DNA of 64,000 nucleotides. Origin: an uncultured Marinoscillum sp. Its GTDB lineage: Bacteria > Bacteroidota > Bacteroidia > Cytophagales > Cyclobacteriaceae. Under the pieces are notes generated by a model that did no database searches, was not told where the DNA came from, and saw only the letters and a program-made list of their open reading frames with translations. The position numbers and the translations under genes are program-made. How positions within the stretch are numbered: position 1 is the stretch's first letter; each line of letters opens with the position of its first letter. Below are positions 1 through 64,000 of the stretch, piece by piece. Location of the stretch: NCBI GenBank assembly GCA_964353015.1, contig CAYGUA010000006.1, positions 42,407-106,406 of the forward strand, read 5' to 3'.

Positions 1-1014
1 GCTTCCACAAGACATGGCGGTTTTGAGACCAGTCGTTCCATTCAACTTAGCATTTTACCACCATGGTGGTTCACCTGGTGGGCATATGTCATTTACGCCA
101 CCTTATTTGCATTGCTTTTATTAATTATTTATCGTGTTCAAAAAGCAAGAACAATCAGAATAGAAAGAGAAAAAAACAGGGACCTCAAGCTCGCACAAGC
201 ACAGGAAATTGAAAAAGCATACAAGCAACTTCAGGAAACTCAAAAGCAATTGATTCATGCAGAGAAAATGGCTTCTTTAGGTGAGCTAACCGCAGGAATC
301 GCTCATGAAATTCAAAACCCACTCAATTTTGTCAACAACTTTGCTGACATCAACCGTGAATTGATAGAGGAACAAAAAGAGGAGATTCTTAATAAGAATT
401 ATGACGAAGTAGCTGCGATTGCCGATGATATCAAAGCAAACGAAGAAAAGATCATCCATCATGGAAAGCGAGCGGAAGAAATCGTGAAGAGCATGCTTCT
501 ACACTCCAGAGGAAATGAGGGCAAAAAGGAATCGATAAATATCAACAGCATCGCTGATGAATACTTGCGCCTCTCCTATCACGGCTTGAGAGCAAAAGAC
601 AAATCGTTCAATGCAGATTTCAAACTACATCTTGATGAGAACCTGCCAGAAATCGAAGTGATCCCGCAGGATATTGGAAGAGTATTCCTCAATCTGATCA
701 ACAATGCCTTTCATGCCACCACAGAAAAAGCGAGAAGTGGAATAAGTGGTTATTCGCCAACTGTGGAACTTATCACCAAGAAAAATGGCCAACAAATCGA
801 GATTACCATACAGGATAATGGAGCCGGCGTACCGGATGAGATTAAAGAAAAAATCTTTCAACCCTTCTTTACAACCAAGGCCGCTGGAACAGGAACCGGA
901 CTAGGACTTTCTCTTAGTTATGACATCATAACGAAAGGACATAATGGGACAATCTCGGTATCTAGCGAGGTAGGAGTTGGAACAACCTTTACCATAATTC
1001 TACCAATAAAATGA
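1..1014 (+). CDS. Sensor histidine kinase, C-terminal portion (5' end lies outside the window)
   Basis: Frame 1 is open from nt 1 (ASTRHGGFETSRSIQLSILPPWWFTWWAYVIYATLFALLLL...), so the listed ORF start at 112 is internal. The PPWW-x-WWAY TM segment resembles the post-Y_Y_Y TM of the 5140-8817 kinase. Motifs: H-box [14 protein letters not shown]-box [11 protein letters not shown]1 DNGAGVP, F-box FQPFFTTK, G2 GTGTGLGL. Confidence 0.9.
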   Translation, partial: ASTRHGGFETSRSIQLSILPPWWFTWWAYVIYATLFALLLLIIYRVQKARTIRIEREKNRDLKLAQAQEIEKAYKQLQETQKQLIHAEKMASLGELTAGIAHEIQNPLNFVNNFADINRELIEEQKEEILNKNYDEVAAIADDIKANEEKIIHHGKRAEEIVKSMLLHSRGNEGKKESININSIADEYLRLSYHGLRAKDKSFNADFKLHLDENLPEIEVIPQDIGRVFLNLINNAFHATTEKARSGISGYSPTVELITKKNGQQIEITIQDNGAGVPDEIKEKIFQPFFTTKAAGTGTGLGLSLSYDIITKGHNGTISVSSEVGVGTTFTIILPIK

Positions 1015-3152
1015 AGTTAAGAAGGTTCTATTCATTGATCTTCATTTCTCTTATCGCCGTGCTTCCTAGCTTTGGACAGGCGAAAACTGTTACACTCAGT
1101 GCTGACATGTTCGGAGCGCACGAGATCCTCCCACTATCCACTTTAGATGGTTGGATTTTCAAACAGGGAAGTGACATTGCATGGGCTGATAAAGATCTTG
1201 ATGAAAATGGATGGAAGTCGTTTAAGCCTACTCAGCTTTCCACAGAGTTGGAAGATCCAAATGGTAGAATCGAAGGTTGGTTTCGCATGAAAATAAAGCT
1301 AGACGAATCCTTCGTAGGAATCCCACTTGCAATAAGTAGAAACTTGTGGGCTGCAACAGATGTATTCCTTGATGGCGAGCTTATACATTCTTTTGGTAGT
1401 ACAGCGGATCCATATGTTGCATATAATCCCATCCTAAAAGAGCCAATCCCTATCAGTTTGGAAATAGGCAAGGAATACGTTTTTGCGATTCATTTTGTGG
1501 ACTATGAAACTACCTTAACCCAACGTGAGCTTCGTCTGAAGTCAGCTAATCTCAAAAGGCTAATAAATCTTACTGGTCCGCAGTATCAGGAACGTGTAAA
1601 AAGAGACTTTAAGTGGGAGTATGTATTCGGTACTTTGAGCATCGGGCTAAGCATGATCTTGTTTTTACTCTTCTGGTATTTAGTTATTCTAAATCCCAAA
1701 GTACAGATTTTTAAGCTGATCGCATGGTTAACCAGCTTTGTGCTCGTTACAGCAATTGCTATATTTTTCAGCACATTTTTTGAGATCTCCTACACTGTCG
1801 AAAAAGCGAGATTCATCATCATGGCGACCTTTCAAGCCTTATCGACGCTGTTTGGATTGTTTGTGCTTGAATGGATGCTCACCAATAAAATCTCTCATTG
1901 GTCCAAAATTATTCTGATCCTGATGTTGATGGCCAATTTACCTGCGCATCTTTTTTCCATTTCACTTCCATTTGGAATCATCTTTATTGGAATGCTCCTC
2001 TTTTACGGCACCCTCCTATTCAGAAAATGGAAAACCATTCAGGGCGCACAATGGGCAGTAATCACAGGAGTTGTTGCTTCAACGGTCGCCACTATTTTTT
2101 ATATCAGTACCCACAAGTATTTACTTGACCTTTACTACGAATACGACAAACCACTCATTTCAATGGCTATTCTCTTACAGCCAATATTCCTGTTAGGATA
2201 TGTTTCTGCACGATTGAACGAAACCCTGAAAGAAGCCTATGAAGAAGGTCAGAAAGTATTGAAAATAACAGAGGAAAAACGAGAGTTACTTGCGAATCAA
2301 AATACAATATTGGAAAAGCAAGTAAAAGAACGTACCGAGGAATTGAATCAGTCCTTAGAAAATCTCAAATCAACCCAAACCCAACTCATTCATTCTGAGA
2401 AAATGGCCTCTCTTGGAGAGCTCACAGCAGGTATTGCACATGAGATACAAAACCCACTCAACTTCGTCAATAACTTCTCTGATCTGAATAAAGAACTATT
2501 AGAAGAATTAAAGGCAGCATTAGCCCAAAACGACATTGAAGAAGTGGAAGCCATTCTGATTGACCTTTTGGAAAATGAAACCAAGATCAATCACCATGGA
2601 AAACGCGCTGAGGGAATCGTCAAAAGTATGCTTCAACACTCGCGTACAGGTTCAGTAGAAAAGGCGCTCACCGACATCAACTTATTGGCTGATGAATACC
2701 TGAGGCTTGCTTATCATGGTTTGCGAGCAAAGGACTCTTCCTTCAATGCTGACTTTAAAACTGAACTGGACCCAGCCCTACCCAAAATAAATGTGGTGTC
2801 ACAAGATATTGGAAGGGTTATTTTGAATCTGATCAACAATGCCTTTCAGGCCGTCAGGAAATTGAAAAAACCAGAGGTGATTGTAAGTACTCACCTCAAA
2901 GGAGACCAAATAGAAATACAGGTCAAAGACAATGGCCCAGGCATTCCTGATAATATAAAAGACAAAATATTTCAGCCATTCTTTACAACCAAGCCAACAG
3001 GCGAAGGAACTGGGCTCGGTTTGAGTATGAGTTATGATATCATAACAAAAGGGCATGGAGGATCTTTAAAAGTAGAGTCCCAGGTAGCAGAAACTGATGA
3101 TAAAAGAGAAACAGGATCCATATTCATTATCCAATTACCAATTATACTATGA
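1011..3152 (+). CDS. Sensor histidine kinase with 7TMR-DISM-type sensor (extracytoplasmic DISMED2-like domain plus about 7 TM helices)
   Basis: Signal peptide MKLRRFYSLIFISLIAVLPSFGQA, then about 190 aa of extracytoplasmic domain and a block of about seven hydrophobic helices. A coiled coil follows, then H-box [11 protein letters not shown] and N/G1/F/G2 boxes. The ATG overlaps the upstream stop (ATGA at 1011-1014). Confidence 0.9.
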   Translation: MKLRRFYSLIFISLIAVLPSFGQAKTVTLSADMFGAHEILPLSTLDGWIFKQGSDIAWADKDLDENGWKSFKPTQLSTELEDPNGRIEGWFRMKIKLDESFVGIPLAISRNLWAATDVFLDGELIHSFGSTADPYVAYNPILKEPIPISLEIGKEYVFAIHFVDYETTLTQRELRLKSANLKRLINLTGPQYQERVKRDFKWEYVFGTLSIGLSMILFLLFWYLVILNPKVQIFKLIAWLTSFVLVTAIAIFFSTFFEISYTVEKARFIIMATFQALSTLFGLFVLEWMLTNKISHWSKIILILMLMANLPAHLFSISLPFGIIFIGMLLFYGTLLFRKWKTIQGAQWAVITGVVASTVATIFYISTHKYLLDLYYEYDKPLISMAILLQPIFLLGYVSARLNETLKEAYEEGQKVLKITEEKRELLANQNTILEKQVKERTEELNQSLENLKSTQTQLIHSEKMASLGELTAGIAHEIQNPLNFVNNFSDLNKELLEELKAALAQNDIEEVEAILIDLLENETKINHHGKRAEGIVKSMLQHSRTGSVEKALTDINLLADEYLRLAYHGLRAKDSSFNADFKTELDPALPKINVVSQDIGRVILNLINNAFQAVRKLKKPEVIVSTHLKGDQIEIQVKDNGPGIPDNIKDKIFQPFFTTKPTGEGTGLGLSMSYDIITKGHGGSLKVESQVAETDDKRETGSIFIIQLPIIL
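2361..3061 (+). repeat. Transmitter-module repeat, copy A (paralogous to 4325-5025)
   Basis: Aligns without net indel to 4325-5025 at a constant offset of 1964 nt. The 3' ~470 nt are near-identical by eye. At protein level, [10 protein letters not shown]...ITKGHGG shows 7 differences in 159 residues, counted from the supplied translations. Confidence 0.85.
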
Positions 3153-5092
3153 TAAAGAACTTGAGTCTAGTCGTCATTTTAGCATTTAGCTGGGTATTTG
3201 GCTTTGGTCAAAATAAGTATTCAGATAGTTTAAAATCTATATTAAAAACAACTACAAATCCAGTTGATAGGTTTGATCTGCTTAACAATATCCTTTTGGA
3301 CATTACGAGTTACAGAGGAAGCAATATTGATTCATTAACAACCATGGAGATGGTTCAGATTGCTCAGCAACAAAACAATGATTCCCTGTTGGCTATTTCT
3401 TACAATTGGTTGGCTTCATTTTTCTACCAACAAAAAGGAGACAATGTTACGGCCCTGGAATACTATTTTAAAGCCATTCCTCTAGCCGAGACAACAAATG
3501 ACAAAAGACGAATAAGCTCTATATATTTTGACATGGCTTTGGTCTATTTCGATATGCTTGATTATGAAATGGCGCTAGGAGTAACGAGAAAAGGTGGTGA
3601 AAACCTACCTCCTAAATCGCACCCTATGTATTATTTTATGCTCATTCAATATCAGGCCAACCTTGTTCAATATTTTCTAATCAAAAATAATGCGGACTCT
3701 GCCTTTCATTATGCTTTGGGAGCTCGTGAAACTTTGGCGCATTTTAACAAAGGCAGTACATACAATTTCTTAGACCTCACCAATTTTGCTGCGGTTCATG
3801 CAATCTCAGGTGATACACAAAGTGCTGATGAATACTTCAAAGACGCACTTGTCTTACAAGATTCTGTTGAAAACATAACTTCCCAATTATATTTTTTCAA
3901 CAACTATCTTCCATTTCTCTTAGCCAATGACAGATATGCAGAAGGAGTCAGCGAAAGTAAAAAACTCTTAAATATGGGTTGGCAGGCTGATAACAATAAC
4001 TTAAAACTTGCTGGGGCTGCTTTTTTAAGACAGTTTTATGACGCCCTGAATCAAATAGATAGCGCATATTATTACTCTCGGTTAGAGGCAAAAATTAGCT
4101 CTCAGATCTTCAGCCAGGAAAACAAAAACAAAATTCAGGCATTGGCATTTAGTAACCAGTTGAGAAGTATTGAAGAAGAAAATAAAGCAATAGCCTATCA
4201 AAATCAACTAAAGCAATACGTGCTCATTGGTGGACTTTTGATGACATTGTTGATTGCGTTAATTCTATTTTACAATAATCGGCAAAAGCAAAAGGGAAAT
4301 AAAGTTTTGGAGGAGACTTTAAGAAATCTCCAATCAACGCAATCCCAACTCATTCAATCAGAAAAAATGGCCTCTCTTGGAGAGCTGACAGCTGGCATAG
4401 CTCATGAGATTCAGAACCCACTCAACTTTGTCAATAACTTCTCTGATCTCAATAAAGAGTTGATTGATGAGCAGCTGGAAGAATTAGAAAAGGGAGACAT
4501 TGCAGAAGCTAAACTCATAGCAGCTGATATTCGAGAAAACGAATTAAAAATCAATCACCACGGAAAAAGAGCTGAAGGAATCGTCAAAAGTATGCTTCAA
4601 CACTCGCGTACAGGCTCTGTAGAAAAGGAGCTCACCGACATCAACTTATTGGCTGATGAATACCTGCGGCTTGCTTATCATGGATTACGTGCAAAAGATT
4701 CTTCCTTCAATGCTGACTTTAGAACTGAACTGGATCCTTCCCTACCCAAAATCAATGTAGTGTCACAAGACATTGGAAGGGTTATTTTGAATCTGATCAA
4801 CAACGCCTTTCAGGCCGTCAGGAAATTGGAAAAACCAGAGGTAATTGTAAGTACTCATCTCAGAGGCGGCCAAATAGAAATACAGGTCAAAGACAATGGC
4901 CCAGGCATTCCTGATAGCATCAAAGACAAAATATTTCAGCCATTCTTTACCACTAAGCCAACTGGTGAGGGAACTGGACTTGGATTGAGCATGAGTTATG
5001 ACATCATAACCAAAGGACATGGAGGGACAATCAAAGTAGTGAGTGAGGAAGGATCGGGGACAAAATTTGAAATTCAATTACCCATTTTATGA
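3149..5092 (+). CDS. Sensor histidine kinase with TPR-like helical-repeat sensor and a single TM helix
   Basis: N-terminal signal/anchor (LSLVVILAFSWVFGFGQ), then about 350 aa of helical-repeat sequence with TPR-like A/Y/F periodicity. One TM helix (YVLIGGLLMTLLIALILFY) precedes the same H-box/HATPase_c transmitter. ATGA overlap with the upstream gene at 3149-3152. Confidence 0.9.
   Translation: MIKNLSLVVILAFSWVFGFGQNKYSDSLKSILKTTTNPVDRFDLLNNILLDITSYRGSNIDSLTTMEMVQIAQQQNNDSLLAISYNWLASFFYQQKGDNVTALEYYFKAIPLAETTNDKRRISSIYFDMALVYFDMLDYEMALGVTRKGGENLPPKSHPMYYFMLIQYQANLVQYFLIKNNADSAFHYALGARETLAHFNKGSTYNFLDLTNFAAVHAISGDTQSADEYFKDALVLQDSVENITSQLYFFNNYLPFLLANDRYAEGVSESKKLLNMGWQADNNNLKLAGAAFLRQFYDALNQIDSAYYYSRLEAKISSQIFSQENKNKIQALAFSNQLRSIEEENKAIAYQNQLKQYVLIGGLLMTLLIALILFYNNRQKQKGNKVLEETLRNLQSTQSQLIQSEKMASLGELTAGIAHEIQNPLNFVNNFSDLNKELIDEQLEELEKGDIAEAKLIAADIRENELKINHHGKRAEGIVKSMLQHSRTGSVEKELTDINLLADEYLRLAYHGLRAKDSSFNADFRTELDPSLPKINVVSQDIGRVILNLINNAFQAVRKLEKPEVIVSTHLRGGQIEIQVKDNGPGIPDSIKDKIFQPFFTTKPTGEGTGLGLSMSYDIITKGHGGTIKVVSEEGSGTKFEIQLPIL
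4325..5025 (+). repeat. Transmitter-module repeat, copy B (paralogous to 2361-3061)
   Basis: See copy A. The antisense shadow ORFs 2799-3056 and 4763-5077 are also near-identical, as expected for a recent DNA-level duplication or gene conversion. Confidence 0.85.
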
Positions 5093-5139
5093 CATTTATT
5101 TAACCTCAAACTTTTAAATAATCCGCATTAACTTTAAAA

Positions 5140-8100
5140 ATGACTGACCTATTTAAACCTTCGTACCAAATATACTTCTTGCTGACCAGCATGCTTCTGA
5201 TTAGTGCGTGCGACAACAATCGAAACGTTCCGTTTCCAGTTGATGACACCAGATTGGTACACACAAAGGAACGACCTTTTGCTTTCGCAGACACGACTTC
5301 AATCAGTTGGTCATTGGTTGCGGAGAACTTGACTCTTTCGCCTCCTCAGAAGCTTAATCTTGACAAAATACCTTCAGAACCATTTGAAATCGGAGAACCA
5401 TTTCCCTTGAAGCAACCAATGGATGAACAAGCCTTCGACTGGGATAACTTGCCAGATTCTGCATTTGATTTTAGTTCACTTCCTGACAAGCCTATCAAGA
5501 TAAAAACAAAACTACTTCAACCACCGACCATAGTTAAGGCTGGTCAGCCTTCTCCTACTTCTGGTGCTACCCGCGGTATCCTGGATATGGGATTCAATCT
5601 GGGACTTCCCGCAGAAGGAAAAGTCTTCCTGAAGGATGAAAATGGATTGATCTGGATAGGTACAAATGGAGGAGGTCTCTGCCGGTATGATGGAACCAAT
5701 TTGGAAATTTATGGAAGAGAACAAGGTTTATTGGACAACAATATTTGGTCCCTCTTCCAAGACGATGATAAGAGGATTTGGATAGGCTCACGATTTGGCA
5801 TCAATATACTTGATCGCGATAAGGGAGTCGTTCATGAATTGATACATGATATTCCACATTTTTCTATATTATCCATAATGCAGGATCGAGAAGGATTAAT
5901 ATGGTATGCCTCACAAAATCACGGCGTATTTGTTCTTGATTTAGAATCAAAAAGCTTAAAAGAAATAGGCAAAAAAGAAGGATTAGACGAACGATTAAAT
6001 TTGAAAATCTTTCAGGACGACAAGGGGTTAATTTGGATCACATCCATGCAAGGTCTTTTTATTCTGGATAAGCAAGCGAAGATCAGAAAAAGAATAACGT
6101 CAAAGGAAGGCTTGATGACAGATCAGGTTTTTAATCTAATACAAGATAGTGAAGGCAATTATTGGTTTGCTCAGAACGATGGAGTACAGGTGCTAGAGCT
6201 TAAAAATCAAAAGATTAGCAGTCTAAATGATAAGCAAGGATTAGCGGAAGGTATTTTCATCGATGCATTGTTACAAGATAAGGATGGTAAAATTTGGTTT
6301 GGGACGGGAAGAGGACACCTATACTCCTTTGATCAAAAAAGTAACTCACTTGAGAATCTAAAAATATTGGATGGAACCGATAATAGTAGTCTGGTTCTTT
6401 CATTAGTTGAGGATGAATCTGGACAAATCTGGATTGGCACAATCAGTAGAGATAGCTATGTTTTTGATGCAGAAATGGGACGACCGGCCAACTTGACTAA
6501 AGCTGATCATGTGAGTGGTTTGTCGATTTGGTCAACACTTACAGATTCAGACGGAAATACATGGATAGGCAATACCGGCAGGGTATTCGACATCTATTTT
6601 CCAAAGACTAAATCAATCAAACATTTTGGGATTGAACAAGGGTTAAAGGTCAGTGGTGTAATTCGATTTGTTCAGAAAAACGAGGAAGAAATAATTGTTT
6701 ATAGTTCTGGTAGTCCCTTTCTCAATTTTGTCAACTTAAAAAAGGGAACAATACGTTACATGGAGATTAAGTTAGCAATCTTTTTGCGCTACATGATAGT
6801 AGACACCAATGAAACCATGTGGATTTGTTCTGATAATGGGGACGTCTACAAGATTGAAAATGGTGTCATGCGTAAAATGGACCAAACTGTAAATATAACC
6901 AATAGAATAGGCGTCTTAGCCTTAGATCAGAAAGAACGCATTTGGATTGGATCCAATGAAGATGGTATCACGGTAATTGATCCGAAAAATAGCACTTCGA
7001 TGAGACTGAGTACTGATGAAGGACTTATTTCCAACCTAACAACTTCCTACATTAATGCTTCGGATGGGAAAATTTGGATAGGGACAGAAGGGGGCATCAG
7101 TAGAATAGACATGAATTCGGGAATGATCAGCAACCTAACGGAAAAGGAAGGACTTCTCAATAACGATATTTGGACCCTTAATGAATTTGACAATGATGTA
7201 TATGTAGGCACAACAAAAGGTCTGTCTATAATGAGTCCACTTGGAGATGCTAGTCATAAGTGGAGGACACTTAATTATGAGCGCCAACAAGGATTATCGG
7301 AGATTGACTTTGACAACAATAGTGGGAGTTTTACTAAAGATGGCCAATTTTGGGCTGGTGTTAATATTGCTGTTTTGACAGTAATAGATCGACCAAAATT
7401 AGATTCATCAATACAAAAACCACACATAACTAGTGTGAAGGTTATTGACGAGCCGTTCAATTTCTACAAATCTTCTGCTTTTGGCAAAGCGCTAAATGAG
7501 ATTGATACCTTATGGACAACCTCAGGTGAATTTATATTAAACAACAAACAGATTCTTATCGACAGTTTAATTAGTCTGGACAAAGGGATGACCTGGGAGC
7601 GCATTGATCCTGTTTACCATCTACCAGTTAACCTTCAGCTTCCTTACAATAAGAATTATTTCAGTTTTACTTATGCAGCCAATGATTTGAAAAACCCAAA
7701 TCATATTCGGTACAGATATATATTGGAAGGAATCGATCAAAATTGGAGCGCCATAACAAGCAATACTACCAGTGAGAATTATAGAGATTTACCACCGGGT
7801 AATTACACGTTCAAAGTATCGAGTAGCGGAAGTAATGGACTGTGGAGTGAGCCGGCAACATTTGATTTCCTAATTACACCTCCTTGGTGGAAAACCTGGT
7901 GGGCATATACCATCATGGCAGTCTTAGGCTTGTCCCTTTTAAGAGGATATGTCTCTGTCAGGTCTCGCACATTGAAAAGGCAAAATGCTATCTTGGAAGA
8001 AAAAGTAGCCATCCGTACCAATGCTCTTGAAAAGTCGTTAAACGACCTAAAATCAACACAATCACAATTGATTCACTCGGAAAAAATGGCTTCTCTTGGA

Positions 8101-8817
8101 GAACTCACCGCTGGCATTGCCCACGAAATCCAAAATCCTCTAAACTTCGTCAACAACTTTTCAGATTTGAATCGTGAACTTATTGAAGAGCAGCTGGAAG
8201 AACTGGATAAGGGAAATATAGAAGAGGCTAAAGATCTTGCGAAAGACATACAAGATAATGAGGCCAAGATAATCCATCATGGAAAACGCGCCGAAGGAAT
8301 TGTAAGGAGTATGCTCCTGCACTCGCGAGGCAATGAAGGAGCTAAGGAATCAACAGATCTCAATCTCCTTTGTGATGAATATCTAAGATTGGCATTTCAT
8401 GGCCTAAGAGCTAAGGATCGATCATTTAGTTCAGATTTCAAACTAGATCTGGATCAAAATATACCCAAAGTAGATGTGATCCCTCAGGACATGGGGAGAG
8501 TATTACTTAACCTGATTAATAATGCTTTTCATGCAGTGAAGAAAGTGGGAAAACCTGAGGTGGTAGTAAGCACCAGATTAAATAAAGATTACGTCGAGAT
8601 CCTGATAGAGGATAATGGATCGGGTATCCCTGATAATATCAAGGAAAAGATTTTCCAACCATTCTTTACCACCAAGCCAACTGGCGAGGGAACCGGTCTT
8701 GGTTTAAGTATGAGCTATGATATCATAACAAAAGGGCACAACGGAAAGATTGTGCTAGAAAGCCAAGAAGGATTAGGAACCAAGTTTATAATTTCATTAC
8801 CAACCAAAATAAGTTAA
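5140..8817 (+). CDS. Sensor histidine kinase with beta-propeller (Reg_prop repeats) plus Y_Y_Y sensor domain
   Basis: N-terminal lipoprotein-like signal ([14 protein letters not shown]). Many repeats of the G-LW/IWIGT type (e.g. [50 protein letters not shown]). Y_Y_Y-like segment ([15 protein letters not shown]...PGNYTFKV), TM helix ([21 protein letters not shown]), coiled coil, then H-box [11 protein letters not shown] and HATPase_c motifs. Confidence 0.92.
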
Positions 8818-8820
8818 AAT

Positions 8821-9198
8821 ATGAAAATACTAGTAGTAGATGACGAAAAGGACATCCAGCCCTTATTTCAGCAGAGATTTCGCAAAGAAATAAAGAGCAA
8901 TGAAATAGAGATTGAGTTTGTGCTGTCTGGTGAGGAAGCATTGGCCTATATTGAAAAAAATGGCCACAGCAACAGTCTTATCCTTTCGGACATCAATATG
9001 CCTGGAATGAGTGGCCTGGAACTTCTTGAAAAAATTAAAAAAACCTATACACCCCCACCACCAATCATTATGATGATCTCGGCGTATGGCGATCAGGAAA
9101 ATCGTGATACCGCTCACAACTTAGGAGCTGAGGAATTTTTCACAAAACCTCTCGACTTCAACTTACTTAAAGAAAGAATCAAATCACTAGCCTTATGA
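8821..9198 (+). CDS. Stand-alone response-regulator receiver (CheY-like, no output domain)
   Basis: 125 aa. Acidic pocket VVDDE, phospho-acceptor context LILSDINMPGMSG, and conserved SAYGD / KP motifs. The start lies 3 nt after the upstream stop. Confidence 0.9.
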   Translation: MKILVVDDEKDIQPLFQQRFRKEIKSNEIEIEFVLSGEEALAYIEKNGHSNSLILSDINMPGMSGLELLEKIKKTYTPPPPIIMMISAYGDQENRDTAHNLGAEEFFTKPLDFNLLKERIKSLAL

Positions 9199-10337
9199 CA
9201 CGCATTCTAGTTGTAGATGACGAACCGGATCTGGAAGCATTAATAAAGCAGCGATTCCGCAAGCAAATAAAAGAAAATGGATATGATTTTTTATTTGCAG
9301 GGAATGGTCGCGAAGCATTAGAATCTCTGGCACAAAACAAAGATGTCGATCTGGTTTTGACGGATATCAATATGCCAGAAATGGACGGATTAACGCTATT
9401 GTCGCAACTGAATAATGAAAAATATTTTTTAGAGACAATCATTGTTTCTGCCTATGGTGATATGGATAATATTCGCACAGCCATGAACCTTGGAGCCTTT
9501 GATTTTATCACAAAACCGATTGACTTTAAAGATCTGGAAGTCACCATGTCTAAGACAATCAAACACGTGCTCCAATTAAAAGAAAATGCGGAGACGCTCA
9601 GAGAGAACGATACGCTCAAGATCTATTTGAATGAAATCAACGCACAGAAAAAACTGAAAGATCGGTTTTTCGCCATCATTTCACACGATTTGAGAGGGCC
9701 TGTAAATTCATTCCAAGGTCTTGGAGCAATCCTGGAAAACTACATCCAAAAGAAAAAATACAATGAACTGGAAGCAATGATCTCTGAAGTCGGGCAAGCG
9801 ACTGATCAGCTGTCACGATTGCTGGACAACCTGCTAAACTGGGCTTCTTCCGAGTTGAGCATTATCCCTTATAATCCAGTGAAAATTGATGCTTCTCAAA
9901 TGATTGAAGATCTGATTCAAATCTTTCACTCCTCTGCCAAGGTTAAAAATATTGCGCTAACCAACTCTGTTCCATCAGGTACTTTTATCTGGGCAGACTT
10001 AAACACCACATTGACCATTTTCAGAAATTTGATCAACAATGCACTGAAATTTACAGAAGAAAATGGCTCGATAGAAATAGCTGCACAAGCGGATAATGAG
10101 TTTATATCAATTTCGGTAATAGACTCAGGTATAGGCGTGCCACCGGAAAAACTGTCCGAAATTTTCAAATTATCGGAGCACGCGAGCACCTATGGCACAC
10201 ATGGCGAAAAAGGTGTGGGTCTTGGATTGCAGCTGGTAAATGAATTTGTGAAAATGAACAAGGCTAAGGTTCATGTAGCTAGTAAACCTGGTGATGGAAC
10301 CACATTTACCGTTTCACTGCCAGCAAATAAAAATTAA
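9195..10337 (+). CDS. Response-regulator/histidine-kinase hybrid (REC-HisKA-HATPase_c)
   Basis: The N-terminal REC is paralogous to 8821-9198 (VVDDEPD, LVLTDINMPEMDG, SAYGD, KP). It is followed by H-box FFAIISHDLRGPVNSF, N-box FRNLINNALKFT, G1 DSGIGVP and G2 GVGLGLQL. ATGA overlap with the upstream gene at 9195-9198. Confidence 0.9.
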   Translation: MTRILVVDDEPDLEALIKQRFRKQIKENGYDFLFAGNGREALESLAQNKDVDLVLTDINMPEMDGLTLLSQLNNEKYFLETIIVSAYGDMDNIRTAMNLGAFDFITKPIDFKDLEVTMSKTIKHVLQLKENAETLRENDTLKIYLNEINAQKKLKDRFFAIISHDLRGPVNSFQGLGAILENYIQKKKYNELEAMISEVGQATDQLSRLLDNLLNWASSELSIIPYNPVKIDASQMIEDLIQIFHSSAKVKNIALTNSVPSGTFIWADLNTTLTIFRNLINNALKFTEENGSIEIAAQADNEFISISVIDSGIGVPPEKLSEIFKLSEHASTYGTHGEKGVGLGLQLVNEFVKMNKAKVHVASKPGDGTTFTVSLPANKN

Positions 10338-10338
10338 G

Positions 10339-10719
10339 TTATTCGATAATCTGCCTAATCAATTCTTCCAGCCTTTCAGCACTCTGCACATCACCCTTGT
10401 TGATGTATCCTGACACACTTGGTAACTTTTCTTCAGGTGCAAAATTCAAAGACGAAACAATAATAATTCGTGGTGGATTATCCATTTTGGCCAATCTAGG
10501 ACCTACCCAATCCACCAGATAGTTTCCATCCACATGGGGCATCTCCATGTCTAAAAACAAGATGTCAGGATTGATAGTAAAAATGGACTTGGCGCCCAAT
10601 ATTGGGTTATTAGAAGTTTCTACAAGATTTAGCCATTCAATATCCTCTATAAAGATTGAGAGTTTTCGAAGAAAAAGCGGATCATCATCGATAGCGAGGC
10701 ATTTGTAGGTTTTGGTCAT
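10339..10719 (-). CDS. Stand-alone response-regulator receiver (no output domain)
   Basis: 126 aa. AIDDDP acidic pocket and ILFLDMEMPHVDG phospho-acceptor context. Its stop codon is 1 nt from the stop codon of the convergent hybrid kinase. Confidence 0.85.
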   Translation of the reverse strand: MTKTYKCLAIDDDPLFLRKLSIFIEDIEWLNLVETSNNPILGAKSIFTINPDILFLDMEMPHVDGNYLVDWVGPRLAKMDNPPRIIIVSSLNFAPEEKLPSVSGYINKGDVQSAERLEELIRQIIE

Positions 10720-10956
10720 AGCAGGTGAATTTTTTCAAAAATACAGGATAAAGATAAATGACATAGTACAAACATCTAAGGCTTTGTACCATGACTAAAG
10801 GGTTTTACCAATTTTTCAAATAAAAACGAACCGAAATTCAATTAACATCAAGTCATAATTACCAATAATATTATCACCACTTGTTCACTCATTATAACTC
10901 AAAAGCAACCCTGCCATTTTTCGCACGTCTTTAACCGAAACCTAAAATTTGTCTCA

Positions 10957-11652
10957 ATGAAAAACTTCACATTTACGCTATTATTTATCCTCTCAGTGTG
11001 CTTATCATACACCACCACAGCCCAAAAAAGAACAATCGACTTCTCGCCATTTCAGGAAATAAGCTTCGGAATACCAGGCAAGCTATATCTCCGTCAGGGA
11101 CCTCAAAGTGTGGAAATAGATTGCGATGACGATATTTATGAAAAGATCAAATTTAGAATCTCAGGAAATAAATTGATCATCGAATCAAACAGCAGCTGGG
11201 GCTGGAACAACATCCAAAAATCTGATGTCACACTCTATGTATCCATGGAAAATATAGAAGAAATCAACCTGAGCGGATCTGGTGAGGTGATTGGTGAAGG
11301 TGAATTCGAAACTGGCGACCTAAGTATTAGCATAAGCGGTTCTGGGAATATGAACCTGAATGCATCCGCGAATTATATAACCACCACCATATCAGGATCA
11401 GGAAGAATCAATCTTGAGGGAAATGCAGAAAAAATGAAAGCTAGGATTAGTGGATCAGGCAATGTGAAAGCCGACAACTTTATCGTAGATATTGTGGACG
11501 CTTCCATCAGCGGGTCAGGTGATGTTTATATCACTGCTAAGGAAGAAATAACAGCCCATATATCTGGTAGTGGCAATGTTTACTACAATGGTGATCCCAA
11601 ACGAAAAGACGCTCACGCCTCAGGCAGTGGCAAGATCAGAAAGATGAATTAA
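10957..11652 (+). CDS. Secreted DUF2807 / GIN-domain (beta-helix, adhesin-head-like) protein
   Basis: Signal peptide (FTFTLLFILSVCLSYTTTAQ). SGSG-containing repeats recur at a roughly 20-25 aa period (LSGSGEV, ISGSGNM, ISGSGRI, ISGSGNV, ISGSGDV, ISGSGNV, ASGSGKI), which is typical of DUF2807. Confidence 0.8.
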   Translation: MKNFTFTLLFILSVCLSYTTTAQKRTIDFSPFQEISFGIPGKLYLRQGPQSVEIDCDDDIYEKIKFRISGNKLIIESNSSWGWNNIQKSDVTLYVSMENIEEINLSGSGEVIGEGEFETGDLSISISGSGNMNLNASANYITTTISGSGRINLEGNAEKMKARISGSGNVKADNFIVDIVDASISGSGDVYITAKEEITAHISGSGNVYYNGDPKRKDAHASGSGKIRKMN

Positions 11653-11698
11653 TTAAAAGGCTAAAGCTGACTTGATAGATAAAAAAATTATCACATGT

Positions 11699-11748
11699 AA
11701 TTCACAAATCAAAATACTATCAGTTGATAGTATTTTGATTTGTGAATT
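11699..11748. repeat. Perfect 24-bp-arm inverted repeat (long hairpin), 47 nt downstream of the GIN-domain gene stop
   Basis: AATTCACAAATCAAAATACTATCA-GT-TGATAGTATTTTGATTTGTGAATT. The arms 11699-11722 and 11725-11748 are exact reverse complements. The stem is AT-rich with no flanking T-run, so this is not a canonical intrinsic terminator. Confidence 0.9.
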
Positions 11749-11776
11749 ATTGTTAATTTGCAATGCCTTAGACTGT

Positions 11777-11792
11777 ATACTATCAGTTGATA
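11777..11792. repeat. Second copy of the hairpin core (ATACTATCAGTTGATA)
   Basis: The 16-nt string at 11777-11792 is identical to 11714-11729, 63 bp away. It contains the TATCA-GT-TGATA palindromic core. Confidence 0.85.
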
Positions 11793-11827
11793 TAATTAAC
11801 ATTAATTCGGTTTGTAAGTTACACATT

Positions 11828-12019
11828 GTGAAAAAAGGTATTATCTGGTTTGACGGAAACCAATTTCAGGCAGGATCTGAACAAGAATTTTCTAAAGCGA
11901 TGACAAATAAAGGTGTGCGTGTTATGAATGGTTTCAATCACGTCTCTTTGGAAGAAGCTGTCGTCATGGTTAAAAATCTCAATAGTTCAAATGTGCTCAA
12001 CCAAATGAAAAAGAAGTAA
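11828..12019 (+). CDS. Possible small hypothetical protein (63 aa, GTG start). The listed 115-aa ORF from TTG 11672 runs through the hairpin and is probably over-extended.
   Basis: Only the 3' part (VKKGIIWFDGNQFQAGSEQEFSKAMTNKGVRVMNGFNHVSLEEAVVMVKNL...) has protein-like composition. I recognise no motif. Confidence 0.25.
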   Translation: MKKGIIWFDGNQFQAGSEQEFSKAMTNKGVRVMNGFNHVSLEEAVVMVKNLNSSNVLNQMKKK

Positions 12020-12040
12020 TTTCAAATGAAGATTCTTCAT

Positions 12041-13081
12041 TCAGAACCACCTTTTCATTTTCATATATAACCCCATAGCAATAGCTACCGCCACCATAGC
12101 CACAACCACTGAGGGATATCCCCATTCTGAGTCCAATTCAGGCATATAATGGAAATTCATACCATATACACCAGCCAAAAAAGTAAGCGGAATAAAGATC
12201 GCTGAAACCACAGTAAGCGTCTTCATGACTCGGTTCATCTCATTGTTTTGGTTAGAATGATGCAAATCCATCAAATCCCGAAGCATTTCCCGAGATGTCT
12301 CAAAAGAAGTCACAAGAAAATTGAGCTGATCCACTACATCCTGAAAATAATTAACCGAAGATTTTTTGATGAAATGATCCGCCTCTACCCGCATTTTATT
12401 CAATGAATCCCGCATCGGAAGCGTGTATTTGCGCAGTAGGTTCACATCCTTTTTGATTTCTATCACCTGCTGCATTACATCATATCTGGGATCCGCCAGC
12501 GACTTAGATTCCAAACGCTCAATTCTCGTTCGCAGCTTTTCCATGATCTGCAAATAATGATTGACTACAGCATTCAGAATATGATAAAACAAATAATCAA
12601 CTTCATATTTTCTGATCATCCCTTTGGCCAGCTGAATACGCCCTCTGAGTTCGTTAAATGCATCACCCGGTATCCCTTCCTGAAAAGTAATCAACAGATT
12701 TTTTGATATAACGATACTGAGGTGCTCTTTCAATATCAGGTTTTCACCTTCATCAAAGCTGAGCATTTTGGTATTGAAAAACAGATGCTGATCAAACAAT
12801 TCAAACTTAGGCAGCTGATCCAGATTTAAGATATCTTCAGCGACCAGATGATGAATAGAAAAAAGTTTGGTTACTTCTTCCACCATGGCCTCATTGGTCG
12901 TCTCCACATCTATCCAGTTGACATGATTATCCTCGATCAAAATGGAAGCTTCTGTGGGTGTCAACTCATCCTTCACTAAGTAGCCAGAATCATTGTATTG
13001 TATGAGTGTAAGCAAGTTTGAAAATTTGAGATAAAACTTTAAGAGATAGCAATTATAACTGTCAGACTTGATTATGCCCAA
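12041..13081 (-). CDS. corA: Magnesium/cobalt transporter CorA
   Basis: C-terminal two TM helices with the signature YGMNF (GVYGMNFHYMPE). The size is typical for CorA. The listed start is TTG at 13081; an in-frame TTG at 13015 (MLTLIQYND...) is an alternative start. Confidence 0.9.
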   Translation of the reverse strand: MGIIKSDSYNCYLLKFYLKFSNLLTLIQYNDSGYLVKDELTPTEASILIEDNHVNWIDVETTNEAMVEEVTKLFSIHHLVAEDILNLDQLPKFELFDQHLFFNTKMLSFDEGENLILKEHLSIVISKNLLITFQEGIPGDAFNELRGRIQLAKGMIRKYEVDYLFYHILNAVVNHYLQIMEKLRTRIERLESKSLADPRYDVMQQVIEIKKDVNLLRKYTLPMRDSLNKMRVEADHFIKKSSVNYFQDVVDQLNFLVTSFETSREMLRDLMDLHHSNQNNEMNRVMKTLTVVSAIFIPLTFLAGVYGMNFHYMPELDSEWGYPSVVVAMVAVAIAMGLYMKMKRWF

Positions 13082-13292
13082 CTAAACCATCTAAATAAAT
13101 CAATTTCAAAATCTAGATTCTGATAAAACCAAACGATTCATTTTTCTAGAAATGATAAATGGTTTATTAATTCACATCTCTGCATTTGGCAATCCTTTTC
13201 ACTAACTTCGCGTCCCAGTTCTTCGGTAGATCATCTGCTATGATTTAGCCTAAGTAAGAATTCATTTTTTGTCGATTAAAATTTAAACTTTT

Positions 13293-14156
13293 ATGCAAAA
13301 TCAAATCAATCAGGAGCTCATTAGCGCTGAGGAGTACAACCTACTTCTTGGAGCCAAACCTGCTGCACCTGAGTTGATACCAATTGCATACGAGGATCGA
13401 TCTAAAATATTCAATCTGGTACGTGAAGAGAACATTGAATACCGCTATATCAATGGATCGTGTGAAGATCGAGCGCATTATATCTCCTTGCTTTTAGAAT
13501 ACCATGGGGTGAAAATGGCTAAAATCTGGAATTTTGCTCCAGCGAGATATACCTTTTTATCCAATGAATTATTTGAAATTTCAGATCCTTATGGCATTTC
13601 TGAAAATGTAACGTGGGGATATCACGTAGCGCCTTATTTGAAATCATATAATGAAGTAGGCGAAATCGAAACACTGATCATTGATCAGTCGCTGTGTCCA
13701 GACAATTTTCTGTTTGAGCAGGAATGGCTCGATAAAATGAATTGTCCTGGTGCCATACAACTTCATACTGATATATCGAGTTACCTGTTCAATTCCATTT
13801 TTGGATATGTTGGGTACAATCCAATAAGCTACGAGACGTATTATAATACACCGCTGGACATTCCATCGATCATCACTGGTAATTTCTGGAACTTATATGA
13901 AGGAGACGATTTTGTTCAAAAAGGTCTTGCGATCAATGATCTCGCTGTTGAGATATTCAATTTCAAGCGATACTTGACAGATACCGAGAATGAATATTTA
14001 AGTAACGTTTTGAACAGCATTGATGAAGTGATCAGACTATCAGCAACAGCCAAGCCGTTCGAAATAAGTCAGCATGCTTTCAATCATTTCATTCAGTTTT
14101 ACCAGGAAAGATATCACCATTGGAGTGTGAAGTTGATCCAACTTAATGGCTTTTAA
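13293..14156 (+). CDS. Protein-glutamine glutaminase (protein deamidase) family protein, cytoplasmic form with an extra C-terminal domain
   Basis: The motifs NGSCEDRAHY, TWGYHVAPYL and LIIDQSLCP line up with the Cys/His/Asp regions as I recall them from Chryseobacterium protein-glutaminase (DGCYARAHK, AWSYHVA, IIDPSL). There is no signal peptide or pro-region. About 130 further residues have no motif I recognise. Confidence 0.6.
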   Translation: MQNQINQELISAEEYNLLLGAKPAAPELIPIAYEDRSKIFNLVREENIEYRYINGSCEDRAHYISLLLEYHGVKMAKIWNFAPARYTFLSNELFEISDPYGISENVTWGYHVAPYLKSYNEVGEIETLIIDQSLCPDNFLFEQEWLDKMNCPGAIQLHTDISSYLFNSIFGYVGYNPISYETYYNTPLDIPSIITGNFWNLYEGDDFVQKGLAINDLAVEIFNFKRYLTDTENEYLSNVLNSIDEVIRLSATAKPFEISQHAFNHFIQFYQERYHHWSVKLIQLNGF

Positions 14157-14362
14157 CTAGCCAATTTTTTACCATTTCAATAATCTTCCCAAGCCTTCGG
14201 GTCAATCATTGTAATTGGATTCTAGCCCATTTTGATTAATCAAGTACCTCTATATTTTTGAAATTTTCAATCCTGAAAACATCTCCACTATTTTTATTGA
14301 TTAGGGATTCTTATATTCATAGTTGTTTTTATAAAAAATATTTCTAACCAAACATTAATCAC

Positions 14363-14803
14363 ATGCCCGAAATTAACATTAACATGATGGCTATACTCAT
14401 AGTAGTAGTAGCCAATTTCATTTTTGGATTTTTATGGTACACTCCCATCTTCGGAAAAGCGTGGGCCAAAGAGATGGGTTTTGACACCAGTCAAAAGCCT
14501 CAAACAGGTGCAATGATCAAAGGAATGGTCTTTATGGTCATAGGTAATTTTCTGTTTGCGTGGGTACTCGCACACAATATGGCCGTGTGGAATCCTGTAA
14601 CCTGGGGACTACCGCCTTCTGACATGTCGCCTGCTGCAAATGCTGGCATGGCCGCCATGTTTACCTGGCTGGGATTTTACTTACCTGTAGATATTGGAGC
14701 TGTAACCTGGGAAGGCAAATCTTGGAAACTATTTGCAATCAATACCAGCTATCACTTCATATCACTTTTAATAGCTGCCATGATTTTAGCTAATATGCTT
14801 TAA
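14363..14803 (+). CDS. DUF1761 family membrane protein
   Basis: Four hydrophobic helices. The N-terminal FIFGFLWYTPIFGKAWAKEMG matches the characteristic DUF1761 opening motif. Confidence 0.7.
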   Translation: MPEININMMAILIVVVANFIFGFLWYTPIFGKAWAKEMGFDTSQKPQTGAMIKGMVFMVIGNFLFAWVLAHNMAVWNPVTWGLPPSDMSPAANAGMAAMFTWLGFYLPVDIGAVTWEGKSWKLFAINTSYHFISLLIAAMILANML

Positions 14804-14825
14804 ATCATCGTTTATCATTCCATTC

Positions 14826-14859
14826 AAAGAGCAGGTTCTAATTGGAACTTGCTCTTTTT
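14826..14859 (+). terminator. Intrinsic terminator after the DUF1761 gene
   Basis: AAAGAGCAGGTTC-taattg-GAACTTGCTCTTTTT: a 12-bp stem with one G-U pair, followed by a T-run. Confidence 0.7.
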
Positions 14860-14934
14860 ATATCCAACAAACTGACCATAATCATAGTCAAATAGCCTTT
14901 TGTATATTACCTTAATGCCATTAGCTATTGAATT

Positions 14935-16032
14935 ATGAAAAAATTACTCGTCCTTACTGGTGGAGGTGATTGCCCCGGATTAAATGCTGTACTTCGTGCC
15001 ATTGTCAAACGCTCTATGCAAGAAAAAGACTGGAAGGTTTACGGAAGTATTGAAGCCTATCATGGAGTTCTAAGAGACCCGATGGAAATCGTTGAGCTTG
15101 ACAATAGTCGAATTGCTGGCATCCATGTGAAAGGAGGCACCATTATCAAAACCACTACCAAAGGGGATCCATTTCATTATCCACAATTGCGAGCTGACGG
15201 CACGTATGAAATCATTGATCGCTCGGACGACCTTATTCAAAGAATCAAAAAACTCGGCATAGATGCTGTTATCAGCATAGGTGGAGACGGAAGTCAACGC
15301 ATCTCACAGGCACTTTTCGAGAAAGGTCTGCCAGTTATTGGTGTTCCTAAAACAATTGACAATGATCTTTCTGCGACTGACTTCACATTTGGCTTTCAAA
15401 CCGCGGTAGAGGTAGCCTCTGAAGCAGTAGATAAACTTGTAACCACTGCCGAAAGTCATAGCCGGATCATTATTCTAGAACTTATGGGACGAGATGCAGG
15501 ATGGATCGCGCTACATGCGGCGATTGCCGGAGGGGTAGAAGTATGTCTCATTCCCGAAATACCTTATGACATCAATAAGGTGGTGGAAAGGGTCAATAGC
15601 AGGTATCACAACGGCAGAGGTTTTGCGAATATCATCATAGCCGAAGGAGCAAAATCAAAAGATGGTGATGTATTGATGCGTGAAAGTGATGAGATAGGCT
15701 ATCAAATGAAAAGACTTGGTGGTGTGGCTTATCTTCTTAGTCATCAAATGAAACAGGCTGGTTGCTTGGCGGATATGCGCGAAATGGTACTAGGACATCT
15801 CCAACGAGGGGGAACGCCAATTGCCTTCGATCGGGTTTTGGCCACTGCATTTGGTGTGAAAGCCTTTGAAATGGTACTCGAAGAAAAATTTGGTCAGATG
15901 GTTGTCTATAAAAATAATGATTACATAGATGTACCGATCAAGACTGCCACAAGCGCATATAATTTCGTAGATGTTGAAAATTCATATCTCATCAAGACGG
16001 CAAGAGGTGTGGGGATTTCATTTGGGGATTGA
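14935..16032 (+). CDS. pfkA: 6-phosphofructokinase
   Basis: GGDCPGLNAV, GGDGS, PKTIDNDL and MGRDAGWIAL motifs. Confidence 0.92.
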   Translation: MKKLLVLTGGGDCPGLNAVLRAIVKRSMQEKDWKVYGSIEAYHGVLRDPMEIVELDNSRIAGIHVKGGTIIKTTTKGDPFHYPQLRADGTYEIIDRSDDLIQRIKKLGIDAVISIGGDGSQRISQALFEKGLPVIGVPKTIDNDLSATDFTFGFQTAVEVASEAVDKLVTTAESHSRIIILELMGRDAGWIALHAAIAGGVEVCLIPEIPYDINKVVERVNSRYHNGRGFANIIIAEGAKSKDGDVLMRESDEIGYQMKRLGGVAYLLSHQMKQAGCLADMREMVLGHLQRGGTPIAFDRVLATAFGVKAFEMVLEEKFGQMVVYKNNDYIDVPIKTATSAYNFVDVENSYLIKTARGVGISFGD

Positions 16033-16336
16033 GGATTAATCTAACCTTCGAACTTCCTAAAAGACCAAAAGAAATTTCGGATTTATAATCAGATAACTTG
16101 ACAATAAGACACATCATTGTATTCAGTATTTCAAAATATTATTTCAAAATCGATCAGATTTTTGATCATTAAGAAAAATCCCAACTTTTCAAACGATTGC
16201 AAAAAATAAGGTTTTCATTTCATATTTGTCAATTTTCAACATCCTGTTATATTGCCAGATGATAATTTCTAATCTATAACCAATTTGCCGTTTTCAGCAA
16301 TATGTTAATTAGAAATGGAAACCTGACTTTAACCTC

Positions 16337-17815
16337 ATGACTTTTAAAAAACCATCATTATCGTTTTGGCAAATCTGGAATATGAATGTGGGATTCTTCG
16401 GAATTCAATTCAGTTTTGGTCTTCAACAAACTGCCGTAAATCCAATATTTTCATTCTTGGGTGCACATCACGATCAGCTGCCTTTGCTCAATCTAGCTGG
16501 GCCAGTCACAGGTCTACTGATTCAGCCATTGATTGGAGCTATTTCCGATAAGACATGGTCTCCACGCTGGGGAAGAAGAAAACCTTTCTTTCTGATTGGT
16601 GCATTGATAGGCAGTCTGTGTCTGATGATGTTCCCATATAGCTCGGAGCTTTGGTTTGCTGTAGGCTTGCTGTGGATTTTGGATGCAGGAAACAACACCG
16701 CAATGGAACCATACCGCGCGTTTGTGGGTGATAAATTGCCAGATGAACAATTAACTTTTGGTTTTCAAATGCAAAGTTTGTTTGTAGGAGCAGGCATTAC
16801 ACTTGCCAATTTTTCACTCTTCCTATTTCAAGATTGGTTTGGAGGATCCAACGCAAGCGAGTCCAGTCTCTGTGGTCCAGATGTAGGTCAAGTTTCATCA
16901 ATCCCAACCTGGGTTTATTATTCCTTCTTTTTGGGTGCATTTGCTTCCATTGTCAGTATCATCTGGTCAGTTTATAAAACACCTGAAATACCTCCATCGG
17001 ATGAAGAGCTAGCTAAAATGCGAGCTGAAAATCAAGGACAATCTCTAATACAAAAAATATTCGATCCGCTAGTGGAGATTTTCAAAGCCATTGGTGATAT
17101 GCCAAAACTCATGTGGCAACTCGCATTTGTCTACCTGTTCCAGTGGTATGCGTTGTTCGTTTATTGGCAATTCATCACACCAATGCTTAGAACCACACTT
17201 TTTGGTATCAGTAACGAAAAAATGGACAAGTTCGAAGGAATCATGGGAGCTTGTAATGCAGGTGAATCAATAAGTGCGGTTGACATGTCTTTTGCGCAGG
17301 GCATTCAGACGCAAATGGAGCAGGCCCTTGGTCAAACCGGACTGATGAACGGGACTTATAATTTGGTTACGATGATAGTAGCGTTGGCTCTTGTGCCACT
17401 TGCAAGAAAGTTTAGCAACAAAAAAGTATATGTAGGCAGCTTGGTTCTGACAGGAATAGGGATGTTGTCAATGCCCTATATCACAGATCAATATCTATTA
17501 TTACTCCCTATGATATTATTCGGAATAGGATGGGCTTGTATGATGGGTATCCCTTATTCGATGGTTTCAAAAGTCATTCCTTCGGATAGACGCGGTGTTT
17601 ACATGGGTATTGTCAATATGATGATTGTGATCCCTATGTTGATCCAAACCATTTCTTTTGGCTTCATCATCAAATATCTATTGGACAACAATGCTACAAA
17701 TGCCATTATTTTCGGTGGCGTATTCTTTGTGATTGCGGCTATTTTGGCTTCCAGGCTTCAGGTAGCAAAAGATGATGGAAATGAAGCGCCTATACCAATG
17801 GGTGGCGGGCATTGA
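16337..17815 (+). CDS. MFS sugar transporter, SLC45 / sucrose-H+ symporter-like (GPH-related)
   Basis: About 12 TM helices. The loop 2-3 motif PLIGAISDKTWSPRWGRRKPFFLIGA is typical of SLC45 and plant-SUT-like transporters. Confidence 0.8.
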   Translation: MTFKKPSLSFWQIWNMNVGFFGIQFSFGLQQTAVNPIFSFLGAHHDQLPLLNLAGPVTGLLIQPLIGAISDKTWSPRWGRRKPFFLIGALIGSLCLMMFPYSSELWFAVGLLWILDAGNNTAMEPYRAFVGDKLPDEQLTFGFQMQSLFVGAGITLANFSLFLFQDWFGGSNASESSLCGPDVGQVSSIPTWVYYSFFLGAFASIVSIIWSVYKTPEIPPSDEELAKMRAENQGQSLIQKIFDPLVEIFKAIGDMPKLMWQLAFVYLFQWYALFVYWQFITPMLRTTLFGISNEKMDKFEGIMGACNAGESISAVDMSFAQGIQTQMEQALGQTGLMNGTYNLVTMIVALALVPLARKFSNKKVYVGSLVLTGIGMLSMPYITDQYLLLLPMILFGIGWACMMGIPYSMVSKVIPSDRRGVYMGIVNMMIVIPMLIQTISFGFIIKYLLDNNATNAIIFGGVFFVIAAILASRLQVAKDDGNEAPIPMGGGH

Positions 17816-17844
17816 TGAACGAAACATTGTAAATTAAACATATC

Positions 17845-17885
17845 AAAAAACCGGATTTCGATTGGTATCAAAATCCGGTTTTTTT
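17845..17885. terminator. Bidirectional intrinsic terminator between convergent MFS and GNAT genes
   Basis: AAAAACCGGATTT-cgattggtatca-AAATCCGGTTTTTTT: a 10-bp stem with an A-run upstream and a T-run downstream. Confidence 0.8.
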
Positions 17886-17920
17886 ATTCATCATGTAAGT
17901 ATTTGACTAGCTCAATCCTG

Positions 17921-18460
17921 TCAGTCAATTTTGATTTCCATCACATAATCATTCATCCAGAAACCCTCTCCTATTTCATTGTCCTCCTCACGGATGATTG
18001 CAAAACCTATGCGCTGATAAAACATCACAGCGGTATTTTTCCTATTCACATACAAGATTACACGCTCACTTTTCTCCTTTTTTGCGGCACTCAACGCCTC
18101 ATTGATTAGTGACCGACCAACTCCCATTCCTTGTGCTGAGGGAAGAATATAAATTTTATGAATTTTGGTTATGCCTCCTTCCAATCCTGATTGAAAAGAT
18201 ATAAATCCCAATGGACGTTGATCTTCCTCAGCTATGAGAAATTGATGCCCTTCCCTTTTTTGTTGATGCAATGATTCTTCGCTAAACATCCATTCCAGCA
18301 TATAATTTATCTGCTGCATGGAGATTACTTCTGCATAAGTGATTGGCCAGGTTTCCTTGGCTATTTTCCTGATAATTGGAAAATCTGCCTCTGAAGCTTT
18401 GGTGATATTTATAATTTCGGGTTCTTTTCTAAAAGAACCTGACAATTTTGAAACGGACAT
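17921..18460 (-). CDS. GNAT family N-acetyltransferase
   Basis: Acetyl-CoA binding motif QGMGVGRSL. Typical size. The ATG immediately follows the GH3 stop codon (TAAATG). Confidence 0.85.
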   Translation of the reverse strand: MSVSKLSGSFRKEPEIINITKASEADFPIIRKIAKETWPITYAEVISMQQINYMLEWMFSEESLHQQKREGHQFLIAEEDQRPLGFISFQSGLEGGITKIHKIYILPSAQGMGVGRSLINEALSAAKKEKSERVILYVNRKNTAVMFYQRIGFAIIREEDNEIGEGFWMNDYVMEIKID

Positions 18461-20839
18461 TTATTCAGGTTTTAATTCATTGATATTTTTGGTTGGAACC
18501 AATACCTTATTCACTTTTTCTACAATGATTTCATTATCCACAACCAACTTTCCTTCACTCATAATAGTCTCGCTTGACGCACCGATCCTTACTTTGTACT
18601 CACCCGGCTCAATCACCCATGCAGATCTAGCTGAATCAAAAGATGCAAGTTCTCGGGCATTAATTTCAAAATCAATTTTTTGAGATTCTCCTGTCTGTAA
18701 CAGTTTGGTTTTAGCAAAACCCTTAAGCTCTTGAAAAGGTTTATCCATGGAAATGGCAGGAGCAGAAATATATAGCTGAACTACTTCTTTCCCGGCTACT
18801 TCTCCCGAATTTTTTATCTCCACTGAAACCATCGATTTGTCCACAAATGAGTCCGAACTTATATTAACGTCTGAATAATCAAAACTTGTATAAGACATTC
18901 CAAATCCAAAAGGAAAGGCTGGCTTGACGCCAAATGTCTGAAAATAGCGATATCCTACATAAATACCTTCGTCATAGACAACCTCAGAATCAAATCCCAA
19001 ACTCATGGCGCCCATTTTCTTTTCAACTGCTCCAGGTACATTTATTCCTGGGAAATTATCAGATGAGGACACATCATCGTACTTTTCAGGGAAAGTAGTA
19101 GTCAATTTCCCTGAAGGATTGACTTTACCAAGGACTACATCAGCTACCGCATGTCCGGCTTCCTGGCCTCCCTGCCAAGCTAGCAAAATAGCATCAGCAT
19201 AATCACTCCAGTTGGCTGTTTCAATCACATTTCCAATATTCAAGATTACTATGACTGGCTTTCCAGCAGCTCTGTAAGCTTTGGAAACAGTTTTGATCAT
19301 ATCTAATTCGGCTTGTGTCAGCTGATAATCAGCTTCCATTTCCCTATCCTGAAACTCACCGCAATTTCTAGATATGGTAATCATACCGACATCAGTTGAT
19401 TTGACCTGATCGTTCAATAATGCGGCATCCAATATCAGCTCTGGGATTGGAGGCAAAAGAGAAAAGAAAAATTCCTTTTTAGGAAGTTTGGCTTTTTCAA
19501 CCTCAATGTATTTTTCATAAACATCTCTCAGGTTTTGATCTACAGGTTTATTTGCCTTTTCAAAACCTTCAACAAGTGATACGGTATAAGCCTCATTCAC
19601 ATCACCACTACCAGTTCCACCGGCTACAAAATCATACGAACCAACTCCAAAAGCAGCTATTTTATTGATTGAAGTTGATAATGGTAATGTCTTATTATTA
19701 TTTTTCAATAAAACCGCACCTTCAGCTGCAGCTCTTCTGGCCAGATCAGCATGTGCCGGTAGGTCTGGTTTATCAGAATATTTATAACCAGAAAATGAAT
19801 TGGACTTAAATACAGTTTTTAAAATACGAGAGACATTGGCATCTAAAATCTTTTCGTCCAAATTTCCACTTTTCACTGCTTCTGCAATCATTTTTGACTG
19901 GTTTACATTACCAGGCATGATTATATCATTACCCGCTTTCATTTGTTGCACAGGATCATCTCCTGCAAACCAATCTGTAGTCACCATACCTTCAAATCCC
20001 CACTCATCTCGCAATATGGTATTGAGCAATTCACCATTTTGTGAAGTATAAATTCCGTTGAGCTTATTATATGAACTCATCACCGTCCATGGCTGAGCTT
20101 CCTTTACAGCTATTTCAAATCCCCGCAAATATATTTCCCGTAATGCACGCTCACTTACAATCACATCAACTGACATGCGGTTAGTTTCCTGATTGTTTGC
20201 CACAAAATGCTTCAGCGAAGTGCCTACACCATTTGACTCTATGCCATTAATCATAGCAGCTCCCAGTTTACCACCAATCAATGGATCTTCAGAATAATAT
20301 TCGAAATTCCGACCTGAAAGTGGATTTCTATGAATATTCATAGCAGGTGCTAACAGCACATCAACTCCATAATCACGCACTTCTTCACCCATTGCTATTC
20401 CAACTTGATTCACCAAATCAATATCCCAACTCGAAGCAAGCAACGATGCAATCGGAAAAGCTGTGCAATAAAAAGTCTGGTCGGTTCCTTCTCTTGTAGG
20501 ATTGATTCGCAAACCGGCTGGGCCATCTGCCAAGATCATCCCGGCTATTCCCAATTCAGGATAATCAATTGTACTTCCTGCTTGGCCTGATACTTTTTCG
20601 GCGGTTTTGGGTGGCGGCATACCAGGTAGCTCAAAGCCAATCCCAACAACCATTTCGGCTTTCTGATCTACAGTTAGGCGATCAATCAAATCGTTCACTC
20701 GCTTGTCTATATCCAGAGTCATATCTTCATAAGGCTCTATGGAGCCGTTTCCATTTAGATCATCAGCCATATTGATCTTCTTGCTGCAAGAAGTAAAAAC
20801 AAAGCTGCCAATAAGGAGGGTGTAAATAAGTTTTTTCAT
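18461..20839 (-). CDS. Glycoside hydrolase family 3 beta-glucosidase (lipoprotein)
   Basis: Lipobox (FVFTSCSK). GH3 N- and C-terminal domains with the nucleophile context [18 protein letters not shown] motif. C-terminal fibronectin-like domain. Confidence 0.9.
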
Positions 20840-20934
20840 GTTGTTTTTTTTAATGCGTCATATTGACACATTAAAACTATAGAAATATTTATCTTTATCC
20901 AAATTATCATCACTTCTGCGATAACTTGTGCCAC

Positions 20935-21684
20935 ATGATTTCCCTAGATTACACCGATTTACTCCCAGGCTTATCAGTTGATTGCGTGATATTTGGCTTT
21001 CACGACAGGGAAATGAGGGTTTTGCTTCTTAGGATGAAGGGGCAGGACAAATGGGCTTTGCCTGGCGGATTTATAGGCAAAAATGAAAATGTAGATCTTG
21101 CAGCGGTCCGCGTACTAAAATTAAGAACGGGTCTTGACAACATTTTTCTTCAGCAATTTTATCTTTTTGGAAATATCGATCGAAGTAGTGCCAACAATGG
21201 TCAAAATCTGGTGAATGAAGGAATCATCCCGGAAAGTGCACTTTCGTGGTTCAATCAGCGATTCAATACGCTTGGTTATTATGCTTTGGTTGAATATTCG
21301 TTGGTAAATAACCCTTCACCAGACAATATATCTGACCAATGCGAATGGCATGCTATAAGCCACTTACCTGATCTAATCATAGATCATTTGGAAATCCTCA
21401 ATAAAGCTTATCATACGCTTCAGGATCATATTTCCAATAAACCTATTGGACTGAATTTGCTGCCAAAAAAATTCACCATGCCTGAGTTGCACGCTTTATA
21501 TGAAACCGTACTTGATATTAAAATTGACAGAAGGAATTTTCAGCGTAAAATGCTCAGTTCCAATATTCTAATCAAGACTGATGAAAAGAAAGAAGGCGGG
21601 GCACACAAATCCCCTTGGCTATATACTTTTGATTTGATAAAATATCAAAATGCATTAGACAAGGGGCTTTATACTAGTTGGTAG
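20935..21684 (+). CDS. NrtR-like transcriptional regulator (degenerate Nudix domain plus C-terminal winged helix)
   Basis: The Nudix box is degenerate: GGFIGKNENVDLAAVRVLKLRTGL lacks the R-E-x-x-E-E glutamates. The C-terminal FTMPELHALYETVLDIKIDRRNFQRKM resembles the NrtR wHTH. ATG at 20935 is preferred over the listed TTG at 20926. Confidence 0.7.
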   Translation: MISLDYTDLLPGLSVDCVIFGFHDREMRVLLLRMKGQDKWALPGGFIGKNENVDLAAVRVLKLRTGLDNIFLQQFYLFGNIDRSSANNGQNLVNEGIIPESALSWFNQRFNTLGYYALVEYSLVNNPSPDNISDQCEWHAISHLPDLIIDHLEILNKAYHTLQDHISNKPIGLNLLPKKFTMPELHALYETVLDIKIDRRNFQRKMLSSNILIKTDEKKEGGAHKSPWLYTFDLIKYQNALDKGLYTSW

Positions 21685-21709
21685 TTTCCGACCACAGCAT
21701 TTCATTAGA

Positions 21710-22369
21710 TCAATTCCCTCTTTCCATGTCGGTTCCAACTATGGATAAATAGACCTCCTCAGATAAATACTGCGGCTCGTAAGTGACACCCAGATTTGAT
21801 AGATTTTTCACAAAAGCTCTTAAATGATTTCTAGAAGCACGCATCAAGTTATCAAAAGTAAGCACCACATCATCATGCCCTACTGCAAGAGTAAGTAGAT
21901 TTTGGATGTCAAGGATATCAATTTCCTCAATCGCAGCTCCTACTTGATATGAAGCCACAGTATTTTCACTACCTACCGCTATCAATGTTTTATAAAGTTC
22001 GAGCAAATCTTCATTTTGAAAAACGCCTGTAGTATTATCTAAAATTGGATCTTCAATTTGATAATTATTAAGCAAAGTCAAAACCGCATCCATATGTGTC
22101 TGCTCACTGGCTGAAATATTGGTAAAAACCTGAGAATTTACAGTTTCATTTAGTTTGAAATAAACATCTCGGGCAAGTTTTTCTTCTTCCCGCAAGAAAA
22201 CTATGGATGCTGTCAGTTCATCGCCCAGTACAGTTTCACTTACAGTTTGATTTTGATCAAGTACCAGATTTGCGTCAGATGCAGGAGTCACATCAGCGGA
22301 CTGATCATTACAACCAAACATAAAAGCTGCTAATATGAAGGCTGAAAATAAGATTTGTAGATTTTTCAT
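21710..22369 (-). CDS. DUF2202 (ferritin-like) lipoprotein
   Basis: Lipobox (AFMFGCND). The EEKLARDVY motif and a second half-repeat (MRASRNHLRAF) are typical of DUF2202. Confidence 0.65.
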   Translation of the reverse strand: MKNLQILFSAFILAAFMFGCNDQSADVTPASDANLVLDQNQTVSETVLGDELTASIVFLREEEKLARDVYFKLNETVNSQVFTNISASEQTHMDAVLTLLNNYQIEDPILDNTTGVFQNEDLLELYKTLIAVGSENTVASYQVGAAIEEIDILDIQNLLTLAVGHDDVVLTFDNLMRASRNHLRAFVKNLSNLGVTYEPQYLSEEVYLSIVGTDMERGN

Positions 22370-22475
22370 GGTTTTACATTTTAGTTAAATACCTAATATG
22401 AAAAACGCCGTTAAAAAAGCTAAGTTGGTAACAAAAGTTACCTTGATAAGACTTATTTTAAAATAATTCGAGGTT

Positions 22476-23501
22476 TCAAAAATGCTTCCAACCCTGGGCC
22501 TTAAGCGCTATTACATTGTTATTTCTCGTAACCATAACATTCCCCTTTTCAAGCTCCTGCATATATCCAATAGTATGAATATCTGGATGATTTTTGATTT
22601 TCTCAAAATCACTTTGAGGTATTGTAAAAAGTAATTCGTAATCTTCACCGCCGTTTAGGGCACAGGTATTTGGGTCAATACTGAATTCCGCTGCTGTTTC
22701 GTAAGTTTCTTTATCAATTGGCAGTTTATCTTCATACACAGCCACACCCAAACCGGATTGCTTGCAAATATGAAATAGATCAGATGCGAGACCATCTGAA
22801 ACATCAATCATTGATGTTGGCTTCACGCCCAATTCTTTCAATTCATGAATGATATCCATTCTTGCTTTTGGTTTCAACTGCCTACCTACCACGTATGGAT
22901 AATTGTCAAGCTTAGGCTGCATATTTGGATTAGCTACAAATTCCTGCTTCTCTCTGTTTAGAATTTGAAGTCCAACATAAGCTCCACCCAAATCACCAGT
23001 AACACAAAGAATATCTTTATTTTGGGCTCCATTGCGATAGGCAATGGTATCTTTTGTTGCTGACCCAATAGCTGTAATAGAAATAACCAAACCAGATTGC
23101 GAAGAAGTGGTATCCCCACCTACCAAATCCACCTTAAAAGCCTCGCAAGCAGCATGAATGCCACTATATAAAGCCTCCACAGCTTCTACAGAAAACCTAT
23201 TACTAAGTCCGAGACTGACGGTGATCTGTTTTGGAGTGCCATTCATGGCTGCAATATCTGAAACATTGACAGCCACGGCTTTAAATCCAAGATGTTGCAA
23301 TGGAGCATAAGACAAATCAAAATGCACTCCTTCAAGTAGCAAATCAGTGGTAATCAAAGTCAAATCATTACCATTGTCGAATACAGCAGTATCATCTCCA
23401 ATACCTTTGATTGTTTCCTGGTTGTAAATCTTTACATCTGCTGATAATCTTTCGATCAATCCAAATTCCCCTATTTCGCCTATTTCGGTTCGCTTTTCCA
23501 T
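22476..23501 (-). CDS. thiL: Thiamine-monophosphate kinase
   Basis: AIR-synthase-related fold motifs GDDTAV, VNVSDIAAMG-like and GGEDYELLFT. The start was moved to the ATG at 23501 (MEKRTEIGEIGEFGLIERL) because the listed 5' extension overlaps the upstream gene. Confidence 0.88.
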   Translation of the reverse strand: MEKRTEIGEIGEFGLIERLSADVKIYNQETIKGIGDDTAVFDNGNDLTLITTDLLLEGVHFDLSYAPLQHLGFKAVAVNVSDIAAMNGTPKQITVSLGLSNRFSVEAVEALYSGIHAACEAFKVDLVGGDTTSSQSGLVISITAIGSATKDTIAYRNGAQNKDILCVTGDLGGAYVGLQILNREKQEFVANPNMQPKLDNYPYVVGRQLKPKARMDIIHELKELGVKPTSMIDVSDGLASDLFHICKQSGLGVAVYEDKLPIDKETYETAAEFSIDPNTCALNGGEDYELLFTIPQSDFEKIKNHPDIHTIGYMQELEKGNVMVTRNNNVIALKAQGWKHF

Positions 23502-23521
23502 TTTCTTATTGAGGATGTTGA

Positions 23522-23923
23522 TTAGATTATTTCCTGACAAAGTTCTACTAATACGCCATTTGTGCTTTTCGGATGAAGAAAACAAACAAGTTTATTATCG
23601 GCTCCTTTCTTTGGTGAATCATTGAGAAGTATAAATCCCAAATCACTTAATCTCTTCATTTCAAAATGAATATCATCCACCTCAAATGCAATATGATGAA
23701 TTCCTTCTCCCTTTTTGGTTAGGTATTTTGAGATTGCTCCCTCCTCATTCGTAGATTCAAGCAGCTCAATTTTATTCGGCCCAATTTTGAAAAATGACGT
23801 TTCAACTGACTCACTGGCAACTGCTTCTGACTTATAAGCACGCTCACCAAACAACTTTGCAAAAAGTTCATTGGCTTCATTAAGGTTTTTTACCGCAATT
23901 CCAATATGCTCAATACGTACCAT
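23522..23923 (-). CDS. mce: Methylmalonyl-CoA epimerase (VOC/glyoxalase family)
   Basis: MVRIEHIGIAV...GEGIHHIAFEV...GVLVEL pattern, about 133 aa. The start was moved to the ATG at 23923. Confidence 0.8.
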   Translation of the reverse strand: MVRIEHIGIAVKNLNEANELFAKLFGERAYKSEAVASESVETSFFKIGPNKIELLESTNEEGAISKYLTKKGEGIHHIAFEVDDIHFEMKRLSDLGFILLNDSPKKGADNKLVCFLHPKSTNGVLVELCQEII

Positions 23924-24032
23924 GATCTCCCAAATGTGTATTAGTTTTGCAAAAGTGCGGAAACTTTTCCTCGATCCGAAAGGTTTCCATAACTCATATA
24001 ACAATTGCTAATAAGCTCTAAAAAATAAAACC

Positions 24033-24359
24033 ATGATTAGTGTTACTGAAAAAGCCAAGGAAAGAATTGTTGAGATTAGACTGGAAGAGGGACACACACC
24101 AAATCACAACGTACGTGTCGCTGTAAAAGGTGGAGGATGCTCAGGCTTGATGTACGATTTGCTTTTTGACGAAAACTTAACAGATAGTGATCAAGTTTTT
24201 GAAGACAAAGGAGTAAAAGTTATCGTTGATAAAAAAAGCTTACTTTATTTGGTGGGTACAACACTCGATTTTTCCGATGGATTAAATGGTAAAGGTTTTC
24301 AATTTGTAAATCCAAATGCTAGCAGAACATGCGGCTGTGGAGAAAGTTTTTCTATCTAA
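24033..24359 (+). CDS. Iron-sulfur cluster insertion protein (IscA/ErpA/HesB family)
   Basis: 108 aa with GGGCSG and the C-terminal CGCGESF motif. Confidence 0.9.
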   Translation: MISVTEKAKERIVEIRLEEGHTPNHNVRVAVKGGGCSGLMYDLLFDENLTDSDQVFEDKGVKVIVDKKSLLYLVGTTLDFSDGLNGKGFQFVNPNASRTCGCGESFSI

Positions 24360-24385
24360 TTCATTTAAAATTTTAATAATAATTA

Positions 24386-24409
24386 GGCCGCCAAAAGCGG
24401 CCTTTTTTT
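24386..24409 (+). terminator. Intrinsic terminator after the IscA-like gene
   Basis: GGCCGC-caaaa-GCGGCC followed by TTTTTTT. Confidence 0.85.
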
Positions 24410-24691
24410 ATGCCCTAAAAAGTAAGTCATTTCTTCACCTTTTTACATGTAAAAAATACACTTTACATTATACACTATCCACATTACCGCATAAAAATCA
24501 CTGATTTTACAAAATCACATCACATTCCTAATATTCACAATATTCTTGTAATATTCATATTTCACCTTTCCCAATTACTTTTAAACATGCCATTTATTGA
24601 TTTTTATTGTCGATTTATCGAAAATAATTCAAAAAGGATATTTATTTATTTATATTTCGGTTAAGTAAAAGAGCAAGTAATTTTAGAAATA

Positions 24692-24856
24692 ATGAAAACA
24701 TTAAGCGTATTAGGAGTAGCAGTATTGGCACCATTGGCCGCACTTTTTTTCATACTTACAATAGCATGGAAAACTTTAGAGGCCTTGATTGAATACACAT
24801 TCAAATCAGAGCGAGGTGTTGAAGCAGAATCTATCTCACACACGATAGCGGATTAG
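24692..24856 (+). CDS. Possible small single-pass membrane protein (54 aa, below the ORF-track cutoff)
   Basis: Hand translation gives MKTLSVLGVAVLAPLAALFFILTIAWKTLEALIEYTFKSERGVEAESISHTIAD*. It has an ATG start, one clear TM helix and a charged tail. A TAtaTTTc (-7-like) box lies about 35 nt upstream. It sits in a 716-bp gap upstream of the CotH gene. Confidence 0.35.
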   Translation: MKTLSVLGVAVLAPLAALFFILTIAWKTLEALIEYTFKSERGVEAESISHTIAD

Positions 24857-25075
24857 TTAGACTGCAGGTGATATATCATTACCCTATTCGAATTAATTAG
24901 GGTTTAAGTCTTTTACGTTTATTCCAATATTTTAATCGAGGAAAAAACTTCTGAAAAAATTTCATCTTGCTCTTTTTTGGGAATTTTTCATCCTTGTTAT
25001 TCGCAAAATCACACACCGAATAATCCAAGCAAACCAATGTTAAATAGTTAGTATCTTGAGTCTAGATTCAACTCT

Positions 25076-26602
25076 ATGAGATACCTAAAAGCAGTTGTGC
25101 TGATATTCGCTTCACTTTTATGTGAAGCACAGTTTAAAGAAGTAGATGATAATGTTCTATTTCATGATACAGATATTCCAAAAATAGAAATAACCATTTC
25201 TACAGACGATTTGGCCTATATTCTTGATGATTCTAATACACAAAGCGATCTCGAATTTCCTGCCTCATTCACTTTCACTTCCAATTCATATTCTGCATTT
25301 GAAGACAATGTTGGTTTCCGCTTAAGAGGAAATACATCTAGAAATGCTGCCAAAAAATCCTTCAAGGTTTCCTTTAACACTTTCGAAAAAGGAAGGGATC
25401 TGGAAGGGATCGAAAAACTTAACTTGAATGGCGAGCACAATGACCCAACAATAAGCAGATCAAAGATTTGCTGGGATATATTCAACAGCTTGGGTGTGAC
25501 ATCCTCAAGAAGTAATCACGTGGAATTATATATCAATGATCAATATTTTGGACTCTATATCAATGTGGAACATGTAGATGAAGAATTCATCGATTCGAGA
25601 TTCAAAAATGAAGATGGAAATCTGTTCAAGTGTTTGTATCCTGCAGATCTAAAATATAAAGGAGATGGTGCTGACAACTATAAATTTGAATCAGGTGGAA
25701 GAAGAGCTTACGAGTTGACAACCAATGAAGATCTGGACGATTATAGCGGATTGGCACATTTCATTAAAGTATTGAATCAAACTTCCAATGCGGAGTTTGA
25801 AACCGAAATCAACAAAGTCTTTGATGTGACCAGCTATCTCAAAGCATTAGCTGTAGAAGTATTGGTGGCACATTGGGATAATTACGGCATAAATCAGAAC
25901 AACTTCTATCTCTACGAAAACCCAGACGATGGTAAGTTTTATTACATTCCTTTTGACTTAGACAACACGCTAGGTGTAGACTGGTTTAATGTAGATTGGG
26001 CAGATTGGAACATTTATGAATGGTATAACGACAATAGGCCATTGACCAAGAGAATAATGGAAGTGGATGTTTTTAGGGCTCAATTTTCGCAAATCATTTA
26101 TAGATTATTGAACAATGAATTTTCACCTGAAACCCTGTTGCCAAAAGTTGATGAATTAAAAATAAAGATCCAGGATGCTGCAGAAAGAGATCAATACAGA
26201 ACCTATGATTATGGTTTTACTATCGCCAATTTCAATACAAGTTTCGAAAATCGCCTGGATCAGTTTCAAGTGAGATATGGCTTGAAGGAATTTATTCAAA
26301 AGCGTTACAACACTGCATTGATTCAATTGGATGATGTGACCTTATCGGCTAAATTTCCCATTGCTGAATTCAATATTTTCCCAAATCCCTCCAGATCTAT
26401 GATCGATATATCCGTGCCTAATTATACTGAGCCAAATGAAGTGTCAATCTATTCTCTTGACGGGAAATTAATGTTTGATAAGCTTGTGTTCTCAAATCAG
26501 TTTCAGATCGAACCCAACCTAAAGGAAGGAATTTATCTTCTAAAAATAACTTCAGATAAAGGTGAGTCAATCGCCACGCGCAGGATTCAAATAATTCAAT
26601 AA
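25076..26602 (+). CDS. CotH-family (atypical kinase fold) protein with T9SS C-terminal sorting domain
   Basis: Signal peptide. CotH-like blocks (FRLRGNTSR, LNLNGEHNDPTISRSKI, NNFYLYENPDDGKFYYIPFDLDNTLG). C-terminal Por_Secre_tail pattern (FPNPSRSMIDISV...VSIYSLDGKLMF...GIYLLKITSDKGESIATRRIQII). Confidence 0.85.
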   Translation: MRYLKAVVLIFASLLCEAQFKEVDDNVLFHDTDIPKIEITISTDDLAYILDDSNTQSDLEFPASFTFTSNSYSAFEDNVGFRLRGNTSRNAAKKSFKVSFNTFEKGRDLEGIEKLNLNGEHNDPTISRSKICWDIFNSLGVTSSRSNHVELYINDQYFGLYINVEHVDEEFIDSRFKNEDGNLFKCLYPADLKYKGDGADNYKFESGGRRAYELTTNEDLDDYSGLAHFIKVLNQTSNAEFETEINKVFDVTSYLKALAVEVLVAHWDNYGINQNNFYLYENPDDGKFYYIPFDLDNTLGVDWFNVDWADWNIYEWYNDNRPLTKRIMEVDVFRAQFSQIIYRLLNNEFSPETLLPKVDELKIKIQDAAERDQYRTYDYGFTIANFNTSFENRLDQFQVRYGLKEFIQKRYNTALIQLDDVTLSAKFPIAEFNIFPNPSRSMIDISVPNYTEPNEVSIYSLDGKLMFDKLVFSNQFQIEPNLKEGIYLLKITSDKGESIATRRIQIIQ

Positions 26603-26614
26603 GCCAAAGCATGA

Positions 26615-26644
26615 AAAAGGCCGCCTTAACCAAAGCAGCCTTTT
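26615..26644 (+). terminator. Probable intrinsic terminator after the CotH gene
   Basis: AAAAGGCcGC-cttaaccaaa-GCaGCCTTTT: an imperfect stem with one mismatch, and a T-run forming part of the 3' arm. Confidence 0.5.
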
Positions 26645-26725
26645 GTCATCATCAACCTAACCATTAACCTGAACCATAAGACCCTCATACAGGCAAAAAG
26701 GATGCAACGGAACTGCCTTGAATTA

Positions 26726-27328
26726 TTATTTCTCTTTCAGAACGGAGGTAATTTTATTTAACTCTTTGATTTTCTCCTGAAAATTTCCTTTCAGTTTATC
26801 GCGGATTGATTTCAGATTTGACAGCAATTCATCTGTTTCTTCTGGCAAAGTTTCCTCCAAAACTTCTCTGAATCTTTTTGCAAAAGTTGGTGATTGACCG
26901 TTGGTACTTATTCCAACTTTAAGATTTCCACGCTTTACGGTAGACCCAAGGTAGAAATCACATAAGTGAGGCGTATCCGCCACATTCATCAATAAATGCC
27001 TTTTTTCTGCGTGTTTTTTAATTTTTGCATGAAGCTTTGGTTGATCAGTAGCCAGAATAGCCATATCAACCTGTTTTAAATCTCCTTTTCTGAATTTTCT
27101 TTCTTTAATCACCAGATTTGGCGTGACCGATTGCAAATCCTTGATTTCTTGTCTGATCTCAGGCGCTACTAATTTCACTCTTGCGTTAATATCATTCTTC
27201 AAAAGTGCTTCTAGCTTTTCCAAACCAACATTTCCGCCACCAACTATCAAAGTTTGAATCTGATCTAATTTGATGAAAATAGGAAAGAGTGGATTCCCTG
27301 TATCAACCTTTTCTTCTGAATCTGCCAT
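26726..27328 (-). CDS. Precorrin-2 dehydrogenase / sirohydrochlorin ferrochelatase (SirC/Met8-like, CysG N-terminal type)
   Basis: Rossmann motif VGGGNVGLEK near the N-terminus. About 200 aa. Located directly downstream of cobA. The start was moved to the ATG at 27328 (MADSEEK...). Confidence 0.8.
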   Translation of the reverse strand: MADSEEKVDTGNPLFPIFIKLDQIQTLIVGGGNVGLEKLEALLKNDINARVKLVAPEIRQEIKDLQSVTPNLVIKERKFRKGDLKQVDMAILATDQPKLHAKIKKHAEKRHLLMNVADTPHLCDFYLGSTVKRGNLKVGISTNGQSPTFAKRFREVLEETLPEETDELLSNLKSIRDKLKGNFQEKIKELNKITSVLKEK

Positions 27329-27332
27329 TTTT

Positions 27333-28076
27333 CTAATCTTTGAAAGCATGAATGGAATGAGCCTTAGCTGCCCCTTCACCAAAAATAAGCAAGGTAGGTG
27401 CGTCCGGTTTTTTCTGATTGTATAACTCCACAATCGTATCTACTGTTCCTGAAAAAACTGTTGCAGCTTCTAGCGAACCATTGGAAATCACCGCAACGGG
27501 AAGCTGTCCTCTTCCTGCCTTTTGATATTCTGAAACAATCAAATCCAACTTTCTCGAACCCATAAAAAACACAGTTGAGGCTGAAAATTTGGCTGCATTC
27601 ACCACTTCTTCGCTAAGCTCACCTTCAGCCGTGGTGGCTGTAACTGCAGTGAAGCTTTGATTGATTCCTCTTGTGGTCAAGGGAATCCCATAATATCCAG
27701 GCAACATGATGCTACTGATACCAATTACAACTGCTGATTTAATGCCGAATTTTTCCGCATAGGATATTTCTTCCAGTCCTCTTGCGAAAACAAATGGATC
27801 ACCGCCTTTGAGCCTGACTACATGTTGACCTCCGGATTTCAATGCGTGTTCAACAATCAATTCGTTGATTTCTGTTTGGGTCACACTGTATTTACCAGCT
27901 CTTTTACCAACGAAAACCAAATCAGCGTCTTTGGCATGCAAGAGCACATCAGGATGAACCAAAGCATCATAAAGCACAACATCGGCTGCCTGAAGTGCTT
28001 TTACACCTTTCAAAGTGATTAAATCAGGATCGCCGGGACCAGCTCCAACTAAAGTAAGTCTCGGTTCCTTTGCCAT
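27333..28076 (-). CDS. cobA: Uroporphyrinogen-III C-methyltransferase
   Basis: LVGAGPGDPDLITLKG motif and typical SUMT length. Confidence 0.9.
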   Translation of the reverse strand: MAKEPRLTLVGAGPGDPDLITLKGVKALQAADVVLYDALVHPDVLLHAKDADLVFVGKRAGKYSVTQTEINELIVEHALKSGGQHVVRLKGGDPFVFARGLEEISYAEKFGIKSAVVIGISSIMLPGYYGIPLTTRGINQSFTAVTATTAEGELSEEVVNAAKFSASTVFFMGSRKLDLIVSEYQKAGRGQLPVAVISNGSLEAATVFSGTVDTIVELYNQKKPDAPTLLIFGEGAAKAHSIHAFKD

Positions 28077-28078
28077 TG

Positions 28079-30202
28079 TTATGCCTTATAGAAATTACTC
28101 ACAACCAATTTATCATCACCTTCTGCATTTCTTAGCGCTACAATTTCATTGCATACTGATTTGGCTTCTTCGAAATATGCAAATGCAAATGCTTCAGATG
28201 GTTCGTTTTTATTGATTTGAAGGGTTAGCTCACTGAAAGATTTTGACAATTTCACCAATCCCGCATTTTGAATGTTCTCCTCAAAATCATTAATGATTCC
28301 TAAATGTGTATTACACTGAATATCCTTACTTAATAAAATGGCTTTAGCTCCAATTACGAGTGCATTGTAAGTGTAATAAATAGCGTTTGACCACAATCCT
28401 GCGTCCAAAGCTTGCTGTGCATAAGTATATCTATCCTGTGCATCTCCGAGAATTGTTCCTACCAAATCCATCATCACGCCTGCACATTCTCCCACTCCTA
28501 TCTCAGGAATAAAATCAGCTTCTTTGCCCCAATCCTGAAATCCTGTATCGTCAAGAGTAGTCAGATCAGCCAAAGGCTTCAACAGATCATAGAAATAGAT
28601 TTTTCCTTGTCTGCGCACATAGGCGTTGAAATATTCTGATTCATCAGCATGCTCATCATAATCTGCAAGCAACCAACGAACAGCCTCCAAAATTCTTTTA
28701 GATGGAAGTTTAATCACTTTTTCAGCAATAAATCCTTGTCCATTTGGCTCCACTCCTCCACCTAATACTACTTGCTGAGCTGGGCAAACTTTGTCACCAT
28801 ATTTGATGCTGCTTCCATGAAATCCGATGTTGGCGATCATGTGCTGCCCGCAGGAATTCATGCATCCACTGATCTTAATCTTGATTTGAGTTTCATCGAT
28901 CAACTGAGGATATTCTTCTCTGATCATCTTTTCTAACTCAAGACTTAAGGCCGTGCTATTGGTAACTCCCAGGTTACAAGTGTCTGTACCCGGGCAGGCA
29001 GTAATGTCAGCCAAAGTATCAAATCCTGGATCGGATAAATTGATTTTCGCCAACTCATCATAAACCTTTCGGATATTTTCAGGAAGAATATCTCTAAACA
29101 ACAATCCCTGGTTGACAGTAATTCTTATATCGTCAGCTGCATATTTATCAACAATCTTCGCTAACTCGTAAGCTGTATCAGGTTTGATATCACCGAGTGG
29201 TATTTTCACTTTTACAGCGAAAAGGCCTTCTTGCTTTTGCTCAAAAACATTTGTACCAACCCATGTCAAAAATTCAGCATCTTTTTCTTCTTTAAAAACT
29301 GAAGATAGATCGCCTTCACCGCTCACTTCTTCCGTTGGGTCTATAGGGTTGATTTCAAATCTTTGATATGGCAAAGCCTTTCTTTCCTCCTCAACCAATT
29401 TCATAAATCCATCCAGACCAAGTCCTTTCTTTGGCTCTACCAAAAACTTCAATCTTGCCTTGTGTCTTCTTTCACGCTCACCATATCTATCAAAAACCCT
29501 CAAAGAGGCCTCCATGAATGGAATAAGCTGATCCACAGGCAAAAATTCATAGGCCAATTGTGCCATAAAAGCCTGAGCACCGAGCCCACCCCCAAGTAGC
29601 ACTTTGAAACCACGCTGACCATCTTTGATGGCAGGAATGAAACCAAAATCGTGGATATATGTGAAAGCAGCGTCCTGATCGCTTGACGAAAAAGCAATCT
29701 TGATTTTGCGTCCCATATCCTGACAGATCGGGTTTCTAAGGAAATATTTGAATGTAGCTTCCACATAAGGTACCACGTCAAAAGGTTCGTTTGGATCAAT
29801 ACCCGCAAATGGTGAAGCTGTGATATTTCGGACGGTGTTTCCACAAGCTTCTCTAGCGGTCATCCCTGCTTCTTCCAAGGCGGAATAAACCTTAGGACTA
29901 TCCTCCAGTTTCACATAATGCAATTGGATATTTTGTCGCGTGGTAAGGTGAAGATTGCTACTTCCATAATTCACAGAAAGATCGGCAACCACTCGCAATT
30001 GATTTGCTGTGATTTTTCCATAAGGAAGTTTTAACCTGAACATGTGCACGCCCAATTGACGCTGACCATAAACTCCTCTTGTCAAGCGAAAAGCTTTAAA
30101 TCGGTCTTCATCCATTTGGCCAAATTTGAACTTTTCGATTTTACCTAAAAGTTCATCTACATCTGCTTGTGCTTCTTTGCTTATTCCTTTTTTCAAACTC
30201 AT
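28079..30202 (-). CDS. Assimilatory sulfite (nitrite/sulfite family) reductase hemoprotein, ferredoxin-type, with a C-terminal helical extension
   Basis: Siroheme/4Fe-4S cysteine clusters (ACPGTDTCNLG and SGCMNSCGQH). Duplicated NIR_SIR halves. About 139 extra C-terminal residues. Confidence 0.88.
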   Translation of the reverse strand: MSLKKGISKEAQADVDELLGKIEKFKFGQMDEDRFKAFRLTRGVYGQRQLGVHMFRLKLPYGKITANQLRVVADLSVNYGSSNLHLTTRQNIQLHYVKLEDSPKVYSALEEAGMTAREACGNTVRNITASPFAGIDPNEPFDVVPYVEATFKYFLRNPICQDMGRKIKIAFSSSDQDAAFTYIHDFGFIPAIKDGQRGFKVLLGGGLGAQAFMAQLAYEFLPVDQLIPFMEASLRVFDRYGERERRHKARLKFLVEPKKGLGLDGFMKLVEEERKALPYQRFEINPIDPTEEVSGEGDLSSVFKEEKDAEFLTWVGTNVFEQKQEGLFAVKVKIPLGDIKPDTAYELAKIVDKYAADDIRITVNQGLLFRDILPENIRKVYDELAKINLSDPGFDTLADITACPGTDTCNLGVTNSTALSLELEKMIREEYPQLIDETQIKIKISGCMNSCGQHMIANIGFHGSSIKYGDKVCPAQQVVLGGGVEPNGQGFIAEKVIKLPSKRILEAVRWLLADYDEHADESEYFNAYVRRQGKIYFYDLLKPLADLTTLDDTGFQDWGKEADFIPEIGVGECAGVMMDLVGTILGDAQDRYTYAQQALDAGLWSNAIYYTYNALVIGAKAILLSKDIQCNTHLGIINDFEENIQNAGLVKLSKSFSELTLQINKNEPSEAFAFAYFEEAKSVCNEIVALRNAEGDDKLVVSNFYKA

Positions 30203-30242
30203 CTTATATGTTATTCGTCACTGATCTGCTATTGCAGTTAAT

Positions 30243-31421
30243 TTATTTTAAATGCCTACTTGCTTCTAATGCCTGATCTATATCGGCTATGATATCTTTT
30301 ACATTTTCCAATCCTACTGAAATCCTCACTAATCCTGGCGCTATACCAACTGACATCCTTTCTTTTTCTGTCAACTTACTATGTGTTGTAGATGCGGGAT
30401 GTGTGGCTGTTGATCTTGTGTCTCCCAAATTTGGCGTTAGGCTCAGCATTTTCAGATTATTCAAAAATGCCGCTCCACGTTTCAAACCACCTAATACAAT
30501 AAATGACACAATCCCTCCACCCAATCTCATTTGTTTTTTAGCAATTTGATATTGTGGGTGCGATTCTAGAAACGGATATTTTACCCTTTCCAGTTCCTGA
30601 TGTGATTCCAAATATTTTGCAATCTCAAATGCATTATCGCAATGTCGGTCCATTCTTACCGCCAGCGTCTCCAGACTCTTACTCAAGACCCAAGCGTTAA
30701 AAGGTGACATGCTTGGCCCTGTGTGTCTTGCAAAATATCTGATTTCCTCAATCAATTCTTTTTTACCTAAGATGGCTCCACCCAATGTCCTTCCTTGTCC
30801 ATCAATGAATTTTGTAGCAGAATGAGTGACAATTGATGCACCATAATCTGCGGGATTTTGGAGATATGGAGTGGCGAAGCAATTATCTACATTTAAGATA
30901 ATGTTATGCTTCCTGGCAATATTTCCTAAATACTCAAGATCCACCAGATCCAAACCAGGATTAGAAGGAGTTTCCACAAAAATCATTTTCGTGTTCGGCT
31001 GGATCAGAGATTCACATTTCTCCGGCTCATGCAAATCAAAGTACGAACTTTGAATACCCCACTTTGGGAATATTTTGGTGAACAATTGGTGAGTCGAACC
31101 AAAAATGGCTCTGGATGAAATCACATGATCTCCTGACTTTAAAAGTCCAGCAATGCTCGTAAACATGGCCGACATGCCTGTGGCAACTGAAATACCATCT
31201 TCCGTATTTTCCAACTGGCACATTTTATTGATAAATTCATCCGTATTTGGATTCGAGTATCTCGAATAAATATTTCCGGGGATTTCATCATTAAACATGG
31301 CTCTGGCTTCTTCAGCATCATTAAATGTGAAGCTGCTGGTTAAATAAAGCGGAACCGAATGCTCCCTTTGATTAGCATTGTCTACTTGAGTGCGTATGGC
31401 CTTGGTTTCGAAATTCATCAA
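30243..31421 (-). CDS. PLP-dependent trans-sulfuration family enzyme, O-acetyl/O-succinyl-homoserine sulfhydrylase-like
   Basis: Cys/Met-metabolism PLP family pattern with the PLP-lysine context HSATKFIDGQG. 392 aa. It lies downstream of a SAM riboswitch. Confidence 0.85.
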   Translation of the reverse strand: MMNFETKAIRTQVDNANQREHSVPLYLTSSFTFNDAEEARAMFNDEIPGNIYSRYSNPNTDEFINKMCQLENTEDGISVATGMSAMFTSIAGLLKSGDHVISSRAIFGSTHQLFTKIFPKWGIQSSYFDLHEPEKCESLIQPNTKMIFVETPSNPGLDLVDLEYLGNIARKHNIILNVDNCFATPYLQNPADYGASIVTHSATKFIDGQGRTLGGAILGKKELIEEIRYFARHTGPSMSPFNAWVLSKSLETLAVRMDRHCDNAFEIAKYLESHQELERVKYPFLESHPQYQIAKKQMRLGGGIVSFIVLGGLKRGAAFLNNLKMLSLTPNLGDTRSTATHPASTTHSKLTEKERMSVGIAPGLVRISVGLENVKDIIADIDQALEASRHLK

Positions 31422-31554
31422 ATGAATGTTTATTGAAAATGATAACGCTGATTATTGGCTCAATAGCTCATACAACAAAATCCCAAATCTGATTTTGAGT
31501 AATTTGATATCAATGCGCTTGCGCTAGAAATTAATAGTGTTATCATATAATTAA

Positions 31555-31668
31555 TTCATATTCTCTCACATCTGTGAGATCAGGATTTAGCACCGCAATC
31601 CCGAATAAGACCTCCGGGACAGGTTGCTAGCGTTTCGACGAGCCTGTCTCTCCACGCTTCTTTATAAA
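31555..31668 (-). promoter_or_regulatory. SAM-I (S-box) riboswitch
   Basis: The minus-strand read is TTTATAAAGAAGCGTGGAGAGACAGGCTCGTCGAAACGCTAGCAACCTGTCCCGGAGGTCTTATTCGGGATTGCGGTGCTAAATCCTGATCTCACAGATGTGAGAGAATATGAA. It contains the conserved AGA-G-GG-GAG-GA, GCAACC and GGTGCTAAATCC blocks. Helices that can be drawn: P1 (TTTATA/TATGAA), P2 (GCGT/ACGC), P3 (TCCCG/CGGGA) and P4 (TCTCACA/TGTGAGA). The 3' end is about 130 nt upstream of the sulfhydrylase ATG. Confidence 0.85.
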
Positions 31669-31796
31669 TCAATCAATCTTTATTGAATGAGGGGCAAAGG
31701 TGAACCATAAGATTGAAACTTCAAAACAAACCACAATAAGAATGCCTTATGGATCACTAAATATTTGGGGAAAATGGATTTAGCCTAAAATTAATT

Positions 31797-33686
31797 CTAA
31801 TAAGCTCTCACTTCTTCACCTTTCATAAAATTAACAAAGGCTTTATTTACGACTTTGTTTCCTCCAGCTGTTGGGTAATCGCCTGTAAAATACCAATCAC
31901 CTGAATGCGCCGGACACGCTTTATGTAAGTTTGCGACTGTTTGGTACACAACTTCCAGTTCCGCCTTCATATTGGCGGGACGTACGATATCAGTAATTTT
32001 AGCAGAAACTTCTTCATACGTGAATGGCGCATAAAGTTCCTTTACATAGTTTGGTGGTGACGGATTACCAATCGAATTGATACATTTATCAAATACTTCA
32101 TCAAGCAAATAGCTTTTCCCTGATTCTTCCAACAAAGCCAATACAGCTCTGAAAGCTACAAATTCTTTCATTTTGCTCATATCAATTCCATAGCAATCCG
32201 GGAATCTGATCTGTGGAGCTGAGGAAACGATCACTACTTTCTTTGGCTCTAGTTTGTCCAAAAGAGTAAGAATACTTTTCTCCAAAGTAGTACCCCGTAC
32301 TATTGAATCATCAATAATAACCAATGTGTCTTTTCCTTTATGAACTACCTCATAGGTGGTATCATAAACATGTGCTACCAAATCATCTCTGTGCGCATCA
32401 TCGGTTATGAAAGTACGCAATTTGGCGTCTTTCAAAACTAACTTTTCAACTCTAGGTGTAAATGAAAGTATGTCATCGAGCGAATCAGCTGTTGGTTTGT
32501 TATCTATGATAATATCTTTTCGCTGATTGATCAGATATTGATCTACTCCTCTCAATAAGCCTAAAAAGGATGTTTCAGCTGTATTAGGTATGTAGCTGAA
32601 AATGGTATTTTTCAAGTCAAAATTTACTGCTTTTAATACTTGTGGTATCAGTAATTCGCCCAGCTTTCTTCTTTCATTGTAAATATCCGGATCGGTACCA
32701 CGTGAGAAATAGATTCGCTCAAACGAGCATGATTTCTTTTCCTGAGGCTTGATGAATTGTTCTTGCTTGAAATTTCCGTATTTGTCGATAATCAAGGCAT
32801 GCCCAGGCTTAACCTCTTGGATCTCTGAATATTCGCAGTTTGTTGTTGTCTTAATGGCTGGTTTTTCAGAAGCCACAATAATGACTTCTTCATCAGCATA
32901 ATAATAGGCAGGTCTGATTCCGTTTGGATCACGAGCGACAAATGCAGCTCCGAAACCAACCATTCCTGTCATGGTATAGCCACCATCAAAATCTCTACAA
33001 GATCTTTCAAGCACTCTTCGTAGATCAAGCTCCTTTTCAATAAGAGCTGTCATTTCATAATTGGAAGGAACAGAATCTCTGTATCTGTTGAATATGTTCT
33101 GATTCTCTTCATCCAAAAAGTGACCTATTTTTTCCATTACTGTGACGGTATCCACTACTTCCTTTGGATGCTGACCAAGAGAAACCAATTTATCAAACAG
33201 CTCATCCACATTGGTCATATTGAAATTCCCGGCAACTACCAGGTTTCTACTTCTCCAGTTATTTTGTCTTAAAAACGGATGGCAGCTCTCAATGCTATTT
33301 TTACCATGTGTACCGTAACGCAAATGCCCAAGCCAAACTTCACCAGTGAAGGCGGAGTTTTCCTTCATCCACTGAGCATCGAAATATTTTTTCTTTCCTT
33401 CTTTCTGAGCTTTGCCGTATTTCTTACTGATTTTGGCGAAAATTTCCTCTATTGGTTGGGAGTTAATTGTCCTGTAGCGGCTGATGTATCTTGACCCTGG
33501 CTCCATGTCCAGTTTGATATTGGCGATTCCTACACCGTCTTGTCCTCTGTTATGCTGTTTTTGCATCAGAATATACATTTTCTGTGCAGCATAAGCAGGT
33601 GTCCCGTATTTATCGATATAATATTGAAGGGGCTTCCTTAGGCGAAGCATTGCAACGCCACATTCGTGTTTTATAGAATCACTCAT
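31797..33686 (-). CDS. purF: Amidophosphoribosyltransferase (long Bacteroidota-type PurF)
   Basis: N-terminal Ntn-amidotransferase cysteine (MSDSIKHECGVAML). PRPP-binding loop (VIIDDSIVRGTT). Confidence 0.9.
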   Translation of the reverse strand: MSDSIKHECGVAMLRLRKPLQYYIDKYGTPAYAAQKMYILMQKQHNRGQDGVGIANIKLDMEPGSRYISRYRTINSQPIEEIFAKISKKYGKAQKEGKKKYFDAQWMKENSAFTGEVWLGHLRYGTHGKNSIESCHPFLRQNNWRSRNLVVAGNFNMTNVDELFDKLVSLGQHPKEVVDTVTVMEKIGHFLDEENQNIFNRYRDSVPSNYEMTALIEKELDLRRVLERSCRDFDGGYTMTGMVGFGAAFVARDPNGIRPAYYYADEEVIIVASEKPAIKTTTNCEYSEIQEVKPGHALIIDKYGNFKQEQFIKPQEKKSCSFERIYFSRGTDPDIYNERRKLGELLIPQVLKAVNFDLKNTIFSYIPNTAETSFLGLLRGVDQYLINQRKDIIIDNKPTADSLDDILSFTPRVEKLVLKDAKLRTFITDDAHRDDLVAHVYDTTYEVVHKGKDTLVIIDDSIVRGTTLEKSILTLLDKLEPKKVVIVSSAPQIRFPDCYGIDMSKMKEFVAFRAVLALLEESGKSYLLDEVFDKCINSIGNPSPPNYVKELYAPFTYEEVSAKITDIVRPANMKAELEVVYQTVANLHKACPAHSGDWYFTGDYPTAGGNKVVNKAFVNFMKGEEVRAY

Positions 33687-33693
33687 AAATCAG

Positions 33694-35121
33694 TTACCAA
33701 TCGATATTATTGAAATTTAATACAATGTTATCCAATATTTCCGGGCTAAAGAAAAACCATAACAGTAAGGTCGTCAAAATAGTTGCGAATAGCATTGGGA
33801 ATACTTCTACCCTGAAGTCTAAATCTTTCTTTACTGTATGAATGAAAGAATAGTATGGAATTTTTAGATAATAAAAAAGAGAAAATACTACACTCAATAT
33901 GGCCACAACCAAATATGAAAGTAGAAGGAAGTCAAATTCAACTTGAAATTGATTCCATAAGGCCGAAAACAAGTAAAATTTTGCAGTGAAGCCTGCTGTA
34001 GGAGGAAGTCCAATCAATGCGATCATGATAAAAACTATCAAAGCACTAAAGAATGGGGCTTTAATTCCGATTCCACTAAATGCTTGAATAGAGTCAATTT
34101 CCTTCTCTTCAAAAACAGCAACGACATAAAACAACGACAAATTCATCAGCGCATAAATAAATGCATACCAAACAAAGGCAGTTAAGCCCATTTGTCCGTC
34201 AATGAGGAGACAACCTAGCATTAAACCTGAATGCGCTATGGCTCCATATCCCATCAATCGTTTCACATTTGACTGATTCAATGCTCCCAGCGTTCCGACA
34301 ACTATTGTAGCAATACCAATAAGAATCAACATTGGATATACCCAAAATAGGCTGATAAGATCCACCATAGACAATATCCTATGAAGTAAGACAAAGCCGG
34401 CGATTTTTGGAACAACAGACAAAATAGCCACTGCGGCTGTTGGTGCTTCCTGATAAGTAGAAGGTGTCCAGATGTGAAATGGGAAAAGGCTGATTTTAAA
34501 CATCAAGCCCCCAAGTAAAGCCAACAACCCAAAGGCTAAAAATGGATCTGACCCTGTAATTTCGAGTTGATCGATTACTAATCCTCCTCCAACTCCATAA
34601 ATAATGGAAATGCCATACAACATGATAGCTGAGCTCACACCTCCAAATAGCAAATACTTGATCCCTGCCTCATAGGATTGCTTTTTGAATTTAAAATTTG
34701 TAATGAGATAGGATGTGAAAGATGTTAACTCAATGGCGATATACATCACCAAAAGATGATTGGCTGACACCATAAATATGGAACCAATCACAATCGAAAG
34801 GATTAAAAAATAAAATTCTGAAGTTTGCTTTCGCGCATTGGGGAAAAATACAATCCAAATCGAAAATGCAGCTATCAATGTTTTTATGAAATCCTCCAAA
34901 GGTCCTATCTTGATTGCCCCTGACAATAAGGTCATCTCATTTGTAGAAAATTGCTGGAAGAGCAAGGCAACTATGAGAACCAAGCAAAATGCTATTCTAC
35001 TAATGAGGTTATTTTTGATGATTAGTCCTAAAATCAAATAGAACAGTGCTCCAGCGATTAAAGCAACTTCAAAATGAAGAAAACTCAGTTGGTCAATTAT
35101 CTGCTCTAGTTGCGATTTCAT
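33694..35121 (-). CDS. nuoN: NADH-quinone oxidoreductase subunit N
   Basis: About 14 TM helices, antiporter-like, in the last position of the nuoH-N order. Confidence 0.85.
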   Translation of the reverse strand: MKSQLEQIIDQLSFLHFEVALIAGALFYLILGLIIKNNLISRIAFCLVLIVALLFQQFSTNEMTLLSGAIKIGPLEDFIKTLIAAFSIWIVFFPNARKQTSEFYFLILSIVIGSIFMVSANHLLVMYIAIELTSFTSYLITNFKFKKQSYEAGIKYLLFGGVSSAIMLYGISIIYGVGGGLVIDQLEITGSDPFLAFGLLALLGGLMFKISLFPFHIWTPSTYQEAPTAAVAILSVVPKIAGFVLLHRILSMVDLISLFWVYPMLILIGIATIVVGTLGALNQSNVKRLMGYGAIAHSGLMLGCLLIDGQMGLTAFVWYAFIYALMNLSLFYVVAVFEEKEIDSIQAFSGIGIKAPFFSALIVFIMIALIGLPPTAGFTAKFYLFSALWNQFQVEFDFLLLSYLVVAILSVVFSLFYYLKIPYYSFIHTVKKDLDFRVEVFPMLFATILTTLLLWFFFSPEILDNIVLNFNNIDW

Positions 35122-35130
35122 GTCCAGAGA

Positions 35131-36789
35131 CTATCGGTTTTCAAGGATTTGTTGACCGGATTGCAAAACCTGATCCACGAAAAAATTAATTGAATGATCC
35201 AATGGATCGAGTATAATGCCTGGGAAAACGCCAAATAGCAGCACCAAAATTGCCAACGGAAGTAACATCAACCACTCTCTTCCATCCAAATCCGTCATCT
35301 TCACATCCCAACTAGGATTTCTTGTCCAATATTTTCCAAAGAACATCCGCTGAAGCGTCCACAAATAATAGGCTGCCGAAATGATGATCCCAGAAACAGC
35401 AATCATACCCAACCAGGATGGGATCAATCCATTGATTGATTCAGATCCAATCCCTCCGATCAACGTCAACAACTCACCCACAAATCCTGAAAAACCCGGA
35501 AGACCAAGTGATGCAAAAAAGAATACAACTGTGAAAAAGGTATAGACAGGCATTTTATTGGCCAATCCACTCAGATTTTCAATCTTACGATCGTGCGTTC
35601 TGTCATATACCACTCCTACAATTAAGAATAAAGCACCTGAAATCAAACCATGAGATATCATTTGAAACAAGGAACCTGAAACGCCTTCATAAGTCAAACT
35701 CGCCAGTCCAAGCATCACAAATCCCATATGCGAAACCGATGAGTAAGCAATCATACGTTTCAGATCGTTCTGAGCCATGGCATTAAATCCACCGTAGATA
35801 ATTGAAAGCACGCCAAAACAGGCTACCGGAAAAGCATATTCTATTGCACCATCTGGGAAAATGCCATAACAAATTCTAAAAAATCCATATCCACCAACTT
35901 TGAGCAATATGCCAGCTAAAATTACAGATATGGCCGTGGGCGCTTCCACGTGAGCATCGGGCAACCATGTGTGTACTGGCACTGCTGGCAACTTGATTGC
36001 AAAACCAATCATCAACAGAATAAAAGCCCAAAATCGCAATGAAATACCCGCAACTGTCACTTCACTATCCGGCGATAAAAGTGAATCATAGATGTAGCTC
36101 CCTTCCATCATTTTGACCATACTGAAAGTGTGGACTACCTCAATCTTACCTGAGTCATTGGCCATCTCCAAAGCGCGCGGGGCATCTTCTGTAGAGATGA
36201 AAAGTCCAATCATTACGATCAAAATGAGCAAAGAACCAAAAAGAGTATAGATAAAGAATTTAATACTGGCATATGCTCTCCTCGGACCGCCCCAAATGCC
36301 AATAAGAAAAAACATTGGCAGAAGCATAAACTCAAAAAACACATAGAAGAGAAACAGATCAAGAGACACAAAACAGCCCATGATACTAGTGCTCAATATG
36401 AGATAAAGGATAAAATATCCTTTCACCTTTTCTTTTAATTTCCAGGAGGAAATCACTCCAATTACCAGCAGCAATGCACTCAACACAACTAGTGGCAAAC
36501 TAATGCCATCTACTCCCACGAAATAATCAATGATAAACAAACCATAATTCCCTAAACCAAGCTGGATCCAATCTGCTTTCTCCACAAAAAGAAAGGCTTC
36601 TGACCATTGAGTTGGCACCAACGAGCCGTCAAATTTCAGAAATAAAATAAGGGATAGGATGAGTTGAACTACTGTGGCGAGGAGGGTAAATATTCTAATA
36701 ATTTGATGTTGTTCTTTCGGTATAAAAAACACCAGAATAGCCACAACAAGCGGAACGAATATGATCAGACTTAATATATGCTCACCCAT
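35131..36789 (-). CDS. nuoM: NADH-quinone oxidoreductase subunit M
   Basis: Antiporter-like subunit with the WLPDAHVEAPT motif. Confidence 0.9.
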   Translation of the reverse strand: MGEHILSLIIFVPLVVAILVFFIPKEQHQIIRIFTLLATVVQLILSLILFLKFDGSLVPTQWSEAFLFVEKADWIQLGLGNYGLFIIDYFVGVDGISLPLVVLSALLLVIGVISSWKLKEKVKGYFILYLILSTSIMGCFVSLDLFLFYVFFEFMLLPMFFLIGIWGGPRRAYASIKFFIYTLFGSLLILIVMIGLFISTEDAPRALEMANDSGKIEVVHTFSMVKMMEGSYIYDSLLSPDSEVTVAGISLRFWAFILLMIGFAIKLPAVPVHTWLPDAHVEAPTAISVILAGILLKVGGYGFFRICYGIFPDGAIEYAFPVACFGVLSIIYGGFNAMAQNDLKRMIAYSSVSHMGFVMLGLASLTYEGVSGSLFQMISHGLISGALFLIVGVVYDRTHDRKIENLSGLANKMPVYTFFTVVFFFASLGLPGFSGFVGELLTLIGGIGSESINGLIPSWLGMIAVSGIIISAAYYLWTLQRMFFGKYWTRNPSWDVKMTDLDGREWLMLLPLAILVLLFGVFPGIILDPLDHSINFFVDQVLQSGQQILENR

Positions 36790-36792
36790 AGA

Positions 36793-38742
36793 TCAAAACA
36801 GAAATATATACATCAAAATGACCATCACAAAAAGCATCAAAGCAAGCTGGGTTTGAATACCTGGAGCCTGCATCTTGGACAACAATTTTCCAAGCCATTT
36901 AAAAATACCAGCGAAAAAATTGACAAGTCCGTCAACAAAATACTTATCAATAATCCAACTAATTTTTGCAATCACAATCCCCACTACACCAATTCCGTCT
37001 ACAACTTTGTTGATCACCTTTTTATCAAACCAAAAAGCGAAGTTACTCACGATTAAAAAACCTGTACTCACGAAATCATAGCACCTCTGCACCATCCATC
37101 CTTCGAGTAATAAATTAAAAATCGGTCCATTATTCTGCTGATTGAGCTTGTATGTGGAAATCGAGATGGAACCCGGCTTAAATTTGAAATAACTCAATCC
37201 TACGCCTACAGAAACAATTAAAATCGAACCTACAATCAAAAACATCCCACCTTCTGCATGAGCTACAGATTGGATCACTCCATAAAATATATAATTGGCT
37301 AAATACCACCCATGAGAATTAAAAGGATTCATTGATGAAAATATCCAAATAGATCCAATTGCTAATAAAGCAAGTGGAAGTTTCACTTCTTTAAAAGGCT
37401 CAAAATTATTCTTTAAATCCAGAATATATTCAGTCTTTGGCTTGTCAAAAAACACAATCAAAATCTGTCTGGTGATATAAAATGGAGTTAATAATGCTGT
37501 AAAGAAGGACATAACCAAGACAGTTAAAGAAACAGGCGATGTTCTGTTCTCTTGAAACCACTCCAGCGTAGCGCCGAGGATGCCTTCTTTTGACAAAAAC
37601 CCAGATGTAAATGGCAAACCAGCCAAAGCCGCCCCGCAGACAATATAAATGATGAACGTAAAAGGGAGATATTTTTTCAATCCACCCATATTTCTCATAT
37701 CCTGCGCATCAATATCGTGATTGGTCTTATGCATGAAATGAATAATATTTCCTGCAGCAAGAAAAAGCCCCGCCTTGAAAAAAGCGTGCGTCCACAGATG
37801 AAAAATTGAAGTCTCAAAAGCACCTACCCCAACTCCCAAAATCATATATCCAAGCTGGGAAATAGTTGAATAAGCGAGTACGGCCTTAATATCATTTTGA
37901 ACTACAGCGGATAAGCCAGCCATTGTGGCCGTGAGACCTCCAATGAAAGCGATGACAAGAAGCACATCTTCAGTAAGGACAGGAAATACTCGCACCAGCA
38001 GGTAAATACCTGCTGTAACCATGGTAGCCGCATGAATGAGCGCGGAAACGGGAGTTGGTCCAGCCATGGCCTTATTGAGCCATCCAAAAAACGGAAACTG
38101 AGCCGATTTACCAAAAGCACCTATCGCCAATGCTAGTCCTGCAAAAGTGAGCGTAAGATCACTTCTTAAAGGTTTTAATTCAGAAATATAAGATTGATCA
38201 AATACAGTAATTAGCAGAATAATACCAATTAGAAAACCCGCATCCGCCACACGGTTTACCATAAAGGCCGTTCGTGCACTTGTCGCTTTGTCGGTTTCCT
38301 CAAACCAAAACCCGATAAGTAAATATGATGAGAAGCCAACCATCTCCCAAAACATAAACAATAAAATGAGGTGATCTGATGCAAGCAAACCGAGCATGGA
38401 AGTTGTGAAAAACCCCAACATAAAAAAATATCTCCTGATGCCCGGATCTCCTTTCATATAATGAACCGAGAAGATGTGAACAAGCAGTGAAATAAAATAA
38501 ACCAGAGCGATGAGTGTAGCACTTAGCGAATCAATTTGAATTCCCATCTCCATCGAAGGAATCCAGCTCCATCTCAATATCACTGCTCCTTGCAATAGTT
38601 GATAAATGGCTGCAATGAATCCAGCACTCATGAAAATGATAGTAGATAAATAACTTTTCCGATTAGGTAGAAAATAACCAAACAGCCCACCCACCAATGG
38701 TAGAAAAAGAATCAATAGGATATGGAATAATTGGGCTTCCAC
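36793..38742 (-). CDS. nuoL: NADH-quinone oxidoreductase subunit L
   Basis: Antiporter-like subunit (WLNKAMAGPTPVSALIHAATMV) with the long C-terminal lateral-helix region. Confidence 0.9.
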   Translation of the reverse strand: MEAQLFHILLILFLPLVGGLFGYFLPNRKSYLSTIIFMSAGFIAAIYQLLQGAVILRWSWIPSMEMGIQIDSLSATLIALVYFISLLVHIFSVHYMKGDPGIRRYFFMLGFFTTSMLGLLASDHLILLFMFWEMVGFSSYLLIGFWFEETDKATSARTAFMVNRVADAGFLIGIILLITVFDQSYISELKPLRSDLTLTFAGLALAIGAFGKSAQFPFFGWLNKAMAGPTPVSALIHAATMVTAGIYLLVRVFPVLTEDVLLVIAFIGGLTATMAGLSAVVQNDIKAVLAYSTISQLGYMILGVGVGAFETSIFHLWTHAFFKAGLFLAAGNIIHFMHKTNHDIDAQDMRNMGGLKKYLPFTFIIYIVCGAALAGLPFTSGFLSKEGILGATLEWFQENRTSPVSLTVLVMSFFTALLTPFYITRQILIVFFDKPKTEYILDLKNNFEPFKEVKLPLALLAIGSIWIFSSMNPFNSHGWYLANYIFYGVIQSVAHAEGGMFLIVGSILIVSVGVGLSYFKFKPGSISISTYKLNQQNNGPIFNLLLEGWMVQRCYDFVSTGFLIVSNFAFWFDKKVINKVVDGIGVVGIVIAKISWIIDKYFVDGLVNFFAGIFKWLGKLLSKMQAPGIQTQLALMLFVMVILMYIFLF

Positions 38743-38744
38743 GG

Positions 38745-39053
38745 TCAGTCTTTCAATTGATCAAGTTTGTCCAGACTGGTTGTATGATATTGCTTAAACA
38801 CATTCAATAAAATCGCGAGTGCAATAGCCACTTCAGCTGCCGCTAACACAACAGAAAATACTGCGAAGACCTGCCCTGACATTGAAGGATCATATTTTGA
38901 AAATGCAACCAGATTAAGATTTGCTGCATTGAGAATGAGTTCAATCCCGAGCAAAACAAAAACTGCATTTTTTTTCACCAATACAATCAAAATCCCCACA
39001 CAAAATATGAAAGCAGAAAGCACGAGATAAAAATTTAATGGAATACTGCTCAT
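38745..39053 (-). CDS. nuoK: NADH-quinone oxidoreductase subunit K
   Basis: 102 aa with three TM helices and the GIELILNAANLN motif. Confidence 0.9.
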   Translation of the reverse strand: MSSIPLNFYLVLSAFIFCVGILIVLVKKNAVFVLLGIELILNAANLNLVAFSKYDPSMSGQVFAVFSVVLAAAEVAIALAILLNVFKQYHTTSLDKLDQLKD

Positions 39054-39556
39054 GAATCTGATTTTTTGGCCAGGAATGCAGCACCAACCAATGCCACTAA
39101 TAATAAAAAGGCAATGAGCTCAAATGCAATAAGATGATCTGTCAGATAAAGTACACCTATTTGTCTTGTTTGATTTATTTGTTCAGTAACTCCGTGTATC
39201 CATTTTTGATCTGAACTAATGATGGCTGATACCAGAAAAAACATCAAAGCAAGAGAAATAATAATGGCAGGAAAAAGCTGTTGATGCTCAGTAAATACAC
39301 CTGCCTTTTTAGTACGGTTCGATAGCATCACACCAAAAATCAATAGCACCACAATACCTCCGGCATAAATCATGATCTGAACTACAGCCATAAAATCAGC
39401 ACTCAAAAGCACATACAATGCGGCCATTCCCAACAGACTTATTGCAAAGGCAAATGCCGCGCGGATCACATTTTTGGTGAATACCATATAGATGATCGGA
39501 ATCGCTACCATACTAGCAAAAACGAAAAACAGACTACTCAACGGAATCTCCATCAT
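39050..39556 (-). CDS. nuoJ: NADH-quinone oxidoreductase subunit J
   Basis: 168 aa with the VQIMIYAGGIVVLLIFGVM motif. It overlaps the 3' end of the extended nuoI by 23 nt. Confidence 0.88.
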   Translation of the reverse strand: MMEIPLSSLFFVFASMVAIPIIYMVFTKNVIRAAFAFAISLLGMAALYVLLSADFMAVVQIMIYAGGIVVLLIFGVMLSNRTKKAGVFTEHQQLFPAIIISLALMFFLVSAIISSDQKWIHGVTEQINQTRQIGVLYLTDHLIAFELIAFLLLVALVGAAFLAKKSDS

Positions 39557-40463
39557 TCTTCGGTTTTTGTTTTACAATAGGTCTGGGCCTGAATTTAGGC
39601 CTTGGTTTTTCTTCCTTTCCTGCTAATTCTTGTGATGGGCTATTTTGCGCATCTGAAGCAGGTGTTACTTTTTTTGAATCATCGGAATCACCCGATTTTT
39701 TAATCATGGGTTTGGGCCTAAACACAGGTTTTGCTTTGATTTCTGGCTTTTCTTCAGCTGTCTCTGCCTTTGGTTTTATTGCAGGCATTTTTGGCCTGAA
39801 CACAGGCTTAGCTAATTTATGTTCAATCACCTCCGCAGTAGAAATCGAAGTTTTTTCAAGATCAGCAATTGCATCACCTTTATTTGCTTCTGCTAATTTC
39901 AATTTTTCAGCCTCTTTCTTTTTGTCAGCTTCATCCGCTTCCTGACGCTTTTGTGCAATTTCAACCAGACTCATCTCACCAAAAGCATATTTATGATCTT
40001 TGACATCAAATTCGCTGAAGTCATATACTTTGGTCATAGTGAGGCATTCTGTGGGGCAAACGGTGGTACATAATCCACAGAAGCAGCACTTGCCCATGTC
40101 TATATCAAATTTTGCCGCATACAGCCTTTTCGGTGTACCGTCTGACGTCAGGCCAATTGTCTCAGTAGATTTTATTGGTTCGATATCAATACAATCTACT
40201 GGGCAGATTTTGGCGCATTTGTCACAAACTATGCAGTCATCAATTTCATTGTGCAACCGATAACGACCAATATCGGGAACTGGGAATGACTCGTGTGGAT
40301 ATTGCAATGTGAATATGCCTTTGTCCACATCAAAATAATTTTCATCTGCAACTCCTATTGGTTTTCTTAGTGTTGTTGCATCTTTCAAATAGGTCAAAGT
40401 GAGTTTCAGACCACCTGAAAGGGTTTTAAATGAATCTTTGATGTTTTTCAGATAGCTACTCAT
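39534..40463 (-). CDS. nuoI: NADH-quinone oxidoreductase subunit I with a ~140-aa Lys/Pro/Glu-rich C-terminal extension
   Basis: Two 4Fe-4S ferredoxin motifs (CIVCDKCAKICP, CCFCGLCTTVCP). The start was moved to the ATG at 40463 (MSSYLKN), which overlaps the nuoH stop as ATGA. A low-complexity tail follows about residue 170. Confidence 0.9.
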   Translation of the reverse strand: MSSYLKNIKDSFKTLSGGLKLTLTYLKDATTLRKPIGVADENYFDVDKGIFTLQYPHESFPVPDIGRYRLHNEIDDCIVCDKCAKICPVDCIDIEPIKSTETIGLTSDGTPKRLYAAKFDIDMGKCCFCGLCTTVCPTECLTMTKVYDFSEFDVKDHKYAFGEMSLVEIAQKRQEADEADKKKEAEKLKLAEANKGDAIADLEKTSISTAEVIEHKLAKPVFRPKMPAIKPKAETAEEKPEIKAKPVFRPKPMIKKSGDSDDSKKVTPASDAQNSPSQELAGKEEKPRPKFRPRPIVKQKPKNDGDSVE

Positions 40464-41515
40464 ATCACCCACAATTTCCAGATCCCTACTATGAATATCA
40501 ATAAAACCGACACTGGGGTCAGGTATTTCCAGCTAAAAGACATCAACTGATCCACACGCAAACGTGGATAGGTCCATCTAGCCATCATTTGGATAAAGAT
40601 AAAAAACATGGTTTTCCCTATTAACCAGAAAGCTCCCCAAACCGGTCCATTCGTGAGTTCTGCAAGCTGCAAGGAGCCAATGTTTGGTAGCGGTGAATAC
40701 CAACCACCAAAAAACAAAATGGACGTAAGAAAACAAACAAGCAACATCATTCCATATTCGGACAACATGAAAATCCCCCATCTAAATCCTGAGTACTCTG
40801 TATGATAACCTCCTATTAATTCAGATTCAGATTCGGGCAAATCAAAAGGCACACGATTAGATTCTGCTAGTCCTGATATAAAGAAAATAAGAAATGCAAT
40901 TATCAATATCGGCATTCTGAAAATATTCCAGGATAGAAACCCACCAATAGCTGTAACGTCTACTGTTGGTATTCCAAATAAATATGAGGGGTCATTAGAA
41001 TAAACACCTTGTTGAGATGTAATCATTTGCAAATCAAGGCTTTGAGAAACCATCACAACTGCCAATACGCTCAAACCAAGAGGTATTTCATATGACACAA
41101 TCTGAGCGACAGATCTCATAGATCCATATAGAGCAAATTTGTTATTTGAGCCCCAACCAGCCAATAGAACCCCTAAAACATCAAGGGATACAATAGCCAA
41201 TAAGAAAAATATTCCTGTATCAACTGATGCTCCTGAAATGTCTTTGTTGAAAGGCAAAATGGAATATCCAGCAAATATGGATGCGAAAACGATAATTGGA
41301 GAAGCCAGAAAGAGCGATTTATCAACTGCTTTTGGAACAATATCTTCCTTTTGCAACATCTTTAACAGATCCGCCACAGTCTGAATTATTCCTTTAGGAC
41401 CCACTTCCATTGGTCCGAGGCGGTTTTGCACAAATGCAGCAATTTTTCTCTCGCCGTAAACAGCCACTATCACGAAACCAAGTAGAAACGGAAGAAAAAT
41501 TAAAAATGTGATCAT
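40460..41515 (-). CDS. nuoH: NADH-quinone oxidoreductase subunit H
   Basis: About 8 TM helices, with the ERKIAAFVQNRLGP and PFDLPESESELIGGYHTEYSG motifs. Confidence 0.92.
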   Translation of the reverse strand: MITFLIFLPFLLGFVIVAVYGERKIAAFVQNRLGPMEVGPKGIIQTVADLLKMLQKEDIVPKAVDKSLFLASPIIVFASIFAGYSILPFNKDISGASVDTGIFFLLAIVSLDVLGVLLAGWGSNNKFALYGSMRSVAQIVSYEIPLGLSVLAVVMVSQSLDLQMITSQQGVYSNDPSYLFGIPTVDVTAIGGFLSWNIFRMPILIIAFLIFFISGLAESNRVPFDLPESESELIGGYHTEYSGFRWGIFMLSEYGMMLLVCFLTSILFFGGWYSPLPNIGSLQLAELTNGPVWGAFWLIGKTMFFIFIQMMARWTYPRLRVDQLMSFSWKYLTPVSVLLIFIVGIWKLWVI

Positions 41516-41892
41516 TTGGTTGATCGAAACTTTGGGTTCAATTAAAAGGCTAAGTTAAGGATGAAAAGTAGTAGGTGATATAGTAATTTTTAAAAGTCTG
41601 ATGGATTGATAAAATATTCTGCATATCGTTCATTTTCTTACAATCCCTAATTCATAAATTAAATTTCATTGAAATTTTTGCAATAATTATTTGCAATTCT
41701 GAAAGAACTAAAACACAATTTTCGCAATCACCCTGGATAATGCGATTAGTGTAAAAATTCAAGCATTCGTCGAATTAATAGCTTAAAACTTTTACAAAAT
41801 TTGGTTTAGTACTTAATTTTGTCTCAGATTTTAGGCATGAGGAACCTGAAATGATAAATTATTTAATTTATTAAAATTTTATTTCGAAGCAT

Positions 41893-42375
41893 ATGAAGAG
41901 GATATTACTACTACTATTTGTTGTTAGCTGCTACAACATCAGTTTAGCACAAGGTGATGATAAAATTTTCCAGTTTGAGATGATGGAGGATAAAATTGAT
42001 CTTTCATCCTTGAGCGGAAATCAAACTTTTGATCATTTTTTAGGAGTCGAGGTAGGTAAAAAATTATTTCTACTTCAAGAAACATACACCTGGAGATCTG
42101 AACCAGATCCAATGAAACCAACTCCTACAATTGTTATTGAAAAGCCAGAAATTTACAATAACATCAAAAAATTGGAGAGATACTACAAAAAAGGAATCAA
42201 GAAAAGTTTAATAGAAGAAGAAATAGCTAAATCTGAGTTTACAAAAATTTTAGATATCGCTTTGCAAGTTAGGTTTCAATCCACGGAAGATTTCGAATCA
42301 CATCTTCAGGGTCTGAAAGATGAAGAAGATATTGTGGCTGTATTCTCGCAAAAGGTACAAATGAATTATTATTAA
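41893..42375 (+). CDS. Secreted hypothetical protein
   Basis: Signal peptide (MKRILLLLFVVSCYNISLAQ). Protein-like composition. Followed by a good terminator. No motif recognised. Confidence 0.6.
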   Translation: MKRILLLLFVVSCYNISLAQGDDKIFQFEMMEDKIDLSSLSGNQTFDHFLGVEVGKKLFLLQETYTWRSEPDPMKPTPTIVIEKPEIYNNIKKLERYYKKGIKKSLIEEEIAKSEFTKILDIALQVRFQSTEDFESHLQGLKDEEDIVAVFSQKVQMNYY

Positions 42376-42396
42376 GATCTAAAATAAGAACTTAGG

Positions 42397-42425
42397 AAAG
42401 CCAATCATGATGTTTGGCTTTTTTT
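42397..42425 (+). terminator. Intrinsic terminator after 41893-42375
   Basis: AAAGCCAA-tcatgatgt-TTGGCTTT followed by a T-run. Confidence 0.8.
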
Positions 42426-42551
42426 ATGTCTTTTACTCTCTTAACAAAATTTACTCTTTCCCATCATTCATAAATCGCTGACACCAGTAGTGTAAACTAA
42501 GTGGACAATATGAGTAGAAATGCCTAATCTGCTCTTGAAATCAACTTTGAG

Positions 42552-44075
42552 ATGAAAACATTATCACTTACACTTTTATTTCTGTTCCCTGTTATGCTTC
42601 GTGCTCAGGCTGATATGGAATCCATTGACAAGTATATTTCATCTGCACGTGCAGACTGGCAGATTCCGGGCATGTCTGTTGCCATTGTAAAGGATGGAAA
42701 AGTTGTATTAGCCAAGGGTTATGGATTTAAAACCTCAGGAAAACAAGACGTAGTTGATGAAAACACACTTTTCGCAATCGCTTCAAATACAAAAGCATTT
42801 CTATCTGCAGCATTGTCCATTTTGGTTGATGAAGGTCAGATTTCGTGGGATGACAAAGTGAGAAAATATATACCTGAGTTCACCCTATATGACTCTTATG
42901 TGAGCAATGAAGCCACCATTCGTGATCTACTTAGTCATAGGGTTGGTTTGGGTACTTTTAGTGGCGACTACATGTGGTACAAGTCAAATTTGGAAGTCAA
43001 AGATTTAATTCTAAAACTCAAATATTTACCACAAGATTATTTATTTAGAAGTGGCTATGGCTACTCCAATCTCATGTACATCACCGCCGGAGAAGTAATA
43101 TTGAGGGTGACAGGAAAAAATTGGGATGAATACATCGAAGAGAAAATATTTGACCCTTTGCAAATGGAAAGCACCATCACTTCCACCAATCAATTGCAAA
43201 AATCAGGCAACATAGCCTCCCCGCATAAACCTTTCGAGGATGGCAATGAAGTATTGAGATGGGTGAATTGGGACAACATGGGAGCTGCCGGAGGCATCAT
43301 TTCTAATGCCACAGACATGAGTAAATGGATGATCATGCAACTCAATAATGGGATTTGTGATGGTGACACCATTTTGAGTAAAGTCCAGCAAAACATTATG
43401 TGGACACCTCAAAACAATTTTAACCTTTCTGAAAAATCAAAAATGAGGATTCCCGGAAGACATTTTTCGGGATATGGTCTTGGGTGGAAATTAGAAGATT
43501 ATTACGGAAATATGATGGTTTCTCACACAGGAGGTTATGACGGCATGTATTCCCAAGTTACTCTGATTCCAGATCTCAATTTAGGCATTGCTGTAATGAC
43601 CAATTCGATGAAAAGTATAGCTTCACCTTTGTCATATTATATCCTCAACCAATATATCTCAAAAGAAAATCGGGATTGGTCTCGAGAATGGCTTGAGGAA
43701 AATAAAAATGCTTCTAGTGAACCAAGTCAAGTCCAAAAGATCGTGAATGCTCAGGTGAAAAAAACCAAGCCTACTTTACCAAATGCGGCTTATGAAGGTG
43801 TTTATAATTCTGGCTTTCATGGAGATGTTGTGATTACAAAATCAGATAAGACTTCCCTTCGAATAGCATTCAAAAATGCACCGGCACTCTCTGCTACCTT
43901 GACTCATTGGCATTACGACACCTGGCAAATCATCTGGGATGAAACACATGCCTGGTTTGATTTCGGCACAGTTCAATTTATACTTGACAATAAGTTAGAT
44001 GTAAAAGGTATGAAAATCGATGTGCCGAATTACGACATATTTTTTGATGAGTCTGATTTGAAAAAAATTGAGTGA
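42552..44075 (+). CDS. Serine hydrolase, class-C beta-lactamase / PBP-like family, with an extra C-terminal domain
   Basis: Signal peptide. S-x-x-K (IASNTKAF) and Y-S-N (YGYSNLMY) motifs. A C-terminal ~120 aa beta-rich domain in the DUF3471 position. Confidence 0.85.
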   Translation: MKTLSLTLLFLFPVMLRAQADMESIDKYISSARADWQIPGMSVAIVKDGKVVLAKGYGFKTSGKQDVVDENTLFAIASNTKAFLSAALSILVDEGQISWDDKVRKYIPEFTLYDSYVSNEATIRDLLSHRVGLGTFSGDYMWYKSNLEVKDLILKLKYLPQDYLFRSGYGYSNLMYITAGEVILRVTGKNWDEYIEEKIFDPLQMESTITSTNQLQKSGNIASPHKPFEDGNEVLRWVNWDNMGAAGGIISNATDMSKWMIMQLNNGICDGDTILSKVQQNIMWTPQNNFNLSEKSKMRIPGRHFSGYGLGWKLEDYYGNMMVSHTGGYDGMYSQVTLIPDLNLGIAVMTNSMKSIASPLSYYILNQYISKENRDWSREWLEENKNASSEPSQVQKIVNAQVKKTKPTLPNAAYEGVYNSGFHGDVVITKSDKTSLRIAFKNAPALSATLTHWHYDTWQIIWDETHAWFDFGTVQFILDNKLDVKGMKIDVPNYDIFFDESDLKKIE

Positions 44076-44246
44076 ATCTTATTTTTCCGTTAAAAAATCG
44101 ATTCCAATTCAGCTTCAATCAAGATTAAATTGCACGAATTGGAGAATTCTCTGAAATAGAGAAAAAACTCAAAACTCAAAAAAATAAACTGATGGATGGA
44201 TTATAAAATCGGTCTTTATATTGCTAAAAAGCCTATAAAAGAAGAA

Positions 44247-44269
44247 AGCCCGGCATGAAAAACCGGGCT
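44247..44269 (-). terminator. Intrinsic terminator for the minus-strand CBS-type gene
   Basis: AGCCCGG-catgaaaaa-CCGGGCT. On the minus strand the stem is followed by TTCTTCTTTT. Confidence 0.65.
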
Positions 44270-44316
44270 TGCAAGTAAAGAGTTAGAACTTAAGCTAATA
44301 ATTGGGATAAATATAG

Positions 44317-45690
44317 TCAATTTGTAATAGCAATCAAAAGATCACTTTGAGTAATAATATGAACTTCATTTTTATCATCCCTAACTAACACCGCCCTCAT
44401 ATCTTTATTAATCAGAGAAGAAAGAACATCAATGGTATTGTCCATTCCTACAAACCGAAATGATTCATCCATTATTTCCTTCACTGGCCTATTTCTTATG
44501 TCAGGATTTTCAATGATGCTTTTGAGGACTTTGGTGTCATTCAAGCTTCCTACAAACTCATCGCCATCTACAACCGGGATCTGATCTATACTATTAAGAT
44601 TCATGGCCATAATTGCTTCGCTCACCTTGGTTGTAATCTGAATGGTTTTAAGTTCTGCCTTGCCATTTTTTGCCTTGATGATGTCGCGTGCTGTTGCAAA
44701 CTTTCTTGATTCAAGAAAACCATGATCCTTCATCCAATTGTCATTATAAATTTTTCCTAAATATCTGGTGCCATGATCTGGTAAGATTATCACCATTACA
44801 TCATCTTCATTTAGATTTTCTCTGGCGTATTCCAACGCCCCAAATACCGCAGATCCACATGACCAACCAACAAACAAGCCTTCTTCTCTGGAAAGCCTTC
44901 TGGTCATGATTGCTGCATCTTTATCAGTCACTTTCACAATATGATCCACCATGCCAAAATCCACATTCTTTGGTAGAATATCTTCGCCAATGCCCTCGGT
45001 CAAATAAGGATAAACTTCAGTTTGATCAAATTGTCCCGTTTCCTTGAATTTTTTAAAAACCGAACCATATGTATCCACACCCACAGTAATCACTTCAGGA
45101 TTTTGTTCTTTCAGAAATTTCGAAGTTCCGCTGATGGTTCCACCTGTGCCCATTCCAGCAACATAATGGGTGATTTTTCCATCAGTATCGCGCCAAATCT
45201 CTGGTCCCGTAGTTTCGTAATGGGCTATGGTGTTTGATGGATTATCATATTGATTTGGATAAAAAGAATTTGGAATATCTGCATTCAGCTTTTTGGCTAC
45301 TGAATAATATGATCTGGGATCATCTGGTGTCACATTGGTAGGACAAACAATCACCTCTGCCCCTACTGCCCGCAGCACATCCATTTTTTCTTGTGACTGC
45401 TTATCTGCCAAGGTGAAAATACATTTATATCCTTTGGCAATCGCCACCAAAGCCAATCCCATACCAGTGTTTCCTGATGTTCCTTCAATTATGGTCCCAC
45501 CTGGTTTCAAAACACCTGATTTTTCAGCATCTTCTATCATTTTCAATGCTATTCTATCTTTAATGGAATTCCCAGGATTGAAATATTCAACTTTGACTAA
45601 AACAAGTCCTTTTATGCCTTTAGTCACAGAATTTAACTTGACTAAGGGGGTGTTTCCGATGGTATCGATTAATGTATGGTAGTAGTGCAT
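44317..45690 (-). CDS. Cystathionine beta-synthase-like protein (PLP cysteine-synthase fold plus tandem CBS domains)
   Basis: PLP-lysine context NPGNSIKDRIAL and the GTGGTISG loop. C-terminal pair of CBS domains. The start was moved to the ATG at 45690 (MHYYHTLIDTIGNTPLVKL). Confidence 0.88.
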   Translation of the reverse strand: MHYYHTLIDTIGNTPLVKLNSVTKGIKGLVLVKVEYFNPGNSIKDRIALKMIEDAEKSGVLKPGGTIIEGTSGNTGMGLALVAIAKGYKCIFTLADKQSQEKMDVLRAVGAEVIVCPTNVTPDDPRSYYSVAKKLNADIPNSFYPNQYDNPSNTIAHYETTGPEIWRDTDGKITHYVAGMGTGGTISGTSKFLKEQNPEVITVGVDTYGSVFKKFKETGQFDQTEVYPYLTEGIGEDILPKNVDFGMVDHIVKVTDKDAAIMTRRLSREEGLFVGWSCGSAVFGALEYARENLNEDDVMVIILPDHGTRYLGKIYNDNWMKDHGFLESRKFATARDIIKAKNGKAELKTIQITTKVSEAIMAMNLNSIDQIPVVDGDEFVGSLNDTKVLKSIIENPDIRNRPVKEIMDESFRFVGMDNTIDVLSSLINKDMRAVLVRDDKNEVHIITQSDLLIAITN

Positions 45691-45800
45691 GAATGAATTT
45701 TGAATAAAAAATAAAGTTATCACAAATACGAACGATAGACCTGAGATGGGCGGCACTTTTTGCTAACTTTCAGGTTGATAAGAACGGAAATAGGTTTATT

Positions 45801-47354
45801 ATGGCTCAGGTGAGGAATTCATTGACAAAAGAAACAAAATCTCAGAATGTACATCTGAGGCATTTGCAATTGTCCGATTACCCACAGGTCAAGGAGATCA
45901 TGATCAAAGTCTATGGGAATCTCAAAAAAACATATTGGGAAAAATTGGATATCAAAAGACTTTTGGAAATCTTTCCCGAAGGTCAACTATGTATCGAGTT
46001 GGATGGAAAAATGGTGGCCGCCGCGCTTGCTATCATAGTAGATTATAAAAAATTCGGAGATAATCACACCTATAGTCAGATCACTGGCCAAGAGACATTC
46101 AGCACGCATGACCCAGAGGGAAATGTGCTTTATGGCATTGATGTATTTGTGCATCCTGATCATCGAGGACTGAGACTTGGACGCAGATTATACGATGGAC
46201 GCAAGGAACTTTGCGAAAACCTGAATTTGAAATCGATAGTTGCTGGAGGCAGAATTCCCAATTATCAAAAACACGCTAAAGAATTTACTCCAAGAGAATA
46301 TATTCAAAAAGTAAGAGACAGAGAATTGAGAGATCCAATCCTAAATTTTCAGTTGCTCAATGATTTTCACGTTAAGAAAGTTCTTAAGAACTATTTGCCA
46401 GGAGATATAGAATCAAAGGAATACGCAACACTCCTGGAATGGAATAATATTTATTATCAGGAGAAAGAAACATTGATCAATGCACCTAGAACATATGTTC
46501 GCATTGGTCTGGCTCAGCTACAAATGAGACCGCTTTCCAACATTGATGCATTGGTAGATCAGATGGAATATTTCATTGATGCTTTTGGTGATTATCAATC
46601 TGATTTCATCCTTTTTCCCGAATTTTTTAATGCCCCATTAATGGCCGAATACAATCATCTGGGGCCAGCTGATGCGATTCGTGGTTTGGCTAAGTACACT
46701 GAGCCACTAAGAGATAAGTTTATTGAATTTGCCATCTCCTACAATGTCAATATCATCACAGGATCAATGCCTGAAATGATCGAGGACAAACTTTACAACA
46801 CTTCATTCCTGTGCAGACGTGACGGATCATGGGAAAGCACATCCAAAATTCATATCACACCAGGAGAAAAAAGTGCGTGGGGAATGTCTGGCGGTGACAA
46901 GGTGAAAGTTTTTGATACCGACTCAGGCAAAATTGGAATATTGATCTGTTATGATGTGGAGTTTCCGGAATTATCGCGTTTGTATGCAGAACAAGGCATG
47001 CAGATCCTTTTTGTTCCTTTTCTCACAGACACTCAAAATGGCTACAACAGAGTAAGATATTGTGCACAAGCCAGAGCGATCGAAAATGAATGTTATGTTG
47101 CCATCGCAGGTTGTGTTGGTAATCTCCCAAGAGTCAACAACATGGACATTCAGTATGCACAAAGTGCCATATTCACTCCATCAGATTTCGCTTTTCCTAC
47201 GAACGCTATCAAATCAGAAGCTACTGCCAATTCGGAAATGACTGTTATTGGTGATATTGATTTGGAATTATTGAAAGAACTTCATGAATTTGGAAGTGTA
47301 AGAAACCTGAAAGACCGAAGATTAGATCTGTATCAAATCAAATTGAAGAGTTGA
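45801..47354 (+). CDS. Bifunctional GNAT acetyltransferase / carbon-nitrogen hydrolase (nitrilase superfamily) fusion
   Basis: N-terminal GNAT (HPDHRGLRLGRRLY). C-terminal CN-hydrolase with the catalytic Cys context GILICYDVEFPE. Confidence 0.85.
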   Translation: MAQVRNSLTKETKSQNVHLRHLQLSDYPQVKEIMIKVYGNLKKTYWEKLDIKRLLEIFPEGQLCIELDGKMVAAALAIIVDYKKFGDNHTYSQITGQETFSTHDPEGNVLYGIDVFVHPDHRGLRLGRRLYDGRKELCENLNLKSIVAGGRIPNYQKHAKEFTPREYIQKVRDRELRDPILNFQLLNDFHVKKVLKNYLPGDIESKEYATLLEWNNIYYQEKETLINAPRTYVRIGLAQLQMRPLSNIDALVDQMEYFIDAFGDYQSDFILFPEFFNAPLMAEYNHLGPADAIRGLAKYTEPLRDKFIEFAISYNVNIITGSMPEMIEDKLYNTSFLCRRDGSWESTSKIHITPGEKSAWGMSGGDKVKVFDTDSGKIGILICYDVEFPELSRLYAEQGMQILFVPFLTDTQNGYNRVRYCAQARAIENECYVAIAGCVGNLPRVNNMDIQYAQSAIFTPSDFAFPTNAIKSEATANSEMTVIGDIDLELLKELHEFGSVRNLKDRRLDLYQIKLKS

Positions 47355-47383
47355 TACAGGCTGTAGATGAATCATAATAGGTT

Positions 47384-48367
47384 TTACCAGCTTTCGTGGA
47401 CATGCGGCTTGATATATTGATCATAGATTTTCTTGACGGCACTCATTTCCATATTTGTTAAAAATTCTCTCTTGATAGATTCAATATTGGAGTAAACCTG
47501 AGAAGGTCGGCTAGCTCCGGGAATTACTGTGCTTATTTCGTCAAACATCAAAATCCATTTGAGTGTCACTTCATACAATGCTTCAGTTTTAAAAGTTGTT
47601 TTCAAAGCATCAACAGCTTCAAAACCTGCTTTTAGAGGAACACCAGAAAATGTTTCTCCCTTGTCAAAAACCTCTCCGTTCCTATTGAAATTTCGGTGAT
47701 CATCCTTCTCAAAATTAGATTCAGAACTAAGCTTTCCTGAAAGCAATCCACTTGCCAATGGCACCCGAACGATGATTCCAATATCCCTGGATTTTAGAAT
47801 CTGAAAACATTGTTCTGCAGGTTTTTGTCGAAACATATTGAAGATGATCTGAACTGTTTCTATTACATCATATTCTGTCGCCTTTATAGCTTCTTCTACC
47901 TTTTCCACACTTACACCGAAATGTCTCACCTTGCCTGATGTCTTTATCTTTTCAAGCCTTTGGAAAATCTCATCCTTGAAATAAACAGCCGTAGGAGGAC
48001 AATGTAGCTGAACCAGATCCAAATATGCTAACCCAGTATTGGTTAGCGCTTCATCCACATATCTTTCAAGAATTTCAGGGGTATATCCTTCCGCCAAATG
48101 CGGATTAATGCGACGACCGATTTTGGTGGCAATATAGAGTTGATCCCGATTGGAAGCTACCAATTTCCCGACCACCTGTTCGCTTAGTTGATTGTCATAA
48201 ACATCAGCAGTATCCAAAAAATTAACGCCTTTCTCTAAGGCAGATTCGATAATTTCATTGGCAATTTTGAAATTAAAATCTTTACCCCAACCACCACCAA
48301 CCTGCCAGGTGCCTAAAGAAATTTCTGAAATGTTTAGATTGGTTTTTCCTAGTCTTCTATAATTCAC
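47384..48367 (-). CDS. Aldo/keto reductase
   Basis: MNYRRLGKTNLNISEISLGTWQVGG N-terminus, DTADVYD, and AKR-type length. Confidence 0.88.
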   Translation of the reverse strand: MNYRRLGKTNLNISEISLGTWQVGGGWGKDFNFKIANEIIESALEKGVNFLDTADVYDNQLSEQVVGKLVASNRDQLYIATKIGRRINPHLAEGYTPEILERYVDEALTNTGLAYLDLVQLHCPPTAVYFKDEIFQRLEKIKTSGKVRHFGVSVEKVEEAIKATEYDVIETVQIIFNMFRQKPAEQCFQILKSRDIGIIVRVPLASGLLSGKLSSESNFEKDDHRNFNRNGEVFDKGETFSGVPLKAGFEAVDALKTTFKTEALYEVTLKWILMFDEISTVIPGASRPSQVYSNIESIKREFLTNMEMSAVKKIYDQYIKPHVHESW

Positions 48368-48466
48368 CTTTATAAATTTTAGTCTATATCTGATTCAATT
48401 CTTCATCAAAAAATCATCAAATGATATTCGAAAGAATGTTTACTTTGGCTCAATCAAACGAAAATA

Positions 48467-49012
48467 ATGGAAAATAGAAAATTGGCAGTTTTTTGTGGAT
48501 CGAGAACAGGAAATGAACCTGTATTTTCAGAAGCGGGAAAAATCCTGGCTGCATACATGGTAAGCAAAAATATTGATCTCGTTTATGGTGGTGGAAAAGT
48601 CGGCTTGATGGGCGTAATCGCAGATGAGATTTTGCGTCTTGGTGGTAAGGTATATGGTGTCATTCCTGAAAAACTCATGAAAATGGAAGTAGGTCATACC
48701 GGAATCACAAATTTGCAAGTGGTGGATACTATGCATGAACGAAAAGCACGTATGGCAAATATGGCTGATGCTTTTTTAGCTATTCCAGGTGGTATTGGCA
48801 CACTTGAAGAAATTATTGAAGTGTTCACCTGGCAGCAAATTGGCTATCACAACAAACCCTGTGGTTTTCTAAACACCAATAATTACTACGACCATCTTTT
48901 TGCATTTTTCAATCAAATGGTAAATAAAGATTTTTTAACAGTTGATCATAAAAACAAGCTAATTGTAGAAGATGATGCGAAAACCATAATTGATCGGTTG
49001 TTTCCAGAATAA
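48467..49012 (+). CDS. LOG family (cytokinin riboside 5'-monophosphate phosphoribohydrolase-like, TIGR00730-type) protein
   Basis: GGGKVGLMG and PGGIGTLEE motifs. 181 aa. Confidence 0.88.
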   Translation: MENRKLAVFCGSRTGNEPVFSEAGKILAAYMVSKNIDLVYGGGKVGLMGVIADEILRLGGKVYGVIPEKLMKMEVGHTGITNLQVVDTMHERKARMANMADAFLAIPGGIGTLEEIIEVFTWQQIGYHNKPCGFLNTNNYYDHLFAFFNQMVNKDFLTVDHKNKLIVEDDAKTIIDRLFPE

Positions 49013-49329
49013 TCCTTTCAGCTACAGTGCGGATTTTATGTATGTTAATTCATTTGGAAAAGCATACATTTTGTTCATATTAGGGTAATCTTTTTTTAAT
49101 GTTTGACTAATTTACGGACAGAAAAAAAGTAACCACATCCTTTGATCCACGTGAAAAAGCAAAAGTATAAATGGGACAACTTCTTCCTCGGAATAGAAGT
49201 GGCTGCTTTTATATTATTTCTTTCTTTTATTGTCCTCAATAGCATATTCAAGTTTATTGGATAATTTTCCTCATCAGTATTTCATATCTTAACCTTAGTA
49301 GTAAGTTTATTCATCCTAATTCAGTTCAA

Positions 49330-51660
49330 GTGACTCGAAAGATCATTCTACTTATTTGTCTTTTGATTTTCTCTGAAATCATTCAGGCTCAGGTAGTAAA
49401 ACACGGGTTGGCACAATTCGATTCCCTAGAAAATCCAGTAAAGCTGGATGGTGAATGGGAATATTATCCAAATCAAATTTTAAATACGGGTGAATTTGAT
49501 TCATCAATAGAAAAATCATATCGAAACTTTCCGGGGACATGGGATATGCCCATAGGATATGCCACTTATAGAATGGCTTTGATCCTAAATCCAAAGGGTC
49601 AATGGGCGTTAAAAACACCGCCGCTTTATGGTGCCTTTGAATGTTATTTGAATGGAAATCTCATTTCCAAAAACGGGAAAGTCGGCAAAACCGAAGAAAC
49701 AAATTCTCCAAGATGGGAGCAAATCACTGTACACCTAGAAAACTCAATCCTTCGTGATACCAATGAATTGGTAATTCACATTGCCAATTTTCGGCACAGT
49801 AGAGGAGGACCCGTGGATAGCATTATTTTAGGTCCGAATGACGCATTGATGAAAGGAAAAGATTTGATAGAAAAATTTGATTCTTTTCTTACTGGAGCCC
49901 TCATCATGGGTGGATTATTTTTCCTTGGTCTGTTCCTCTATGGAAAACAACAGCGAAACATCCTGTATTTCTCCTTACTCTGTATTTCCTTTTCCTATTA
50001 TATCATCGGCAGTTCAAATTATGTTTTGAATGGCCTTTACCCTGATCTACCGTGGTGGCTCACATCCCGTCTTGAATATATTTCGCTCTATCTGTCTATA
50101 ATTTTTATTGCGAAATTCACCGAAAGCACTTATCCCGAGGAAACACCAAAAATCATCAATCGGCCGTTTACTTATATGGCCATATTTTATTTGGCACTTC
50201 CTATTTTCACGCCAATATCAGTATTTACGTCGCTTCATATTTATTTCTTGTATGTCACGATCTTCATGTTGATTGTTGCCATTTACATCTATGCCAGAGC
50301 CGCAATCAACAAAAGAACAGGATCGATATACTCACTAATTAGCACTTCGATATTGATGGTGGTTTTACTGTTAAGAGCGATGAATGTTTTAGAAATCTAC
50401 ACTGCTCCTATCTACATCATTCCACTTGGATACATGATTTTCTTTTTTCTTCATTCTCTTACATTATCTCAACAGTTTGCCATCAATTGGCAAAATGCCA
50501 AGGAAGATGCCGAAGCTTCATTGAAGGCAAAATCAGAATTTCTCTCAATTATGTCTCACGAGATTCGCACACCTCTGAATGGTGTGATCGGCATGGTACA
50601 CCATTTACTGATGAGTCAGCCCAGAGCTGATCAAGTGGAAACGATCAATTCGCTCAAGTTCTCCTCAGACAACCTTCTCAGCTTGATCAATAACATCCTT
50701 GATTTCAACAAAATTGAGGCTGGTAAAATTGAATTTTCCAATAATACCTTTGATCTTAAGGAGCTTGGCAACAACATCATTTCAGGATTCAAACCGCAGG
50801 CTGAGCAGAAAGAAAATAATATAAATTTTGTTTGCGTGACACCTCATGATTTGATTGTGAAAAGCGACAAAGGAAAATTATCTCAAGTACTTTCTAATCT
50901 GATCAGCAATGCAGTGAAGTTTACTAAAAACGGATCAATCACTCTTGCAATAGAAGAATTAGACAGATCAGAAAAAGAAGTAACTGTCAGGTTCAAAGTA
51001 TCTGACACTGGAATTGGCATTGAACCCAGCAAAATGAATATGATTTTTGATACTTTCAGTCAGGCTGATTCTAATATTCATGAAAATTACGGTGGGACAG
51101 GATTAGGGCTTACCATTTCCAAAAAACTCCTTCAACTGCAGGGAAGTGACATTCAGGTAAAAAGCAAGATTGGAAAAGGTTCAGAATTCTCATTTGAACA
51201 GATTTTTACCATCGGTGACAACATAAAATCAATGAAATCAAACAAAACAAACCCATTGCTAGCTGAATCATATCTCACTGGATACAACATTCTTCTTGTT
51301 GAAGACAATGCGATGAACGTCCTGGTGGTTCGTAAATACTTAAACAATTGGGATGCTACTTGCACACTTGCCAACGATGGTCAGGAAGCCATCGATATTT
51401 ATAACGATAAGCTAATCGATGCAATATTGATGGATATCCAAATGCCAATTTTAGATGGATATGAAACAACCAGAAAATTAAGAAGCAATGGTGTGAAAGT
51501 GCCAATTATCGCTTTAACAGCCGCGGCATCAGATGACATCACCAAAAAAGTAGAAGAATCAGGCATGGATGATTTCATCATTAAGCCTTATCATCCGGAG
51601 GAACTATTTCAAAAATTAAGAGCCCATTTAACAATGGAGCCTAAATCATTGAAGAAATAG
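49330..51660 (+). CDS. Hybrid sensor histidine kinase / response regulator with 7TMR-DISM sensor
   Basis: GTG start. Signal peptide. DISMED2-like domain ([13 protein letters not shown]...[12 protein letters not shown]) and about 7 TM helices. H-box [11 protein letters not shown], HATPase_c motifs (NAVKFT, DTGIGI, GGTGLGL) and a C-terminal REC ([18 protein letters not shown]). Confidence 0.9.
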
Positions 51661-51729
51661 TTTTTGTGAATTCACCCCTCCTTTATTACCATAATACCCA
51701 AACATCTATCACTTCTCGGTGATTTTATC

Positions 51730-51756
51730 AAAGAGCTAATGCATGCGCTCTTTTTT
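51730..51756 (+). terminator. Intrinsic terminator about 70 nt after the hybrid kinase
   Basis: AAAGAGC-taatgcatgc-GCTCTTT followed by TTT. Confidence 0.6.
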
Positions 51757-51802
51757 CATGCATCAAAGAGTCAAACCGAGATAATGATTTTAGATTTGCC
51801 AC

Positions 51803-54076
51803 ATGGCAAGTGAAGATCAGGCATTTTATCTGGAGGAGTTAAATCCCCCACAAAAAGAAGGAGTAATAAACACGGAAGGACCAACAATGCTTATAGCTGG
51901 AGCAGGTTCTGGAAAAACCCGTGTTTTGACTTACAGAATCGCACATCTGATCAGACATCACAAGGTAGATCCTTTCAATATCATGGCGCTAACATTTACA
52001 AACAAAGCAGCCAAAGAAATGCGAAACAGGATTGAGTCGATCGTAGGTGGAGAAGCCAGAAATCTGTGGATGGGTACATTTCACTCTGTTTTTGCAAGAA
52101 TATTGAGATCTGAAGCTGGCAGACTGGGCTACCCGAGCAACTTCACCATTTATGATACGGATGACTCCAAAACCTTGATCAAGCAGATAGTAAAAGAACT
52201 CAATCTGGATGACAAACTTTACAAAACGAACCTGGTGTACAACAGGATTTCTGCTGCTAAAAATAGATTGGTTTCATGGCAGGAATATATGCGTGATCCG
52301 ATCTACGAAGAGGATGATGCCGCCAACCGCCGACCTGAAATGGGTAAGCTTTATAAAATTTACTCTCAAAGATGTTTCCAGGCAGATGCCATGGATTTTG
52401 ATGACTTGCTTTATCAAACGAATATTTTGTTTCGGGATCATGTAGATGTACTCAACAAATACCAGCATCGCTTTCATTATCTATTAATCGACGAGTTTCA
52501 GGATACAAATATTTCACAATATGTGATCGCCAGAAAACTAGCTGCGGTTCGACAAAATATTGCTGTGGTTGGTGACGATGCACAGAGTATTTACGCTTTT
52601 CGTGGAGCTGACATCCAAAATATTTTGAATTTTGAGCGGGATTATCCTGATCTCAAAATCATCAAACTAGAGCAAAATTACAGATCCACTAAGACCATTG
52701 TGGAAGCTGCAAATTCGGTGATAAATAAAAACACAGCGCAACTCAAAAAAAGCGTCTGGACAAGCAATGAAGATGGTGAACTCATTGAATTGATCAAAGC
52801 TACCACGGATAATGAAGAAGGAAAATTAGTCGCCTCCTCCATTTTCGAAACCAAAATGAAAAATCAGGCTGGTAATAATGAATTTGCCATTCTTTATAGA
52901 ACAAACAGCCAATCAAGAGCGATGGAAGAAGCCTTGAGAAGAAATAATCTTAAGTATAGAGTAGTGGGTGGGTTGTCTTTTTATCAAAGGAAAGAAATCA
53001 AAGATTTGATTGGCTATCTGAGATTCATTGTGAATCCAAATGATGAGCAAGCCATGCGCCGAATCATCAATTTGCCCAAAAGGGGAATAGGACCTGGAAC
53101 TATCGAAAAAATGGTAATTGCTGCAAATGAAGAAAATAAATCTTTAGGTGAAATTCTTAATAGAGCTACCTCTTTTGTAGGTGGGCGTGGCGGAACGCAA
53201 GTAGAAAATTTTGCAGCATTGATCAAAAGTTTCAGACTGACAAATGAGAAAAAAGATGCCTACGAAACAGCTGCACATGTCGCCAAAACTTCCGGCTTGC
53301 TCAAGGAACTCTATGAAGATAAAACCATAGAAGGCCTAAGCCGGTATGAAAATGTGCAGGAACTTCTGAATGCAATTAAGGAATTTACCGATGATGCGGA
53401 GCGGGAAGACAAAAGCCTGAGTGCTTTCTTACAAGAAGTAACCTTACTGACTGACGAGGATCGATCTGAAAATCCAGATGAGGCCATCACTTTGATGACG
53501 ATACATAGCTCCAAAGGATTGGAATTTAATTATGTCTATATCGTAGGCATGGAAGAGGAATTATTTCCTTCGCAAATGATGCTCAGCAGTCGTGCTGATC
53601 TGGAGGAGGAAAGAAGACTTTTCTATGTCGCCATTACCAGAGCCAAAAAGAAAATCAACATGAGCTATGCGCTAAGTCGATACAGATTTGGCACGCTTCG
53701 CAATTGCGAACCGAGTAGATTTTTGGAAGAAGTAGATGCGCAATACATCAAAATCAATAAAAAATTCAGCACTACAGCTCCGCTCAGTTCAGCGGATAGC
53801 TATATCACCAAAAACTTTGTCAATAACCTGAAAAAGGACAAAGTGAACAGGCAATTTGCCTCAACTCCCGATCATAAGCCTAGTGCTGATTTCAAACCAT
53901 CTGATACGTCCACACTCACCGCAGGGATGAAAGTAGAACATCCAAAATTTGGTTTTGGATCAGTGAGCCAAATAGATGAGGATGGAGCCAACCGTAAGGC
54001 CAAAGTGAATTTTGATTCCGCTGGTGAAAAAACCTTACTACTCAGTTTTGCCAAGTTGCGAATCATAGAAGAATAA
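51803..54076 (+). CDS. uvrD: ATP-dependent DNA helicase, UvrD/PcrA/Rep family
   Basis: Walker A AGAGSGKT, motif II DEFQDTN, QNYRS and TIHSSKGLEF. The C-terminal small beta-domain (GMKVEHPKFGFGSV) is typical of housekeeping PcrA/UvrD. Confidence 0.92.
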   Translation: MASEDQAFYLEELNPPQKEGVINTEGPTMLIAGAGSGKTRVLTYRIAHLIRHHKVDPFNIMALTFTNKAAKEMRNRIESIVGGEARNLWMGTFHSVFARILRSEAGRLGYPSNFTIYDTDDSKTLIKQIVKELNLDDKLYKTNLVYNRISAAKNRLVSWQEYMRDPIYEEDDAANRRPEMGKLYKIYSQRCFQADAMDFDDLLYQTNILFRDHVDVLNKYQHRFHYLLIDEFQDTNISQYVIARKLAAVRQNIAVVGDDAQSIYAFRGADIQNILNFERDYPDLKIIKLEQNYRSTKTIVEAANSVINKNTAQLKKSVWTSNEDGELIELIKATTDNEEGKLVASSIFETKMKNQAGNNEFAILYRTNSQSRAMEEALRRNNLKYRVVGGLSFYQRKEIKDLIGYLRFIVNPNDEQAMRRIINLPKRGIGPGTIEKMVIAANEENKSLGEILNRATSFVGGRGGTQVENFAALIKSFRLTNEKKDAYETAAHVAKTSGLLKELYEDKTIEGLSRYENVQELLNAIKEFTDDAEREDKSLSAFLQEVTLLTDEDRSENPDEAITLMTIHSSKGLEFNYVYIVGMEEELFPSQMMLSSRADLEEERRLFYVAITRAKKKINMSYALSRYRFGTLRNCEPSRFLEEVDAQYIKINKKFSTTAPLSSADSYITKNFVNNLKKDKVNRQFASTPDHKPSADFKPSDTSTLTAGMKVEHPKFGFGSVSQIDEDGANRKAKVNFDSAGEKTLLLSFAKLRIIEE

Positions 54077-54201
54077 GTTTGATTTGAATTTAATATTTCT
54101 CATATTGAAAATTCAAGGTATTTCAATAAATTGAATTTTTATTACTATTTCATTCAATATAATTAACATATCATTGAATGAAAAGCAATATTTTATTCTA
54201 T

Positions 54202-54235
54202 AATTGCAAATATTTACAATTAAATATTTGCAATT
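54202..54235. promoter_or_regulatory. Perfect 15-bp-arm inverted repeat abutting the GTG start of the cNMP-binding acyltransferase gene
   Basis: AATTGCAAATATTTA-caat-TAAATATTTGCAATT occupies 54202-54235. The next nucleotide begins the GTG start codon at 54236. It could be an operator or an mRNA 5' hairpin; its function is not established. Confidence 0.5.
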
Positions 54236-56197
54236 GTGAAGCTACCCGAATTTGAACTTCTTGCTCCTGTTTACGACGAGGCTCACGAAATATTTCTCAA
54301 TCAGGGAGACATACTTACGGAGCAATTCGCCAAGGCGGATTATTTCTATTTTCTGATTGAAGGAGAAGTCAGTTTTTTCCTAAATGTCGAAGAAGGACTT
54401 GAAGAACTTCAGGTTGGCAATACAAATGAACCAATGACTCCCATTGGCTGGAGTGGACTTATTTCCCCAAACAGATATGCTTCAACATCAAAAATATCTT
54501 CTACAACAGCCAAGCTTTTGTGTTGGGAGTTTTCAGCACTGGAAGAAAAACTCAAGGACAATGATCTCAGCAATGCATTGATCAAACTTATTTGCTCAAG
54601 ATGTACCTTTCTGATTAGAGAAGCCATTGATTTGCTGAGTTCTTTTTCACCAAACATAACAGGAGAACAGGCGCTTGTTTCTCTGGAAGAATTTCAAAAT
54701 ACACGACTACCTGAAGAACAGGATATTGTTCAATTCTTAAGAAAATCTCCATTTTTCGAAATCTTCGAAGAAGATCAGCTGGAATTCCTCGCGAGACATG
54801 TAGAAAGACGTCAATTCCGAGTGAACGATACTGTATACGAGCAGGAAAATATGATCGAAGGGATTTATATATTAGTTTCTGGGAAAATCACTTTCACATA
54901 CACTGATCCGCAAGACAAGACAATCGGATTTCGAAATATGAATACTCCTGGATTCATGGTAGGATGGACTGCTTCAATCGGAGCAAAAACCCTCATGAAC
55001 GCCACCGCATTACAGGAATCTGTTTTGTATTACATACCAACAACCGCCCTACTGTGGATTTCGAACCGTGATTCCAATTTCGCAAGAGAGTTTCATTACA
55101 GATTGCTTTGGTTGATAGGGCATCAACTTCAGGCGATCCGGACGCGATTCATTTCGCTAAAATTCAACAGAGAAATCATAGCCATCAGCAATCTGATAGA
55201 GCAAAACAGTACAAATTTAGATTTGTGGTCCCCTTTGCATAAAGTGCCACATTTACTTCAAAACAAACTCACCATAGAAAATGCTGTGGATATTCTCACC
55301 AAGCTGAAGCAAGATGGAGATGCGCTGGAAAGAAACATTTCTTCCCTTTGCCTTGACACCATGAATGAGGTGACTAAAGAGTTGAAATTTTATTCCGGCC
55401 TGGTTGGCGTATATCAGTCAGTAGTAAAGCAGCCAGAAAATAAGCCTGCAGATGAAGTGAGAAAAATCTGTGCTGAAAATTTTTCCAAAGTATTCGAAAA
55501 TACATCTACAATAATTTCCGGCTGGTCAAACCTGCCAGACGAACCTGGTCACATATTCATTTATAACCATCTGAGAAATCATCCATACAACACCTTACCA
55601 AACAATTTTCAAATAACTCTGGATTCTCATTTCATCAGTTCGGAAATCCTTTATAAAAAATATGGTGATCCGGGAATTAGAATTGTGAGGATTGGGCGAG
55701 GCGGTGAGTACGCACATCAGGATTATTATCAGAGACTTGGACATATCGATGTTTACACCAATGAATCTGATCCAAAAACCAATACAAAAGAATATCGTGA
55801 TGAGAAAAGAAAGGAATTTTACGATTTCGCGCAATCGTATTTAAGGAATAAAAACAATTTGTTGATCAGTCCTGAAGGCACCTCTTTTAGCACGGAAGAA
55901 TCTCCGGGAGCCTTTAAATCCGGGGCTTTTAGGCTCGCCTTGAATTGCAATCCTGAGCCACTCATCGTTCCCATATCCATTGCTAACTTTGATAAGAGGG
56001 TAAGGAAAAATACTTTTTCAGTAATTATCAACAAACCATTTAAAGTAAGCGAGTACATCAAAGACACACAAAGCAAAACCGACATGAAAATTTTCCTCAA
56101 GGATCTAAGAAAAAAATACTCCGACTATGTGGGAGAAGCGGTTTTGCAATCAACCGAACAAATTAAAAAGTCCGCCAATGGAAGAACAGGGGTTTGA
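54236..56197 (+). CDS. Fusion protein: two cyclic-nucleotide-binding-like domains plus a helical linker plus a lysophospholipid acyltransferase (PlsC/LPLAT-like) domain
   Basis: cNMP-type beta-barrel patterns occur at about aa 1-115 (GDILTEQFAKADYFYFLIEGEVSF...PIGWSGLISPNRYASTS) and about aa 165-285 (SPFFEIFEEDQLEFLARH...IYILVSGKITF). LPLAT motifs occur at aa 444 (YNH), 546 (SPEGTS), 560 (FKSGAFRLA) and 575 (PLIVPISI). There is a GTG start and no in-frame ATG until residue 67. Confidence 0.7.
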   Translation: MKLPEFELLAPVYDEAHEIFLNQGDILTEQFAKADYFYFLIEGEVSFFLNVEEGLEELQVGNTNEPMTPIGWSGLISPNRYASTSKISSTTAKLLCWEFSALEEKLKDNDLSNALIKLICSRCTFLIREAIDLLSSFSPNITGEQALVSLEEFQNTRLPEEQDIVQFLRKSPFFEIFEEDQLEFLARHVERRQFRVNDTVYEQENMIEGIYILVSGKITFTYTDPQDKTIGFRNMNTPGFMVGWTASIGAKTLMNATALQESVLYYIPTTALLWISNRDSNFAREFHYRLLWLIGHQLQAIRTRFISLKFNREIIAISNLIEQNSTNLDLWSPLHKVPHLLQNKLTIENAVDILTKLKQDGDALERNISSLCLDTMNEVTKELKFYSGLVGVYQSVVKQPENKPADEVRKICAENFSKVFENTSTIISGWSNLPDEPGHIFIYNHLRNHPYNTLPNNFQITLDSHFISSEILYKKYGDPGIRIVRIGRGGEYAHQDYYQRLGHIDVYTNESDPKTNTKEYRDEKRKEFYDFAQSYLRNKNNLLISPEGTSFSTEESPGAFKSGAFRLALNCNPEPLIVPISIANFDKRVRKNTFSVIINKPFKVSEYIKDTQSKTDMKIFLKDLRKKYSDYVGEAVLQSTEQIKKSANGRTGV

Positions 56198-56792
56198 TCC
56201 AAATATGTTTGAAGAAGAAATAGCCGCATTAGAGAAAAAAATAGCGAGCTGGCCCTCATTTGATCAACTGGTCATATTTTATGGAAGTTCATCTTTCAGA
56301 CTTTGGGACACAATAGAAGAGGATCTTGCTCCATTGAATGTACTGAACCTTGGGTTCGGAGGATCATCTTTTAGCTGGTGCATTCATTATTTCAGCAGAC
56401 TGCTTGGGGTGATCCCAAAGGCTTCTCACATTGTATTTTATTGCGGCGACAATGATTTGGATAATGGATTATCTCCTGAGAATGTGATGAAAAAATTCAG
56501 AAAATTGCTTGAGATTACCAGAGATGATTTTCTCACTACTCCCATTTCAGTACTAACAATCAAGCCTAGCCCCTCACGCACCTATCTTCAATCGAAAATC
56601 AAACTTACCAACGATCTGATCAGAAAAGATTTGATTGGACTTCCGAAAGCTTATCAAATAAATATTTTCGATTCAATGCTCAACGAAAGAGGTGTGGCCA
56701 GACCTGAGCTATATTCGGAGGATGAGCTTCACATGAATGAGAAGGGTTATAAAATCTGGAAGGGCATCATTCGCAGACATTTTGGTGTCTAA
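56178..56792 (+). CDS. SGNH/GDSL-family hydrolase (esterase/lipase-like)
   Basis: Block I VIFYGSSSF, block III YCGDNDL and block V EDELHMNEKGY. ATG 56178 overlaps the upstream stop by 20 nt. ATG 56205, just after the stop, is an alternative start. The listed start at 56127 is probably too far upstream. Confidence 0.8.
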   Translation: MEEQGFDPNMFEEEIAALEKKIASWPSFDQLVIFYGSSSFRLWDTIEEDLAPLNVLNLGFGGSSFSWCIHYFSRLLGVIPKASHIVFYCGDNDLDNGLSPENVMKKFRKLLEITRDDFLTTPISVLTIKPSPSRTYLQSKIKLTNDLIRKDLIGLPKAYQINIFDSMLNERGVARPELYSEDELHMNEKGYKIWKGIIRRHFGV

Positions 56793-56794
56793 AG

Positions 56795-57511
56795 TCACTT
56801 AGCTAAGACATTCCTCTTTTCTTGATAGCCTAAGACTTTATCGCTATCTCCCAAATTTTGTGACACAACAATCAGGTCATCAAGGCATTCAGAACAATCA
56901 TTTTTTAATTTAAACGCCAAATCAAGATAACGGGCAGCTGCTCTGTAATTAGCTATTTTCCTGGTTTCATCCGATTGGGAATACAAATCACCAAGCGCTA
57001 AATAAGTAATACCCAACAAAAAATTTACTTCAAAATCTTCTTTAATAACCTGAGCGGCATTGAGATGATTGATGGCTCGATTATAATAATTGATTTTGAC
57101 AGGTACATCAGTCGTCACACGTGCTATTTCTAAAGCCTCCTCAGATGCTGCAAGCAATCCTTCAAACAATTCGGAGAGTTCGTTTGTAGCTCTTTCCGAC
57201 CAAGATTCTAATTCAAAAGATTTAACTTTTATTAGATCATTGTATGCACTCAAAAATGGATTTGCAGGCAATTGCTCAGATTTCACACCAGAAATTGCTA
57301 ATTTTTTCATTGCAATGGCTCTGTAAAAATAAGCTTTGGCACTTTCATCTGCATTTAATGTTTCTTCATCTTCAAGTGCAGTATTAATATCACGAATGGT
57401 ACGCTCATATGCTCCTCCTGAAAATGCAATTATCGCACTTGAAATGTACCTTTGCTGTGCACTTGAAATGCTACAAATTAAAGTGAGTGTTATGTATAAT
57501 ATTCCCTTCAT
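56795..57511 (-). CDS. Secreted TPR-like helical-repeat hypothetical protein
   Basis: Signal peptide from the ATG at 57511 (MKGILYITLTLICSISSAQQ). Helical-repeat composition with AxxYY/AL patterns. Confidence 0.55.
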   Translation of the reverse strand: MKGILYITLTLICSISSAQQRYISSAIIAFSGGAYERTIRDINTALEDEETLNADESAKAYFYRAIAMKKLAISGVKSEQLPANPFLSAYNDLIKVKSFELESWSERATNELSELFEGLLAASEEALEIARVTTDVPVKINYYNRAINHLNAAQVIKEDFEVNFLLGITYLALGDLYSQSDETRKIANYRAAARYLDLAFKLKNDCSECLDDLIVVSQNLGDSDKVLGYQEKRNVLAK

Positions 57512-57564
57512 CACCGCTAGTCTCAATTGCAAAACTACAACCTATTGAAAGCAATAAACCTATA

Positions 57565-59199
57565 ATGGCTGAAAAAGAAACGATTGTACTACCTCCCAAA
57601 TATTATCTGGACTACTTCCGTTTCCTGATCGAATTTGTATGTGACAAATCTGGCCATCTGTTAGGTGAGCCTGGCGAAAACTTTATTCGTGATTTTAATA
57701 ATCTAGATGAAGATGCTCAATGCCTGATGATGCGAATGGCCAACCGAAAAGGTGAGTTTTTCAGATTATCTAAACTGAGCTATGAAGAAATAGGCAACAT
57801 CGGCCAGGCTACAGAGACACTTGTGGAAGCTGGATTCGTTTCCCTTGATCCACCGCAGGATCACCGGCTTTTTCATTTATTTACAAAAGGGGAGCTTTCA
57901 AATCTTTTCCCCGAAAGGAACATAAAAATCAAGAAAAAAGAAGAAGTACTGCTTGAATTCGCGGAGGATTCCAGACATGAAGAATACCTGAAATTACAAT
58001 CACTGGACACAATCATAACTTTTCTAAGACAGGAAGAAATTGAATTTGTTAAGCTGCTTTTTTTCGGACATTCTCATGGAATGATGACCGAATTTGTCAT
58101 CAGAGATATTGGAAATATCAAACTTGAAAATCTTGACGGCCACAATTTTACACCTTGGTTTGATAGTCATGAAGAGGCCAAAGCCATTTTTGAATTATCA
58201 AAAATTAATCGTGCCATTTACGAATTCATTCAAATAGGGCTGCCCGAAGATTTGCTTGAAATCATCGCACCGATCAACTGGAGCAGCATGATCAACTTCC
58301 GCAATGCGCGCAAACAAGGAGACAAACTGATGTTGCGGCTGGGAGAATATTTTGAAAAGACGGGTTTTTTGGAAGAGGCGTTGAATTATTTTGCTTTAGC
58401 CAGGAAGCATCCAAGTAGGGAGAGGCAAATCAGAATCTATCAAAAGCTTGGTAGGACACAAGAAGCGATAGAGCTAGCCGAATTTGTCTTCGAAAACCCA
58501 TATAATGCCAGTGAAAAGATTTTCGCAAAGGATTTTATAGCAAAATCTGGCACTCGTAATTTGCGAAGCACAACAACCAGAATCAAAAACAGTAATGAAA
58601 TAACAGTAAGCGGAGGTGGTCTAAAGAGAGTGGAAGAAAAAGCACTCGAACACTTCGAAGCTTTAGGTTTCCAAGGCATTCATTCAGAAAATTATCTCTG
58701 GCGCGCCATATTCGGTTTGATGTTTTGGGATGAATTATTTGATGCCAATTTAGCAGCATTTCATCATCCACTGCAGCGCGCACCTTCGGACCTTTATTCA
58801 ACAGGTTTTTATGAATCAAGAAAGGAGATTTTGATTAGAAGAACCAAATCATTTCATTCCAAAAATCAACTTCTGACTCATTTGATTCAGACGTATAAAT
58901 CCAAAGAAAACATCAACAATCCACTCGTCTCGTGGCATGAATCGCTCCTTCCAGCTATTACTGCCTGCATACCATTATTGCCGCTAGCTGGCTTGAAAAA
59001 AGTGATGTTTGAAATTGCTAAAAATGTAAAAGACAACAGCACGGGATTCCCTGATCTTTTTATTTGGACTGAAGACAGTTATCATTTCTACGAAATAAAA
59101 TCACCGAACGATCACCTCTCTTCACAACAACTTTTTTGGTTGGACTTCTTCGAAGAACAGAAAATCAAATCTGATATTCTTAGAGTAAATTACGAGTAA
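57565..59199 (+). CDS. FAN1-like structure-specific nuclease (SAP/TPR-like region plus C-terminal VRR-NUC domain)
   Basis: The N-terminal PPKYYLDYFRFLIEFV...AQCLMMRMANRKGEFFRLSKLSYEEIG parallels the N-terminus of bacterial FAN1 as I recall it from Pseudomonas. The central ENYLWRAIFGLMFWDELFDA...FHHPLQRAPSDLYS block also parallels it. C-terminal PD-(D/E)xK/VRR-NUC motif GFPDLFIW...YHFYEIKSPNDHLSSQQLFWL. The start was moved to the ATG at 57565. Confidence 0.8.
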   Translation: MAEKETIVLPPKYYLDYFRFLIEFVCDKSGHLLGEPGENFIRDFNNLDEDAQCLMMRMANRKGEFFRLSKLSYEEIGNIGQATETLVEAGFVSLDPPQDHRLFHLFTKGELSNLFPERNIKIKKKEEVLLEFAEDSRHEEYLKLQSLDTIITFLRQEEIEFVKLLFFGHSHGMMTEFVIRDIGNIKLENLDGHNFTPWFDSHEEAKAIFELSKINRAIYEFIQIGLPEDLLEIIAPINWSSMINFRNARKQGDKLMLRLGEYFEKTGFLEEALNYFALARKHPSRERQIRIYQKLGRTQEAIELAEFVFENPYNASEKIFAKDFIAKSGTRNLRSTTTRIKNSNEITVSGGGLKRVEEKALEHFEALGFQGIHSENYLWRAIFGLMFWDELFDANLAAFHHPLQRAPSDLYSTGFYESRKEILIRRTKSFHSKNQLLTHLIQTYKSKENINNPLVSWHESLLPAITACIPLLPLAGLKKVMFEIAKNVKDNSTGFPDLFIWTEDSYHFYEIKSPNDHLSSQQLFWLDFFEEQKIKSDILRVNYE

Positions 59200-59369
59200 G
59201 TAAAAATTTGAGGTTTTTTTATCAATGGAGACACCAAGCTGACAAATATTCTCCTAAATTATTCCTTCAAATTTTAATAGGAATTCAATCATGATATTCA
59301 AAAAGTGATTTTATGCCTCTACGTTCTAATTTGAAATCTAAGTAGCCACAAAAAAACTGAATAGCTCAC

Positions 59370-60644
59370 ATGAAAATACTCATGCTCGGATGGGAACTGC
59401 CACCTCATATATCTGGAGGACTGGGAATTGCAAGCGAAGGAATTGCGCAGGGACTTGCCAACCAAGGAAACGATGTTGAATTTTTTCTACCTAGAAAGCG
59501 CGCGACCCATAAGCAAGGAGCATTTACAATCAAGGCTGCAAATAGATTGAAACCAAACGTTAAACTTTGGAGAAAAAAAACGACTCGGATAGAAACCTTG
59601 ATCGAAACAGATATGGGTGTAAGATTGATTCCTTATTTGCCAGCTGAGATTTTCACAATTGCCAGGGAAAAACAAATTATAGTAGAGGAGATAGAAGAAA
59701 CTGAAGAAACAGAGCTTCTTGAAAATATTGTATTGAGTGGCACGTATCATCAGGATCTCATCAATGAAATCTCAAAATATGCGCTTCTCGCTACTCAACA
59801 TGCTTTAGGGAAAAAATTTGATGTTATTCATGCCCACGATTGGGTAACATTTAAGGCAGGACGCATGGTTTCTAAAGAAACAGGTTTGCCTCTTTATACA
59901 CATTGCCACAGCACAGAATATGATCGAAATGGCGTTTTCGCCCAACCTATTGTTGTTGAGGAGGAAAAACTAGGATTCCAACAATCGAAAAAGATTTTTT
60001 GCGTGAGCAACCAACTCAAGAAAACAATCATGCTGAAATATAAGATTTCATCTGATAAAATCGTGGTTGTGCCGAATGCCTGTGAAATCCAAAAATCCAA
60101 AGCTGCCAAAACTGCAAACAAGAAAAAACAAGTAGTATTTATTGGGCGATTAACAAATCAAAAAAATCCGATAGCCTTTGTTGATTTGGCTCGGGATTTA
60201 GTCAACCGAGGTTTTGATTGTGAATTTACCATGCTAGGCGAAGGATACATGATGGATGATCTGAAAGGAAAGGTGAAACAAAATAACCTAACATCCAGAT
60301 TCAACTTCCCGGGATTTTTGCCACAGGAATTGGTCATGAAACAATTATTAAAATCTGATTTACTCATTGTGCCTTCATCAGCGGAACCATTTGGCTTGGT
60401 GATTCTCGAAGGAATCATGAACCAAATCCCTGTTGTGGCAGCAACTGGAACTGGTGTTGCTGAGTTTGTACCAAGTCTGCCTCAGGTGGAGCTTTGGGAT
60501 CATTACAACTTCGTGAAACTGGCCGAAAAACTTCTTTTTGATAAGCCATATGCTGAAAAAATAATTGCAGCATGTCACAAAGAGGCCTCCGAATTAAGCT
60601 GGGCTAAATCCGCAGCAATTATCGAAAAAGCATACAATGCCTGA
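59370..60644 (+). CDS. Glycosyltransferase, GT4/GT1-fold (glycogen-synthase-like N-terminus)
   Basis: MKILMLGWELPPHISGGLGIA N-terminus and the C-terminal EPFGLVILEG motif. Confidence 0.8.
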   Translation: MKILMLGWELPPHISGGLGIASEGIAQGLANQGNDVEFFLPRKRATHKQGAFTIKAANRLKPNVKLWRKKTTRIETLIETDMGVRLIPYLPAEIFTIAREKQIIVEEIEETEETELLENIVLSGTYHQDLINEISKYALLATQHALGKKFDVIHAHDWVTFKAGRMVSKETGLPLYTHCHSTEYDRNGVFAQPIVVEEEKLGFQQSKKIFCVSNQLKKTIMLKYKISSDKIVVVPNACEIQKSKAAKTANKKKQVVFIGRLTNQKNPIAFVDLARDLVNRGFDCEFTMLGEGYMMDDLKGKVKQNNLTSRFNFPGFLPQELVMKQLLKSDLLIVPSSAEPFGLVILEGIMNQIPVVAATGTGVAEFVPSLPQVELWDHYNFVKLAEKLLFDKPYAEKIIAACHKEASELSWAKSAAIIEKAYNA

Positions 60645-60647
60645 TTT

Positions 60648-61769
60648 ATGATCAGTATCTGGGAAAAAGAATCATTTTTAACCTACGATACAATTATTAT
60701 CGGTGGAGGCATCAGCGGCTTATCGACTGCTGCTAGTTTGAAAGAAAAAGATCCCAAACGAACAATCCTGGTTTTAGAAAGAGGTCTTTTACCATCCGGC
60801 GCATCTACAAGAAATGCTGGTTTTGCTTGTTTTGGCAGTATTTCAGAACTGGCCAATGATAAAAAATCCCTTGGTTCAGACGGAATGGTGGCCTTAGTCA
60901 ATCAGCGCTGGTCAGGATTACAGAAAACTATTTCCAGATTGGGTGCTGATAAAATTGGTTTTGAATGCAAAGGTGGATTTGAACTGATTGATGAAGCTAC
61001 GGAAAGCTACCTCACTGAATTAGATGAAATCAACTCTTTGATTAAGCCAATATTTCAATCTGATGTTTTTTCAATCAGAAATAATCAAATAAAGGATTTT
61101 GGCTTCCACAAAATAAATCACCTTGTCTTCAACGCTTTCGAGGGCCAGCTTCACACAGGGAAACTGATAAGCGCTCTTTGGCAATATTGCAGCGCACTGG
61201 GAGTGAAAATAATCACCGGAGCTCAAGTCGATAAATTTGATGAGGAAGAAAACAAAGTAATTGTTAAAGCATGTTCTCTCCAATTTGAAGCAAAAAATCT
61301 TGGTCTATGCACCAATGCTTTCACAAAAGAATTATTAACAGATCAAATAAAGATTACACCAGGAAGAGGAATGGTGATGTTGATAAAACCAGCTAATCCA
61401 TTAAAATTTGGCGGAACTTTTCATTATCAGGAAGGTTATTATTATTTCAGGGATTTTGGGGATAAAATTATTTTTGGTGGTGGTAGAAATCTTGATTTTG
61501 AAGGAGAAACAACTACCGATTTCGGGCTCAATCAAAAAATTGAAGATCAGCTCCACACCTATCTCAAAAATGTGATTATTCCAAATACGAGCTATGATAC
61601 TGAAATGAAATGGTCTGGCATTATGGCCTTCGGTGACAATAAGGCACCTGTTATTAAAAAAATCACCAATAGGATTTTCGCTGGTGTTCGTCTTGGTGGT
61701 ATGGGGGTTGCAATTGGTAGCATGGTGGGCGAAGAACTTGCTAATCTGATTTTGAAATCGAACAATTGA
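60648..61769 (+). CDS. FAD-dependent oxidoreductase (DAO family)
   Basis: Dinucleotide-binding motif IIIGGGISGLSTA. About 370 aa. It starts 3 nt after the glycosyltransferase stop. Confidence 0.8.
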   Translation: MISIWEKESFLTYDTIIIGGGISGLSTAASLKEKDPKRTILVLERGLLPSGASTRNAGFACFGSISELANDKKSLGSDGMVALVNQRWSGLQKTISRLGADKIGFECKGGFELIDEATESYLTELDEINSLIKPIFQSDVFSIRNNQIKDFGFHKINHLVFNAFEGQLHTGKLISALWQYCSALGVKIITGAQVDKFDEEENKVIVKACSLQFEAKNLGLCTNAFTKELLTDQIKITPGRGMVMLIKPANPLKFGGTFHYQEGYYYFRDFGDKIIFGGGRNLDFEGETTTDFGLNQKIEDQLHTYLKNVIIPNTSYDTEMKWSGIMAFGDNKAPVIKKITNRIFAGVRLGGMGVAIGSMVGEELANLILKSNN

Positions 61770-61815
61770 TTTTTTTGGTTTAATTTTCTGTTCACTAGAC
61801 CTTACAACCTTATTA

Positions 61816-63312
61816 ATGGCTGAAAAAAGAGAACCTACCCTTCTACAATCCTTCATACCAATCATATTTTTAATACTTGCGCTTTCACTCAATGTGAGCA
61901 TATTCGGTGATGCAGCTCTTGATGGCTCCAACCAAATAATTTTAATGCTAGCTGGTGCAGTAGCTGCAATTGTTGCGGGAAGAATTGGCTACAGATGGTG
62001 GGAAATAGAAAAAGGCATTGTGAAAACCATCAGCTCAGCGATGGCCTCAATTCTAATCTTATTAATTATTGGATCACTAGCGGGCACGTGGCTGATCAGC
62101 GGGGTGGTGCCAGCCATGATCTATTATGGTTTAAAAATTCTAAATCCAACAATATTCCTATTTGCAGCTTGTATCGTGTGCTCTGTTGTTTCTATCGCTA
62201 CTGGAAGTTCATGGACCACTTCAGCAACTGTTGGAATTGCGCTTATGGGTATTGGTCAGGCATTGGGTATTTCTACTGGTCTCATAGCTGGAGCGATACT
62301 ATCGGGAGCATATTTTGGAGATAAAATGTCTCCATTGTCTGATACCACCAATCTGGCACCAGCGATGGCGGGCACGGACCTTTTCACTCACATCAGATAC
62401 ATGGTCATCACTACTGTGCCATCTATTAGTATCACATTATTACTTTTTCTGATCATCGGATTTACACAAGATACTTCTGGTGCTATCAACCAGACTGATG
62501 AGATTTTAGCAGCAATTGAAAGTCAATTTTACATTTCAGGATGGCTATTTATTGTGCCTGCAGTTGTTGTCGTTCTCATCGTTAAAAAAGTTCCTCCTCT
62601 TCCCTCACTACTTGTAGGAACTTTGCTAGGAGCCATATTTGCAATGATTTTTCAGCCAAACATTGTTTTGGAGGTTAGTAAAAATGCAAGTGCTTATGGC
62701 AAATTGTTAGATTACTTTCAGACTAATATGCCCTTATTCACGGGAATGTTTATTGGCACAATCCAGTCATTATTTGGTGATGTAAATATCGAAACATCCA
62801 ATAGCCTCGTCAATGATTTACTCTCTTCCGGAGGAATGAAAGGAATGTTGGGAACCATCTGGTTGATATTGTCGGCAATGATCTTTGGTGGTGTGATGGA
62901 AAGTTCCGGAATGCTCAAAAGAATTGCTGCAAGTATCATAAGTCTGGTCAATTCCACGGGTGCGTTGATTGCTTCTACTGCAGGCACTTGTGTTTTCTTT
63001 AATATCACAGCTTCAGATCAATATTTGGCTATAGTGGTGCCAGGTAGAATGTATGCTGATGTATACCGAAATAAAGGTCTTGCACCTGAAAATCTAAGTA
63101 GAACTTTGGAAGATTCAGGAACTGTAACATCTGTGCTCGTGCCTTGGAACACTTGTGGCGCTTATCATTCACAGGTGCTGGGAGTTTCTACTTTTGCATT
63201 TGCACCATATTGCTTTTTCAACATAATCAGCCCGATCATGACGATGATCTTTGGCTATACTGGATATAAAATCAAAAAATTAACCCAACCTAAAGACACA
63301 AAAAACGATTGA
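61816..63312 (+). CDS. nhaC: Na+/H+ antiporter NhaC family
   Basis: About 12 TM helices with NhaC-like conserved blocks (GSSWTTSATVGIALMGIG, YFGDKMSPLSDTTNLA). Confidence 0.85.
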   Translation: MAEKREPTLLQSFIPIIFLILALSLNVSIFGDAALDGSNQIILMLAGAVAAIVAGRIGYRWWEIEKGIVKTISSAMASILILLIIGSLAGTWLISGVVPAMIYYGLKILNPTIFLFAACIVCSVVSIATGSSWTTSATVGIALMGIGQALGISTGLIAGAILSGAYFGDKMSPLSDTTNLAPAMAGTDLFTHIRYMVITTVPSISITLLLFLIIGFTQDTSGAINQTDEILAAIESQFYISGWLFIVPAVVVVLIVKKVPPLPSLLVGTLLGAIFAMIFQPNIVLEVSKNASAYGKLLDYFQTNMPLFTGMFIGTIQSLFGDVNIETSNSLVNDLLSSGGMKGMLGTIWLILSAMIFGGVMESSGMLKRIAASIISLVNSTGALIASTAGTCVFFNITASDQYLAIVVPGRMYADVYRNKGLAPENLSRTLEDSGTVTSVLVPWNTCGAYHSQVLGVSTFAFAPYCFFNIISPIMTMIFGYTGYKIKKLTQPKDTKND

Positions 63313-63893
63313 ATTTCAGAACATTTATAACCAAGGCTGAAGTACAAGACCTTGATATAATCCGGTTTGACGGGGAAATAGAAATTATTGATTCGGCCAA
63401 AGACCTTCAAGTCCTGCTGAAGGACTTAAGCTTTGAAGAATACCTGGGTTTTGATACCGAAACCAAACCGAGTTTTACTAAAGGTGAATATTATGATCCT
63501 GCCCTATTGCAAATCTCCACTTTGGAAAAAGCCTATCTCATCCGGCTCAAAAAGACAGGATTCACAGATTCACTGATCAACTTTCTGGAAGACAGGAGAA
63601 TTAAAAAAATCGGGATTAGCATTCGAGACGATCTAAAAGACATGCAAAAGGTTCGTGATTTTAACCCTGGAGGATTTATCGATCTCAATCATGTGGCTGA
63701 TAGGCTAGGAATTACCCAGATCGGAGTAAGGAGTCTTGCTGGTATTTTTTTAGGAAAAAGAGTAAGCAAAAGCCAGCAGACATCAAATTGGGAAAATGAT
63801 GAACTCAGTCCAGCTCAGCAAAACTATGCTGCAACAGATGCCTGGATTTGTCTGCATATGTATATGAAGTTGCAATTTCGAGGATACGTTTAA
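63309..63893 (+). CDS. 3'-5' exonuclease (DEDD / RNase D-WRN exonuclease-like domain)
   Basis: Exo I LGFDTETKP, Exo II-like IGISIRDDL and Exo III YAATDAW. The TTG start overlaps the nhaC stop (TTGA). Confidence 0.8.
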   Translation: MNFRTFITKAEVQDLDIIRFDGEIEIIDSAKDLQVLLKDLSFEEYLGFDTETKPSFTKGEYYDPALLQISTLEKAYLIRLKKTGFTDSLINFLEDRRIKKIGISIRDDLKDMQKVRDFNPGGFIDLNHVADRLGITQIGVRSLAGIFLGKRVSKSQQTSNWENDELSPAQQNYAATDAWICLHMYMKLQFRGYV

Positions 63894-63901
63894 GCGATTC
63901 T

Positions 63902-64000
63902 TCATAATACTTCAAAAGTAGCTTTGAGCAATTCAAGTTTACTCTCAAGTAAGCTGATCTCTTCATCTTTAAGCAGCCCGATGTATTGACAAGATGTTGT
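63902..64000 (-). CDS. 3' end of an unidentified minus-strand CDS (continues beyond the window)
   Basis: The minus-strand frame reads ...TTSCQYIGLLKDEEISLLESKLELLKATFEVL* with the stop at 63902-63904. It is too short to assign. Confidence 0.35.
   Translation of the reverse strand, partial: TTSCQYIGLLKDEEISLLESKLELLKATFEVL

Follow-up and report, generated by a model that had tools for sequence, protein, structure and literature searches.

Comparisons of gene order and protein sequence indicate that a seven-gene locus of an uncultured Marinoscillum sp. belongs, as a local variant, to an undescribed signalling module that is widespread in the Bacteroidota and in which an array of sensor histidine kinases is followed by a stand-alone receiver (R1) and by a second receiver fused to an effector. 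In the Marinoscillum locus the second receiver is fused to a kinase core (RK), and a further stand-alone receiver (R3) converges on it. Gene adjacency and conservation suggest, with a probability of roughly 0.6, a two-tier phosphorylation cascade: the array kinases K1–K4 would phosphorylate R1 and the receiver of RK, and RK would phosphorylate R3.

Results

The window, the whole stretch of 64,000 nt that was analyzed, corresponds to positions 42,407–106,406 (forward strand) of contig CAYGUA010000006.1 in assembly GCA_964353015.1. The seven open reading frames of the locus lie at its start (Table 1); RK spans 9195–10337. The K1/K2, K2/K3 and R1/RK junctions are ATGA overlaps, gaps of 47 and 3 nt precede K4 and R1, respectively, and the stops of the convergent RK and R3 genes have 1 nt between them. 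ORF coordinates and junction sequences thus agree with the gene order, overlaps and gaps of the original prediction, which had been made from the sequence alone. Promoter and terminator scans of the locus were at chance level. All four copies of the K1–K4 transmitter type in the window are within its first 8.8 kb, so the clustering of these kinases is not due to chance.

Table 1. Coordinates of the features of the locus, numbered from the first nucleotide of the window.
Feature	Position	Strand	Description
K1	1..1014	+	Sensor histidine kinase, 3' part (N-terminus outside the window): TM segment, DHp, HATPase_c; Pfam HisKA + HATPase_c
K2	1011..3152	+	Sensor histidine kinase, 713 aa: signal peptide, beta-sandwich ectodomain (model), 7 TM, long helix into DHp, CA
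K3	3149..5092	+	Sensor histidine kinase, 647 aa: periplasmic TPR sensor, one TM; TPR_12 + HisKA + HATPase_c
K4	5140..8817	+	Sensor histidine kinase, 1225 aa: Reg_prop beta-propellers (3.5e-30), Y_Y_Y (1.5e-14)
R1	8821..9198	+	Stand-alone receiver, 125 aa: D8, D9, D57, S87, K109; Response_reg 1e-22
RK, N-terminal part	9195..9635	+	REC + helical linker, residues 1–147
RK, C-terminal part	9636..10337	+	HisKA + HATPase_c transmitter of a class other than that of K1–K4
R3	10339..10719	-	Stand-alone receiver, 126 aa, convergent with RK
Transmitter-coding repeats	K1 202–1011, K2 2337–3149, K3 4301–5089, K4 8020–8814	+	Substrate of recombination and gene conversion

All four array kinases contain HisKA and HATPase_c domains and a common 27-residue motif, and their transmitters are 61–81% identical, as expected from the proposal that they share one transmitter type. 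DHp helix 1 (29 residues) is identical in K1–K4 and helix 2 is nearly so; the four kinases therefore share the residues that dock response regulators, one of the features by which a many-to-one arrangement is recognized. The columns of both helices are mostly ≥90% conserved among 130 array kinases, a near-invariance that is expected if there is one shared partner. The transmitter is not unusual, as had been supposed, but belongs to the common FixL/ThkA/ZraS/AtoS/NtrB class, and what was described as a long inter-helix insert is a DHp hairpin only about 10–16 residues longer than that of ThkA or FixL.

The sensors of the four kinases are unrelated. Reg_prop and Y_Y_Y domains, predicted to be present once and probably twice, were found in K4 by Pfam; K1 is taken to be the second such kinase because its counterpart in the related locus L001, which is full-length (1161 aa) and 95% identical in DNA, has both domains. 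The TPR-like sensor that had been predicted is the TPR_12 match of K3, and a sensor 75% identical to that of K3 is also present in the L002 array. The assignment of K2 to the 7TMR-DISM family (PF07695 and/or PF07696/PF07697) is rejected. K2 has no match to PF07695 or PF07696 at E ≤ 5, 7TMR-DISM domains occur in none of the approximately 120 K2 homologues listed, and alignment with true DISM sensors by hhalign gave a probability of 1%. The same Pfam models readily detect a genuine 7TMR-DISM kinase at 49330–51660 of the window. The part of the assignment that stands is the layout: an AF2 model (pLDDT 83) has a beta-sandwich ectodomain at about residues 26–188 followed by seven helices from 190 to about 400, and a hydropathy scan gives seven TM segments, so the architecture of K2 is analogous to that of 7TMR-DISM sensors.

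The Y_Y_Y sensor had been viewed as re-wired. It is indeed joined to a separate transmitter without a receiver or AraC domain of its own, but it is one of many sensor swaps in the arrays; the same transmitter family carries TPR, propeller/Y_Y_Y, 7TM, GAF, SnoaL and other sensors. Over a stretch of about 450 nt the K2 and K3 repeats share 87–97% DNA identity, compared with about 50–80% for the other pairs, the single L001 kinase is a mosaic of K2, K3 and K4, and array members are gained and lost quickly. These patterns indicate that the repeats coding for the transmitters recombine with one another and so remodel the arrays.

R1 matches Response_reg only, and RK matches Response_reg (3e-27), HisKA (1.3e-08) and HATPase_c (2.6e-23) and nothing else in Pfam. 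The two receivers are 47.5% identical and have similar alpha1 helices, as anticipated for a stand-alone receiver followed by a receiver-kinase hybrid with a paralogous receiver; the alpha1 helix of R3 is different. In 14 orthologues of RK the receiver residues D8, D9, D57, S85 and K107 are invariant, as are H164 of the H-box and N278, N282, D310/G312/G314 and G340/G342/G344 of the N, G1 and G2 boxes. RK thus has two of the features that define a receiver-controlled kinase, an intact receiver and a complete kinase core with no other sensor domain, and the inter-domain stretch of about 45 residues (116–160) reads as helical.

Sequence identities mark RK as a chimera. Residues 1–147 are 65% identical to the receiver and linker of REC-Guanylate_cyc proteins (L033, L043 and L078), and residues 148–380 are about 50–51% identical to cNMP_binding-HisKA-HATPase_c kinases. 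The RK transmitter belongs to the TorS/FimS/HK853-like class, with 24% identity to those of K1–K4.

R3 is the third stand-alone receiver that had been predicted on the minus strand. Its Response_reg score of 32 bits is barely over the cut-off, and an AF2 model (pLDDT 90) has the complete receiver fold; D11–13, D57 and K108 are invariant and S90 is nearly so. R3 is not a paralogue of R1 and the RK receiver. The best NCBIfam matches include BtsR and CheB, the next-nearest relatives are the receivers of REC-LytTR proteins of 223–241 aa (31–40% identical over residues 6–90), and the receiver is of the LytTR-regulator type. A C-terminal LytTR DNA-binding domain is absent from R3, which is a receiver alone, and the close family members are all stand-alone proteins of 108–154 aa.

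R3 adjoins RK in L001–L006; in L170 the two are 3.4 kb apart, with R3 on the downstream side and next to a second RK-type kinase. A cNMP-binding kinase in L085 and a multi-TM kinase in L170 likewise have convergent R3-like receivers (49–50% identical). RK-type transmitters are therefore paired with convergent R3-like receivers under three input domains, REC (the window and L001–L006), cNMP-binding and multi-TM, a recurrence that makes R3 the likely cognate and final acceptor of the RK transmitter. In L087 about 2 kb separates the R3-like gene from the cNMP-binding kinase, so that the two are not adjacent, and in L086 there is no R3 near the cNMP-binding kinase.

No domain beyond those assigned was found by Pfam in any of the seven proteins (R1 and R3 down to E ≤ 5). 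Domain searches found no Hpt domain in the locus, and there was no LytTR protein or response regulator with an output domain among the scanned ORFs of the window (most of those ≥180 aa). The description of the locus as output-less is accurate in that no cryptic output domain was found in R1, RK or R3; it does not apply to the family, in which the position of RK is normally occupied by a receiver-nucleotide cyclase.

Eight RK-ortholog loci (57–98% identity, L170 being the most distant) retain the R1-RK-R3 triad, although their downstream flanks differ. In every RK-ortholog locus examined the triad follows an array of kinases of this type, whose sensors vary; this conserved neighbourhood, which had been proposed as a check, rules out a random pile-up of paralogues. 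An R1-like receiver is present in the equivalent slot of 66 loci, irrespective of the next gene. Upstream sequence is available for 57 Bacteroidota loci from several families of the phylum; directly upstream of the R1-like receiver, 53 of these have at least one kinase of this type, 39 at least two and 25 at least three, leaving four with none. In these loci most gene gaps are between -3 and +50 nt. R1 is always followed by a gene for a paralogous receiver joined to an effector (cyclase, SpoIIE, HK-REC-AraC or HK), the product being most often a REC-class III nucleotide cyclase and sometimes REC-HK-REC-AraC (L007) or REC-SpoIIE. The window locus has the upstream array kinases of the module, but it is a variant rather than a standard member because its receiver is fused to HisKA and HATPase_c and not to Guanylate_cyc. 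In the Ekhidna/Marinoscillum-related clade a transmitter from a cNMP-binding kinase presumably took the place of the cyclase, and R3, the partner of that kinase, would have come along.

Discussion

In the first tier of the proposed cascade, K1–K4 would sense different extracytoplasmic cues through unrelated sensors (two propeller/Y_Y_Y, one TPR, and one ectodomain with 7TM) and, by means of the same docking surface, would phosphorylate the paralogous receivers R1 and the N-terminal REC of RK. In the second tier, phosphorylation of the RK receiver would turn on the RK kinase core, as in the architectural class of LvrB, and the core would phosphorylate R3. R3 has no effector domain and so would have to act by binding another protein. 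R1 probably serves as a sink that competes for phosphate, or else provides feedback modulation. The original prediction that several sensors converge on a CheY-like receiver and a receiver-gated kinase fits the comparative genomics, with the correction that the cascade is likely to end at R3 as its last acceptor.

Of all the partners of the arrays, R1 is the one most consistently present, in the same slot whatever gene comes next, and single-domain receivers that act through protein binding are well known. It could therefore be argued that R1 is the true output, acting in a CheY-like manner on a cellular machine, with RK as a phosphate sink or phosphatase that tunes R1~P and R3 in a separate circuit. 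This is unlikely, since a paralogous receiver with an effector is always encoded next to R1 on its downstream side, suggesting that the output lies in that gene; the catalytic boxes of RK are invariant, and R3 is found paired with RK-type transmitters in three different contexts. The invariant N, G1 and G2 boxes for ATP binding are likewise unexpected if RK is an ATP-independent relay that passes phosphate from the K kinases through its receiver and DHp histidine to R3. Such a relay would stand in for the Hpt domain that is missing from the locus, and related REC-HK-REC-Hpt proteins are found in other Bacteroidota; however, LvrB, the only REC-DHp-CA kinase studied in depth, autophosphorylates with ATP once its receiver is activated, and a relay role for RK seems improbable.

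There is a similarly small chance that the adjacency is merely historical, K1–K4 being tandem duplicates that signal to unlinked regulators while the neighbouring receivers serve other kinases. Homologues are labelled "NtrC family sensor kinase" in source records, and the AtoS/NtrB/FixL class is usually paired with NtrC-family regulators, which could be encoded elsewhere; the rapid turnover of array members also fits. However, the kinase-R1-REC-effector linkage is maintained across several families with overlapping or near-touching genes, and the DHp surface is near-invariant among the array kinases.

The LvrA-LvrB-LvrC system of Leptospira provides the best model available for RK. Once LvrA has phosphorylated the receiver of LvrB, a coiled coil is formed, CA is released and LvrB phosphorylates LvrC (PMC13269768). 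By analogy, RK may be activated in the same way: both LvrB and RK are REC-helical linker-DHp-CA proteins with no other sensor, with an upstream kinase encoded beside RK and a separate downstream receiver as the likely target (PMC13269768; PMC5863495). RK is not an orthologue of LvrB: of the 81 PDB sequence matches to RK, the best 60 do not include LvrB, and it is the K1–K4 transmitter, not that of RK, that resembles the LvrB transmitter. The Marinoscillum locus also differs in having at least four upstream kinases and an extra stand-alone receiver, and LvrC combines REC with an anti-sigma domain whereas R3 has no effector domain.

The phylum-wide form, a kinase array with R1 and a REC-cyclase, matches the DivJ/PleC-DivK/PleD system of Caulobacter, where several kinases phosphorylate a single-domain receiver and a paralogous receiver-cyclase encoded by adjacent genes. 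The Bacteroidota cyclase is a class III adenylate/guanylate cyclase instead of GGDEF, the kinases are in the same cluster, and in the window a kinase replaces the cyclase; homology is confined to the generic receiver domains. The RedCDEF four-component system of Myxococcus is an operon of kinases and receivers alone, with phosphate flow among its members and no output domain. The Marinoscillum locus resembles it in this architecture, but the domain order and number differ and RedCDEF has no kinase array. K4 and K1 share with the Bacteroides HTCS a periplasmic Reg_prop + Y_Y_Y sensor, which a TM segment connects to the kinase core. However, their transmitter is of another class, and HATPase_c extends to residue 1223 of the 1225 in K4, without a C-terminal receiver or AraC domain; the related locus L007 has REC-HK-REC-AraC in the RK slot.

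Differing inputs also converge on shared receivers, with single-domain receivers as hubs, in the multikinase networks KinA-E with Spo0F, LuxN/LuxQ/CqsS with LuxU, GacS/RetS/LadS, and the Pak kinases with PhyR/SdrG (PMC5992135, PMC5898713). The kinases of those networks are mostly scattered in the genome and their transmitters have diverged, whereas K1–K4 are in tandem with a near-identical docking surface and transmitter segments exchanged by recombination. The arrays offer a case from nature of how a multikinase network can arise and change, through recombination of repeated transmitter-coding segments.

Most "orphan" sensor kinases of the Bacteroidota have no known partner, and the analysis presented here would provide one large family of them with a receiver pair and an output slot. 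The chimeric make-up of RK also hints that two-component signalling and cyclic nucleotides are connected with a rare family of single-domain receivers, a link that can be tested, in a phylum whose cNMP signalling has received little study. A tentative possibility is that RK is a "Rosetta-stone" fusion, in which case other Bacteroidota would signal from the kinase array to the receiver-cyclase, and through cNMP to a cNMP-binding histidine kinase, an R3-type receiver and maybe LytTR, and the Ekhidna-related clade would skip the messenger by means of the receiver-kinase fusion. Membrane-bound LytTR proteins without receivers are encoded in L087 and L088 and would be possible targets of R3-type receivers. 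If this reading is true, the RK fusion exposes a pathway used across the Bacteroidota.

Results

All seven genes that the original prediction had placed at the start of the window were recovered from the ORF list: four tandem sensor histidine kinases (K1-K4), two stand-alone receivers (R1 and R3) and a receiver-histidine kinase (RK). The junction sequences agreed with those described, with ATGA overlaps at K1/K2, K2/K3 and R1/RK. K4 starts after a gap of 47 nt, and R1 follows it at a distance of 3 nt. A single nucleotide separates the stop codons of RK and R3. The K1-K4 transmitters, each a histidine-bearing helical hairpin (DHp) plus an ATP-binding part (CA), share 61-81% pairwise identity and one motif common to all four. 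An HMM of this K-type transmitter matched four times within the first 8.8 kb of the window and not at all in the remaining 55 kb. The RK transmitter is just 24% identical to the K-type. R1 and the RK receiver are paralogues, as proposed (47.5% identity), and R1 and R3 are 22% identical. Look-ups by exact sequence with K2 and the window's RK returned no contig, and the N-terminus of K1 was read instead from its counterpart at locus L001, which is 95% identical in DNA; this counterpart (1161 aa) carries Reg_prop and Y_Y_Y, confirming a second Y_Y_Y sensor that had been considered probable. Sigma-70 promoter and intrinsic terminator scans of the window, using a tool that lacks a Bacteroidota promoter model, gave chance-level results.

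Features of the kinase-array cluster and other regions of the window (domains from Pfam)
Feature	Position	Strand	Description
K1	<1-1014	+	HisKA + HATPase_c; cut by window edge
K2	1011-3152	+	HisKA + HATPase_c
K3	3149-5092	+	TPR_12 + HisKA + HATPase_c
K4	5140-8817	+	Reg_prop + Y_Y_Y + HisKA + HATPase_c
R1	8821-9198	+	Response_reg alone
RK	9195-10337	+	Response_reg + HisKA + HATPase_c
R3	10339-10719	-	weak Response_reg match, 32 bits
Intergenic region	10720-10956		237 nt, between R3 and a divergent DUF2807 gene
ORF	11672-12019		115 aa, downstream; no Pfam match
Hybrid kinase	49330-51660	+	776 aa; 7TMR-DISM_7TM + HisKA + HATPase_c + C-terminal receiver; transmitter unrelated to array type
cNMP-binding protein	54236-56197	+	653 aa; cNMP_binding + acyltransferase domains

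Two features of the kinases required revision. The sensor of K2 had been assigned to the 7TMR-DISM family, but no DISM match was obtained at E<=5, and a jackhmmer link to DISM sensors was discarded and put down to profile drift across TM and coiled-coil segments, since profile comparison (hhalign) with true DISM sensors gave a probability of 1%. The DISM models work in this DNA, as the genuine 7TMR-DISM hybrid kinase of the window was readily detected. All ~120 homologues listed for the K2 sensor lack sensor annotation. The AF2 model of K2 (pLDDT 83) has a beta-sandwich ectodomain (residues 26-188) and seven membrane helices, followed by a continuous helix into the DHp. As modelled, the architecture is analogous to that of 7TMR-DISM proteins; family membership is not borne out by sequence. 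Foldseek with the whole K2 model returned kinase cores alone and is uninformative about the ectodomain. In one homologue (P0258), a K2-type ectodomain and 7TM sensor are fused directly to Guanylate_cyc, with no kinase, and a K2-type sensor can therefore drive a cyclase without a phosphorelay. The transmitter had been called unusual, with a long inter-helix insert. It proved to be of an ordinary kind: the best matches to it in NCBIfam and the PDB are AtoS, ZraS, FixL, ThkA, CckA and LvrB, and its DHp hairpin exceeds those of ThkA and FixL by only ~10-16 residues.

Orthologues of RK (379-401 aa, 57-100% identity) occur in Cyclobacteriaceae-labelled MAGs and in Ekhidna, below which identity falls sharply to ~40%. 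Each of the eight ortholog loci examined (the window, L001-L006 and L170) keeps the order kinase array, R1, RK and R3-like receiver, the genes beyond R3 varying. L006, one of these loci with the R1-RK-R3 triad, is from Ekhidna lutea DSM 19307. The arrays comprise two to at least five kinases with diverse sensors: Y_Y_Y propellers, TPR, 7TM, GAF, SnoaL_3 and a Ser/Thr-kinase-AAA-GAF protein of 1776 aa. The latter (Pkinase-AAA_16-GAF with a K-type transmitter) lies in the array of the most distant locus (L170:1966-9618), which also contains an RPE65 carotenoid-oxygenase gene.

The close relative L001 (RK 98% identical) has an array of only two kinases. Its DNA matches the window at 95% over 1-3055 and at 92% over 8047-11658, and a sliding-window comparison revealed its second kinase to be a mosaic, in which the K2 sensor is joined to a transmitter body with 97-100% identity to K3 and a 3' end with 95-98% identity to K4. 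Within the window, K2 and K3 transmitter DNA is 87-97% identical over ~450 nt; other pairs are at ~50-80%.

An RK-profile scan of species-representative genomes yielded 80 loci, which were annotated with HMMs made from the window proteins. At ~50 loci in Chitinophagaceae, Saprospiraceae, Flavobacteriaceae, Cytophagales and Bacteroidales, the K-type kinases, numbering from one to five or more, are followed by an R1-like receiver of ~125 aa and a ~346-aa protein whose receiver is ~65% identical to that of RK. By Pfam, this protein is Response_reg plus Guanylate_cyc, a class III nucleotide cyclase (REC-cyclase). Elsewhere, the slot after R1 is occupied by REC-HisKA-HATPase-REC-AraC, REC-HK-REC, REC-HK-REC-Hpt or REC-SpoIIE. 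A K-type kinase lies directly upstream of R1 in 53 of the 57 loci whose sequence extends 1.5 kb or more beyond it on that side, with at least two in 39 and at least three in 25; these counts are lower bounds, as flanks end at 10 kb. Pfam annotation of 94 sensor regions from module arrays identified TPR (29), Reg_prop/Y_Y_Y (17), SnoaL_3 (6), true 7TMR-DISM (4), HAMP (4) and GAF (3). Most columns of the DHp helices show >=90% conservation over 130 array kinases. Conservation is comparable in the R1 and REC-effector receivers, whose alpha1 helices resemble each other.

Several loci carry further components. L007:8336-9493 encodes another effector variant, a REC-SpoIIE (PP2C phosphatase) with an RK-type receiver, just upstream of REC-HK-REC-AraC. 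In 16 loci (e.g., L033:11436-12896) a 486-aa HD + YitT_membrane + DUF2179 protein is encoded 12-37 nt after the REC-cyclase gene; this protein could be a downstream component conserved with the module, or an effector related to cNMP. At L032:11462-12058, the gene immediately after the REC-cyclase encodes a 198-aa protein with a PycTM (Pycsar effector) domain, and a second locus has a related gene; such a protein would be a membrane effector activated by cyclic nucleotides, in a signalling, not defence, context. Related REC-kinase genes outside the Bacteroidota were found in Dankookia rubra (L027), cyanobacteria (L017, L021 and L025) and Abditibacterium (L020); L027 contains a K-type kinase gene, one for an R1-like receiver and a pair of REC-effector genes, in a row.

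Residues 1-147 of RK (receiver and linker) are 65% identical to REC-cyclases, and residues 148-380 match kinases of 387-410 aa that have N-terminal cNMP_binding (cNMP-kinases) at 50-51% identity. By these comparisons, RK is a chimera of a REC-cyclase-type receiver and linker with a cNMP-kinase-type transmitter. At L085, the gene after that of a cNMP-kinase is convergent with it and encodes a 125-aa receiver 49% identical to R3. At L170, no receiver lies directly after the RK orthologue; three genes downstream, a multi-TM kinase whose transmitter is of the RK type (49% identical) precedes a convergent receiver 50% identical to R3. The pair of RK-type transmitter and convergent R3 is thus seen with three different input domains. 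This recurrence is the strongest evidence available for R3 as the likely substrate, or partner, of RK.

The R3 family is rare. A word-seeded search gave 19 relatives, all stand-alone, and a full profile search against 1.84 billion representatives gave seven at E<=1e-30. When metagenomes were scanned with the R3 profile, just three of the matches were short and full-length, and the others were ordinary REC-LytTR regulators. The acidic pocket of R3, its D57 and its K108 do not vary, and S90 is almost invariant. In the AF2 model (pLDDT 90), R3 has the whole receiver fold, alpha4 is short and there is no additional domain. Outside its family, R3 comes closest to the receivers of REC-LytTR regulators. 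At L087:820-4397 and L088:2909-3941, R3-like receivers adjoin receiver-less membrane LytTR proteins (a 7TMR-DISM-LytTR of 419 aa and a TM-LytTR of 190 aa), which may together form split LytTR regulators; L087 also has a convergent cNMP-binding kinase.

Housekeeping functions account for the remainder of the window. Most of the window ORFs of >=180 aa were scanned; this set held no LytTR protein or regulator with an output domain, and a chemotaxis-like system was rejected because it also had no CheA, CheW or MCP. Custom small HMMs for LytTR, cNMP-binding and cyclase domains gave no hits in the window, a result of little weight as they also missed the cNMP-binding protein detected by Pfam. The kinase-array module itself lacks a cyclase. 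The cNMP-binding protein is still encoded, which shows cyclic nucleotides to be read by this organism, and cNMP signalling is therefore not wholly lost in it.

Discussion

A chance accumulation of paralogues would not be expected to keep its gene neighbourhood in relatives. Conservation of the array-R1-RK-R3 order with varying sensors rules out a random pile-up. The arrays themselves are remodelled: the sequence comparisons indicate that recombination and gene conversion between transmitter-coding repeats add, remove and re-pair sensors, and this accounts for the pattern of one transmitter with many sensors. Since the K3 sensor has an orthologue in L002 (75% identity) and the E. lutea array includes a TPR kinase, the simpler reading is that the L001 lineage lost its K3 and K4 sensors. 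A phase-variable sensor shufflon is not claimed, as ordinary homologous recombination accounts equally well for the mosaics.

Known kinds of system include multikinase networks, hubs formed by single-domain receivers and kinases under receiver control, with examples in Spo0F, LuxU, GacS, Pak kinases with PhyR, DivK/PleD and LvrAB. A single docking surface facing two paralogous receivers, as the conservation suggests, is what a many-to-one or branched design predicts. In the cascade that we infer, including all of its phosphotransfer steps, K1-K4 would autophosphorylate on different periplasmic or surface cues and pass phosphate to R1 and the RK receiver. By analogy with LvrB, phosphorylation of the RK receiver would form a linker-helix coiled coil and free the CA domain, starting RK autophosphorylation. 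RK would then phosphorylate R3, which in its phosphorylated form would act on a partner; R1 is a possible sink or feedback element. A comparable phosphorylation chain runs from LvrA to LvrB and then LvrC in Leptospira (PMC13269768).

In the literature searched, no account of a conserved tandem kinase array-R1-REC-cyclase module in Bacteroidota was found, an absence that is no proof, and neither the usual cyclase output nor the RK/R3 variant was found described. Tentatively, with about three chances in ten, RK may be a Rosetta-stone fusion that points to a chain in other Bacteroidota in which the array would act on the REC-cyclase, the resulting cNMP on the cNMP-kinase and that kinase on R3.

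Follow-up and report, generated by a model that had tools for sequence, protein, structure and literature searches.

A two-gene module coupling an unusual sensor-fused lipid-type acyltransferase to a dedicated acetylesterase-like partner in a marine Bacteroidota genome

Results

The locus described here is a two-gene module that consists of an unusual lipid-type acyltransferase, to which two ligand-sensor domains are fused, and its dedicated acetylesterase-like partner. As predicted, the module probably swaps an acyl group on a lipid in response to a signal. Ligand-regulated deacylation and reacylation is our best reading, with a probability of about 0.5; activity, ligand, substrate and chain length are all predictions. 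The locus lies in a 64,000-nt stretch of contig CAYGUA010000006.1 from an uncultured Marinoscillum sp. (hereafter the window). Its first gene (54236..56197, plus strand, GTG start and TGA stop) encodes a 653-aa protein in which two CAP/cNMP-type barrels are followed by a helical domain and an LPLAT-fold domain, as delineated with Pfam and a full-length AlphaFold2 model (pLDDT 89.4, pTM 0.81). A first-pass annotation, made from the sequence, had proposed a protein with paired CAP/CNB barrels and an LPLAT-fold domain, next to an SGNH partner. These domain calls were upheld by Pfam, the AlphaFold2 model and Foldseek, with both the barrels and the acyltransferase fold recovered by HMMs and structure prediction. 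The motifs it had listed were all correctly placed when read from the sequence: Y443-N444-H445, S545-PEGTS550, F560-KSGAFRLA568 and P575-LIVP579 in the catalytic domain, and S77-PNRYAST84 in the first barrel. Its interpretation as a whole was partly supported.

The sensor region was matched twice by Pfam cNMP_binding (PF00027, E 7e-16). Employing Foldseek with the full model, we retrieved the tandem CNB domains of PKA/PKG (E about 1e-12), and a profile search of the PDB also retrieved CNB proteins. CNB-A (aa 1-135; 54236..54640, plus strand) is a CAP-type beta barrel according to Pfam, AlphaFold2, Foldseek and the homolog alignment; CNB-B (aa 160-310; 54713..55165, plus strand) is a barrel with a degenerate pocket according to Pfam, AlphaFold2 and the same alignment. 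The phosphate-binding cassette (PBC) of CNB-A, G71-W72-S-G...P78-x-R80-Y-A-[ST]-T84, is non-canonical and one residue shorter than that of PKA; the canonical motif is F-G-E-[LIV]-A-L (PMC2246266).

Among 102 aligned homologs, G43, W72, P78 and R80 of CNB-A were invariant. R80, present in 102/102, is the PBC Arg, whereas the corresponding column of CNB-B was occupied by N, T, H, S or C and never by R (T252 in the 653-aa protein). The earlier claim that only the first cNMP domain carries this Arg was therefore correct. A single-CNB form, P0148, likewise has an Arg in its PBC. At the position of the PBC Glu (equivalent to PKA Glu200) we found Trp in both barrels: W72 in 102/102 homologs and W244 in 94/102. 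The beta2-beta3 Gly was invariant in both (G43 and G216), its equivalence to PKA Gly169 being assigned by inspection of the motifs E-G-E and S-G-K. In canonical domains, the PBC Arg (PKA Arg209 equivalent) anchors the cyclic phosphate and the PBC Glu contacts the ribose 2'-OH. The PBC Arg and the beta2-beta3 Gly are co-conserved, and the pair has been tied to phosphate anchoring (Kannan et al. 2007, PMC2246266). Because Arg80 for phosphate anchoring and Gly43, which co-evolves with it, are both retained, CNB-A is the likely ligand site. Both pockets are without the PBC Glu and CNB-B is without the Arg; therefore, the ligand may not be cAMP or cGMP. Of the proposal that the enzyme is cyclic-nucleotide-gated, the Arg/Gly pair of CNB-A speaks in favour, and the two Trp substitutions and the Arg-less second pocket speak against.

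The stretch previously described as a helical linker corresponded in the AlphaFold2 model to two elements: a long C-helix of CNB-B (280-310), and a conserved five-helix domain (aa 313-422; 55172..55501, plus strand) with which this helix is continuous. The five-helix domain precedes the catalytic domain, a placement like that of the helical bundle at the N-terminus of soluble plastid GPAT; in Foldseek, 1iuq, 1k30 and 8ia1 were aligned over 366-391 columns (TMq 0.39-0.48). The LPLAT/AGPAT-fold alpha/beta domain (aa 423-613; 55502..56074, plus strand; Pfam, Foldseek and homolog alignment) is followed in the model by a long C-terminal helix (aa 614-648; 56075..56179, plus strand), which in fused homologs runs on into the SGNH linker. 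Modelled alone, aa 313-653 gave a pLDDT of 92.9, and Foldseek with this model returned PlsC 5KYM (E 3e-6, TMt 0.60), the plastid GPATs 8ia1, 1iuq and 1k30, GPAT1 8e4y and LpxM 5kn7. Lipid acyltransferases (PlsC, GPAT, LpxM) made up the entire set of significant structural neighbours found for the catalytic domain. Pfam Acyltransferase (PF01553) matched with 29.4 bits (cut-off 23 bits; E 8e-7), covering only profile positions 73-131 of 132. A marginal match to DUF496/TmaR over aa 582-645 is probably compositional.

The active site departs from the canonical one at two positions. H445 (102/102 homologs) aligned with the catalytic His of Thermotoga maritima PlsC and Escherichia coli PlsC. The first-pass annotation had doubted the NHxxxxD spacing, and rightly so: the HX4D Asp position, +5 from H445, is Pro450, and that column was P in 73, E in 8, T in 7, V in 5 and D in 3 of the 102 homologs. 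In the alignment of motifs III-IV to E. coli PlsC (E 1.8e-5), P546-E547-G548 matched FPEGTR with the invariant S550 at the Arg position, and E574-P575-x-I577-x-P579 matched VPIIPV of motif IV. In the region of motif II (FxxR), whose Arg binds the phosphate of the acceptor in LPLAT/AGPAT enzymes, R485 was invariant and R482 near-invariant, in a gapped and unreliable part of the PlsC alignment. Residues invariant across the 102 homologs were N444-H445, N448, T453-L454, N456, F458-Q459, L462-D463, V484-R485, E491, H494, Y497-Y498, P546-E547-G548, S550, P575, P579 and R588. Because H445, D463, E547, G548, S550, P575 and P579 are among them, the conservation argues for an active enzyme rather than a pseudoenzyme. 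The invariant D463 may substitute for the absent HX4D Asp. A profile of the acyltransferase family collected 472 clusters at E<=1e-3 among 1.84 billion and barely detected canonical LPLATs. The catalytic domain thus represents a narrow branch of the LPLATs, distinct from the canonical ones. As for the suggested Lands-cycle-like glycerolipid acyltransferase, the LPLAT fold was borne out; the HX4D Asp is lacking, and so is the Arg of motif III.

The second gene (56178..56792, plus strand) encodes a cytoplasmic SGNH esterase of 204 aa, assigned with Pfam (Lipase_GDSL_2, E 2e-8; Lipase_GDSL likewise above threshold). The first ATG of this open reading frame is at 56127; ATG 56178 was favoured by comparison with homologs, among them fused proteins with their linker. 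From this start the gene overlaps the upstream TGA (56195-56197) by 20 nt, in agreement with the reported overlap at the stop codon. SGNH blocks I (G-S-S), III (G-D-N-D) and V (D-E-L-H), noted earlier as intact, were present together with block II (G-F-G-G), and all four were invariant in 61 orthologs. The best PDB sequence matches were the PAF-AH Ib catalytic subunits (E 4e-6, 164 residues) and sialate O-acetylesterase 6njc. Since its closest solved relatives are acetyl-specific, the acyl group could be short, although chain length cannot be read from an identity of ~25%. The next-closest sequence relatives (<=40% identity) occur in other contexts, including clusters with CTP_transf_3, transketolase-like and aminotransferase genes. 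Inspection of the sequences showed no membrane anchor or signal peptide in either protein, and the model has no hydrophobic terminal helix.

The association of the two genes goes well beyond the translational coupling suggested at first. In 61 of 80 related loci, from Bacteroidota, Thermodesulfobacteriota/Dadabacteria and others, an SGNH gene was adjacent downstream or fused, so that the linkage is conserved in several phyla. Thirteen of the 61 were fusions. Rosetta-stone proteins were found with sensors (CNB-CNB-AT-SGNH, 880-911 aa) and without (acyltransferase-SGNH, 451-486 aa, up to 290 cluster members), and the single-CNB form has a GDSL gene immediately downstream. These results support functional coupling of the two genes. 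The existence of CNB-less fusions indicates that sensor regulation is an add-on and not intrinsic. In the other 19 of the 80 loci (18 from Vicinamibacterales/Acidobacteria and one from Polyangiaceae), no SGNH gene was found within 6 kb; evidently, the acyltransferase can exist without a linked partner. In about 10 Vicinamibacterales loci, a divergently oriented AXE1 acetyl-esterase-family gene adjoins that of the acyltransferase. Apart from SGNH, no neighbour was conserved across clades in the 80 loci. The acyltransferase gene was found across whole genera such as Marinoscillum; cultured carriers include Marinoscillum furvescens DSM 4134, M. pacificum, M. luteum KCTC 23939, Jiulongibacter sediminis, Arcticibacterium luteifluviistationis and Marinilongibacter aquaticus.

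The statement that no cyclase is encoded nearby was confirmed for about 17 kb upstream and about 7 kb downstream (the window was scanned at about 36.8-63.9 kb), and no cyclase was among the conserved neighbours in the 80 related loci. Neither protein matched any defence-system model in PADLOC, and no other defence gene was adjacent here or conserved in the 80 loci. Around the pair lie apparent housekeeping genes (nuo genes, a UvrD-type helicase and a glycosyltransferase), and the neighbourhood is syntenic within clades, unlike a defence island.

The GTG start of the 653-aa open reading frame is supported by the start positions in homologs: the closest relative likewise uses GTG, and other close homologs have an ATG one codon upstream of the residue aligned with GTG. 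Directly abutting GTG 54236 is a perfect inverted repeat (54202..54235, plus strand) with arms AATTGCAAATATTTA (54202-54216) and TAAATATTTGCAATT (54221-54235) of 15 nt each, 100% complementary and separated by a 4-nt loop. As RNA, it would fold into a hairpin of -17.8 kcal/mol (z = -6.1; 0/200 shuffles equally stable). This palindrome may be an operator or a hairpin occluding the start site. The feature pointed out earlier is thus real, but it is not conserved: the closest relative (L001) has a degenerate copy, and more distant homologs have none. It is strain-specific and not a conserved part of the system.

Discussion

We propose that the module performs a cytoplasmic two-enzyme acyl exchange with a built-in small-molecule sensor. 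Its evolutionary core would be a narrow-family LPLAT-fold acyltransferase and a dedicated SGNH serine esterase, encoded by overlapping genes here and as one polypeptide elsewhere. The esterase would free a hydroxyl on a lipid or lipid-like acceptor by removing its esterified acyl group, which may be as short as acetyl, and the acyltransferase would re-esterify that hydroxyl from an acyl-thioester donor. Catalysis by the acyltransferase would employ His445, and the role of the absent HX4D Asp would fall to the invariant Asp463, where the next helix begins. If both enzymes acted on the same bond, the result would be a futile cycle unless their acyl specificity or regulation differed. In most lineages, one or two N-terminal CAP/CNB domains are attached to the acyltransferase. 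CNB-A is predicted to bind a cyclic nucleotide or a related phosphorylated compound, and the degenerate CNB-B is a probable relay. Ligand binding would move the C-helix of CNB-B, which enters the helical domain that packs against the catalytic domain, and the acyltransferase would thereby be turned on or off relative to a constitutive esterase.

The identity of the signal may be questioned. The architecture may be the same while the CNB domains sense another ligand or none, serving as dimerisation or autoinhibitory scaffolds; we consider this possible, albeit the less favoured view. Non-canonical precedents are CooA (haem), CprK, NtcA, trypanosome PKA-R (nucleosides) and the CNB domains of NTE/PNPLA6, and nucleoside-binding, cAMP-independent trypanosome PKA-R structures were among our Foldseek matches. 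The Trp at both PBC Glu positions, the CNB-B column that is never Arg, the shortened PBC of CNB-A and the lack of a nearby or conserved cyclase gene in the 80 loci point in the same direction, and PBC variation is known to accompany ligand change (PMC2246266). Set against these are the phosphate-anchoring signature of CNB-A, where the invariant R80 is followed by Y-A-T-T and accompanied by G43, and the Arg present in the PBC of the single-CNB form. Moreover, Epac-type domains bind cAMP without the PBC Glu. CNB-type sensors fused to membrane- or lipid-acting effectors are also found in defence systems, and the first-pass annotation had alluded to Pycsar/CBASS-type defence. A cyclic-nucleotide-activated effector that damages the membrane upon phage infection is nevertheless highly improbable here, given the zero PADLOC matches, the lack of adjacent cyclase and defence genes and of any conserved among the 80 loci, the housekeeping and syntenic neighbourhood, and the genus-wide occurrence of the gene, as in Marinoscillum.

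The substrate may also be questioned. The two enzymes could write and erase an O-acetyl or other short-acyl group on a soluble metabolite, sugar or nucleotide-sugar instead of remodelling long-chain phospholipids. Such a role would agree with the acetyl-specific relatives of the esterase, the gene contexts of its next-closest relatives, the AXE1-family gene in Vicinamibacterales, the lack of membrane anchors and signal peptides, and the missing phosphate-binding Arg of motif III. However, every significant structural neighbour of the catalytic domain acts on lipids, the acceptors of LPLAT-fold enzymes are, to our knowledge, almost only lipids, and LPCAT-type enzymes act on lysophospholipids without the motif III Arg; the ~25% identity to acetylesterases says nothing on chain length. 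We regard this reading as unlikely. The most far-reaching version, likewise unlikely, is that bacteria here use a second-messenger-gated switch to write and erase a short acyl (acetyl) mark on a lipid. In it, a ligand-activated, LPCAT-like LPLAT with HX17D instead of HX4D and a pocket Trp instead of Glu would write the mark, and a PAF-acetylhydrolase-Ib-like esterase would erase it, giving a prokaryotic counterpart of the eukaryotic PAF cycle that was independently assembled or ancestral.

If ligand-regulated deacylation and reacylation is correct, the module would provide the first bacterial example of an LPLAT-fold acyltransferase shown to be directly controlled by a CAP/CNB sensor, and the first LPLAT family with a dedicated esterase partner, often covalently fused. 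A small-molecule signal would then act on membrane or lipid acyl composition directly, bypassing transcription. With the HX4D Asp and the Arg of motif III both gone, the family also offers a natural test of what such an active site can dispense with, and it bears on the ligand choice of a CNB pocket with Trp in place of the ribose-contacting Glu. The cultured carriers make experiments feasible. In our literature search, no paper on this acyltransferase family was found; the module as such, here in a marine Bacteroidota genome, is uncharacterised. The principle itself is not new: lipid enzymes with fused sensors (NTE, LPCAT) are known, and the domains are already annotated in databases.

Compared to PlsC/AGPAT-LPLAT enzymes (5KYM; soluble plastid GPAT 1IUQ/1K30), the catalytic domain shares the alpha/beta fold (E 3e-6, TMt 0.60), the NH His of motif I, P-E-G of motif III, the Pro of motif IV and F-K-x-G-A-F, and soluble GPAT also has a helical domain N-terminal to its catalytic domain. 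It differs in Pro450 at HX4D +5, a 17-residue, mostly invariant insert between His445 and Asp463, the invariant Ser550 for the motif III Arg and the extra invariants E491, H494 and Y497-Y498; unlike PlsC, the 653-aa protein has no membrane-inserting N-terminal helices. The sensor barrels resemble the PKA/PKG regulatory domains in their tandem arrangement, the beta2-beta3 Gly in both and the PBC Arg in the first, but have Trp for Glu in both and no Arg in the second, and their output is an acyltransferase rather than a kinase-binding surface.

Among whole systems, NTE/PNPLA6-7 and the bacterial cNMP-patatin proteins likewise place tandem CNBs N-terminal to a lipid-acting enzyme. As in these proteins, CNB nucleotide binding is non-canonical or unproven and lipid deacylation is part of the system (predicted here), whereas our module has an LPLAT fold instead of a patatin, a separate SGNH hydrolase and no transmembrane segments. 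E. coli LplT-Aas carries out a bacterial Lands-like re-acylation of lysophospholipids, in which an LPLAT-fold enzyme re-acylates the deacylated lipid, as predicted here; Aas, however, is an acyl-ACP synthetase fusion working with a flippase, without a sensor domain or a dedicated esterase. The eukaryotic PAF pair, LPCAT1/2 and PAF-AH Ib, also combines an LPLAT without the motif III Arg with a PAF-AH-Ib-type SGNH esterase. LPCAT1/2 are LPLATs regulated by Ca2+ through EF-hands, so that in both cases the transferase bears a second-messenger sensor domain, an EF-hand there and a CNB here (sensing predicted); the genes are fused or linked here and not in eukaryotes. The likeness to the PAF pair is one of analogy only, the carrier bacteria not being known as PAF makers.

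Conservation of the acyltransferase-esterase pair

Scanning one genome per species, we found relatives of the 653-aa protein, which carries two CAP/cNMP-type barrels (CNB-A and CNB-B) and a C-terminal acyltransferase domain (AT), in 369 genomes. The best 80 loci were taken for comparison; they came from Bacteroidota (Cyclobacteriaceae, Marinoscillum, Jiulongibacter and Arcticibacterium), Acidobacteriota (Vicinamibacterales), Thermodesulfobacteriota/Candidatus Dadabacteria, Polyangiaceae and others. Metagenomes of marine biofilms and phycospheres contain the locus. Employing tblastn, we detected the SGNH esterase in 61 of these 80 loci, either directly downstream or as an in-frame fusion (13 loci), which extends the linkage noted in the first-pass annotation to other genomes. 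In the other 19 (18 from Vicinamibacterales/Acidobacteria and 1 from Polyangiaceae), there was no SGNH ortholog within 6 kb. Clustering of neighbouring ORFs over the 80 loci revealed no other gene kept beyond single clades, and no cyclase.

The AT domain is found with the esterase as CNB-CNB-AT plus a separate SGNH gene, as in the window; as a CNB-CNB-AT-SGNH fusion of 880-911 aa; as a single-CNB-AT protein of about 500 aa with a GDSL gene directly downstream (locus L081); and as a CNB-less AT-SGNH fusion of 451-486 aa, in clusters with up to 290 members. What is conserved across these architectures is therefore the AT-esterase pair, to which the CNB domains are a regulatory addition. The strongest new result is this Rosetta-stone evidence, which points to AT and esterase as one functional unit across phyla.

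The CNB-less fusions (proteins P0171, P0175, P0180, P0188, P0194 and P0204) carry the same variant AT domain, without most of the helical domain and without the second His of 'NHxxNH'. They are plentiful in metagenomes (clusters of 35 and 290), and one member is from a Flavobacteriaceae MAG. At the SGNH-less Vicinamibacterales loci (L045, 4810-5826, minus strand, and about 9 more), a gene of the acetyl xylan esterase/cephalosporin-C deacetylase family (AXE1) lies divergently just upstream of CNB-AT, with a TonB-dependent receptor downstream. AXE1 might be a non-orthologous replacement of the SGNH partner, or its position might be mere clade synteny.

Gene starts, overlap and upstream palindrome

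The CNB-CNB-AT gene (54236-56197, plus strand, 653 aa) starts with GTG. This start has positional support: homologs have their ATG one codon before the aligned residue, and GTG is likewise the start codon in the closest relative. The motifs that the first-pass annotation had listed for the protein were each found at the residue assigned to them. In the SGNH ORF, the first ATG is at 56127, and similarity to orthologs and to the linkers of fused proteins starts only near Met18 ('IDKNLFEQD' against 'FDPNMFEEE'), so ATG 56178 is the likely start. Relative to the upstream TGA (56195-56197), this start gives a 20-nt overlap, in line with the overlap suspected earlier.

The palindrome said to abut the GTG is perfect in both arms (54202-54216 and 54221-54235), and its last base directly precedes the start codon. 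As RNA, it would fold into a hairpin of -17.8 kcal/mol (z = -6.1 versus shuffles). It is degenerate in the closest relative and missing from the others; it is not part of the conserved system, and it may regulate the CNB-CNB-AT gene in this strain. Allowing up to 3 mismatches, the palindrome arm has 20 matches in the window versus 12.8 +/- 3.4 expected, which is no enrichment of the kind a regulon would show. An Rfam scan of 52-59 kb showed neither a riboswitch nor a leader RNA upstream of the gene. The locus fragments from four sequencing runs were low-depth and directionless.

The intergenic region (54077-54235, 159 nt) is AT-rich and contains several more inverted repeats, among them an 11-nt repeat (54148-54158/54173-54183, 100%) and a 20-nt repeat (54103-54122/54125-54144, 80%). 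The left palindrome arm is partly kept in close relatives (ATTGCAAxTATTT-like) and could be a promoter element.

Fold of the 653-aa protein

The domain calls of the first-pass annotation were borne out by profile searches and structure prediction, both of which support two CNB barrels and an LPLAT-fold domain. Pfam cNMP_binding matched two stretches of the protein (E 7e-16); Pfam Acyltransferase (PF01553) matched with E 8e-7, over the gathering score, at profile positions 73-131 of 132 alone, which correspond to motifs III-IV. An AlphaFold2 model built on 102 homologs (pLDDT 89.4, pTM 0.81) consists of the CNB-A barrel (aa 1-135), a disordered linker (aa 144-157), the CNB-B barrel with a long C-helix (aa 160-310), a five-helix domain (aa 313-422), an alpha/beta domain (aa 423-613) and a long terminal helix (aa 614-648). 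The region described earlier as a helical linker sits where soluble GPATs carry a helical bundle.

By sequence, the full protein gave only weak CNB matches in the PDB, and in searches with full-length alignment profiles CNB matches drowned out any others. Given the whole model, Foldseek matched tandem CNB regulators of PKA/PKG and nothing else; a separate model of aa 313-653 (pLDDT 92.9) was required before the LPLAT fold emerged. The only significant matches of that model were PlsC (5KYM, E 3e-6, TMt 0.60), soluble plastid GPATs (8ia1, 1iuq and 1k30, E 9e-6 to 1e-4), human GPAT1 (8e4y, E 8e-4) and LpxM (5kn7, E 2e-3). An LPLAT fold for this predicted region is therefore supported.

A DUF496/TmaR match at aa 582-645 (55979-56170; 23.3 bits versus a 23.2-bit cut-off) extends over the last strand and the long helix at the C-terminus, as does a matching weak NCBIfam hit. 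It probably reflects helix-composition similarity and was rejected as a domain.

Catalytic motifs of the acyltransferase

When the trimmed catalytic-domain profile was compared with the PDB, PlsC was the sole match (E 0.26) and was used to anchor 'NH', with 'IFIYNH' falling on 'fIvvaNH' of Thermotoga maritima PlsC. Against Escherichia coli PlsC, hhalign spanned motifs III-IV only (E 1.8e-5), and motif I was placed by MAFFT and inspection, with 'IFIYNH' on 'AIYIANH'. His445, invariant in the 102 homologs, is thus the motif I histidine. The earlier remark that the NHxxxxD (HX4D) spacing is not obvious proved correct: position +5 is Pro450, and this column holds P in 73 homologs, E in 8, T in 7, V in 5 and D in 3. 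After His445 comes a mostly invariant segment of 17 residues, L-x-N-H-P-Y-N-T-L-P-N-x-F-Q-I-T-L, and then invariant Asp463, placed by the AlphaFold2 model at the N-terminus of the next helix. We infer that Asp463 may stand in for the HX4D Asp. In motif III, P-E-G is invariant, and where 'PEGTR' has its Arg there is an invariant Ser550; E491, H494, Y497, Y498 and R588 are also invariant and have no counterpart in the PlsC motifs.

An exhaustive HMMER search of 1.84 billion representatives with the catalytic-domain profile returned 472 clusters at E 1e-3, 191 at 1e-10 and 126 at 1e-30. Judged by sequence similarity, the catalytic domain is a small, sharply bounded offshoot of the LPLAT superfamily. 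No canonical PlsC gene turned up in a regex search of the window and of the first 80 loci.

Sensor pockets

According to Kannan et al. 2007 (PMC2246266), the canonical phosphate-binding cassette (PBC) reads FGE[LIV]AL..[PV]R, with an Arg that co-evolves with a beta2-beta3 Gly. The CNB-A cassette is G71-W72-S-G-x-x-x-P78-x-R80-Y-A-[TS]-T84, with W72, P78 and R80 invariant in the 102 homologs. Based on HMMER alignments to PKG and other CNB proteins, W244 of CNB-B falls on the PBC Glu, and the T252 column, N in 79 of 102 homologs and R in none, falls on the PBC Arg. As proposed earlier, the PBC Arg is thus confined to the first barrel, and CNB-B is degenerate at both the Glu and Arg positions. 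The beta2-beta3 Gly is present in both barrels (G43 and G216). With R80 and G43 kept and the Glu lost, CNB-A has the phosphate-anchoring pair without the ribose-contacting Glu. Trp in both predicted PBC pockets is unusual; a cyclic nucleotide is a plausible ligand of CNB-A.

The esterase

The 204-aa SGNH protein (56178-56792, plus strand) matches Pfam Lipase_GDSL_2 and Lipase_GDSL. In 61 orthologs there is no variation in blocks I (G-S-S), II, III (G-D-N-D) and V (D-x-x-H), and blocks I, III and V are therefore intact, as first reported. Its best solved relatives by sequence are catalytic subunits of PAF acetylhydrolase Ib (E 4e-6, 164 residues) and sialate O-acetylesterase 6njc; the clade from which the SGNH partner derives thus has acetyl-removing enzymes as its characterised members, which says nothing certain about the partner's own substrate. 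Among the 174 proteins found in the homolog search, those at 40% identity or less showed no linkage to the acyltransferase; they occur in one context adjoining a MacB-type transporter and another esterase, and in another with a CTP_transf_3 cytidylyltransferase, split transketolase-like genes and an aminotransferase.

Outside the system, the closest SGNH relatives (loci L084-L087) lie in a conserved cluster of NTP_transf_3, an unannotated 324-373-aa protein, the CTP_transf_3 cytidylyltransferase (fused to a transketolase-N-like part in L084/L085), a transketolase-C-like protein and an aminotransferase. The cluster's gene content resembles that of a pathway for sugar or phosphonate modification that includes an O-acetylesterase.

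Genomic neighbourhood

Neighbours in the window encode a hybrid histidine kinase, a UvrD/PcrA-type helicase, a 245-aa TPR-like protein (56795-57532, minus strand), a 570-aa FAN1-like VRR-NUC nuclease (57487-59199, plus strand; FAN1 HTH E 2e-23, C-terminal VRR-NUC E 8e-17), a 517-aa fusion of GNAT acetyltransferase and carbon-nitrogen hydrolase (45801-47354, plus strand), a glycosyltransferase, NADH dehydrogenase subunits, a CBS-PALP enzyme and others. As first reported, no cyclase was present among the neighbours examined.

The predicted 5' ends of the FAN1-like gene and the divergent TPR-like ORF overlap by 46 nt, which means that one of them probably starts further in. A sub-threshold match to Rfam RF03531 (n00280, 'C. 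difficile sRNA included into helicase gene') at 53575-53676 on the plus strand (38.5 bits versus gathering 65.2, E 0.0012) lies inside the helicase gene and is most likely conserved helicase coding sequence rather than an sRNA.

Proposed mechanism and alternatives

The best-supported reading, to which we give a probability of about 0.5, is a cytoplasmic deacylation/reacylation module whose AT arm is controlled by the ligand of CNB-A. Ligand binding to CNB-A would be passed on by the degenerate CNB-B, through its C-helix, to the helical domain packing on the catalytic domain, and would so control the acyltransferase arm. Of the first-pass annotation, the parts of the module and the SGNH linkage stood; its overall interpretation did so in part, with the identities of ligand and substrate as the weakest points.

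The main alternatives concern these identities and overlap the deacylation/reacylation model, from which each differs solely in ligand or substrate. That the CNB domains bind a ligand other than a cyclic nucleotide, or none, is somewhat unlikely; the pockets retain R80 and G43 in CNB-A and have Trp in both cassettes. A short-acyl or non-lipid substrate is less probable still; the solved relatives of the esterase are acetylesterases, and those of the AT domain are PlsC, GPATs and LpxM. A role as defence effector is very improbable: PADLOC had no match for either protein and the neighbourhood check was negative, and this reading was dropped.

Comparison with known systems

No publication was found on the CNB-LPLAT-SGNH architecture, and members are labelled in databases as 'cyclic nucleotide-binding domain-containing protein', '1-acyl-sn-glycerol-3-phosphate acyltransferase' or 'lysophospholipase L1-like esterase'. 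The 653-aa protein belongs to the LPLAT fold and CAP/CNB superfamilies but is not an ordinary member of either, because it lacks the HX4D that defines canonical LPLATs and the Glu of canonical cNMP pockets. The uncharacterised module forms a coherent and testable whole, and the chemistry of its active site and pockets is unusual. The module joins known kinds of parts, and such combinations have precedents. Closest in working principle are NTE/PNPLA6-7, with tandem CNB domains and a lipid hydrolase; the eukaryotic pair of LPCAT1/2, a messenger-regulated LPLAT, and PAF-AH Ib, an SGNH acetylhydrolase; and the LplT-Aas re-acylation system of E. coli.
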